Source: an uncultured Prevotella sp. (GTDB lineage Bacteria > Bacteroidota > Bacteroidia > Bacteroidales > Bacteroidaceae). Taken from it: a stretch of 36,186 nt of DNA. The notes below the pieces were generated by a model. It searched no databases. It was given only the letters and a program-made list of their open reading frames with translations, and was not told the DNA's origin. This document shows, one piece after another, positions 1 to 36,186 of this stretch (the stretch's first letter is position 1; each line of letters opens with the position of its first letter). The stretch is taken from the NCBI GenBank assembly GCA_946614175.1, contig CAMOGP010000001.1, forward strand, positions 1 to 36,186, written 5' to 3'. Position numbers and translations under genes: made by a program.

Positions 1-1067
1 ACATCCATGAACATCTGCTCATTCTGGTGGTTCAACGTGATGTTCAACGTGGTGCATACGCCAGAGTTGAAGTGAACCGTATCGCCAAATTCGCCCATAT
101 AGGTCTTTCTGACTGATTGAGTGGGATCCATCGCATCAGGATATTCCACCTCGAACGAGAACTTCAACGGCTGCTTGTTGGCATTGATTTCATGGAATGC
201 AGCATTCTGCGGCGTTGTCAGACCATAGAAGGTAAAGGTCTTGCTCTGAGCCTTTCCCTCGCCTTCTGGTTTGGGGCACCAGAGGGTAATATCCTTGGTG
301 GACTGCTGATCGGCATTGAAATCAAGGGCCGTGACATCATCCTTACTGTTGGCACCCCAGGTGTATTTGCAAGGCTGGTTGTGGAGCACAAAATGACTCA
401 CCTTGACCAGCGTATCCACGGCACTGGCACTGGCGGCAAAGTCCTTGATATTCACCACTACACGCACATTGCTCAAGGCATGTGTAAAATAGACCGTGGT
501 GGTCAGTCCGCCATTATCGGCCTTGGTGGTGTCGCTGAAAAGAATCAGCGGGTCTTCCAGTTTTATATCATCATTGCTATTGTAAACGATAGCAGTTTTA
601 CCTGAGCCCAGTTCACCGGCATAAGTATCGCTACCCGTACCATTGGACTGCGTCGCCCACTGATAGCCTTCGGGCAGGTTATAGGCAATGAAGGTGTGAT
701 CATTATTGCCATCGGACCAGTATATTTTTTCAGGATCACTGGCAGTACCGTTAGGTGTGCGTTCCCAGTTGGTACCATTATAGAGATAGTGGATATTACT
801 ATAGGTGAAAGCCGCCAACGGACTATGGGTACGCTTAATCGTAGTGAACACTATCTTGTCTTCGTTGACAAACTGCGTACGTCCCACGCTGACTTTCAAT
901 GGGGCAACGGTAGCGGCACGAGAGATAGAGACATCCTCGCCGGAGATAGCAACCTGTATGCCTTTCAACTCCACGGCATCGCCAGTAGAGAATACATCCT
1001 CATCACTGCTGCAGGCAGCAAGAAGGGCCATCATGGCCAGGAACAGTATCTTATATGATTTCATCAT
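1..1067 (-). CDS. Type V pilin / fimbrillin-family lipoprotein (partial, 3' end runs off the window; absent from ORF track)
   Basis: Manual translation from ATG at 1067 (ATGA overlap with the upstream stop): MMKSYKILFLAMMALLAAC-SSDED lipobox, SISR^AA processing motif, EKIYWSD and VYFTHALSNVRV fimbrillin motifs; open to position 1. Confidence 0.85.
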   Translation of the reverse strand, partial: MMKSYKILFLAMMALLAACSSDEDVFSTGDAVELKGIQVAISGEDVSISRAATVAPLKVSVGRTQFVNEDKIVFTTIKRTHSPLAAFTYSNIHYLYNGTNWERTPNGTASDPEKIYWSDGNNDHTFIAYNLPEGYQWATQSNGTGSDTYAGELGSGKTAIVYNSNDDIKLEDPLILFSDTTKADNGGLTTTVYFTHALSNVRVVVNIKDFAASASAVDTLVKVSHFVLHNQPCKYTWGANSKDDVTALDFNADQQSTKDITLWCPKPEGEGKAQSKTFTFYGLTTPQNAAFHEINANKQPLKFSFEVEYPDAMDPTQSVRKTYMGEFGDTVHFNSGVCTTLNITLNHQNEQMFMD

Positions 1068-2107
1068 AGCTTCATCGTTACTTTATAGAGTTTACCTGCC
1101 TCGAAGGTGGTCTGGGTGAGCTGCATGCTGTAGCGCTTCTCACCATCGCGCAACCAGAAGGTGGCTTTGCCTGAAAGCGTGCAGGGAGGCACTATCAACC
1201 GGTAGGTCTTGCTGCCTGCGTTATAAGCTGTATAGATGCCGTTTTGCTGGATGTTGCCGATAGGCGTGGTATAAGCCTTGGCCTGATTATCATCGACAAC
1301 GGCCACACCAATCACGGTGCCGTTCTCGGCCTGGGTACAGCTGTGTTTATTCTTATAGCCATAATTACTAGAGTTCACCTTACTCCTGGCTGCATAGTAG
1401 TCGCCCACGATAACCTCTGCCTGGTCGATATCGGGCATGCCCTCGAGGGTAAGCACGGCATTGTCAGAGATACCAAGACTGGCATCGGCACTCACCGTGA
1501 CGAGCAGTGCCGCCATGACATGCTTAAAACTCAGATGCACATTATACGAGCCGGTCTGCTGGATGGTCTGTGCCCACATCAGGTCACAGGCCTTATAATC
1601 GGCGGCCTTGGTCTGGTTAGCGTGGAACACATTACTGTATTGCTCTACACGCGTGCCATTGCCGGCAATAAAAATCTGCTCTTCGCTCCAGGTCTGCGCC
1701 GTATAGACATAAGGCGTCTGCTGGGCTTCATAGCGATCATAGATATTGGGCGATGCCGAAGGACTGTAGTCGCCATTGATATCGTAGCCATCTTTGGCCA
1801 CGATATTGATCCACTGACTGGTATTCCACTTCAGCAACCAGAAAGCATCGAAACTATTACCATAGGTGGTCTCGCCAAACTCTGTACGCGACGAGAAGGG
1901 ACAGATAATCTTCAACTTCACCTTGTCACCATTCTCGAAGGCATTGCCAGCGAAGTTGGTACGGGATACATCCTCGCCCTCGAAGTTCCTAATAGTAGTA
2001 GAGAACGACAGGATACCCGATGTCTGCTGCGCTTGCGGAGCCTCATCAGCAGTGCAGGCAGTGAGCACCATGGCCATTCCCAGGAAAAATATCTTGTTTA
2101 TCTTCAT
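1064..2107 (-). CDS. Type V pilin / fimbrillin-family lipoprotein (347 aa)
   Basis: Lipobox LTAC-TADE, DVSR^TN, DLMWAQ...LSFKHVMAAL, YRLIVPP, FEAGKLYKVTM motifs typical of Mfa-like fimbrillins. Confidence 0.85.
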   Translation of the reverse strand: MKINKIFFLGMAMVLTACTADEAPQAQQTSGILSFSTTIRNFEGEDVSRTNFAGNAFENGDKVKLKIICPFSSRTEFGETTYGNSFDAFWLLKWNTSQWINIVAKDGYDINGDYSPSASPNIYDRYEAQQTPYVYTAQTWSEEQIFIAGNGTRVEQYSNVFHANQTKAADYKACDLMWAQTIQQTGSYNVHLSFKHVMAALLVTVSADASLGISDNAVLTLEGMPDIDQAEVIVGDYYAARSKVNSSNYGYKNKHSCTQAENGTVIGVAVVDDNQAKAYTTPIGNIQQNGIYTAYNAGSKTYRLIVPPCTLSGKATFWLRDGEKRYSMQLTQTTFEAGKLYKVTMKL

Positions 2108-2120
2108 AGAGTTGCGTGAT

Positions 2121-4736
2121 TTAGTTGTTTTGCGTCAGCGGATTCCAGCTGCTCTCCACGGTAGGGACACCCGACTGCAGCGTGGGATAGAGATGCGTGT
2201 AGCCCACCGTTGACGCCTGATAATGCATCTGACAGGGATACTTGGCACCGACGGTAGAGCTGTTGTACTTCCAAATGGCATAGTTCATAGCCTTCCAGGG
2301 AGCCAATCCGTACATCTCGGACTTCATATTATTTGGCAACGAGTAGTAATCAGCATCGTCACCAATGAGATAGTCGTTCTTGGCTTTCAGAATGTGTGAC
2401 TTACTGCCACGGACATACTGCTGATAGGGATAACTGTCGGCGACGCTGCCCACGGCATTAGACTTAGGCGACTTCTCTATATCGTAGTAGTTGCACATAA
2501 ACGAACCCCACGTCACATTATTCTTCGACTGCGGCGCAAAGAAACTGGTGGTTCCGGCATAAGCGCCCAACAGTGCGCCCGTATTCTCAGGAATACCGGC
2601 GGCAGCCTGCATACAGCCCAGCATGGTGAGATTATCGGCCTTGCCCACCAACGCGCCACCAGCATTGCCCACATGGATGCATCCAACCACATAACTGGCC
2701 CCAGTCAGACTGTTGGCGATGGCGCACTCACTACTGTTGCACAGCAGTGAGATACCTGCGATATAACAGCCCCAGCCCGACTTGCCGCTGGCCACGGCGG
2801 TGTTGAGCAGACTGACGTCGTGGGTACTCTCTATACGCAGGTTGGTGATGGCACCGTCTTTCACGTGGTCGAAGAGATACTTCTTCGTCATATTCAGATT
2901 ATAGAGCGTATGACCACCACCTTTAAAGTTGCCCCTGAAGGGTTTGGTGTTGTCCTCGCCGATGCTGGGCAGTTCCCAGTCGTAGAGGTCGAGGTCTTCT
3001 GTCAGTCTCACCTCATAGCGGTTACCGAAGTCGGTATCATAGAAATCCATGGGACCAGTGACATAGTCCTCGATAACATGTGCCTTCTGGGTGGAGACGG
3101 TGGGATAAAAATGGGGATAGAACACATAACCCATTGCCTCTGCCTCTTCCATCGTGATTTGTCTGGGGTTACCGTTCTCGTCGGTCTCGCCCTCCAGAAT
3201 CCACCAATAGGTCTCGAAGCCATCCGTATCTTTGATGGTGTCGTTCTTCTCGTCAAGACGTACCTTGCCACGCTTCAGTCCACTCATTCTCTTGGCGGCA
3301 GTGCCGTTGACAAGATGGATAAACGTGCGGAACTCCCTCTGGTTCTTAATACTGAACGAGGGCAGAAAGTCGCCACCCTTAAGAGCGGTCTTTGCAGCCT
3401 CCCGATAGGCTTTGGTCCACCATGTGAAGTCGAAGTCGGTCTTGACCTGTGCCTCGTCCTTACCATCCTGCTCCATCTGGTCCTGCTCGTCCCATGAGAA
3501 CTGGTCAACAGGTGTGATAGTCAGTTTATCATAGTGATAGCCCACATTGAACAGATAGCTATAGCCTGCTTTCAACGTGAGGCCATTAGGGTAAACAGCC
3601 TTTCCATTCTTCATGATATCACTCAGTGCAAAGATATGGTAATTACTTTCGCTACCCGTAGAACCTGTTGTGGTATGTCTGTCACCATTGTTCACGTCGT
3701 AAAGCCACACTTTAAAACGGGTGCAGGCCGGCAGCACCAGTTCATGTCCCTTCCCCTCACTACTCATATCAAAGGGGACAGACATCATATAAAGGCGGCC
3801 GTCGTTAGAATTAAACACAGGACGCTGCACATCCGTACGAATGGCGGCAGAATCCTTCTCGCCAATCTTCACGATACCAGTAGCATCCTTCTCGAAATCT
3901 TTGAAACTTGTGGTACCATCATAGCGTGCCTTGGTCATAGCCGTGAGCAGGAAGGTCTTGTCATCGACACCAGCGGGCATACACATCTTGTTATAGACTG
4001 CCATCACGGAATCAAGTTCTTTCTGTGCCTGTTCGTCGGTCTTGACGGTCTCTGCATCATCATGCGCTTTCGTATCGGCATTATCCTGACGACGATAGTC
4101 TTCCAGGTCTGTACTGATGGTGGCACTGCCAAACTCATTACCCGCCTTGCAGGTAAGACCGATACGACAGGTGACATGACGCATAGTGAGCGGTATGCTC
4201 TTGGTAGGACCCGAAACAGTGACCCAGTCAGAGATGGTATAGTCTGGATAGTAACTACCTTTGGAATTGGCAGTCAGCGCACCAGCTAAATTGCTGCGTC
4301 CCCAGGCACGGAAACGCACAATACGTCCGTTTTCCCATGTCAGCGAGTCACCGGCATCCTGATTGGAGATATTTCCATATTTGTCTGACTTCAATTTGCC
4401 TGACATAGGCACCCAATCGTCATTGAGCGATACGGAGGTGCCTGCGGCATAGTCCATCTTCAAGTAATAAGTACGGAAAATAGTGGTATCCTCAAAGGAA
4501 GTGCTACTGCCCTTGACGGCATACTGACGGAAGATACGCATCTGGTCGCCCTCATTGAAGGAACCGTCATGGTGATAGGTGGTGCGCGTGACAAAAGGAT
4601 CGGCCATGGTTGCACTGAAGTTCACGGCACGGCCCATCAGCGACTGCTGCTCCTCATCGAGCCACATATCGTCATCGGCTGTGCAGGCTGTCAGCACCAA
4701 GGCCATGAATAGATATATGATATGTTTAATATTCAT
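2121..4736 (-). CDS. Fimbrillin-family lipoprotein with C-terminal putative beta-helical adhesin domain (871 aa)
   Basis: Lipobox LTAC-TADDD, FVTR^TT, LTMRHVTCRI, LKAGYSYLFNV; C-terminal region with LTEDLDL...SIG...PFRGNFKGGGHTLYNL, resembling GLUG/beta-helix adhesin starts. Confidence 0.75.
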   Translation of the reverse strand: MNIKHIIYLFMALVLTACTADDDMWLDEEQQSLMGRAVNFSATMADPFVTRTTYHHDGSFNEGDQMRIFRQYAVKGSSTSFEDTTIFRTYYLKMDYAAGTSVSLNDDWVPMSGKLKSDKYGNISNQDAGDSLTWENGRIVRFRAWGRSNLAGALTANSKGSYYPDYTISDWVTVSGPTKSIPLTMRHVTCRIGLTCKAGNEFGSATISTDLEDYRRQDNADTKAHDDAETVKTDEQAQKELDSVMAVYNKMCMPAGVDDKTFLLTAMTKARYDGTTSFKDFEKDATGIVKIGEKDSAAIRTDVQRPVFNSNDGRLYMMSVPFDMSSEGKGHELVLPACTRFKVWLYDVNNGDRHTTTGSTGSESNYHIFALSDIMKNGKAVYPNGLTLKAGYSYLFNVGYHYDKLTITPVDQFSWDEQDQMEQDGKDEAQVKTDFDFTWWTKAYREAAKTALKGGDFLPSFSIKNQREFRTFIHLVNGTAAKRMSGLKRGKVRLDEKNDTIKDTDGFETYWWILEGETDENGNPRQITMEEAEAMGYVFYPHFYPTVSTQKAHVIEDYVTGPMDFYDTDFGNRYEVRLTEDLDLYDWELPSIGEDNTKPFRGNFKGGGHTLYNLNMTKKYLFDHVKDGAITNLRIESTHDVSLLNTAVASGKSGWGCYIAGISLLCNSSECAIANSLTGASYVVGCIHVGNAGGALVGKADNLTMLGCMQAAAGIPENTGALLGAYAGTTSFFAPQSKNNVTWGSFMCNYYDIEKSPKSNAVGSVADSYPYQQYVRGSKSHILKAKNDYLIGDDADYYSLPNNMKSEMYGLAPWKAMNYAIWKYNSSTVGAKYPCQMHYQASTVGYTHLYPTLQSGVPTVESSWNPLTQNN

Positions 4737-6417
4737 CTCTTGAGTAAGTTGGAATAGTGGGGATGTAATTGGTAACGACGCCGTTCTTGTCCGAGCAATT
4801 GTTCACATAGCCATTGATGGGGGCGCCGTCCTTAAACAGGGTTGCACCGCTGATGTTGGTGTTAACAATTTCAGCACGCCAACCCAGAGTGGGTACCCAA
4901 GTAGAGCCTTCAAGATGGACATTGGCCTCCCAAGTGCTGGCCTTGTCAGTCTCCTGGGCTGTAGTGTATTCACCATCCAAGCCATCAAACAGATAAGCGC
5001 GTGAACCGGTGATTGTAATCTTGTGGTCAAGGGCATCGAGGTGGCCTGTAAAGATATAGTTATGAGGGAAGGTAAAATCATCGGTATTAATGGTGATATC
5101 CCTCTTCAGAATGAAATAGTCACCATGATGGGCACCACCCTTATAAGCCTGCAAAAGCATACTGAACCACTTGGTATCGTCCACATACTGCGCTTCCTCG
5201 TCCTCATTGTCGGCATCATAGAAATGACCGTCGGTGACGCCAGTGTTCAGCGTACTGTTGGTATAGGCGCGCTGCCAACTGCTACCCGCCACAGACAGGT
5301 TGTTTCCATTCTGGTTGTTCACACCATAATAGTTATCGGGATAACTGCTTTCTTTCCACAGACGCGAGCCAGCACTGTTATAGTCGATACGTTCGGGACT
5401 GACACGCAGATAGACAACCGTCTCATCGTTGGCATTGAGGTCGAAAGCAAAGGATTTCTCATATTCCAGGTCATTACTCAGCGTAAGCTCGAAATCGATA
5501 TTGTTCTCACCGCTGGCTGTCTGCACAGCCTCATCGAACATCACATTGGATTTATCCTTATTCACGGTATAAGTGGGACGGACAATGAGATCATAGTAGG
5601 GACACATGCCATAATCCAGACTGGTGTAGTTTTTGGTATCGGCAGCGGCATCCGCATAGTTGTCATCAATGGGGAAGACTAACTTGCCAGTTGCCTTTTC
5701 CTTATACAACTTCACGCTTTCCTGACCCAGATAATGCGGGATGGCCTTGCGCTCTGTTTTCCACACAGGTTTTTCGTTCTCGACATAATCAAGGGTCTGG
5801 ACATTACAGAAACGCAGCATCGTATTCTCCACGTTCTTATTGTTATCATCGTTCTTGGTATCGAAACCTTTCAGTGTAGCAGCCATGTCCTTATCTATCA
5901 ACACATAGGCCACCACACGCGCCAAGCGATGCTGGAGGGGGATGGTGATACGGCCTACGGTAGCAGCAATTTTTGTTGAAGGGGGAACGGCTGTATAATG
6001 ACTCAGGGAGTCGTACACATGCGGCTCGTCTTTAGCCAAGCCTGCGGGAACATAAACGCCTTCGAAGACGTGGGCACCGTTGCCCAACCACTTTGCGTAT
6101 TTCTTGTTGGCATCCGTCAGACTATAGATACCATTTTCATTAAGCCTCAGTTGTGCCTGCTGTTTGGCGTCGGCATCCTGATAGTAGCTAATGGTCATTC
6201 CTTTCTGCAAGCCCGCCTTCAGCCAATCGATGGTCTCGGCAGACACGGCAGCACGGCTTACGGCAGCCGTGATGACCATATCACCGGTACTCACACCGCC
6301 CACATGAATGATGTCGCTATCATCTGCAGAGGAAAGCGCCTCATCCTGCGAGTTGCATGCTGTAAAAAGCATGAAGCCCAAAGCCAGTGGAATATATCTT
6401 TTTATACTTTTCATCAT
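4726..6417 (-). CDS. Fimbrillin-family lipoprotein with short C-terminal extension
   Basis: Lipobox FTAC-NSQDE, AVSR^AA, IPLQHRLARV, YDLIVRP; C-terminal YFILKRDITIN...FTGHLDALDHKI. ATG at 6417 preferred over GTG at 6423. Confidence 0.75.
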   Translation of the reverse strand: MMKSIKRYIPLALGFMLFTACNSQDEALSSADDSDIIHVGGVSTGDMVITAAVSRAAVSAETIDWLKAGLQKGMTISYYQDADAKQQAQLRLNENGIYSLTDANKKYAKWLGNGAHVFEGVYVPAGLAKDEPHVYDSLSHYTAVPPSTKIAATVGRITIPLQHRLARVVAYVLIDKDMAATLKGFDTKNDDNNKNVENTMLRFCNVQTLDYVENEKPVWKTERKAIPHYLGQESVKLYKEKATGKLVFPIDDNYADAAADTKNYTSLDYGMCPYYDLIVRPTYTVNKDKSNVMFDEAVQTASGENNIDFELTLSNDLEYEKSFAFDLNANDETVVYLRVSPERIDYNSAGSRLWKESSYPDNYYGVNNQNGNNLSVAGSSWQRAYTNSTLNTGVTDGHFYDADNEDEEAQYVDDTKWFSMLLQAYKGGAHHGDYFILKRDITINTDDFTFPHNYIFTGHLDALDHKITITGSRAYLFDGLDGEYTTAQETDKASTWEANVHLEGSTWVPTLGWRAEIVNTNISGATLFKDGAPINGYVNNCSDKNGVVTNYIPTIPTYSRDEY

Positions 6418-6423
6418 CTTCAC

Positions 6424-9123
6424 TTAAAATTCTTTTTCTAAAGGTGTGATGGCATTGCGCTTACCAAGCAAAGCCTCATCACTGCCACTTGGTGTTCCCA
6501 CACCGCTGCTGTCGGTCTGCCACCAGTTGCCCTGACAGGCTGTTGAGGTGGCCTCTTCCTCACCAAACTTTGCATTACCCAAGACGCAACCGTGATGAGC
6601 ATCCTTAGACAAGAGGATAAAACTGGTACAGTCTGTGATGGTCAGTTCGGGGGTATCGGTTGTTCCTTCCTTCTTCTCGATACCACCGACGATACCACCA
6701 AGGTAAAGTACTGAAGAGGCAGTACCCTCTAACTTACTCGTGGAATGGAACACACACTGGGTGACGGTAGCCTTAGATACTGTAGAGACAATACCACCGG
6801 CAAACTTACGTCCCTGATTAATAGAGGTGGCCACATTGGCAAAGATATTCACCCTGACCTCGCAGTTCTTGACTGTCGCATTATTGTATGCCCATACCAC
6901 CACACCAGCGGGGTTGGAGGCCTTGATAACCGCATCGTTGATGGTCTTCACCTTGATATCACTTATCTCAGCCGACTCACCATAAACGGAGAAGGCCAAA
7001 GGCGCAATGGCGTCGGTAGCCGTTGTCGCATCCTGCGTAGCAACAAGGTCTTTCACCACAAGAACAGTCAGGTCGTGTATTTTGCCCTGAACATTGTTAA
7101 ATATCATTGCCTCGGTAGAGATTGTCTTGCCGTTGCCATCCAGTTCGTAGTTTACATCGCCCGCCGTATTCTGAACGGTGATATCCTTGGCCAGGCGATA
7201 GCGCTTTTGTTCATCGTTGTAAGGATAACTTGTTGAAGCTTTCAACTCGTTCTCACTGTCAATGATACCCGAATAGCGCTTGTCGGCAGCCATGGCATTT
7301 GTAATTACAGCATCCTTAACGAGATTCTCGTCAACCGTAGGCCATACGTTGTTCTCGGCCTTGAAGGTGCTGTGTTTCTCGTCTCTTTCACCCACGATAT
7401 TCTGGAACAGAGCCTTATCCTGCTGCAGGGTGATGCCATACTCAAAGGTATTGTTGTTGATGTAGCCATTGGCCTTACCTACGATACCCCCACCCTTCTG
7501 ACCGCCATCCACACGGTTGGTCACGGTGCAACCATCGATGATGGCAATCTTACTTTCTGCGGAAAGGGAAGTAGCGGCGATACCACCCACATAATCGCCA
7601 GTACCACCTGACACTCTCAAGGCGGAATGACATTTCGAGATGGTGCCAGTGTTGTTGACCACCACACCTGCGGCAGTGGCATGGGCTTCTGCATCTTTTG
7701 TCGTCACGCGGACATCCTCAATGGCGCCCTTGTTGGTTTCTGCTACAGCGGCATCGACGACACCACCAATCTGAATGGTACCATTCTGCAGAGTGGCAGC
7801 ATCCTGAAGTGAGTTCAGGAAACGGTGGTTACTGATGATGGTCTTACCACCCAGATTCAACGTACAACAGAGGTCATAGGTGCTGGGCCAATCCTGCAAA
7901 TCAATATTATTTGTTACCAGCGCCACATTACCGGGCTTGTTTTTCTCGTCGGATTCCAGGAAGGTTATGAGTTCTGTGCGGTTACTGATCTTGATAGGTT
8001 CGCCAGCATTACCATAGTCATCGCAGATGGTATTGGTCACCTCTTCGGTCCAATCCTCGACATAGGCCGACATCAGTATCTTACGACTGTCACGACTCAG
8101 GGTGACGGTGATAACAAGACGCTTGCCAGGCTCCAATCGATAACTGGCTTTGCTGGGATTATCCGGGTCATCAAACAGATAGTCGTTCTGAGCATAGAAC
8201 GAATAATGCTGTCCTGAAAGACTGATTTTTGTAATGAGGTCGGTAGAGGGATTGGCAGAGTAATCATAGGGGTACACAATCGCATCATAGCGCGTGGTGC
8301 TCACACTATCCTCTGCCCCACCGTTCTTATCTTTATCGTAATGTATCTTTTCCTCCTTAGCCAGCGGCATAATCTCTATAGGTGAACCCGCAGTGTCGTA
8401 CGAGAAAATCTTAGCACTCAGGTCGTTCTCTGCCACATCATAAGCCAGGGCTTTACGAGTCACACCCTCGCCAGCTTTCAGAATGATGCTGATAAGCGAG
8501 CGCTTATGCTGCAGATAGAGCGGTATCTTCTTTAAGTCGTTATTATCGCTCACCATCTTGGATTGATTGTTCAGCGCCTTCCACTCCTTGGCAGTGTGAT
8601 AATTCAGGGCATCCAGATTGTCTGTGGGGTTATTGTTATTCTCATCCCACAACTGCACATAGCCATAGCCTTCCAGACGGTCTTGCTGCAGCCAGTCTTT
8701 CTGAGTGTTCTGAACAGGTGAGAGGTCCTCCGTACCGGCAACGGCCTTAAAGGCATAGGGTACGGTGGTGCTGGACCAATATAGCGGCGTATGGCCGGTC
8801 TTTGGACTCAATGTGCCATCAGTCTTTAAGGTGTCAGGGCCATAGGTGCCCGTGCCAATGACCTTACCATCGGCATACATGTCAATAGTAAACTCATAAG
8901 CCTTATTAACAGCCTGGAACTTATTCATCTCCTCCTCAAAATCCTCTTGAGCGCCACGGGTGGCAGGAGCACCAGGCAGAGAAGTGGTAAACATCACTTC
9001 CTCGCCCTCGGAGATACCATCGGAGAAGAGGCTGTCAATGGTCTCATTACAACCTGTCATTCCAAGGATGAAGGTCATCATGAGCACCAGCTGTGATAGT
9101 TTATATAGATAGTTTCTCTTCAT
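6424..9123 (-). CDS. Fimbrillin-family lipoprotein with duplicated GLUG-like beta-helix domain (899 aa)
   Basis: Lipobox MTGC, PATR^GA, PLYW, LQHKRSLI, YDAIVYP, AYVEDW; then YVGGIAA/GGGIVG/FAGGIVS/YLGGIVG repeats. Confidence 0.78.
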   Translation of the reverse strand: MKRNYLYKLSQLVLMMTFILGMTGCNETIDSLFSDGISEGEEVMFTTSLPGAPATRGAQEDFEEEMNKFQAVNKAYEFTIDMYADGKVIGTGTYGPDTLKTDGTLSPKTGHTPLYWSSTTVPYAFKAVAGTEDLSPVQNTQKDWLQQDRLEGYGYVQLWDENNNNPTDNLDALNYHTAKEWKALNNQSKMVSDNNDLKKIPLYLQHKRSLISIILKAGEGVTRKALAYDVAENDLSAKIFSYDTAGSPIEIMPLAKEEKIHYDKDKNGGAEDSVSTTRYDAIVYPYDYSANPSTDLITKISLSGQHYSFYAQNDYLFDDPDNPSKASYRLEPGKRLVITVTLSRDSRKILMSAYVEDWTEEVTNTICDDYGNAGEPIKISNRTELITFLESDEKNKPGNVALVTNNIDLQDWPSTYDLCCTLNLGGKTIISNHRFLNSLQDAATLQNGTIQIGGVVDAAVAETNKGAIEDVRVTTKDAEAHATAAGVVVNNTGTISKCHSALRVSGGTGDYVGGIAATSLSAESKIAIIDGCTVTNRVDGGQKGGGIVGKANGYINNNTFEYGITLQQDKALFQNIVGERDEKHSTFKAENNVWPTVDENLVKDAVITNAMAADKRYSGIIDSENELKASTSYPYNDEQKRYRLAKDITVQNTAGDVNYELDGNGKTISTEAMIFNNVQGKIHDLTVLVVKDLVATQDATTATDAIAPLAFSVYGESAEISDIKVKTINDAVIKASNPAGVVVWAYNNATVKNCEVRVNIFANVATSINQGRKFAGGIVSTVSKATVTQCVFHSTSKLEGTASSVLYLGGIVGGIEKKEGTTDTPELTITDCTSFILLSKDAHHGCVLGNAKFGEEEATSTACQGNWWQTDSSGVGTPSGSDEALLGKRNAITPLEKEF

Positions 9124-9130
9124 GTCTTTC

Positions 9131-10312
9131 TTAGTTCTGATTATCGTCCTTTATCGTACCATCAGCAGAATAGTTGGCTGTATCCATATCCCAGGGTTTG
9201 ATTTTGGCAGTGACCTCTGCTATCAGACTGCGGCGCAACTCCATATTGTAGATATACTTAGTGCCACTTTTCAGCGTCAGGTTCTTCACACCTTTATAGG
9301 TGGTCACGTGCTTGACGGCATCGGCAGCGTCGGACTCTCTCCAGGTGATACGGATACCCTGCAGGGTGCCGAATGCTATACATTCGAACGTCTTGAGATA
9401 GCCGCCCACAGGTGTTGAGCGCTTGAACATGTTGAAAGAAGAACCATAAGGATTGTCTTTTATTGTGGACTGATATTTATTATCGTCAACATTGATGGGA
9501 AGGGAGGTGGCGGCAGGAAGCGTACCGTCGGACAGGATGCAATAAGGCACATAGCCCGTCTCGGCCACGCCCAGCAGTTCAACACGCTCTATCCAGGCTG
9601 AGTCAATTACAGCAGACTGGTCTAACGAGCTCTTCAGGTTGACCTGTACCTGTGCGAACTGGTGCTTAAAGAACAGTTTTACACGGTTGGCCTCGGGAGT
9701 ACCACCAGAAGGACGTGCAGTTTCCAAAGCCAGGATAGGGTCTGGTTGCTCCGCCATCGACGTCTTATCACCTCTTGTCAGATCGTAGGCCAGCATATAC
9801 TGGTTCTTATACTGAGTTTGGACATTGGGGAATAGTTTCAGCGTACCGGTGTCAGAACCATCCTCGGAAGAGAGTTTGTTATTGTCTGTCAGCGCCAGAA
9901 AGATATGGTTCAGACGGTTTTGCCAGTAGAAGCACTTAGCAGCATCGTCGAAACCATAGGTATCTTCTTTGATGTTGTCTTCGTCGTATGCTTGATTTCG
10001 ATAGACAGCATTACCCACTGTGTTACTGATCTTCAGCCATGCTGTAGTCATGTTGACATCGGACTTAGGAGTACCAAACTCTGAGTCGTTGGTATCGCTG
10101 ACACCGGCATGGAAGAACATGGAGCAGACAAAACGGCTGTTCTTAGGCATATAGGATGCGGCTGTACGGGTAACGGTCGCCTCGGTATTGCCAGCGGAAA
10201 AAAGCACCGGCATATGCTCCGTTTGCAGTGCCTCGTCATAAGTATCCTGATCGGCAGAACACCCCATCAATAGCAGCACAACGATTATATATATGTTAAT
10301 CCAAAATTTCAC
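9131..10312 (-). CDS. Type V pilin / fimbrillin-family lipoprotein (393 aa, GTG start)
   Basis: Lipobox LMGC-SADQD, TVTR^TA, FYWQN, LFFKHQFAQVQV, LKSGTKYIYNM...AKIKPW C-terminal strand. Confidence 0.85.
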   Translation of the reverse strand: MKFWINIYIIVVLLLMGCSADQDTYDEALQTEHMPVLFSAGNTEATVTRTAASYMPKNSRFVCSMFFHAGVSDTNDSEFGTPKSDVNMTTAWLKISNTVGNAVYRNQAYDEDNIKEDTYGFDDAAKCFYWQNRLNHIFLALTDNNKLSSEDGSDTGTLKLFPNVQTQYKNQYMLAYDLTRGDKTSMAEQPDPILALETARPSGGTPEANRVKLFFKHQFAQVQVNLKSSLDQSAVIDSAWIERVELLGVAETGYVPYCILSDGTLPAATSLPINVDDNKYQSTIKDNPYGSSFNMFKRSTPVGGYLKTFECIAFGTLQGIRITWRESDAADAVKHVTTYKGVKNLTLKSGTKYIYNMELRRSLIAEVTAKIKPWDMDTANYSADGTIKDDNQN

Positions 10313-10320
10313 GTCTAAAC

Positions 10321-10350
10321 TCTTACTTCTTACTTTTTACCTCTTTACTT
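10321..10350. repeat. Short degenerate 7-8-mer tandem repeat in an intergenic gap
   Basis: Minus strand AGTAAAG AGGTAAAA AGTAAGA AGTAAGA. Confidence 0.55.
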
Positions 10351-10352
10351 CC

Positions 10353-12182
10353 TTAGTCCCAGTCCAGCGTAGCATTACCGCTACCGCTCTCTTCTTTCCA
10401 GTCCTTAACTAAAGCACGGAACTGAATCTCTTCTTTCTTTAGTGTGATGGTGTAGGTGTACTTATTTCCGCCAAGCCAGTTGGTGATAACCTGCTGATTT
10501 TCATCCTCGCAAAGGTTCAACTGCACCGAGTAGGTGGTACCATCTTTCAGGGTGATGACCAGTCTCGATGCATCAGCGATGTTTTGTGGCACCATGATTG
10601 TCTCGCCATCTACCAGAATGTTTGCCAGGGTTGTACCTGCGGTTATATCACCTGTTGCCAAACTGACCTCACCCTCGTTCTTCAGGTTTGTCATGGTCAC
10701 CGTAGCATCTGTCAGGTCAACAGCAGCGGCATCCGTGCTGGTGGTCAGGGTGACCACAATATTGCTCATCACGTGCTTGAAGGTCAGGGGCACCTGGCCC
10801 GTGCGGGGATTGATGGCGTCGCCTTCGGCATAGTTGTGCACGGTGGTGCCGTCGGCTTCTGTGCCCTGATGCGCAGCAGTTGTTGCCCATAACAGGTCGG
10901 TGCCTTGATTGACCTCAGTGGTTGTGACGGCAGCCAATGTGTTGCTGCTGGTCTTCTGCGTCAAAGCACGGAAGTAGTAGTTGGTGCTGCCATTGGGCCA
11001 ATAGATGGCTGGCGTGTTGACAAACTTGTTGCCATCGTATGTTGCTGTGGTGGCAATCTTACCAAAGTCGGTATTATCAGAAGAGCGCCACAACGAGAAC
11101 GAGTCACCATTTTTCAGACTGGCATCGTTGTTTTTGTCAATGGTCTTCACGTCTGCGGAGAAATGAATCTCGCCCGTCGTTTCTGCACTCACATCGGTCC
11201 AGTCGGCCAAAGTGGCCACCACATCGATGGCTTGTTTGTTCAGCGTCACGGTGAGCTTATAGTTCACACCGCTCATACTAGCATCGTCTTTGATACCGTC
11301 TTTCCAACTATTCAGTACGTCATTATTTAGCACTACCTGATAGTTATTGCCATCTACCGATTGGATGGTAGCCAGCGTCTTACCGTCGGTCAATGCGGTC
11401 ATCGGGACTGCAACAGCCTCGTATGCTCGAGAAGGCTTGCCATTATCGGTTGTTGACGCTGTATTGGCAAACATGGAAATGGAAGTGGTTTCTTCCGCGA
11501 CAACAGATGCATTGGGAGCAGTAAAGGTACCCTTCAGGCTCATGCCAGCAAGGGTGACAGTGGTAGTATTCAGGTCATCGGCCTTAAAACCTTCTCCCAG
11601 CACCACAACAATGGTAAACTTGCTCATCGCGTGGGTATAAGGAACAGTCAACGTGCCACGTTTATCCTTAGCATGGTTATAGGTAATCATACTCTGAGTG
11701 TTCGACCATAACAAATCGTTATGCTTCAATGCCTCAGCAGAAGTCTGATCAGCAGCTGTTGTCCAGCCAAGCACGCCTGTAGTCTCAACGAGAGTTGTTG
11801 TTGGCGTACCACCGTTATAGCAATAACCATAGAACGAGTGCAAACCATGCCCCTCCGTACGCAGGTCTCTAGAACCATCGTCCGTAGATTCGCTGAAGTC
11901 ATCCCAGTAGAGAGTCTCTGTTGGCTCATCGTTGATGATGGTCACCAGTTTAGTCTGCACAGCATCTGTTTGTCCATCGACAATGTGGCGCACGTAGCAC
12001 AACAGTTCATCGTCAGTTTCTATCTGACTACCTGCAGCACGTGTCACCTGACTTCTGCCCGAGAGCGATGTCTTGAATACCAGAGGCAGACGACTCTGCT
12101 CCTGCGAGAAGTCATTGTCGCTGGAACAACCTGCAAACGTCAGGATTGATAGTGCGAGTATGATATATTTATTAATTGTCAT
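10353..12182 (-). CDS. Tandem double-domain fimbrillin lipoprotein (609 aa)
   Basis: Lipobox FAGC-SSDND, QVTR^AA; fimbrillin motif set occurs twice (LYWD/IYWP, DLLW x2, YTHAMSK/FKHVMSN, ATLADW/ALVKDW). Confidence 0.85.
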   Translation of the reverse strand: MTINKYIILALSILTFAGCSSDNDFSQEQSRLPLVFKTSLSGRSQVTRAAGSQIETDDELLCYVRHIVDGQTDAVQTKLVTIINDEPTETLYWDDFSESTDDGSRDLRTEGHGLHSFYGYCYNGGTPTTTLVETTGVLGWTTAADQTSAEALKHNDLLWSNTQSMITYNHAKDKRGTLTVPYTHAMSKFTIVVVLGEGFKADDLNTTTVTLAGMSLKGTFTAPNASVVAEETTSISMFANTASTTDNGKPSRAYEAVAVPMTALTDGKTLATIQSVDGNNYQVVLNNDVLNSWKDGIKDDASMSGVNYKLTVTLNKQAIDVVATLADWTDVSAETTGEIHFSADVKTIDKNNDASLKNGDSFSLWRSSDNTDFGKIATTATYDGNKFVNTPAIYWPNGSTNYYFRALTQKTSSNTLAAVTTTEVNQGTDLLWATTAAHQGTEADGTTVHNYAEGDAINPRTGQVPLTFKHVMSNIVVTLTTSTDAAAVDLTDATVTMTNLKNEGEVSLATGDITAGTTLANILVDGETIMVPQNIADASRLVITLKDGTTYSVQLNLCEDENQQVITNWLGGNKYTYTITLKKEEIQFRALVKDWKEESGSGNATLDWD

Positions 12183-12197
12183 TACTTAACTGTTTGT

Positions 12198-14249
12198 TTA
12201 GAACCATACCTCTTGGCTGCCTTCTACTGTTGTCCAGTCGGTGAGTGAAGCCGTTGCAGAGATTTCTGTCTTGGTAATCATCAAATCATATACGTAATGG
12301 GTACCAGACTTCCATGCTTCGGTTAGTGCTGCAGAAGCGGTAGAGCCCTTCTCCTTCACTTTAATTGATGCTACTTCTGCATAATACACATCCTTCTTGG
12401 TCTTTGTTGAGTCGCTATACACAGTAATCTTAAACTTCAACTTGCCTTTGCTATTCTCAAATAACTGCGGCACGATGATGCCATGATAGTGCTTGCTGTC
12501 TATGCTATGAAGCGTTTCTTCGTCTGCATACTTCGTAACCACGGCCGAGCGATCGCTCAGCAGGATGTGTCCTTCGGTACCGATGTTCACCAGTTCTACC
12601 TCCGCATGGGTCAGATCCACATAGTTGTCGTCACCGGCATTGCTTGATTTCAGCATCACCTCCACCTGACTCATCATATAACGGAAGTTCAGGTTGATAG
12701 GTGCCTTGCGGGCGCAGATGCCCTCTTGGTCCATATAGACATTGGCATGGTCGGGGTTTCCGCATGGTGTGTTCTCGGCCATCTCAGGCAGACCCATCAC
12801 GAAATTGCTGGGGAATGTCGTTGCATCGTAGGCACCATTGGCCACCTCCACATACTGGTGTTGGTCGGTGGCATCCTCTTTGACCACAGTGTTTGTGGGA
12901 TAGATACCACGGAAATGCAGGTGCTGGTAGTGGTGAACCCAATACAGCGTATGAGCGAACACCACTTCGCCGGCTGTGTTCACCGTCGGTGTTGCCACAT
13001 TGGTATAGTCCTTGGCAATGTCGTGGTCGTTCAGCCAAAGGTCGAAACCGTTGAAACCAGCGGGAAGCTCATCATGACTGTCGCTGCCCACCTTGGTGGT
13101 CATGTTGATTTCAGGATGAACCTCTTCTGAATCGACATCCACCCACTTCTCCACGGTAGCCGTCAGGATGATGCCGGTTTTCTTGATGCGCACATTAATA
13201 ATGTAGTTATAGCCAGCCAGTGTCTTGTAGTCTGTATGTCCACCAATGGTCTTGATGGCATCGTGTATCTCTTTCGCTCTGATATAGTAGATGTTGTCGT
13301 CGGCATTTACGATAGCAACCACGGCATCATCATCTGCTCCCAGCTGAGTGCCGGGATAGACCACGGCCTGCTTAATCACGGTGATGTTAGCATCTGTGAT
13401 GCTGGTGGTTCCTGCAACGAGGGTAGCCTTCGTGCCGTCGCTTGTGGCCTGGGCGCTGGCAATGCTTACCGTACCTTTAGTCAGCGCATAGTCGTTGGCT
13501 GCATCGCTGATGCCGGCCAGCGTGGTGGCATTGGTCAGCGTCACCGTGGGGTCCTTTTCGAACTTATAAGCAGTCTTACCTACGGTTCCCTTGGTAAAGC
13601 CATCGGCAGCTGTCAGGTTGAAAGTGAGCTTGCTCAGCGGGTGCTGGAAGATCATCTTCTTAGCCTCGTCGTCGTTGCGCTTCGCAAATTGATAGGCAGT
13701 GAGATTGTTAGACACGATGATGTCGCCACTGAGCACATCCTCGCCATCGGTGACAACATCCCAGGGCAGGCTCTCCCACTGGCTGTCGTCAGCAATCGTG
13801 GGGGCAGTTGCCTTACCATCAACGGCTACGCCCAGCACATTCAGGCCTTGGTCTGTGTTAGTCTTATTGTTAGGATCGCCCGATCCATAGTCGTCCCAAT
13901 AGAGCATCTCGTCCTCGGTGAACGACAAAGCGTTGACGGCCGAGCCGCTCTCTGCAGCGATGGTCTTGCAGGTGGTCTTCTGGCTGATGGCCTCAGGTGT
14001 TTTTCCTGTCCATCGGCCGTCAACCTTCAGTCGCACCTGCGTACCAGCCTTCATGGCATAGTACGCTGACGTAGCGCCACCGGCACGAGTCATGGCTCGC
14101 CTTGCTGGTGTGGCTTCCACGCCCACGCTGAGGTCTATGGCACCTTCGGCAGTATGGTTGAGCGATACATCCATATCCTCATTGGTACAGGCAGCGACTG
14201 CCAGCACCAACGAGGTCATGCATGCATATATAATTTTCTTTCCTGTCAT
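12198..14249 (-). CDS. Tandem double-domain fimbrillin lipoprotein (683 aa)
   Basis: Lipobox VAAC-TNED, AMTR^AG; motifs twice (LYWDD/LYWVH, FQHPLSK/FRYMMSQ, ATVEKW/ASLTDW). Confidence 0.85.
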   Translation of the reverse strand: MTGKKIIYACMTSLVLAVAACTNEDMDVSLNHTAEGAIDLSVGVEATPARRAMTRAGGATSAYYAMKAGTQVRLKVDGRWTGKTPEAISQKTTCKTIAAESGSAVNALSFTEDEMLYWDDYGSGDPNNKTNTDQGLNVLGVAVDGKATAPTIADDSQWESLPWDVVTDGEDVLSGDIIVSNNLTAYQFAKRNDDEAKKMIFQHPLSKLTFNLTAADGFTKGTVGKTAYKFEKDPTVTLTNATTLAGISDAANDYALTKGTVSIASAQATSDGTKATLVAGTTSITDANITVIKQAVVYPGTQLGADDDAVVAIVNADDNIYYIRAKEIHDAIKTIGGHTDYKTLAGYNYIINVRIKKTGIILTATVEKWVDVDSEEVHPEINMTTKVGSDSHDELPAGFNGFDLWLNDHDIAKDYTNVATPTVNTAGEVVFAHTLYWVHHYQHLHFRGIYPTNTVVKEDATDQHQYVEVANGAYDATTFPSNFVMGLPEMAENTPCGNPDHANVYMDQEGICARKAPINLNFRYMMSQVEVMLKSSNAGDDNYVDLTHAEVELVNIGTEGHILLSDRSAVVTKYADEETLHSIDSKHYHGIIVPQLFENSKGKLKFKITVYSDSTKTKKDVYYAEVASIKVKEKGSTASAALTEAWKSGTHYVYDLMITKTEISATASLTDWTTVEGSQEVWF

Positions 14250-14258
14250 GACAGAGAA

Positions 14259-16445
14259 TTAGTCCTCCAGAGAAATATCCTTGTTATCAGCAGTTACGTT
14301 AACCCATTTTTCCACGGTGCAAGTCACATCCTTAATACCAGCCTTGGTCAGGGTGAAGGTATAGGTGTAATTGTGGTTAGGATACCAGAAGTCAATCTTA
14401 TCACTTGTAGTTTGGTTCTGACTGCCACCATTTGTCGTAGCAATGATCTCTGCCAGTGACTTAACCACATAGTACTGGTTGTTATCAGGTGTCTTGATGG
14501 TAATGCCAACATAGAGGTTGTCGCCTGAAGCACGTGTCAGAGCCTGAGGAACAACTGCAAAAGTGAAGGCACCTGTCTTCTTATAGGTGTCTGTATCGTC
14601 TTCGTCTATACCTGCTGTAGGAGCAGTGAATGTAGCGCTGGCAGTAAGGTCGCCTGTTGTAGTTACCAGACCATTACCCATCTTTACCTGACCATTAGCA
14701 TAGAAGTAAGTCAGTGAAACCTCACACTGGTTTGTGCCAACCTCCAAAGCAACAGCGTCAGAGGTCTTGGTGGTACGCAGCACCACATTGATATTACTCA
14801 TCATGTGCAGCTCTGTCATGTTGATGGTAGAGTTGGTAGCACCGATGGCTGGGCTCAGTGTCGCAGCATAACCTTCTGTTTTGCTGTACTGAATAGGACT
14901 TGTTGTGCTGGTGAGGAACGGAGCACCCCAGTGATAATCATGACTTGTCTGAGCACCAGAGGTAATCTCAAAGTAGTCATCTACAGCATCATCAGTAGTT
15001 CCCTCGATTGTTGTTCCCTTGTTGACGGTACGGAAATGATAGAATGACTTGTTGTTCTCGAAGAACCAGTCGGTAGTCCAGATGTTGCCATTCTTTGTAA
15101 GGCCAGCCTTGTCGGTATAGTTACCATTCCAGTTCTTAGCTTCACTTGCACCTGTGTTAATCTCTGCAGACTCGTCGTTCAAGCGATAGAGGTCGAAGTT
15201 GTCAGCAGCAGTACCATCATTGTTTTTAAAGAGGCTCAGTTCGATGTGCGAGTTGTCCATGTCCTTATTGGCAGCCTCCACGTTAACCCATGGTTCGAGT
15301 GTTGCCGTCACGTTGATAATCTTACTCTTACCCACAGTGATGGTAAACACATAGTTCTTGCCCTGAGCCATTTCGAGAGAAGTAACAGAGGTATTCTGTC
15401 CCTGATTCAATGCATCGAGCATCATACCCTGGGTGATGAAATACTTGTTGTCGTCAATCACAAATTCCAGCACGTTGGTGTCGCTGTTTTGGGCGAATGT
15501 GTAGCCAGGCAGCATCTGTGCCATCAAAGAATATGCAGCACCACTTTGTGTGGTAGTTGTAGCCATCTTGTTGATGTCACTGTTTGTTTCGTTAGCCCAT
15601 GTACCTTTCTCAATATCCAGCTTACCTGCGGTAGGTACACTCAAAATCTTGATGTTGGTACTATTTGCAAAAGCAAAAGAACCGTCACCATAGCCTATAC
15701 CTTTTTTCAGGTGAACGGTGATGCGGCTCAGAGCGTGGTTGAACTTCAGGTTACCCTGGTCGAACTTACCAGGGCCGTCCTGCATGTTGGCGTCCTTCAG
15801 ACGGAACAGCAGGCAACCGTCTTTTGTTGTGTCGTATGCACTGCTTGTATAATTGTATGACTTAGCGCCACCCTTTCCATTAGCACTGATGTTGTTGCTA
15901 TAAGTCAGGTCCTCGTTGGCAATCACGTCGTCACCACTCTGATCGGCAGATACAGTCCAGGCAATCTCTTCAGACAGTGCACCTGTACTCCAAGTACCAG
16001 TACCAGTGAGAAGGTTGGTTAGCGTGGTGTTGTTGTTCATCAGAGAATTGTCCTTTCCTGGTACAGCTACGGCAAATACAGACAGCTGGGCACTGCGGCC
16101 ATAAGCATCGTCCCAATAGCGCACGTTTTCGTCACTGGGAGTATAAATCGTTGAGAAAGAAACGTCTGACTGTGTTGCATCTTTCTGAGCGGTGGCCATG
16201 GTACGTGTCTCGCGGACATCACCATTAGCGGTCGAACCGTTTTTGTTACTACGGATGTGCATGGCGATGTGGGTATTAGCAGCAAAGCCATAACGAGTCA
16301 GTGCAGCAGCGTTGTCTTCGCCTACAAACGAGATGGCTGTTTTGTTACTGGGATCGGTGGCATTGCCATCGTTCTCCAAGTCATTTGAACATGCTGCTGA
16401 TACCAGAGCGGTAGCGAAAAGCAGCGGGTAGAAAAGATTTTTCAT
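14259..16445 (-). CDS. Tandem double-domain fimbrillin lipoprotein (728 aa)
   Basis: Lipobox SAAC-SND, ALTR^YG; motifs twice (FNHALSRI/LHMMSNI, ATLEPWVNV/CTVEKWVNV). Confidence 0.85.
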   Translation of the reverse strand: MKNLFYPLLFATALVSAACSNDLENDGNATDPSNKTAISFVGEDNAAALTRYGFAANTHIAMHIRSNKNGSTANGDVRETRTMATAQKDATQSDVSFSTIYTPSDENVRYWDDAYGRSAQLSVFAVAVPGKDNSLMNNNTTLTNLLTGTGTWSTGALSEEIAWTVSADQSGDDVIANEDLTYSNNISANGKGGAKSYNYTSSAYDTTKDGCLLFRLKDANMQDGPGKFDQGNLKFNHALSRITVHLKKGIGYGDGSFAFANSTNIKILSVPTAGKLDIEKGTWANETNSDINKMATTTTQSGAAYSLMAQMLPGYTFAQNSDTNVLEFVIDDNKYFITQGMMLDALNQGQNTSVTSLEMAQGKNYVFTITVGKSKIINVTATLEPWVNVEAANKDMDNSHIELSLFKNNDGTAADNFDLYRLNDESAEINTGASEAKNWNGNYTDKAGLTKNGNIWTTDWFFENNKSFYHFRTVNKGTTIEGTTDDAVDDYFEITSGAQTSHDYHWGAPFLTSTTSPIQYSKTEGYAATLSPAIGATNSTINMTELHMMSNINVVLRTTKTSDAVALEVGTNQCEVSLTYFYANGQVKMGNGLVTTTGDLTASATFTAPTAGIDEDDTDTYKKTGAFTFAVVPQALTRASGDNLYVGITIKTPDNNQYYVVKSLAEIIATTNGGSQNQTTSDKIDFWYPNHNYTYTFTLTKAGIKDVTCTVEKWVNVTADNKDISLED

Positions 16446-16481
16446 TTTCGTTTATGTTTTTTATTTATTATTCCTGAATGA

Positions 16482-17771
16482 TTATTGCTCGAGATTGGTC
16501 TCGATATTGCCGTAAACGTTCGTCCAGGGCGACAGCTCTGCGCTGAAATCGATGGTCAGCGGATAGAACTCACTCACTTTCAGAACGTACGTATATATAT
16601 TGTTCGACTCCCAGTTGAAGGAATCGATATTGTTCTTGTCGTCTTTGATAGCGATATCCGTGTAGTGGATGGTCTTTGTGGCCTTGTCATACACAATATG
16701 ACCATCGGTACTTGTGAAATCGCTCTTATAGTCTAGTCCATAGACATCAAACGAGATGGTCATCCTGACTCCCGTTTGTGGTATCTGCAGCATACCGTCC
16801 TTGCATTCGCAGTAGTAGGCGTGCTCGCGGTCGATGGCCTTGTTCAGATCGCCCTGCTTGCTGTCGTCGGTCTGCAGCAGCAGTCTCTGGCTGTCGTTGG
16901 CGGCCTTCGTCGTGGTGGTGAAGGCACCATGCAGCATGTCGCTGTTGGCGAGGTCGGCGGTGTAGCCGTAGCCCTCGGTGATGAAGTTGTCGGAAACAAC
17001 CTTCACTCTAATATTATATAGGTGGAAGTCGGCGGGGGTCTCCTTGCCGTAGTTGTTGTAGATGGCAAAGCGCACCTTAGACGTCAGGTGATGGAAGGGC
17101 AGTGCCACGTAGCGGTCGTACTTAGTGGTAGCGCCATTCTGCGTACGGTCCTTGCTAATTACCTTTTTATTAAGCAGGTCAACATCCTGCTCGTTTGAAC
17201 CATTAGGGCACTCTACCTGTGCAGGCATATAAGGCTCTGCACCGGCAGTCAATACGCCGTTATTGCATGTCTGGTAAACATAGGTTGTTGGAATCACCAA
17301 CTCAGTATCTGTCAGCGTGAAGTATTTATCGATACTATCAGCAGCTGGACATGGACTGATAGCATAGAAGCGGTAAGGGAAGGCATTGCTATCCCAATAA
17401 CGCTCTATCTGTGTTTTGCGGTAGCCCTCGGTAGTAGAACCCACATAGTCCCACTTAGAAAGATTAGCCCAAGGGTCTGTTTTGTATTTTACCTCATACT
17501 TATCCATCACCACGGATTTCTTGGCAGAGCCAAAGCCCTTCCAACAGCTTACGAGGAAGCCCTGTGTCAGATAGTTAGTAGTGGAAGCGGCACGTCTTAC
17601 AGGTGCACTCATTACAGCCTGACTGAACTGCATGGGCACACTGCCATCATCCACATCCTCTTCCTGGATAGTTGAGTCTGAAGAACATGCGGTGAGGCTG
17701 GCGCACAACAGGAGTGCGCCAGTCCACCAACTTAGTGTCTTGTTTATCTGATGATTAGAAATTGCTATCAT
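16482..17771 (-). CDS. Type V pilin / fimbrillin-family lipoprotein (~429 aa)
   Basis: Start moved from the ORF-track 18032 to ATG 17771 (MIAISNHQINKTLSWWTGALLLCASLTAC), because the longer start overlaps the upstream gene by about 280 bp; PVRR^AA, RYWD, FRFYA-like YRFYAISP, LPFHHLTSKVRF, IDFSAELSPW. Confidence 0.82.
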   Translation of the reverse strand: MIAISNHQINKTLSWWTGALLLCASLTACSSDSTIQEEDVDDGSVPMQFSQAVMSAPVRRAASTTNYLTQGFLVSCWKGFGSAKKSVVMDKYEVKYKTDPWANLSKWDYVGSTTEGYRKTQIERYWDSNAFPYRFYAISPCPAADSIDKYFTLTDTELVIPTTYVYQTCNNGVLTAGAEPYMPAQVECPNGSNEQDVDLLNKKVISKDRTQNGATTKYDRYVALPFHHLTSKVRFAIYNNYGKETPADFHLYNIRVKVVSDNFITEGYGYTADLANSDMLHGAFTTTTKAANDSQRLLLQTDDSKQGDLNKAIDREHAYYCECKDGMLQIPQTGVRMTISFDVYGLDYKSDFTSTDGHIVYDKATKTIHYTDIAIKDDKNNIDSFNWESNNIYTYVLKVSEFYPLTIDFSAELSPWTNVYGNIETNLEQ

Positions 17772-19137
17772 TAGATTTTTCTGTGTAATCCTCAACAGTA
17801 GCACCGTCGAATACAATAGGATAAACAGTGGGATTTGCAGGAACTGTAGGATCGTCGATATCAATTTTAGTATCATCTGGATCGGTTGTACCCTTAGAAT
17901 CCTTTGTAATCTTGAAAGTGTAGGTGTACTTGGTGTTAGGCTGCCAAGCGGCGATAAACTCTGAACCGTTCTTTGCAGGCACATAGACACGGGCATTGTG
18001 AACAGTGATCTCCTCGCCATTGTCCTCAGCAATCAGCTTATAAGAGACGTGGAAGGTGAAACCAACCTCGCTGCTTTCGGGCTGAGCTACAGGGTAATAA
18101 ACGGTGGGTGATACTGCGTAACTCTGTGTGCTGCCAGTGGAAACGGCCTCAGGAATGACGTAGTATTTGGGATTGCTCTTTGAAGGATATTCTGTCAAGC
18201 CATTATCTTTTCCTGGGATAGTGAACTTCAGGTTATTCTGAGTTGTTGTAGCACCAGTGTGATTGACTGTTGCAGTAGGATTAGCAACAGTAGTGTAATC
18301 GATAGTAGCACCACAGGTTGTGTAATAGTCAGCCTTGGTGTATGTCTTAGTGGTACCGCTCTCGGTTACAGTAGCAGGAGTAGCCTGAATACCTGTATCA
18401 TCTGAAGTAACGTCGATAATCTGTACTTTATAGCCACGCACGTCTTCATAGAAGCGAAGGTTTACCTGAGCACCCAAGTGCTTGAATGTAAGTTTAACGT
18501 CCTTAAGATCTGCGTTGACCGCAGTAGCACCAGCATACATGAACTCGTTCAGAGAAGCATCATCGTAACCAGCAGTCTGAGCACCATGTGCAACAGTTAC
18601 TTTTTTGTTACCTTCATCGAAGGTTACGCCAGCTGAACGGTAAGGAGCATAGGCGTAGAAGTTGGTGTTCTCGTAAGCCAAGTCCCAGTAACGGAGATAC
18701 TGGTTGGCATTGGCAGACATGTAAGCACCATCATTCTTTGTGTAATAGCCATCTGTACCTACGTATTTATACTCGCTAGTTCCAAGATTCTCATAGAACC
18801 AAGGAGAGGTGTGGTCGGTTTCACTACCAATGGCACTTGCCCATGTAGTACTACCAGAGTGTTCGTAACCCTTCTTGATTGTCTCATTAGAGTAACCTAC
18901 CAGATAGTTGTCCATCACCTTCTGGGTGGTAAGACCATCTTTGTACTTGTATGCCCACACACCGAAGTTGTAGTGCCCCAGGTTCTCAAGGGCTGTACCA
19001 CGACTGATGTTCTTCTTCTCCACGCTGAAAGCGATAGGAGCCTCTGTGTTCTCAGTTGAGCTGTTTACCAACTCATCGCTATTACAACCAACCATGGTCA
19101 TAGCAATTGCAGCGAAAATAGTTACTTTTTTCATCAT
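17755..19137 (-). CDS. Type V pilin, probable major (stalk) subunit (460 aa)
   Basis: Lipobox MVGC-NSDE, NISR^GT, FGVWAY, RYWD, FYAYAPY, LTFKHLGAQV, WQPNTKYTYTF, PIVFDGATVEDY donor strand; first pilin in the operon, AT-rich initiation region, GCT/ACT/GGT-rich codon use resembling the ribosomal genes. Confidence 0.82.
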   Translation of the reverse strand: MMKKVTIFAAIAMTMVGCNSDELVNSSTENTEAPIAFSVEKKNISRGTALENLGHYNFGVWAYKYKDGLTTQKVMDNYLVGYSNETIKKGYEHSGSTTWASAIGSETDHTSPWFYENLGTSEYKYVGTDGYYTKNDGAYMSANANQYLRYWDLAYENTNFYAYAPYRSAGVTFDEGNKKVTVAHGAQTAGYDDASLNEFMYAGATAVNADLKDVKLTFKHLGAQVNLRFYEDVRGYKVQIIDVTSDDTGIQATPATVTESGTTKTYTKADYYTTCGATIDYTTVANPTATVNHTGATTTQNNLKFTIPGKDNGLTEYPSKSNPKYYVIPEAVSTGSTQSYAVSPTVYYPVAQPESSEVGFTFHVSYKLIAEDNGEEITVHNARVYVPAKNGSEFIAAWQPNTKYTYTFKITKDSKGTTDPDDTKIDIDDPTVPANPTVYPIVFDGATVEDYTEKSNDSNF

Positions 19138-19185
19138 TGTATTTAATGGTTTTTAAATTATACATGATTAATTCAATGAGGTGCG

Positions 19186-20361
19186 TCAGATTTCAATCTC
19201 CCAGAACACCTCGTCATAGTCTTCGACAGTAGGAACGAACAAGCTGCCGGTGCCCGATGGTAATGGATCGGGCGGTGTGAGCTTAGAACAGTCTATCCAC
19301 ACCGTCAAGATACCACCATGCGCCTGTGCGTGACACTGGTCGGTAACATCAAACTCATATGTCTTGACCTGTCCATCCTTCCATATCAGGTCATAATACA
19401 GATAGTTCCTAAGATTTGAACGCGAACCGGTGTAAAGGGCACCCGAGCGAGTAAAAGGCTCGTTGTCACAGAGTCCAAACGTGGTCAGTTTACCACCGAT
19501 GATATCGCAATTTTGTCCCTTTACCATCTGATTCTTTTTCATACGCGTATTGAAATAAATCAGGGCAGGCTTATAGCCCGTATGGCCGGTATTTACATTC
19601 GTACTGCTGGCCATAGAGGAAAGAGCCGCATTACCATTGATACCCTTGATTCTTCCATCCTCATTGTTAAAGAGGATAAACTGTACAAGATAGATATATA
19701 CCAACGGACGCAACTTTGTTTCTATGTGCTTGATATAGATATTCTCCACAGGGTCGAAATCGTAATCCGACAAGTCACGCGAGATAAAGATATTTTCCGG
19801 ATAAGCGCTATAGAAAATTTCTGGCTGATTCATTAAGCCGATAACACCAGAAGAATCTGCCCCGTTTGCTCTGCTATGCTCCAAGATACTACGAGAGATA
19901 CCTCGTGTGCCTGTCGTTGTAGCCGTGACAGAGTCAAGCGTCTCATTCAACACCAACACCTGGGTTCCGTCCTTTGAATCGATATCGCTATAAAAAAGCA
20001 TATCATAATAGCCAAACTGGAAATAACGACGGAAACGGGTACTACGTATAGAGAATGCCTCGTCTGTAGTATGTTTGGCATAAGGGTCGTCTCCTTTGTA
20101 ATAGCGGTGCACTTCAAAACTTGTAGGCATCGTATAGCCAATACTACCCCAGATAGAGTCGTCCTTCAGGTCCCATCCATAATACCAGTCCGTCTGGAAA
20201 TCCACATCAACATCCCAGATTACCTCCAAATCGGTCTCAACCTGAGGTATCTGCAACTCCATGTTCTGACCTGGCAGATGCAAAGGTGGTTCGATACACG
20301 AGGTTATGCCAAACGCCACGAACAACAGAGCTACGATTATATGATATATATGTATGCGCAT
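19186..20361 (-). CDS. DUF5119-like / Mfa2-FimB-type anchor lipoprotein
   Basis: Lipobox ITSC-IEPPL, no TR/SR motif at the usual position about 30 residues after Cys, GYYDMLFYSD, QPEIFY, C-terminal LFVPTVEDYDE; lies between the DUF3575-like gene and the first pilin. Confidence 0.7.
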   Translation of the reverse strand: MRIHIYHIIVALLFVAFGITSCIEPPLHLPGQNMELQIPQVETDLEVIWDVDVDFQTDWYYGWDLKDDSIWGSIGYTMPTSFEVHRYYKGDDPYAKHTTDEAFSIRSTRFRRYFQFGYYDMLFYSDIDSKDGTQVLVLNETLDSVTATTTGTRGISRSILEHSRANGADSSGVIGLMNQPEIFYSAYPENIFISRDLSDYDFDPVENIYIKHIETKLRPLVYIYLVQFILFNNEDGRIKGINGNAALSSMASSTNVNTGHTGYKPALIYFNTRMKKNQMVKGQNCDIIGGKLTTFGLCDNEPFTRSGALYTGSRSNLRNYLYYDLIWKDGQVKTYEFDVTDQCHAQAHGGILTVWIDCSKLTPPDPLPSGTGSLFVPTVEDYDEVFWEIEI

Positions 20362-21767
20362 TATCTGACTACCTCCTTTTTCTTTCTATAAATTATATCG
20401 TATGTCAGATGAATACCCGCATTGGTAGGACCAAGCCACATGAACTGATGGTTACGCTCCTTAAACTGACTGGTACTACCATGATAATCATAATAGTAAA
20501 GACCATCAACAAATCCTGTGATTGGATTACCCCATACGTAAGGGTCGTAGCGGGTAATAAAAGTTCCTATACTGAGACTTAGCTCCAGTCGAAGACTGCC
20601 TTTCTTGTTCAACCTACAGGTATGACCAATGGTAAGACCGGCACCACCACCTTCGCCTTCCCAGCCCTTGGTAGCACTAAAACCGATTCCGTATTTTGTG
20701 CCCTCTAAGTAAGCAGCAAGATAAGGACCAATGAATGCTCCCCCACCCTTGAAATAACGTCGTAACTCTAACTGTACATCACGCACCTGCATAAACTTAT
20801 GCTCACTCCAATGACGATGATTAGAGAATGTGAAGCCTGCATTATAGGTATAATGGCCTATAAGTGGGTAATATTCTAATTGAATATTGCCACTGGTGGC
20901 AAGGCCGAATTGTGGCACATAGGCAAAATCATGAAGGAGATTTGTCCTGGCCGCAATCAGATGCCTACGCGCATATTTCTTTTCTACAGCAGGTGCTGAC
21001 TCAACTATAGATATGTGATCAGGAAGCGCTGGAATGGCAAGCATCTCTGTCTTTGCGGTAAAATGATAAGAGGGTATAGGCATGTGTTTCGGACTGACTG
21101 CAAACCATAGCACTACACGACTCTGACGCAACGTGGGGAAGTAAACCTGCAACAGACGCTTCCAGGTCTTTCCCTTATTATATGCCATCAACTTCTTCTT
21201 GCACAGACGTTCATCACCATGGCAACTCTCCCAGATATATTTTACTTGTTTATATTCCGCATCACCAGCAAGCTCCATCAGTTTTACCAAATAGGCATAA
21301 TCCTCCGTCACACACTTTGCATTCAACGGACGGTCGGCAATTGGCTGATCCAGATTACTGCTAAGAAATTCTATCAGGCGCTTGGTACGTTCACGGCTCA
21401 AACGGACATTATTCTGATAAGGACCTTCTGGAGAGGCAGCACCCTTAACATAGACCTCACGAAGAACAAGATTATTCTCCTTGAGCCAAGGCACCAGACT
21501 GTCATTATATAAGGGAATAAAAGGATCGTCCTGAAGCAACTCTGTTCTGTTAACTCGGAATCGGATACCACGAGCAATCACATCGAACAAAGAATCCGTA
21601 ATAACAGGGGGAGAAGTGACTATAGAATCGGATACAAAAACGAACGGATAATTCGGCAACTGCTTGTACAACAGAGAGTCTGGTCTCTGGGCCAATGTTG
21701 ACAATTGGCCAAGCAGAACAATGGTAATTACCAAAATTACCCTAATCATACTAATAAATCTACGCAC
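20361..21767 (-). CDS. DUF3575-type outer-membrane protein with N-terminal OmpA-like domain
   Basis: Signal peptide ending LAQ; IRFRVNRTEL...GAASPEGPYQNNVRLSRER (OmpA-like), then ARTNLLHD...NIQLEY...WLGPTNAGIHLTY beta-barrel. Start GTG 21767 or ATG 21749. Confidence 0.8.
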   Translation of the reverse strand: MRRFISMIRVILVITIVLLGQLSTLAQRPDSLLYKQLPNYPFVFVSDSIVTSPPVITDSLFDVIARGIRFRVNRTELLQDDPFIPLYNDSLVPWLKENNLVLREVYVKGAASPEGPYQNNVRLSRERTKRLIEFLSSNLDQPIADRPLNAKCVTEDYAYLVKLMELAGDAEYKQVKYIWESCHGDERLCKKKLMAYNKGKTWKRLLQVYFPTLRQSRVVLWFAVSPKHMPIPSYHFTAKTEMLAIPALPDHISIVESAPAVEKKYARRHLIAARTNLLHDFAYVPQFGLATSGNIQLEYYPLIGHYTYNAGFTFSNHRHWSEHKFMQVRDVQLELRRYFKGGGAFIGPYLAAYLEGTKYGIGFSATKGWEGEGGGAGLTIGHTCRLNKKGSLRLELSLSIGTFITRYDPYVWGNPITGFVDGLYYYDYHGSTSQFKERNHQFMWLGPTNAGIHLTYDIIYRKKKEVVR

Positions 21768-21802
21768 TGGACTTTCCTGTTTTGTATCAATCTTTTCAGA
21801 TA

Positions 21803-21836
21803 CAAAATTAGTCTTTTTTTCTTCTTTTTAGGTAAA
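21803..21836 (-). promoter_or_regulatory. Probable sigma-A promoter of the pilus operon
   Basis: TAATTTTG -7 element at 21803-21810 (minus strand); only an imperfect TTTA about 22 nt upstream as -33. Confidence 0.5.
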
Positions 21837-21890
21837 TAAGACCAAATAATTTACATAAATTAACCCGATAGTTTTCATAATATCCAATAG

Positions 21891-21922
21891 ATTCTTCGAT
21901 TTTTTCGCAAAAATCGAAGAAT
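21891..21922. repeat. Perfect 14-bp inverted repeat (terminator or operator)
   Basis: attcttcgattttt-tcgc-aaaaatcgaagaat; 48 bp downstream of the 21971 gene stop; no U-tract on the minus strand. Confidence 0.7.
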
Positions 21923-21970
21923 CAAAATACGGCAACAATTATTAACACTCAAAACTTACATTTCAACTTA

Positions 21971-22357
21971 CTACAATTCAATTAACCCATAAAAGCAATA
22001 TTGCCCACGAATTATCTGCAATTCACAACCACCAACCAATTCGCTCGGTAAGGTGATGTTGGAAGTATCTTCAGGAATAACAGTCGTATATTTCACAGTT
22101 CCGTCCTCATCCAATAACTGCAGAGTACAACCATCACAGGAAGTATTAAAATATATGGTATGATTATCCAAGCTTAGAGATGGCGCCTTGACAGAACTGT
22201 GACTGATAGATTTTGCAGAGTTTGCAGAATCCATCTTTTTCACGTGCAGGTACACATTCTCGAATGAAAACAAATCCTGAGATTGCGAATAAGCACCAGA
22301 AGGCATCAAAAATAAATGTCCGAGGACCGCAAAAAAATACTTTCCCAATGTTTCCAT
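21971..22357 (-). CDS. Small secreted DUF3244-like Ig-fold protein, paralog 1 (128 aa)
   Basis: Signal peptide ending AYS^Q; C-terminal 70 aa are 45/70 identical, ungapped, to the next gene; CDGC motif, LP..L.G..ELQIIRG.YCF.G. Confidence 0.75.
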   Translation of the reverse strand: METLGKYFFAVLGHLFLMPSGAYSQSQDLFSFENVYLHVKKMDSANSAKSISHSSVKAPSLSLDNHTIYFNTSCDGCTLQLLDEDGTVKYTTVIPEDTSNITLPSELVGGCELQIIRGQYCFYGLIEL

Positions 22358-22378
22358 AACTGTTTAAAATTTACGTGG

Positions 22379-22410
22379 CAAAGGTAAGTCAATTTGCACA
22401 TCGCACCAAA
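22379..22410 (-). promoter_or_regulatory. Bacteroidota sigma-A promoter for the 21971-22357 gene
   Basis: TTTG (22407-22410) - 20 nt - TACCTTTG (22379-22386), exact consensus. Confidence 0.8.
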
Positions 22411-22425
22411 TTTTCAAAAAAAAAT

Positions 22426-22445
22426 AGTTCGGGAAAGTTCGGGAG
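22426..22445. promoter_or_regulatory. Direct-repeat box 1 (AGTTCGGGAA AGTTCGGGAG)
   Basis: 10-bp-period tandem repeat, 15 bp upstream of the -33 element. Confidence 0.7.
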
Positions 22446-22486
22446 AAACGTCAAAAACCGCATTAAAACAATTTGATTTCCAATGC

Positions 22487-22517
22487 ATTACAAAAAAAGT
22501 TCGGGAAAGTTCGGGAG
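22487..22517. promoter_or_regulatory. Direct-repeat box 2 (31 bp, identical to 23195-23225)
   Basis: attacaaaaaaagttcgggaaagttcgggag. Confidence 0.75.
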
Positions 22518-22542
22518 AATGTTAAAATCTGCATTTTGCAAT

Positions 22543-22586
22543 AAAAAAGCGCCTCTTTATGATGTTTTCCATCTTAAAGAAGCGCT
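22543..22586 (-). terminator. Rho-independent terminator after the 22605-23051 gene
   Basis: Minus strand AGCGCTTCTTTAAGATG-gaaaa-CATCATAAAGAGGCGCT followed by a T-tract. Confidence 0.8.
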
Positions 22587-22604
22587 ATCGGTTTGGTTGT
22601 TCTA

Positions 22605-23051
22605 TTACAACTCCACGAAACCAAAGAAGCAATAGTTACCACGAATAATCTGAAGTTCATACTCTCCACTCAGGTAGAATGGCAAAGTTATGGTTGATGT
22701 ATTCTCGGGTATTTCAACTGCATATTCCACATCGCCATCTTCATTGACTAATCGCAGAGTACAACCATCACATGAGGAAGCGAAATACAGTGTATGATCC
22801 TGAATACTCAAAGACGGAATCCTTACTGGGCTACGCTTGATATTTTTAACAGGTATAGATGGATCAATACGTCTAACCTCCAGTGACAAGCCATTAGATA
22901 CTGACGATGAACGTGCAGCCTTCTGAACAGATGAGGCACCTAAAGCCTCTACATACAACTCTGCTTTTGCTTGTTCTGCCCATTCTTGAGCGCTACTACT
23001 TAATGATACTAAAAGGAATAATCCTGCGGATAAAAAAGATTTTTTTAACAT
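22605..23051 (-). CDS. Small secreted DUF3244-like Ig-fold protein, paralog 2 (148 aa)
   Basis: Signal peptide ending SSA^Q; IDP...KRSP..IP linker, then the shared 70-aa C-terminal domain with CDGC. Confidence 0.78.
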   Translation of the reverse strand: MLKKSFLSAGLFLLVSLSSSAQEWAEQAKAELYVEALGASSVQKAARSSSVSNGLSLEVRRIDPSIPVKNIKRSPVRIPSLSIQDHTLYFASSCDGCTLRLVNEDGDVEYAVEIPENTSTITLPFYLSGEYELQIIRGNYCFFGFVEL

Positions 23052-23085
23052 AATAATTTAATAAAGGGTTATAGTAATCGGCGGA

Positions 23086-23116
23086 CAAAATTAAACCTTT
23101 TTCTCCTATACACAAA
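23086..23116 (-). promoter_or_regulatory. Bacteroidota sigma-A promoter for the 22605-23051 gene
   Basis: TTTG (23113-23116) - 19 nt - TAATTTTG (23086-23093). Confidence 0.75.
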
Positions 23117-23194
23117 ATAAAAAGCGAGGAAATTTTTGAATAAAACCCTCTAAAAATAAAATATATCAACAAAAGCCATATTGATTATCAACGA

Positions 23195-23225
23195 ATTACA
23201 AAAAAAGTTCGGGAAAGTTCGGGAG
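23195..23225. promoter_or_regulatory. Direct-repeat box 3 (31 bp, identical to 22487-22517)
   Basis: attacaaaaaaagttcgggaaagttcgggag; begins 2 bp past the stop codon of the TPR regulator. Confidence 0.75.
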
Positions 23226-23227
23226 CA

Positions 23228-24988
23228 CTACCTAAGAGCATTAAAAAGGTTACCTTTTAGCGATCTTGCACCTTTCTGACCAAACAATCGTTCGTTGGCA
23301 TCTGACTTCGCATCAGACAAAACAGACTTAGAATTACCCAACATCGTTCTGATGGAAGCGTCAGACAAACCAAGAATAATTAAGATACATACCTGTACCT
23401 GCAACTGAGAGAGTGGCATTCCTTCTGAGAACGAATTTCCTTCAGCGAACGATTTGTAGAGGAGTGGAAAACTTTTACGAAACTGACTAATCAATAAACT
23501 CCATTCGGCATCGGAAGGATTGGGCTTTTCTGTTTTGCTGTTTGACATCTTGATAAACACCTGAGCTATCGGACTATTTACAAACACAACATTTGTTCCA
23601 ATATATTCTCCTCGGACATCCACTTGTTGCAAGGTTTTTATAACACGACTCAGTTCGGCCTCTTTCGCTTCCTTTGCAGCAATAACACGCTCATAATCCT
23701 TACTCTTCAGCAGTTGCAATTCCGCTGATATCTCTGAACGTGCCCTAACAACACTCTCTAATTTCTTAGATAACCTTTGTATCTCCAGCTTTTTCTTGTT
23801 CGTATAACGAATATATAGCCATAAAAGCAGCAAGACACCAAGTAAGGAGATGCCAACAATGCAGGTTGCCCTCATTCGCAGTTTTCGAGATGCTTCACGT
23901 TCCTGTTCAGCCTCTTTCTGACTTCTATTGTAATTGTACAAGGCCGACATCTGATGAATGGCATTTGTACGCAACTGATCATGGAGCGTATCCTGTGCAG
24001 CTTCATATAACAGGGAGAAATGGTAAATAGAATCTATATCATGACGCTTTCTATAAACATTCAGCAACCCCCTATAGCCTTCAGACAGATAACCATAGCT
24101 GATAGCTTTTCTAAAGGACCGTTCCGCAGATTCCAAATGATTTGCGGACAATTCATAGAAACCTTTGACATAATAATAGCCTTCACGTCCACTGGCAACA
24201 GTTCCATTTTCATAATACAAACCTGACTCCTTTTCAAATATGTCCTTAGCCCACGTTGCCTTATCCATCTGTCCCCTTTCCATATAATAAAAAATGGTGG
24301 GACACAAGACCGTTGCAGCTCCTTGGTTATCACCAATACGCTTCAAATTCTCATATACAGCGTGCGACACATGAAATACTGAGTCAATATCATTCAACAA
24401 GATATACGGACTCACCAATTCAAACTTAGCTAAATAATAATCCCTTTCAGAAGCGGTCTTCCTGACATTCTCAACATAATTGTTCAATGCCCATATCTCA
24501 TCTTGAGGCAGATTCTGATGATGAAATACCAAAGACATCTGCCCATAGATATTCTTAAGCAATTCATAATTACAGTCAGCTCTGGTAGTATCCACTTTAC
24601 TCAGAGCAGTATAATACGCTTGAATACCTTCGGGCGACTGTCCCAAATCTATCAAAGAACAGCCATACACATAATATGCCAGGGCCGCTTCGTCATCATC
24701 ACCATTGGCATCAAAATAATCAGCCAACTCCTTTGTGAGAGAATCGGTAGTAAAAGCTGTACCTGATTTCATTTTGGCTGCAGCCAACTGCAACTGATAC
24801 TGTTTCTGAAAATGAGAACCAAACTCTGACTGATGCTTACCTAAACTATCTAAAATAGCAAGGGCAGAATCGACATCATGATACATAACAGCATTTGCAT
24901 GGGACAACGCATCACGATAATCACGTTTCTCCGAACAAGAAAGAAAAGCAAAAAGAGCGACAAAGAAAAATACGAACTGTCTCATCAA
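23228..24988 (-). CDS. TPR-repeat, membrane-spanning one-component transcriptional regulator with C-terminal LuxR-like HTH
   Basis: N-terminal lipobox FLSC; helical TPR-like repeats (ALAYYVYGCSLIDLGQSPEGIQAYYTAL, YYYVKGFYELSANHLESAERSFRKAI); TM helix CIVGISLLGVLLLLWLYI; coiled coil; LSQLQVQVCILIILGLSDASIRTMLGNSKSVLS HTH-like tail. Confidence 0.75.
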   Translation of the reverse strand: MMRQFVFFFVALFAFLSCSEKRDYRDALSHANAVMYHDVDSALAILDSLGKHQSEFGSHFQKQYQLQLAAAKMKSGTAFTTDSLTKELADYFDANGDDDEAALAYYVYGCSLIDLGQSPEGIQAYYTALSKVDTTRADCNYELLKNIYGQMSLVFHHQNLPQDEIWALNNYVENVRKTASERDYYLAKFELVSPYILLNDIDSVFHVSHAVYENLKRIGDNQGAATVLCPTIFYYMERGQMDKATWAKDIFEKESGLYYENGTVASGREGYYYVKGFYELSANHLESAERSFRKAISYGYLSEGYRGLLNVYRKRHDIDSIYHFSLLYEAAQDTLHDQLRTNAIHQMSALYNYNRSQKEAEQEREASRKLRMRATCIVGISLLGVLLLLWLYIRYTNKKKLEIQRLSKKLESVVRARSEISAELQLLKSKDYERVIAAKEAKEAELSRVIKTLQQVDVRGEYIGTNVVFVNSPIAQVFIKMSNSKTEKPNPSDAEWSLLISQFRKSFPLLYKSFAEGNSFSEGMPLSQLQVQVCILIILGLSDASIRTMLGNSKSVLSDAKSDANERLFGQKGARSLKGNLFNALR

Positions 24989-25464
24989 ATCTTCTCAATC
25001 AGCGCAACGGCATAGGCTGAAATACCTTCCTGCCTTCCTGTAAAACCAAGTTTTTCTGTTGTTGTAGCCTTAATAGAAATCTGATCTGGTTCGCAACCGA
25101 TGACCTGCGCCATACACTGCTGCATCTCAGGAATATGCGGGTTCATCTTAGGTTTCTCCGCACAAATAGTAGCATCGATATTCCCCAGACGATAACCCTT
25201 AGAAGCAATGAGTTCGATTGTCTTCTTGAGGATAATCTTACTATCCATTCCATCAGTCTCTGCAGAAGTATCAGGGAAGTGATAACCGATATCACGCATA
25301 TTAGCAGCACCAAGTATGGCATCACAGATAGCATGAATCAACACATCGGCATCGCTATGACCCAGCAGGCCCATAGTATGTTCCAACTTGATGCCACCCA
25401 TCCACAGGTCGCGACCTTCTACCAACTGATGGACATCATAGCCCATTCCTACTCTTATCATCAT
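24985..25464 (-). CDS. ispF: 2-C-methyl-D-erythritol 2,4-cyclodiphosphate synthase
   Basis: RVGMGYDVH, GHSDADVLIHAICDA, DIGYHFPD, KATTTEKLGFTGRQEGI. Confidence 0.98.
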   Translation of the reverse strand: MMIRVGMGYDVHQLVEGRDLWMGGIKLEHTMGLLGHSDADVLIHAICDAILGAANMRDIGYHFPDTSAETDGMDSKIILKKTIELIASKGYRLGNIDATICAEKPKMNPHIPEMQQCMAQVIGCEPDQISIKATTTEKLGFTGRQEGISAYAVALIEKI

Positions 25465-25507
25465 TCTAATACTTTTGCTATTAAGTTATCCCGTTTATAC
25501 TATATCG

Positions 25508-26713
25508 TTATCTAAAAAGATCTTTCAGACCATCCATATCAAACGCCAAAGTGAAACGCAGCGTTTGATCCAGAGGATTAGTCTGTGCTGTTGAGATGAC
25601 ATAACCCACATCAAGTGAAAAGACATTCATGCGGAAACCGCCACCCACGGTAAAATACTTACGATTACCCTTTGATTCCGATTCATGGTGATAACCGGCA
25701 CGGAGCGAGAACTGATCATTGTACACATACTCTGCACCAACACTCCACTGCACCTCCTCGAGTTCTTCCTTGAATCCGCCTGGAGCATCACTGAAACTGG
25801 TAAAAATACCCTTGATACTCGACATGTCGCTATATTGCTCACGCACATACTGCTGATACTCACTGGCATTATATCTCGTATCATCGCCACCGAGCTCCTT
25901 ATCAATATACTGTTGCATGGTGGGAACCGTAGGAACCAGCAGTTTATTGGCATCAAAGGCAAGTGTGAAGCGGTTATATTCGTCAACAGGCACCAACAAA
26001 GATGCACCTACACGCAGATTGGCAGGAATAAACTGGCTCTCATCATCACCATAGAACGATATCTTACTACCAATATTGGTAACGGTAGCACCAAGACCCA
26101 ACTGGCATTCACGATTGCCAAGCATCACATAGTTATTGTAATACATAGCAATATCTGCTGCAAAGGCAGAGGCTGGCTTAGAACCTTCACTAAAATAGTC
26201 ATAGCGCAAGTCACTGTATATCCAGCGAAGACCAACACCCAACGAAAAAGTCTCACTCAGCATACGAGAATAAGCCACGTCGAGTGCCATTTCATAAGGT
26301 TTCACCGTCATGGACTCATCCAGGCCCTCCTCATCGGTATAAACTTCACCAAGCGAAAAATAGCGCAGAGAACCTGATAATGCGCCATAATCACCTATAC
26401 GATAATAGCCTGCCACATATGCCAAGTCAATATCATTAACCAACTGTCGCAGCCAAGGGGTGTAGTTGAGTGCCACACCTGCACGACTAATGCAGAACGG
26501 ATATTTCGCCAAGTTCCAATACTGAGAGTTGACATCTGGATCTGTAGCCACACCCACGTCACCCATACCGGCGGCACGGGCATCTGGAGCAATGGTCTGC
26601 GAGATAACCGCATGTTCCACTGGGTTGAACGTAGTGTTCTTGTCATCGGCATTAGCCACCACAAAGGATGAAAGGCAACAGCCAATTGCTAAAAGACTTT
26701 TCTTTATATTCAT
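25508..26713 (-). CDS. porV: Type IX secretion system outer-membrane shuttle PorV
   Basis: IAPDARAAGMGDVGVATDPD, YTPWLRQLVNDI, KGNRKYFTVG, NPLDQTLRFTL; downstream of porU. Start ATG 26713 (MNIKKSLLAIG signal peptide) preferred over 26773. Confidence 0.95.
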   Translation of the reverse strand: MNIKKSLLAIGCCLSSFVVANADDKNTTFNPVEHAVISQTIAPDARAAGMGDVGVATDPDVNSQYWNLAKYPFCISRAGVALNYTPWLRQLVNDIDLAYVAGYYRIGDYGALSGSLRYFSLGEVYTDEEGLDESMTVKPYEMALDVAYSRMLSETFSLGVGLRWIYSDLRYDYFSEGSKPASAFAADIAMYYNNYVMLGNRECQLGLGATVTNIGSKISFYGDDESQFIPANLRVGASLLVPVDEYNRFTLAFDANKLLVPTVPTMQQYIDKELGGDDTRYNASEYQQYVREQYSDMSSIKGIFTSFSDAPGGFKEELEEVQWSVGAEYVYNDQFSLRAGYHHESESKGNRKYFTVGGGFRMNVFSLDVGYVISTAQTNPLDQTLRFTLAFDMDGLKDLFR

Positions 26714-26762
26714 TGTATTTGTCGTTATGACGTAATATCGTAATAACGCAACTTCCCCGTTT

Positions 26763-29700
26763 TTATTGTCCAAGAATAATCAATTTCTTAGCCAGTGAGG
26801 CCTGAGAACTACCATTATTACTAATCAGAACACGATAAAGATAGACACCTGTCTTCAACCGGCTACCATTGCCAGCAGTCAAATCCCAGTCAATTGTGTA
26901 AGTATGATCAGTAGGAACTCCTGTCTCAGACTTTCTCCACAACAGACGTCCGGAAGTATCGAAAACCTCCAATTCCACATCCACTTCGCTGCCGGCACGA
27001 TCATGACTGATAATAAAACTTGTAGATGTAGTAGCAGGATTCTTCGTACATACCACATGACTCAATGTGGGTTGTTGAGTAGCATTCACCACAAACGACA
27101 ATTCTGCAACAGAAGAATTATTCTGTGCATCCCAAGCCCTAAAGAGGAGTTTATGCGGACCATCCGACAATTCAGGCAGTACGTAATCAACAGTTCCCTT
27201 ACAATAGTCACCAAAGTCATACTGGAAGCGGTTATTCAGCTGATAGGTAAGATTCATATCATTATCAATGATGAGTTCCAAATCATGACCGAGGCCACCT
27301 GAAACATTAATACCATCCTTATCCGTCAACTCAGCATAGAAATATGGTGTTGCATTCACTGTACTACCATTTATGAACGTCTCACTATTCAGGTAACAAT
27401 AGATTGACGGTCCCACACCATCATTGGCATATTCCTCTGTACCTGTCAGAATAAAACTTTCGCACTCGCCATGAGCAGACAACGTCTTATCGTTATTGAT
27501 AGCATAGACAAGAAATAATCCTGTTTTGTCGGAATAACTGATATCCCTTGGAACAGCAAATGAGAACGAAAACTGACCATTACGAATACTATCACTACCA
27601 CTATATATCGTGTTCGGACGATCCTGGAATTCAAGTGCTGTCTCGGTAGCTACCGGATCATTCCGTTTACCTACTATTGTCTTTTCGATATCTCGAACGC
27701 AAATCGTGACAACACCATTAAAATCCGTATGCCCCGGAATATGTCCCTTCAGCGTCACCTTTGAACCGGCCTTCAGCTGCTGGATACCATCAGAAACAGC
27801 CTTGCCATTGATACTGTCAATAACAGCCTGCTCTATTGGACTGGCCAAAGTCAGGGCTGGATCTCCCAAAAGAACATACTGCAATTTGTTTATAAGCTTC
27901 TCCGTAGAACCTGACACGAAATCATTCTTAGCAAGATAGGCCGCCTCTCCAATAGTAAAACGGCGTCCGTTCTTACTGCCCAGCAAATATTTCATGAACG
28001 ACTGATTCTGCAAACAATTGTAAGAGGCATAAACAGTGCGTGTGGTACCGTAGAAGGCAATAGAGCCACCCTTGTTATTAAACATAGCCGTCTCACCTAT
28101 ATTATCACTCAGACCATCAAAAGGAGCCACATCACAAGCAGCGGTAACCCATAAGGGCAAACGCAAAGAAGAGGGCTCACTAAAGTCCGTAATACGCAAC
28201 ACTGCTTCATGAGAAAGCATCGAAGGACCACCATGTCCAGAATAATTCATCACTAACACACCTGTCTGCAGTTGCTGCTTAATCAGGCGTGTAACATCAG
28301 GAAAGCTATTACCTGTTGAAGAGGTTACACGATTATAGGCATCCCAATAAATCTTTTTGATATCATAATTGGAAAAGGAAGCTTTTACCGCATCTACAAC
28401 AGTTTCAGCATCCTGCATGTGACGGTTCTGGTCGCCATCATCACCGAGGAAACACAAGGTATTCTGCCATGCTCCAGCATAGACATTGGTGCGATAAGCA
28501 TAAATCTTATCGACCAGTATCTTGGCCTCCTCGGCCGTACGAGCAGACAAACGGCCAACAGCGGCATCGAACTTATCCATCAAAATACTACCACCCTCGT
28601 TATCGTCCAGCAAGCAATAATAATCGTCAGACATATAGGATTTTGTAGCACTGAAAGAGTTCTCGCTTTCGTAACAAAGCAGGAAGTCGTCTGGTGACAA
28701 ATTACGCCAGCCATTAGACAGCATACGATTATCCCATGCCCCATCGCCAAAGAGCAACAGATAGCGTGGCTGGTCAGCCTCAGTCTCCGCCCTATCATAT
28801 AGCATCTTCATATATCGGCGATAGGCATTGGCATCGGGCGTACCACTGGAAAACTCATTATAAAGCTCATCAGCAGGTACAATTCTCACACGCAAGCTAT
28901 CATAAGTCTCATGAAGTATCTTCAGTCGCTCTGCCTCTGAAAGAAGTTTCTGGCTAGTAGGTATAACAATTACCATATCGACCGCCGAGTCTGCGTGATG
29001 ATCCTGATTAGTGATATTATAGAGATACTCTGGTACTGGAATCGAAGCTGTAGAAAAATCTACAAGGGGTTTGGGCGTAGAATAACACAACGACACATAA
29101 TCCAACCGCACCTCACCTCCGGAAATCTGACGGAGAATCAGCTTGTTGTTCGTTGCCTTCACCAAGGAATCAGGCAACGTAAACTTCCAGTTGCCCTGCG
29201 TAGCGACAGCGTTACCATCAGACAAAGTACCCGAGCCTGTCAGTCCTGAGGTTGCTGTTATTGTACCGATCGTTGTCCCATTCATCAGTAACGTAGCGGT
29301 AAACCTAGAATCGTATGACAGGTTTACATTCATTTGTGTCGTAGCGGAATGAGCACCTGGCAAAGTAATGACACGGTCACCGCCCACCGTGAGTTTCTCG
29401 CTGGTGTAGAGATTGCGGCCACTGTGGTACCATGCATAGTCATCTACCTCATACAAATCATGATAATCACTGGCTGAAGGATAATACGAACTGATAAAAG
29501 AGGCACTATCCGCTACCAGAGGTTCGTCATCGCTCTCGGTCAGGAAATAATAGCCATAATCAGAATAGGGATTACGGGTACGAGCAAGGGTTGTATTTGA
29601 CGACCAACTAACAGGTCCAGAAGCATAAAACAGTCTTTTTCCATTAATCGTACATGTGGCTATCTCGTTCAAGTCATCTGTTTCCGTAAGATACTCTCCC

Positions 29701-30296
29701 GTTAATACCTCTGGTTGCAGTTCACCGCCATAACCGTAAATTTTTACTTTCTTTGGATTTTTAAATCCTGCTTTTCTAATCAAAGCGTCTGTCAGATGAT
29801 AAAAACCCGTCTTAGAAACACGAATCTTAGCCCAATGGCCATCAGACAAAACTGAATGGGCAGCATAACGCTCGCCCAACGACGACGCACGGCGGGACTT
29901 TTTTGTAGGTGTAGATATCACCTGTAACTGAAAGCTCACAAGTTTTTGATATTTGCCCTCACGAAAAACAAGAGGAACGAACTGGGCATACAAAGTGCCA
30001 CTCTTTCGTGACACACCTACATATTGCTGTATCCGCGGCAGCTCCGGCAGTTGATCAGTAGTAATTGCATGATAACGAGAAACGTCTTCCTCATCCATAT
30101 CCAAAAACTCCGGATAAACAATCCTCACCTCATAGGTCGAGTCTGAATAATTACATCCCAAAGGCCAGGAGTAACTTACGTAAGGTAACAAAGAATCGAT
30201 TTTCACTTCCTCGGCTGTGAGGTTATAGAAACCTTGTGCCATAGTAGAAACCATGCCACATGCCATCATCAGCCAAATCAGAAAAAATCTTCTCAT
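26763..30296 (-). CDS. porU: Type IX secretion system sortase PorU (peptidase C25 family)
   Basis: YNEFSSGTPD, YLLLFGD, catalytic NYSGHGG and TAACD, LLGDP-type VLLGDPAL, C-terminal CTD (NPA...GVYLYRV...KKLII). Confidence 0.95.
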   Translation of the reverse strand: MRRFFLIWLMMACGMVSTMAQGFYNLTAEEVKIDSLLPYVSYSWPLGCNYSDSTYEVRIVYPEFLDMDEEDVSRYHAITTDQLPELPRIQQYVGVSRKSGTLYAQFVPLVFREGKYQKLVSFQLQVISTPTKKSRRASSLGERYAAHSVLSDGHWAKIRVSKTGFYHLTDALIRKAGFKNPKKVKIYGYGGELQPEVLTGEYLTETDDLNEIATCTINGKRLFYASGPVSWSSNTTLARTRNPYSDYGYYFLTESDDEPLVADSASFISSYYPSASDYHDLYEVDDYAWYHSGRNLYTSEKLTVGGDRVITLPGAHSATTQMNVNLSYDSRFTATLLMNGTTIGTITATSGLTGSGTLSDGNAVATQGNWKFTLPDSLVKATNNKLILRQISGGEVRLDYVSLCYSTPKPLVDFSTASIPVPEYLYNITNQDHHADSAVDMVIVIPTSQKLLSEAERLKILHETYDSLRVRIVPADELYNEFSSGTPDANAYRRYMKMLYDRAETEADQPRYLLLFGDGAWDNRMLSNGWRNLSPDDFLLCYESENSFSATKSYMSDDYYCLLDDNEGGSILMDKFDAAVGRLSARTAEEAKILVDKIYAYRTNVYAGAWQNTLCFLGDDGDQNRHMQDAETVVDAVKASFSNYDIKKIYWDAYNRVTSSTGNSFPDVTRLIKQQLQTGVLVMNYSGHGGPSMLSHEAVLRITDFSEPSSLRLPLWVTAACDVAPFDGLSDNIGETAMFNNKGGSIAFYGTTRTVYASYNCLQNQSFMKYLLGSKNGRRFTIGEAAYLAKNDFVSGSTEKLINKLQYVLLGDPALTLASPIEQAVIDSINGKAVSDGIQQLKAGSKVTLKGHIPGHTDFNGVVTICVRDIEKTIVGKRNDPVATETALEFQDRPNTIYSGSDSIRNGQFSFSFAVPRDISYSDKTGLFLVYAINNDKTLSAHGECESFILTGTEEYANDGVGPSIYCYLNSETFINGSTVNATPYFYAELTDKDGINVSGGLGHDLELIIDNDMNLTYQLNNRFQYDFGDYCKGTVDYVLPELSDGPHKLLFRAWDAQNNSSVAELSFVVNATQQPTLSHVVCTKNPATTSTSFIISHDRAGSEVDVELEVFDTSGRLLWRKSETGVPTDHTYTIDWDLTAGNGSRLKTGVYLYRVLISNNGSSQASLAKKLIILGQ

Positions 30297-30301
30297 CAGT
30301 C

Positions 30302-30919
30302 TTACTTACAATCAAACTCTAACACCTTTCGGTCTTCCAACCATCCTTCCAAATGGTCATTAATCTTCACTGGGCCAACCCCCACAGGTGTTCCTGTATA
30401 TAAAAGATCACCCGTCTTCAGAGTGAAATAGGTTGAGATATAACTAATCAACTCGTCCACCTTATATAGCATATCGCTTGAACAGCCTTCCTGCACCGTA
30501 TTACCATTGATATCCAAATGAAAATGCAGGGCCTGAACATCACGGAATTTCTCCTTTTCAACCCACTGACCTATCACAGCGGAGCCGTCGAAGCCCTTAC
30601 AAATCTCCCATGGCTGGCCATTCTTACGAGCCTCTTCCTGCCAGTCGCGAGCTGTAAAATCAATCCCCACTGTCACCGCATCATAATAACGATGAGCAAA
30701 GCGTACGGGAATGCCTTTACCCAGCCGACATATCCGAACGACCAACTCCGTCTCGTAGTCCACACGCTCGGACCAGTCGGGGATAAAAAACGGTTTTCCA
30801 TCTTTCAGTAATGCAGAATCAGCTTTCGTGAAAATCACAGGCTTCTCTGGTTTATATAACGCACCGTCCAGCTCTTTATTGTGCAGTGCATAATTCATTC
30901 CTACAGCAAAAATCTTCAT
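30302..30919 (-). CDS. Fumarylacetoacetate hydrolase family protein
   Basis: KIFAVGMNY, PVIFTK, DYETEL, DFTARD, KGFDGS, TLKTGDLLYTGTPVGVG. Confidence 0.93.
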   Translation of the reverse strand: MKIFAVGMNYALHNKELDGALYKPEKPVIFTKADSALLKDGKPFFIPDWSERVDYETELVVRICRLGKGIPVRFAHRYYDAVTVGIDFTARDWQEEARKNGQPWEICKGFDGSAVIGQWVEKEKFRDVQALHFHLDINGNTVQEGCSSDMLYKVDELISYISTYFTLKTGDLLYTGTPVGVGPVKINDHLEGWLEDRKVLEFDCK

Positions 30920-30941
30920 ATCATCTTTCGTTTTGGGACTA

Positions 30942-30973
30942 CAAAACTAATATTTTTACTTGATTTGAGCAAA
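30942..30973 (-). promoter_or_regulatory. Sigma-A promoter of the FAH-porU-porV-ispF operon
   Basis: TTTG (30970-30973) - 20 nt - TAGTTTTG (30942-30949). Confidence 0.75.
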
Positions 30974-30991
30974 CTTTTCAGAGAAAATGCG

Positions 30992-30999
30992 TACATTTG
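30992..30999 (+). promoter_or_regulatory. -7 promoter element of the esterase gene
   Basis: TACATTTG(C), ending 5 nt before ATG 31005. Confidence 0.6.
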
Positions 31000-31004
31000 C
31001 ACAC

Positions 31005-31814
31005 ATGAAACATATCGTAACACTCATTTTTTCCTTATTGTGCTGTTTAAACATCTCGGCACAGTATGACTACCTTACAGCCAACAGAAAGGTAATACCC
31101 GGTGGTTATGATTTCTGGATATATACCCCTGAGGACTATTATTACTCCCAGGAAAGCACGCCTGTAATTATCTTCCTTCATGGTGCCAGTCTGTGCAGTC
31201 GCGATCTGAACCGTTCACGACGCTACGGGCCACTAGACGCTATTGTTAAAGGTCGTGAGATTCCGGCTCTGGTCATTGTGCCACAGAATCCCGGAGGCGC
31301 ATGGAACCCCAGGAAAATCAACGATGTTCTGGAATGGACCCTGAAAAACTATCCCGCTGATAGCACGCGTGTCTATGTATTAGGCATGAGTTTAGGAGGC
31401 TATGGCACATTAGACTTCGCAGGGACTTACCCCGAAAAGGTGGCAGCTGCAATGGCACTTTGCGGTGGTTCTACATTAAAAGACTTGCAAGGACTAGGCA
31501 AACTCCCTTTATGGATTCTTCATGGAACAGCAGACAGAGCCGTAGGTATTAAAGAGTCTAAACGAGTGGTCAAAGCTCTGGAAGACGCCCACAACGACAG
31601 TAGATTGCGCTACGACTGGCTACCAGGAGCAAATCATGGGGCTTTAGCGCGTGCATTCTACCTGAAGCGCACCTACGAATGGCTTTTCCGGCATAGTCTT
31701 AAGGACAAAAACCGTCCTATATGCCGAGAGTACAGCATCACCAATGCTGACCTAAAAGGAGCTTATAGCGACATGGATCGCAACCTACCCGACCCAGAGG
31801 TGATAGACGACTAA
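31005..31814 (+). CDS. Secreted alpha/beta-hydrolase (phospholipase/carboxylesterase or predicted peptidase)
   Basis: Signal peptide MKHIVTLIFSLLCCLNISA^Q; IFLHG, GMSLGG nucleophile elbow, HGTAD, NHG. Start moved from 30987 to 31005 because the upstream ATG lies ahead of the -7 element. Confidence 0.85.
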   Translation: MKHIVTLIFSLLCCLNISAQYDYLTANRKVIPGGYDFWIYTPEDYYYSQESTPVIIFLHGASLCSRDLNRSRRYGPLDAIVKGREIPALVIVPQNPGGAWNPRKINDVLEWTLKNYPADSTRVYVLGMSLGGYGTLDFAGTYPEKVAAAMALCGGSTLKDLQGLGKLPLWILHGTADRAVGIKESKRVVKALEDAHNDSRLRYDWLPGANHGALARAFYLKRTYEWLFRHSLKDKNRPICREYSITNADLKGAYSDMDRNLPDPEVIDD

Positions 31815-31826
31815 CTATTACCATAC

Positions 31827-31866
31827 AAAAAAATCGGCATTGCAGAAACAATGCCGATTCTTATTT
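31827..31866. terminator. Bidirectional intrinsic terminator between the esterase gene and tsf
   Basis: aatcggcattg-cagaaa-caatgccgatt with an A7 run on the left and a T-rich tail on the right, between convergent genes. Confidence 0.85.
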
Positions 31867-31884
31867 AGTTGCTTATGTATCAAA

Positions 31885-32880
31885 TTACTCAGCAGCCAGA
31901 GTAAAGCGACGGAAAGCAGTGATGTCCAGCTCCTTGTCCTGAGCCTTCACCCACTGAGCTACAGTAGCCTTATCGCCATCACCAAACTGGAACTCCTGAT
32001 CAATCAGGCAGTTCTCCTTCAAGAACTTGTTTACACGTCCCTTAGCGATGTTCTCGATCATAGGCATCTTCAGCTGAGCCTCACCCTCTGCTTTTGCATC
32101 AGCGATAATCTTACGAGCCTCATCAGCCTGCTCCTTAGTAAGCCAGCCCTTATTGACATTGCTCTCAATGTGGTCTTCGCTGTCAACAAGGTTGGGGTTC
32201 AAGCCAGCCTTCTTAAGCTTCATCTCCACGAACTTCTCAACCTGCTCGAGCTTAGTCTTCTCTACAGCAGTCTTGTACTCCTCGTCAAGAATCTTCTGAT
32301 CAACAGCCTCTGCATTCAGAGCTACGGGCTTCATGGCAGCTACCTGCATAGCCAGCTTGTGACCTACCTCAGCATTCTCCTTGTTGGTCTGAACCATGGT
32401 GCACAGAGTGTGCTTACCCATGTGGTCGTATGCCTCGATATTAGCACCTTCAAGAATCTGGTAGCCATCAAGTTCCATCTTCTCACCGGTGATACCTGAA
32501 CGCTGTGTTACAGCCTCCTGAGCGGTCTGACCATTGATATCGAGGTTCTTTACCTCTTCGATAGTCTTACACTTGTTAGCTACAGCAGCATCAAGAATGC
32601 TCTTGGTCAGGGCGATAAAGTCAGCACCGTTAGCAACGAAGTCGGTCTCACACTTCAAGGCGATGATAGCAGCGAAACCATTCTCAACCTTTGTCAGTAC
32701 ACAACCGTTTGAAGTCTCACGGTCTGAGCGCTTAGCTGCGATAGCCAGGCCACGCTCACGGAGCAGCTCCTTAGCACGGTCGAAGTCACCTTCAGCCTCT
32801 GTCAGAGCCTTCTTTACATCAGCCAGACCTGCGCCAGTCATAGCGCGAAGCTTTTTGATATCGTCAATTGAAATTGCCAT
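31885..32880 (-). CDS. tsf: Translation elongation factor Ts
   Basis: IKKLRAMTGAG, KKALTEAEGD, CETDFVA, LAMQVAAMKP; follows rpsB. Confidence 0.98.
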   Translation of the reverse strand: MAISIDDIKKLRAMTGAGLADVKKALTEAEGDFDRAKELLRERGLAIAAKRSDRETSNGCVLTKVENGFAAIIALKCETDFVANGADFIALTKSILDAAVANKCKTIEEVKNLDINGQTAQEAVTQRSGITGEKMELDGYQILEGANIEAYDHMGKHTLCTMVQTNKENAEVGHKLAMQVAAMKPVALNAEAVDQKILDEEYKTAVEKTKLEQVEKFVEMKLKKAGLNPNLVDSEDHIESNVNKGWLTKEQADEARKIIADAKAEGEAQLKMPMIENIAKGRVNKFLKENCLIDQEFQFGDGDKATVAQWVKAQDKELDITAFRRFTLAAE

Positions 32881-32938
32881 TTTTCTTAATTATTTCGTTA
32901 TTACGTTAATACGTTTTCTCGTTTTTCACGAGATAGAA

Positions 32939-33757
32939 TTACTCTGCAGCAGGAGCGGCCTCCTCTGCGGGAGCCTCTTCCTTACGAGTCTTGCGAACAC
33001 GCTTGGGCTTAGCCTCAACAGCCTCTGCCTCAGCCTGAGCCTCAGCAGCCTTCTCGTCAGCCTTCTCAGCCTTACGCTCCTCAAGACCCTCAGCGATAGC
33101 AGCGCAGCATGCGTTGAGGATTACCTCTACGCTATCCTTAGCGTCATCGTTTGCGGGAATGACGTAATCGATGTTCTTAGGATCGCTGTTGGTATCAACG
33201 ATACCGAACACGGGGATACCCAAACGGTTAGCCTCCTTAACAGCGATGTTCTCCTTCATCACGTCGATAACGAACAGAGCGCTAGGAAGACGAGTCAGAT
33301 CAGCGATTGAACCGAGGTTCTTCTCCAGCTTAGCACGCTGACGGGTAATCTGCAGCAGCTCACGCTTAGACAGGTTACCATATGTACCGTCCTGCATCAG
33401 CTTATCGATATTGGCCATCTTCTTCACTGCCTTGCGGATGGTGGGGAAGTTGGTGAGCATACCACCGGGCCAACGCTCAATTACATAAGGCATATTTACG
33501 CTGGTTGCCTTCTCGGCAATCACTTCCTTAGTCTGTTTCTTAGTACCTACGAAGAGGATTTTCTTACCCTGACGAGCAATGTTCTTCAAAGCCTCTGCAG
33601 CATCGTCAACCTTCAGCACAGTCTTGTGCAGATCGATGATGTGAATACCATTACGCTCAGTGTAGATGTAGGGAGCCATGGCGGGGTTCCACTTACGCTT
33701 CAGGTGGCCAAAGTGGCAGCCAGCCTGCAGCAACTGTTCAAAATTTGTTCTTGCCAT
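32939..33757 (-). CDS. rpsB: 30S ribosomal protein S2
   Basis: AGCHFGHLKRKWNPAM, RWPGGMLTNF, VDTNSDP, IPANDDA. Confidence 0.99.
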   Translation of the reverse strand: MARTNFEQLLQAGCHFGHLKRKWNPAMAPYIYTERNGIHIIDLHKTVLKVDDAAEALKNIARQGKKILFVGTKKQTKEVIAEKATSVNMPYVIERWPGGMLTNFPTIRKAVKKMANIDKLMQDGTYGNLSKRELLQITRQRAKLEKNLGSIADLTRLPSALFVIDVMKENIAVKEANRLGIPVFGIVDTNSDPKNIDYVIPANDDAKDSVEVILNACCAAIAEGLEERKAEKADEKAAEAQAEAEAVEAKPKRVRKTRKEEAPAEEAAPAAE

Positions 33758-33808
33758 TGTTTTTCTTTAATTTTGTTGTTTACTTTCTTTTTAATCTTTT
33801 TAGATCAG

Positions 33809-33903
33809 CCAGCGGGTAATCTTTTTGAACCTAGTTAAACTAGTCAGAACTAGTAGCACTAGAAATTTCTGGGAGAGTCCCACCAGTTTAGATACTAAAC
33901 GTA
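33809..33903 (-). ncRNA. Putative structured rpsB leader
   Basis: GUUUAG-uau-CUAAAC hairpin followed by a CUGGUGGG...CCCGCUGG helix in the 157-bp rpsI-rpsB spacer. Confidence 0.45.
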
Positions 33904-33914
33904 GTCCAGTATGA

Positions 33915-34301
33915 TTAACGCTTACTGAACTGGAAGCGACGACGTGCCTTGGGACGACCTGGCTTCTTACGCTCAACCTCACGGCTATCACGTGTCAGGA
34001 AGCCCTGATCCTTCAATGCCTTCTTATCAGCCTCGTTAACCTTTACCAAAGCGCGGGCGATTGCGAGACGCAGAGCCTGGCTCTGACCAGTGAAACCACC
34101 ACCGTCGAGATTAACCTTAATGTCGTACTTCTCAGCGCACTCCAGCAGATTCAGAGGCTGTTTCACCACATACTGAAGAATGGCTGAGGGGAAATATTCG
34201 GTTAAGTCCTTCTTATTGATCGTGATCTTGCCAGTACCTTCTGACAGATAAACGCGAGCCACTGAGCTCTTACGACGACCTATTGCGTTAATTACTTCCA
34301 T
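33915..34301 (-). CDS. rpsI: 30S ribosomal protein S9
   Basis: GRRKSSVARV, GGGFTGQ, LTRDSREVERKKPG, QFSKR. Confidence 0.99.
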   Translation of the reverse strand: MEVINAIGRRKSSVARVYLSEGTGKITINKKDLTEYFPSAILQYVVKQPLNLLECAEKYDIKVNLDGGGFTGQSQALRLAIARALVKVNEADKKALKDQGFLTRDSREVERKKPGRPKARRRFQFSKR

Positions 34302-34311
34302 CTCTATTCAA

Positions 34312-34773
34312 TTATTTATACAAGTTAATATCAATAGCCTTTGGCTGCTGTGCCTCGTGCTTGTGTTCTGTTCCCTCATATACATAGAGGTTATTCAGCA
34401 GGCTGCGTCCGAGGGGACCCTTTGGCAGCATACCCTTCACAGCGTGACGGAGAATGCGCTCTACGCCGAAAGGCTTTTTACGCAGTTCAGCGGGAGTATT
34501 GAAGCGCTGACCACCAGGATAACCTGTGTAACGGGTATAAACCTTGTCAGTTTCCTTCTTACCGGTGAACTTAACCTTGGCTGCATTGATAATAATGACA
34601 TTGTCGCCACAATCTACGTGAGGAGTATAGCTGGGCTTGTACTTACCACGAATCAGTTTAGCGACCTTTGAAGCGAGACGACCAACTACCTGATCAGTAG
34701 CATCGATTACGACCCACTCCTTCTTGGCTGTCTCCTTGTTAATCGAGACGGTCTTGTAACTTAAAGTGTTCAT
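34312..34773 (-). CDS. rplM: 50S ribosomal protein L13
   Basis: WVVIDA, GRLAS, RGKYKPSYTPHVDCGD, TGYPGG, AVKGMLPK. Confidence 0.99.
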   Translation of the reverse strand: MNTLSYKTVSINKETAKKEWVVIDATDQVVGRLASKVAKLIRGKYKPSYTPHVDCGDNVIIINAAKVKFTGKKETDKVYTRYTGYPGGQRFNTPAELRKKPFGVERILRHAVKGMLPKGPLGRSLLNNLYVYEGTEHKHEAQQPKAIDINLYK

Positions 34774-34827
34774 TTCTTCGTTTAATTTTACTAAAAAACA
34801 GTTTTACCTAAAAATATTGTTTACTGA

Positions 34828-34919
34828 GCGCCGATTCACAAACCGTGCCATCCGGCCAAAGACAAGCACTATTTACACGACACTCGTGGGGAGTCTAAGA
34901 CCCTCCCCCCAATAATCGG
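34828..34919 (-). ncRNA. Probable L13-Bacteroidia-type ribosomal protein leader
   Basis: 5' UTR of rplM starting just after the promoter; enclosing helix CCGAUU/AAUCGG, internal GGGGAG...CUCCCC hairpin, GUGC/GCAC pairing. Confidence 0.6.
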
Positions 34920-34921
34920 AC

Positions 34922-34941
34922 TGCAAAGGTACTGCTTTTTC
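34922..34941 (-). promoter_or_regulatory. rplM operon promoter (-7 element)
   Basis: GAAAAAGCAGTACCTTTGCA containing TACCTTTG at 34924-34931. Confidence 0.75.
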
Positions 34942-35025
34942 TCATTATATGAGGTATAACGCAGCCATTAGGGTGTAACTTTTATGATTATTTAACTTTT
35001 AGACGATTTGAAAATCAAGGAGTAA

Positions 35026-35059
35026 TTTGTATTTCTCACGAAAAAGCAGTACCTTTGCA
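35026..35059 (+). promoter_or_regulatory. argS promoter
   Basis: TTTG (35026-35029) - 20 nt - TACCTTTG (35050-35057). Confidence 0.85.
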
Positions 35060-35083
35060 TCCCGAATAATATATAAGAGGTAT

Positions 35084-36186
35084 ATGAACATCGAGACACT
35101 GATAAGTCAAGCCGCCGGCGAGGCCGTTAAGGCGCTCTACGGCATAGAGGCTAACGAGAAGATGCTGCAGCTGCAGAAGACACGCAGCGAGTTTGAGGGT
35201 AACCTGACATTGGTAGTTTTCCCCTTTGTGAAGGCTGCGAAGAAATCGCCCGAGCAGACTGCCCAGGAGATTGGTCAGTATCTGGTCGACAATTGTTCGG
35301 CCGTGGAAAAATTCAACGTAGTAAAAGGATTCCTGAACCTGAGCATCGGTGAGGGTGCATGGTTGCAGTTACTACAGGCCATAGACCAGGACGACCGCTT
35401 CGGCATGAAAGCTGCTAACGAGGACTCTCCCCTCGTGATGATTGAATACTCTTCACCCAACACCAACAAGCCTCTGCACCTTGGTCATGTGCGCAACAAC
35501 CTGCTGGGCTGGTCGTTGGCTCAGATTATGGAGGCCAACGGCAACAAGGTAGTGAAAACAAACATCGTGAACGACCGCGGTATTCATATCTGTAAATCGA
35601 TGCTGGCTTGGCTGAAGTACGGCAACGGCGAGACCCCTGAATCATCAGGAAAAAAAGGTGACCACCTGATTGGCGATTACTACGTGGCCTTCGACAAGCA
35701 CTACCGCGAGGAAGTAAAAGAACTTGTAGCCAAGGGCATGGACGAAGAAAAAGCCAAGCAGGAAGCTCCACTCATTAAAGAGGCTCACGAGATGCTGGTG
35801 AAATGGGAAAACAATGACCCCGAGGTACGCGCTCTATGGGAGAAGATGAACAACTGGGTATATGCTGGTTTCGACGAGACATACAAGAAGATGGGCGTCG
35901 GCTTCGACAAAATATACTATGAGAGCCAGACCTACTTGAAGGGTAAGGCCAAGGTAGAAGAAGGTCTCGCCAAGGGTCTCTTTGAGCGCCATGAGGACAA
36001 CTCGGTTTGGGCCGACCTGACCAACGAGGGACTGGACCAGAAACTGCTGTTGCGTTCTGACGGCACCTCTGTATATATGACACAGGATATCGGTACTGCC
36101 GAAATGCGATTCCAGGACTACCCCATCGACAAGATGATTTATGTAGTGGGCAATGAGCAAAACTACCACTTCCAGGTACTCTCTAT
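35084..36186 (+). CDS. argS: Arginine--tRNA ligase (partial, runs off the right edge; absent from ORF track)
   Basis: Manual translation MNIETLISQAAG...; MIEYSSPNTNKPLHLGHVRNNLLG (HIGH motif), NDRGIHICKSM, LLRSDGTSVYMTQDIG, YVVGNEQNYHF. Confidence 0.97.
   Translation, partial: MNIETLISQAAGEAVKALYGIEANEKMLQLQKTRSEFEGNLTLVVFPFVKAAKKSPEQTAQEIGQYLVDNCSAVEKFNVVKGFLNLSIGEGAWLQLLQAIDQDDRFGMKAANEDSPLVMIEYSSPNTNKPLHLGHVRNNLLGWSLAQIMEANGNKVVKTNIVNDRGIHICKSMLAWLKYGNGETPESSGKKGDHLIGDYYVAFDKHYREEVKELVAKGMDEEKAKQEAPLIKEAHEMLVKWENNDPEVRALWEKMNNWVYAGFDETYKKMGVGFDKIYYESQTYLKGKAKVEEGLAKGLFERHEDNSVWADLTNEGLDQKLLLRSDGTSVYMTQDIGTAEMRFQDYPIDKMIYVVGNEQNYHFQVLS

Follow-up and report, generated by a model that had tools for sequence, protein, structure and literature searches.

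A candidate transmembrane TPR-HTH regulator and its putative periplasmic DUF3244-fold partner in a rumen Prevotella

What does a membrane-anchored regulator sense when two genes for small, probably exported proteins lie directly behind it, and does its control reach the pilus operon beyond them? The question is raised by the window analysed here, 36,186 nt of contig CAMOGP010000001.1 (assembly GCA_946614175.1) from an uncultured rumen Prevotella sp. whose assembled genome is 72% complete. On the minus strand the order is porU-porV-ispF, the regulator, S2, S1 and the pilus operon. As a whole explanation we propose, tentatively and with somewhat less than even confidence, a transmembrane activator with a periplasmic feedback partner from its own regulon.

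Architecture and spread of the module

The earlier note described a lipoprotein-TPR-TM-HTH regulator followed by two DUF3244-fold genes, and this architecture is real. The features are the following.

24985..30296, minus strand: porU-porV-ispF, upstream of the regulator; the ispF stop overlaps the regulator start
23228..24985, minus strand: regulator gene, BT3442-like, with lipoprotein signal, periplasmic TPR superhelix, TM helix and a cytoplasmic, putatively LuxR-like HTH
24935..24985, minus strand: lipoprotein signal, last residue Cys17 (sequence)
24044..24925, minus strand: TPR ectodomain, residues 21-314 (model and fold search)
23810..23866, minus strand: transmembrane segment, residues 374-392, within the continuous helix 317-429 (hydropathy and model)
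23282..23407, minus strand: helix-turn-helix, residues 527-568 (model, weak profiles, box co-variation)
23204..23224, unstranded: distal box of the S2 promoter, a direct repeat of 10-bp period, 3 nt past the regulator stop
23186..23198, plus strand: exact match to the IHF consensus, WATCAANNNNTTR, between the box positions (sequence)
23086..23116, minus strand: S2 promoter, -33 TTTG at 23113-16, 19-nt spacer, -7 TAnnTTTG at 23086-93 (sequence)
22605..23051, minus strand: S2, 148 aa, with signal-like N-terminus, lineage-specific extension, conserved linker and a DUF3244 / T9SS-CTD-like Ig domain
22541..22586, minus strand: intrinsic terminator 3' of S2, stem 22548-22586 and U-tract, kept in orthologues L147 and L150
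22496..22516, unstranded: distal box of the S1 promoter (sequence)
22424..22444, unstranded: S1 promoter, proximal box; spacing of 72 bp to the distal copy and of 13 nt to the -33 element
22379..22410, minus strand: S1 promoter, -33 TTTG at 22407-10, 20-nt spacer, -7 TAnnTTTG at 22379-86 (sequence)
21971..22357, minus strand: S1, 128 aa, tandem paralogue of S2, with a weak signal-like N-terminus
21890..21923, unstranded: perfect 15-bp hairpin 3' of S1, lacking a U-tract (sequence)
21803..21864, minus strand: the pilus operon's own promoter, -7 element at 21803-10

The regulator reading frame spans 23228-24988, and the ATG at 24985 is its likely start, giving 585 aa; it shares one base with the ispF stop, as it does in L147. 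The lipobox Cys17 is conserved (117/125 family members), and residues 374-392 form the one strong hydrophobic segment. In the AlphaFold model (mean pLDDT 90.4), TPR-like helical hairpins at 21-314 lead into one continuous helix at 317-429 that crosses the membrane segment, and a helical tail occupies 527-584. The structure search bore out the proposed Rap/NprR-like TPR fold, with RapI as the best match of the ectodomain (Z 21.3, rmsd 3.8, 309 aligned) and LGN (Z 20.6), Pins (20.1) and NprR (19.7) nearly tied with it; because LGN and Pins tie with RapI, the likeness is generic. At the E-value limits used, TPR_1 and NF053779 (the BT3442 family) each match 45 of 71 regulators, DUF6377 matches 14, NF053520 nine and NF058541 SusR one; the window regulator itself has no match to NF053779. 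Judged from profiles, the tail is LuxR/GerE-like at the family level only: GerE matches 5/46 members (best E 2.8e-6, one above the cut-off), there are weak profile matches to RcsB, EL222 and FixJ, and the window regulator's own HTH gave no family match in the profile search.

S1 and S2 are 57% identical over 92 aa. Their signal peptides were judged by eye, and neither reaches a 19-residue hydropathy of 1.6. S2 matches DUF3244 (PF11589) at E 7e-4 and 19.9 bits, under the 25-bit cut-off, and S1 has no Pfam match. The top folds for the S2 model are three DUF3244 structures, including 3d33 (Z 8.9, rmsd 2.8, 84 aligned) and 4g5a (Z 8.1); FN3-type sandwiches and T9SS-bound CTDs also match, among them 8glk_D (Z 7.4, rmsd 2.1, 69 aligned). 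Throughout the family the partner, 120-150 aa long, is a folded and conserved Ig domain with a conserved linker, which carries a [KR]x[PLI]-type motif in 58/71; the long N-terminal extension of S2 is found in <20% of members. DUF3244 matches 38/71 partners, Por_Secre_tail 4/71 and NF053775 (the BT3441 family) 6/71 at the E-value limits used, with no NF053775 match to S1 or S2.

The earlier note had described two cassettes of box, promoter, protein and hairpin. All the parts are present, but the cassettes differ in boxes and hairpin. At the S1 promoter both boxes are present, at a distance of 72 bp, while the S2 promoter keeps only the distal one; its proximal box has degenerated, in the window as in the orthologues that were aligned or listed. 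The S2 hairpin is followed by a U-tract and forms a terminator (z -6.0), whereas the S1 hairpin has no U-tract. S1 is closer than S2 to the single-copy small gene of L151. The partner gene was presumably duplicated in the window lineage, with S1 under full double-box control and S2 retaining the distal box alone.

The regulator-partner pair is a widespread Bacteroidales cassette of the BT3442/BT3441 type. At 50% identity the regulator family falls into 2,522 clusters, and 167 of the 401 genomes searched of this genus have a member. The gene pairing that the earlier note called for is conserved: the partner follows the regulator on the same strand at 65/111 loci, and lies divergently upstream of it in 3/62. 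All three small genes of the window's own genome adjoin a regulator, as do all eight stand-alone partner copies in 10 other genomes (four of them from earlier loci). No partner lies within 900 nt at 40/111 loci, two of which have one further away; a strong box is kept at 16 of these 40, against 37 of the 65 partner-bearing loci, and a secreted cargo gene often stands directly behind the promoter. Partner-less regulators lose little ectodomain conservation (0.478 vs 0.511). Three of them have a sampled partner-bearing paralogue in the same genome, a close one in two cases (76% and 94%), and supply of the partner in trans is allowed because such paralogues exist. The operons headed by the regulator encode secreted proteases (C10, M4 and trypsin-like), SpvB-domain proteins, radical-SAM enzymes, outer-membrane barrels and T9SS cargo; no sugar-utilisation genes are among the 60 first cargo genes scanned. 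The partner belongs to the same family whatever the cargo, and the cassettes occupy many different genomic contexts.

Boxes, promoters and the pilus operon

Each box in the window has a 10-bp period and precedes a Bacteroidetes-type promoter, whose TAnnTTTG -7 and TTTG -33 elements we assigned on an assumed consensus; such a set arose in 0 of 100 shuffles. No further copies were found in the assembled genome, which is 72% complete. Tandem repeats of period 10-11 (≥90% identity) lie 3' of 33/111 regulators, compared with 7/296 own-genome controls and 0.0% of shuffles, and other periods are rare there (7-8 in 2/111; 13-14 and 15-16 in 0/111 each). Across the family, box copies cluster near 60/50 and 130/120 nt ahead of TAnnTTTG. 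The match WATCAANNNNTTR is a candidate IHF site, and IHF-consensus sites are enriched family-wide (14/111 vs 5/296 controls). Each locus carries its own box sequence. Orthologous boxes vary at bases 1-3, so the window copies, which are perfect, may have been homogenised recently.

The box sequence appears to follow the recognition helix. In regulator sets dereplicated at 45-50% ectodomain identity (n=25-29), the likeness of two recognition helices is a predictor of the likeness of their boxes (partial rho 0.23-0.31, p 0.001-0.005, after control for the ectodomain and the remaining DNA-binding domain), whereas ectodomain identity is not (partial rho -0.06 to 0.05). The best three of 558 eight-residue windows fall in the recognition helix, and an unrelated ectodomain window, 305-314, scores 0.29 against 0.31 for the helix. 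L151, at the same genomic site, has both an altered recognition helix and an altered box. The co-variation is weaker at 40% dereplication (n=15; p 0.057, 0.072 and 0.001), and among nine single-linkage representatives it is not significant (p 0.14-0.29), the best windows then lying in the ectodomain. The HTH and its box may be exchanged together as adjacent DNA. Together, the fixed geometry and the co-variation argue for the boxes as putative operators, as had been claimed.

Integrase arm regions look similar, with IHF sites and direct repeats spaced by one turn, and the cassettes sit in many contexts. We nevertheless consider it extremely improbable that the boxes and IHF-like sites, rather than being operators, are remnant recombinase arms of inserted mobile cassettes: their distance to the promoter is fixed, their sequence follows the HTH helix, they lie inside the cassette rather than at its ends, and we noticed no integrase gene in the window's list of ORFs.

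It is possible that the module also controls the adjacent pilus genes. No regulator box was found upstream of the pilus operon, whose promoter carries a different conserved motif (GTTAA), 54 nt upstream of the -7 element. The one route left to the operon would be read-through from the S1 promoter, which we consider rather unlikely. The module stands upstream of none of 20 other DUF3575 operons, and in the orthologues L151, L152 and L162 it occupies the same site with the pilus operon absent. In favour of a link count the S1 hairpin without a U-tract and genome G354, where the orthologous pilus operon lies head-to-head with a 40%-identical regulator.

The partner and the TPR ectodomain

The coupling of the small protein to the TPR ectodomain that the earlier note had suggested is borne out, at the level of sequence and model, by co-variation, by paralogues in one genome and by a weak pass in complex prediction. 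Partner similarity follows ectodomain similarity (rho 0.59-0.65; partial 0.59-0.60, p 0.003) and not that of the DNA-binding domain (rho 0.16-0.33; partial -0.03 to -0.13), even though the HTH-coding part lies between the two. The tracking peaks at residues 269-367, the membrane-proximal part at about 245-367 being best, and within the partner the Ig core follows the receptor more closely (0.57) than the linker (0.36). Tree distances agree at 0.75 for distal ectodomain and partner, 0.46 for distal ectodomain and its own HTH and 0.35 for HTH and partner. The three copies in genome G418 are 75-78% identical in the ectodomain and 80-91% in the partner, but 32-39% in the HTH. Shared tree splits do not discriminate (14-17/68 in all partner comparisons), and residue-level mutual information is not above shuffled pairing (maximum z 6.9 vs 7.0, 5.0 and 4.8). 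The correlation would also be expected from shared ancestry if the HTH were simply the exchanged part.

In the predicted complex of ectodomain 18-372 with S2 50-148, the score was 0.42 against 0.00 for the best control. The mark is reached by 116/157 solved complexes and 2/215 mismatched pairs, but at ≤0.60 by only 18 of those solved complexes and by both mismatches; the structure prediction lends the interaction weak support. Runs agree in at least 23% of contacts, and the partner pLDDT is at least 69.

From these results we propose the following mechanism. The regulator would be a lipid-anchored, single-pass membrane protein whose cytoplasmic HTH likely binds the 10-bp-period boxes, very probably as a dimer on direct repeats spaced by one helical turn, the DNA between the distal and the proximal pair being bent in the manner of IHF. 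It likely acts on the promoters just downstream of the boxes, and probably activates rather than represses them, since the proximal pair stops 13 nt short of the -33 element and leaves it uncovered. The DUF3244 proteins exported from these promoters would bind the periplasmic TPR domain; it seems fairly likely that the folded partner contacts the membrane-proximal TPRs and that the signal is relayed along the continuous helix 317-429. Given such binding, we lean towards an inhibitory, CpxP-like sign, in which the regulator is released once the partner is lost, cleaved or titrated away. The partner is more likely damping than essential because many loci and some genomes do without it; the sign is a prediction from gene loss. 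The loop would close within the cell envelope, and across the family the output would be the downstream operon of secreted or surface factors.

The same binding could have the opposite sign. All of the partner-ectodomain coupling would fit a positive co-component, one that stabilises or switches on the ectodomain by binding it within the same cell; the resulting positive feedback might split a population into on and off cells. The close partner-bearing paralogues beside two partner-less regulators would fit as well, as would the precedent of VtrA/VtrC and ToxR/ToxS (described in part of PMC9214523). We regard this as unlikely, as the partner has its own boxed promoter with no overlap with the regulator gene, and no stand-alone partner was found in six genomes (85-99% complete; of nine chosen for a partner-less regulator) that keep intact regulators, several of them strong-boxed. 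The small proteins might instead be merely the first output of the regulon, such as protease inhibitors, chaperones or immunity proteins serving the cargo, without touching a regulator that senses another ligand. BT2221, a DUF3244 protein in the excerpt of PMC10434189, is the proposed protease inhibitor BtiZ in that of PMC3462683; the partner family profile weakly matches potempin A over its length (E 0.09), proteases are among the cargo, and the partner is dispensable. This too is distinctly unlikely in our view: the partner family stays constant across cargo types, a partner without a regulator was never found in the own genome and the 10 others, the partner tracks the ectodomain across the intervening HTH, and potempins are lipoproteins, yet a lipobox-like motif occurs in 1/71 partners.

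The earlier note had proposed a Gram-negative analogue of RRNPP systems, with the exported protein or a peptide cut from it as the TPR ligand; read as quorum sensing, the peptide would leave the cell and re-enter the periplasm of the same or neighbouring cells as a density signal. The RapI- and NprR-like fold would suit it, as would a linker motif that could sit in the TPR groove or be an Arg cleavage site, cargo fitting group behaviour (secreted proteases, SpvB-domain and radical-SAM proteins) and the input half common to the G418 paralogues. The analysis does not support such a pheromone, which is very unlikely: the linker tracks the receptor less than the Ig core, the N-terminal extension is not conserved, and the partner is missing from whole genomes that retain the regulator. 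The fold match is also generic, no exporter, importer or peptidase was seen beside the window cassette, and the folded precursor of 120-150 aa exceeds the RRNPP range of 10-100 aa given in part of PMC10075063. A highly improbable variant makes the small protein a cargo-less type IX secretion tag that leaves while secretion works but builds up and signals when export stalls, and so couples transcription to secretion capacity. DUF3244 profile matches across the class lie at the C-termini of mostly long proteins (30/30 loci ≤25 aa from the stop), the S2 model aligns with T9SS-bound CTDs, and the regulator is coupled to porU-porV-ispF in the window lineage. That linkage, however, is confined to a single clade; of five pair-bearing genomes tested, four gave no PorU match (those four 99% complete), and PorV was above the cut-off in one of the five. 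A terminal Lys-containing strand motif is a feature of type A CTDs, but Lys falls within the last six residues of only 3/71 partners, a position where the CTD tails listed commonly have it.

Related systems and significance

Compared with known systems, the proposed activator and feedback partner combine familiar elements. BT_3442 and BT_3441 of B. thetaiotaomicron (PDB 3d33, 4g5a, 3sd2) define profiles that some relatives of the window proteins also match, while the window proteins themselves fall below the models. The available portion of PMC2954219 places BT_3442, a TPR protein, and the Ig-like BT_3441 within a MACPF cluster and proposes for them no regulator role, operator or partner function. 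VtrA/VtrC, ToxR/ToxS, TcpP/TcpH and PsaE/PsaF, as excerpted from PMC9214523, likewise comprise a single-pass membrane transcription factor and a periplasmic partner encoded next to it, and both evolve fast. The window regulator differs from these by carrying an apparently LuxR-like HTH at its C-terminus and by having a lipid-anchored TPR superhelix as ectodomain. Its partner appears to be of Ig-like and not of lipocalin-like fold (its top folds among the listed matches are of DUF3244, T9SS-CTD and FN3 type); it stands behind its own boxed promoter and, unlike the member of an obligate heterodimer, is absent within 900 nt at 40/111 loci.

CpxP, as described in part of PMC2904494, is what the window partner is proposed to be, a small periplasmic regulon product that feeds back on a periplasmic sensor, and it has a link to pilus biogenesis; Cpx is a kinase (CpxA) and response regulator (CpxR) with unrelated folds, and the inhibitory sign in the window system is a prediction. 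RRNPP receptors (Rap, NprR, PlcR, AimR; PMC10075063, in part) share a TPR superhelix of similar size and fold and an adjacent gene for a secreted protein, which in the window is a putatively secreted one. They are intracellular and of 250-500 aa, whereas the window receptor spans the membrane, has 585 aa with its periplasmic TPR part preceding the TM helix, has a folded partner of 128-148 aa and belongs to a Gram-negative host. FimS of Porphyromonas gingivalis, in the excerpt of PMC11053733, is also a periplasmic TPR sensor anchored at both ends (338 aa vs ~355); with FimR it controls fimbriae, and its ligand is given as unknown. The nine regulators that match NF053520 add to this likeness. 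FimS has two TM helices and a histidine kinase, where the window regulator has a lipid anchor in place of the first helix and a directly fused HTH. SusR-type regulators likewise have a periplasmic domain, a TM helix and a C-terminal DNA-binding part, and share DUF6377 with some members, but the SusR model matches one of the 71 regulators, and no sugar-utilisation genes appear among the first cargo genes scanned.

The literature found assigns no function to the regulator family. We know of no native protein-based communication system that is established in the phylum. As a long shot, Bacteroidales may hold a large library of shuffling one-protein signalling cassettes in which a cargo-less relative of the T9SS tag is the cognate protein signal of a periplasmic TPR receptor. 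If so, input modules of TPR and partner and output modules of HTH and box would recombine freely, one partner could coordinate several secreted-weapon or pilus operons, and the partner, released in vesicles or by lysis, may also reach other cells and act there as a signal specific to kin or density. The predicted operators, helix-to-box correspondence and cognate partner make the family directly testable. A ligand for window-type TPR ectodomains could give a lead on what the TPR sensors of the FimS type respond to, and natural orthogonal activator-box pairs could become switches for engineering gut and rumen Bacteroidales.

The regulator and the boxes ahead of its neighbours

The minus strand of the window carries, in this order, porU, porV, ispF, the regulator, S2, S1 and a pilus operon. 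The module consists of the following features.
23228..24985, minus strand: regulator, a 585-aa lipoprotein with a periplasmic TPR ectodomain, a membrane segment and a cytoplasmic HTH tail
22605..23051, minus strand: S2, small DUF3244-like gene
21971..22357, minus strand: S1, small DUF3244-like gene

The ispF stop codon and the regulator ATG overlap, which makes translation of the regulator from the por transcript probable. Its lipobox cysteine is conserved in 117 of 125 relatives, and its single membrane segment (residues 374-392) lies within a predicted continuous helix (317-429). The C-terminus is predicted to be a helical domain, whose likeness to LuxR is seen at the family level only. The top structural matches of the TPR superhelix are RapI, LGN, Pins and NprR (Z 19.7-21.3). 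The earlier note had proposed a Gram-negative analogue of the RRNPP receptors; the structural analogy holds, as the RapI and NprR matches indicate, but membership fails, because the module differs in precursor size and receptor location from the systems delimited in the available part of PMC10075063.

The closest named relatives are Prevotella communis proteins (~80% identity). The regulator family comprises 2,522 clusters at 50% identity and is widespread: of 401 genomes of the genus, 167 carry it, as do 71 of the 151 of the family; NCBIfam BT3442_fam is matched by 45 of 71 aligned members. An Atlas search with the homologue P0008 returned hypothetical or TPR clusters only, and a literature search that covered few subscription papers found no regulator, operator or partner role for this family. 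In the accessible text of PMC2954219, BT_3442 is a TPR protein and BT_3441 an Ig-like protein of a MACPF cluster, with no regulatory role given there. The genome from which the window comes also encodes two short relatives with an HTH tail and little or no TPR region, on contigs C73 (274-codon frame) and C27 (349-codon frame), neither with a partner gene.

The box, a direct repeat with a 10-bp period, occurs in three copies in the window and nowhere else in the assembly. Tandem repeats of period 10-11 and at least 90% identity lie behind 33 of 111 regulators; shuffles give none and control regions 7 of 296, while other periods occur behind 0-2 of the 111. Under a looser rule, 70 of 125 loci have a box (10.9% in shuffles) and 47 a further copy (3.2% in shuffles). 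The box sequence varies from locus to locus, and the copies sit near 60/50 and 130/120 nt ahead of TAnnTTTG. IHF-like sites are enriched in the box region. A sigma-70 promoter and terminator scan is uninformative for this phylum.

Co-variation was tested with the 59 strong-box loci, leaving out the other 66 of the 125. Box similarity follows that of the recognition helix once the contributions of the ectodomain and of the other parts of the DNA-binding domain are taken out (partial rho 0.23-0.31, p 0.001-0.005, n 25-29); in the same test, it does not follow the ectodomain. This signal is weaker at n 15 and gone at n 9, and the score of an unrelated window comes close to that of the recognition helix. 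Single-linkage dereplication left only 9 and 2 groups, which made the test unusable. Since a gap of 13 nt separates the proximal pair from the -33 element, we read the boxes as putative cognate operators of an activator.

The small partner and its coupling to the receptor

Pairing was counted over a non-redundant set of 111 regulators, each followed by 750 nt or more of sequence. A small gene lies on the same strand within 900 nt downstream in 65 of them (56 of 99 by a stricter count), which bears out a conserved receptor/DUF3244 pairing, a point that the earlier note wanted checked. In 3 of 62 cases the small gene is divergently upstream; loci L032, L033 and L034 form a subgroup of this kind, in which the HTH region ends differently. 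All three small genes of the genome that holds the window adjoin a regulator, as do all eight stand-alone partner copies in 10 other genomes. No stand-alone partner was found in 6 of 9 genomes (85-99% complete) picked for a partner-less regulator. In the 5 kb that follow 43 partner-less or weak loci, there are two further stand-alone copies farther downstream, and no fused partner domain was found apart from a weak candidate at L031. The dependence is one-sided, in that every stand-alone partner found is beside a regulator while the regulator is often without a partner. The tandem pair seen in the window occurs at 1 of 99 loci, plus the close orthologues L147, L149, L150 and L153 (a further member of the orthologue set, L170, ends at a contig edge), and is a local arrangement. 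At L002/L274 (genome G508), an intact regulator and two intact boxes accompany a partner gene that is interrupted by a stop codon. The genome of the window contains a second full cassette.
C187:210-3710: regulator (27% identical), partner and a 411-aa lipoprotein
Judged by eye, this lipoprotein is a candidate C10 protease; a different AT-rich 10-bp repeat precedes the cassette promoter.

The S2 model fold resembles DUF3244 structures, and S1 is a paralogue of S2. Both small genes of the window look intact: compared with L147, their codon changes number 33 and 39 (synonymous) and 37 and 24 (replacement). A PDB search with the single S2 sequence gave no match. The S2 model aligns with translocon-bound C-terminal domains (CTDs) of type IX secretion (T9SS) at Z 6.0-7.4, and the class-wide DUF3244 profile (PF11589) matches within 25 residues of the stop codon in 30 of 30 loci, mostly in long proteins. 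These two results show that DUF3244 is akin to the T9SS CTD; the class-wide search, whose tally takes in two unpublished genomes (G658 and G744) that underlie no other claim here, mainly reports C-termini of long proteins and is not a census of the partner. T9SS export of the partners cannot be general, because just 3 of 71 have a terminal Lys and because the search for PorU found none in 4 of the 5 genomes examined that carry the pair. Kinship of the partner alignment to the CTD of the window PorU was unsupported (profile comparison probability 0.8%). The partner profile (alignment A3) has weak matches to full-length Tannerella potempin A (E 0.09) and to the gingipain R2 C-terminal region. 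In the portions of the sources available, potempins are lipoprotein inhibitors (PMC9890683), one DUF3244 gene is tied to a proposed inhibitor (PMC3462683, PMC10434189), and the DUF3244-headed locus BT3571-5 is strongly up in a peptidase mutant (bioRxiv 10.64898/2026.04.10.717545).

On the chromosome, the HTH and the boxes separate the ectodomain from the partner. Even so, the similarity among partners follows that of the ectodomain (rho 0.59-0.65), best over the 99-residue window 269-367, and hardly that of the DNA-binding domain (rho 0.16-0.33); tree distances concur (0.75 versus 0.35). Shared tree splits did not discriminate among the partner comparisons, residue-level mutual information found no partner-ectodomain interface pairs, and part of the tracking could come from shared ancestry alone. 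In genome G418, the cassettes L062, L114 and L116 are 75-91% identical in ectodomain and partner and 32-39% in the HTH, a pattern suggesting that output halves were exchanged while the input half stayed together. The predicted ectodomain-partner complex gives a weak pass (score 0.42, best control 0.00), with at least 23% of contacts agreeing between runs and a partner pLDDT of at least 69. Among solved complexes, 116 of 157 attain the mark, as do 2 of 215 mismatched pairs; at scores of 0.60 or lower, only 18 of the 157 and both mismatches reach it.

The pilus operon as a candidate output

The earlier note also considered the neighbouring pilus operon a plausible output.
1-21767, minus strand: Type V pilus-like operon with DUF3575, DUF5119 and eleven further ORFs, eight of which are Mfa_like_1 fimbrillin genes
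21890-21923: perfect 15-bp inverted repeat with no U-tract, kept and extended in orthologous loci L147 and L150
21860-21864: GTTAA motif at a fixed distance before the -7 element, also in L188, L191, L193, L208, L210 and L211
Three large lipoprotein-like ORFs of the operon (899, 565 and 871 aa) have no Pfam match. Orthologous pilins share 50-87% identity and diverge much faster than DUF3575 and DUF5119 (91-96%).

A link to the module is favoured by its layout with the pilus operon, preserved in four orthologues, and by the lack of a U-tract in the hairpin after S1; this repeat may act as a stem that stabilises RNA or as a palindromic site for a protein. Against pilus control, no box precedes the operon, which has its own -7 element, and L151, L152 and L162 contain the module without a pilus operon. 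The module is also absent upstream of 20 other DUF3575 operons (three of these regions are shorter than 3 kb). Also in favour of a link, G354 (L074) has an orthologous pilus operon (70-82% identity) that faces, head-to-head, a family regulator (40% identical) with its partner, though the box of that regulator was not found in the shared region. The GTTAA motif stands 53-54 nt ahead of the -7 element in 7 of 23 DUF3575 promoters and 63-65 nt ahead in 5 of 23 (raw counts), and these fixed distances suggest a separate regulator of DUF3575 pilus operons. In contigs from four RNA runs of three studies, S2 and S1 are represented together with parts of the regulator and of pilus genes; among those listed none bridges S1 to DUF3575, and strand, level and transcript ends are not readable from contigs, so that they speak neither for nor against a link. 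Taken together, direct control of the pilus operon by the regulator appears rather unlikely.

At related loci, 73 first downstream genes were listed and 60 scanned. The matches include thioredoxin-like and VKOR proteins, radical SAM/SPASM proteins, C10, M4 and trypsin-like proteases, SpvB-domain proteins, outer-membrane barrels and T9SS cargo; 29 of the 60 gave no match.

A proposed scheme for the module

Most likely, the regulator would be a transmembrane activator that has its own periplasmic partner within its regulon. What is least certain in this scheme is the sign of the feedback. Because 16 of 40 partner-less loci retain boxes and cargo, a damping role of the partner, like that of CpxP in the available part of PMC2904494, fits this frequent loss better than that of an obligate co-component (PMC9214523). 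In two partner-less cases, the partner may be supplied in trans. Among characterised periplasmic TPR sensors of the phylum, FimS comes nearest, going by the accessible text of PMC11053733; transmembrane regulators are enriched in Bacteroidia according to PMC10269533, whose available text does not mention TPR.

In summary, the feature in the window is real and is a member of an uncharacterised but named family, for which the operator geometry, the co-variation of recognition helix and box, and the modularity of input and output are new here.
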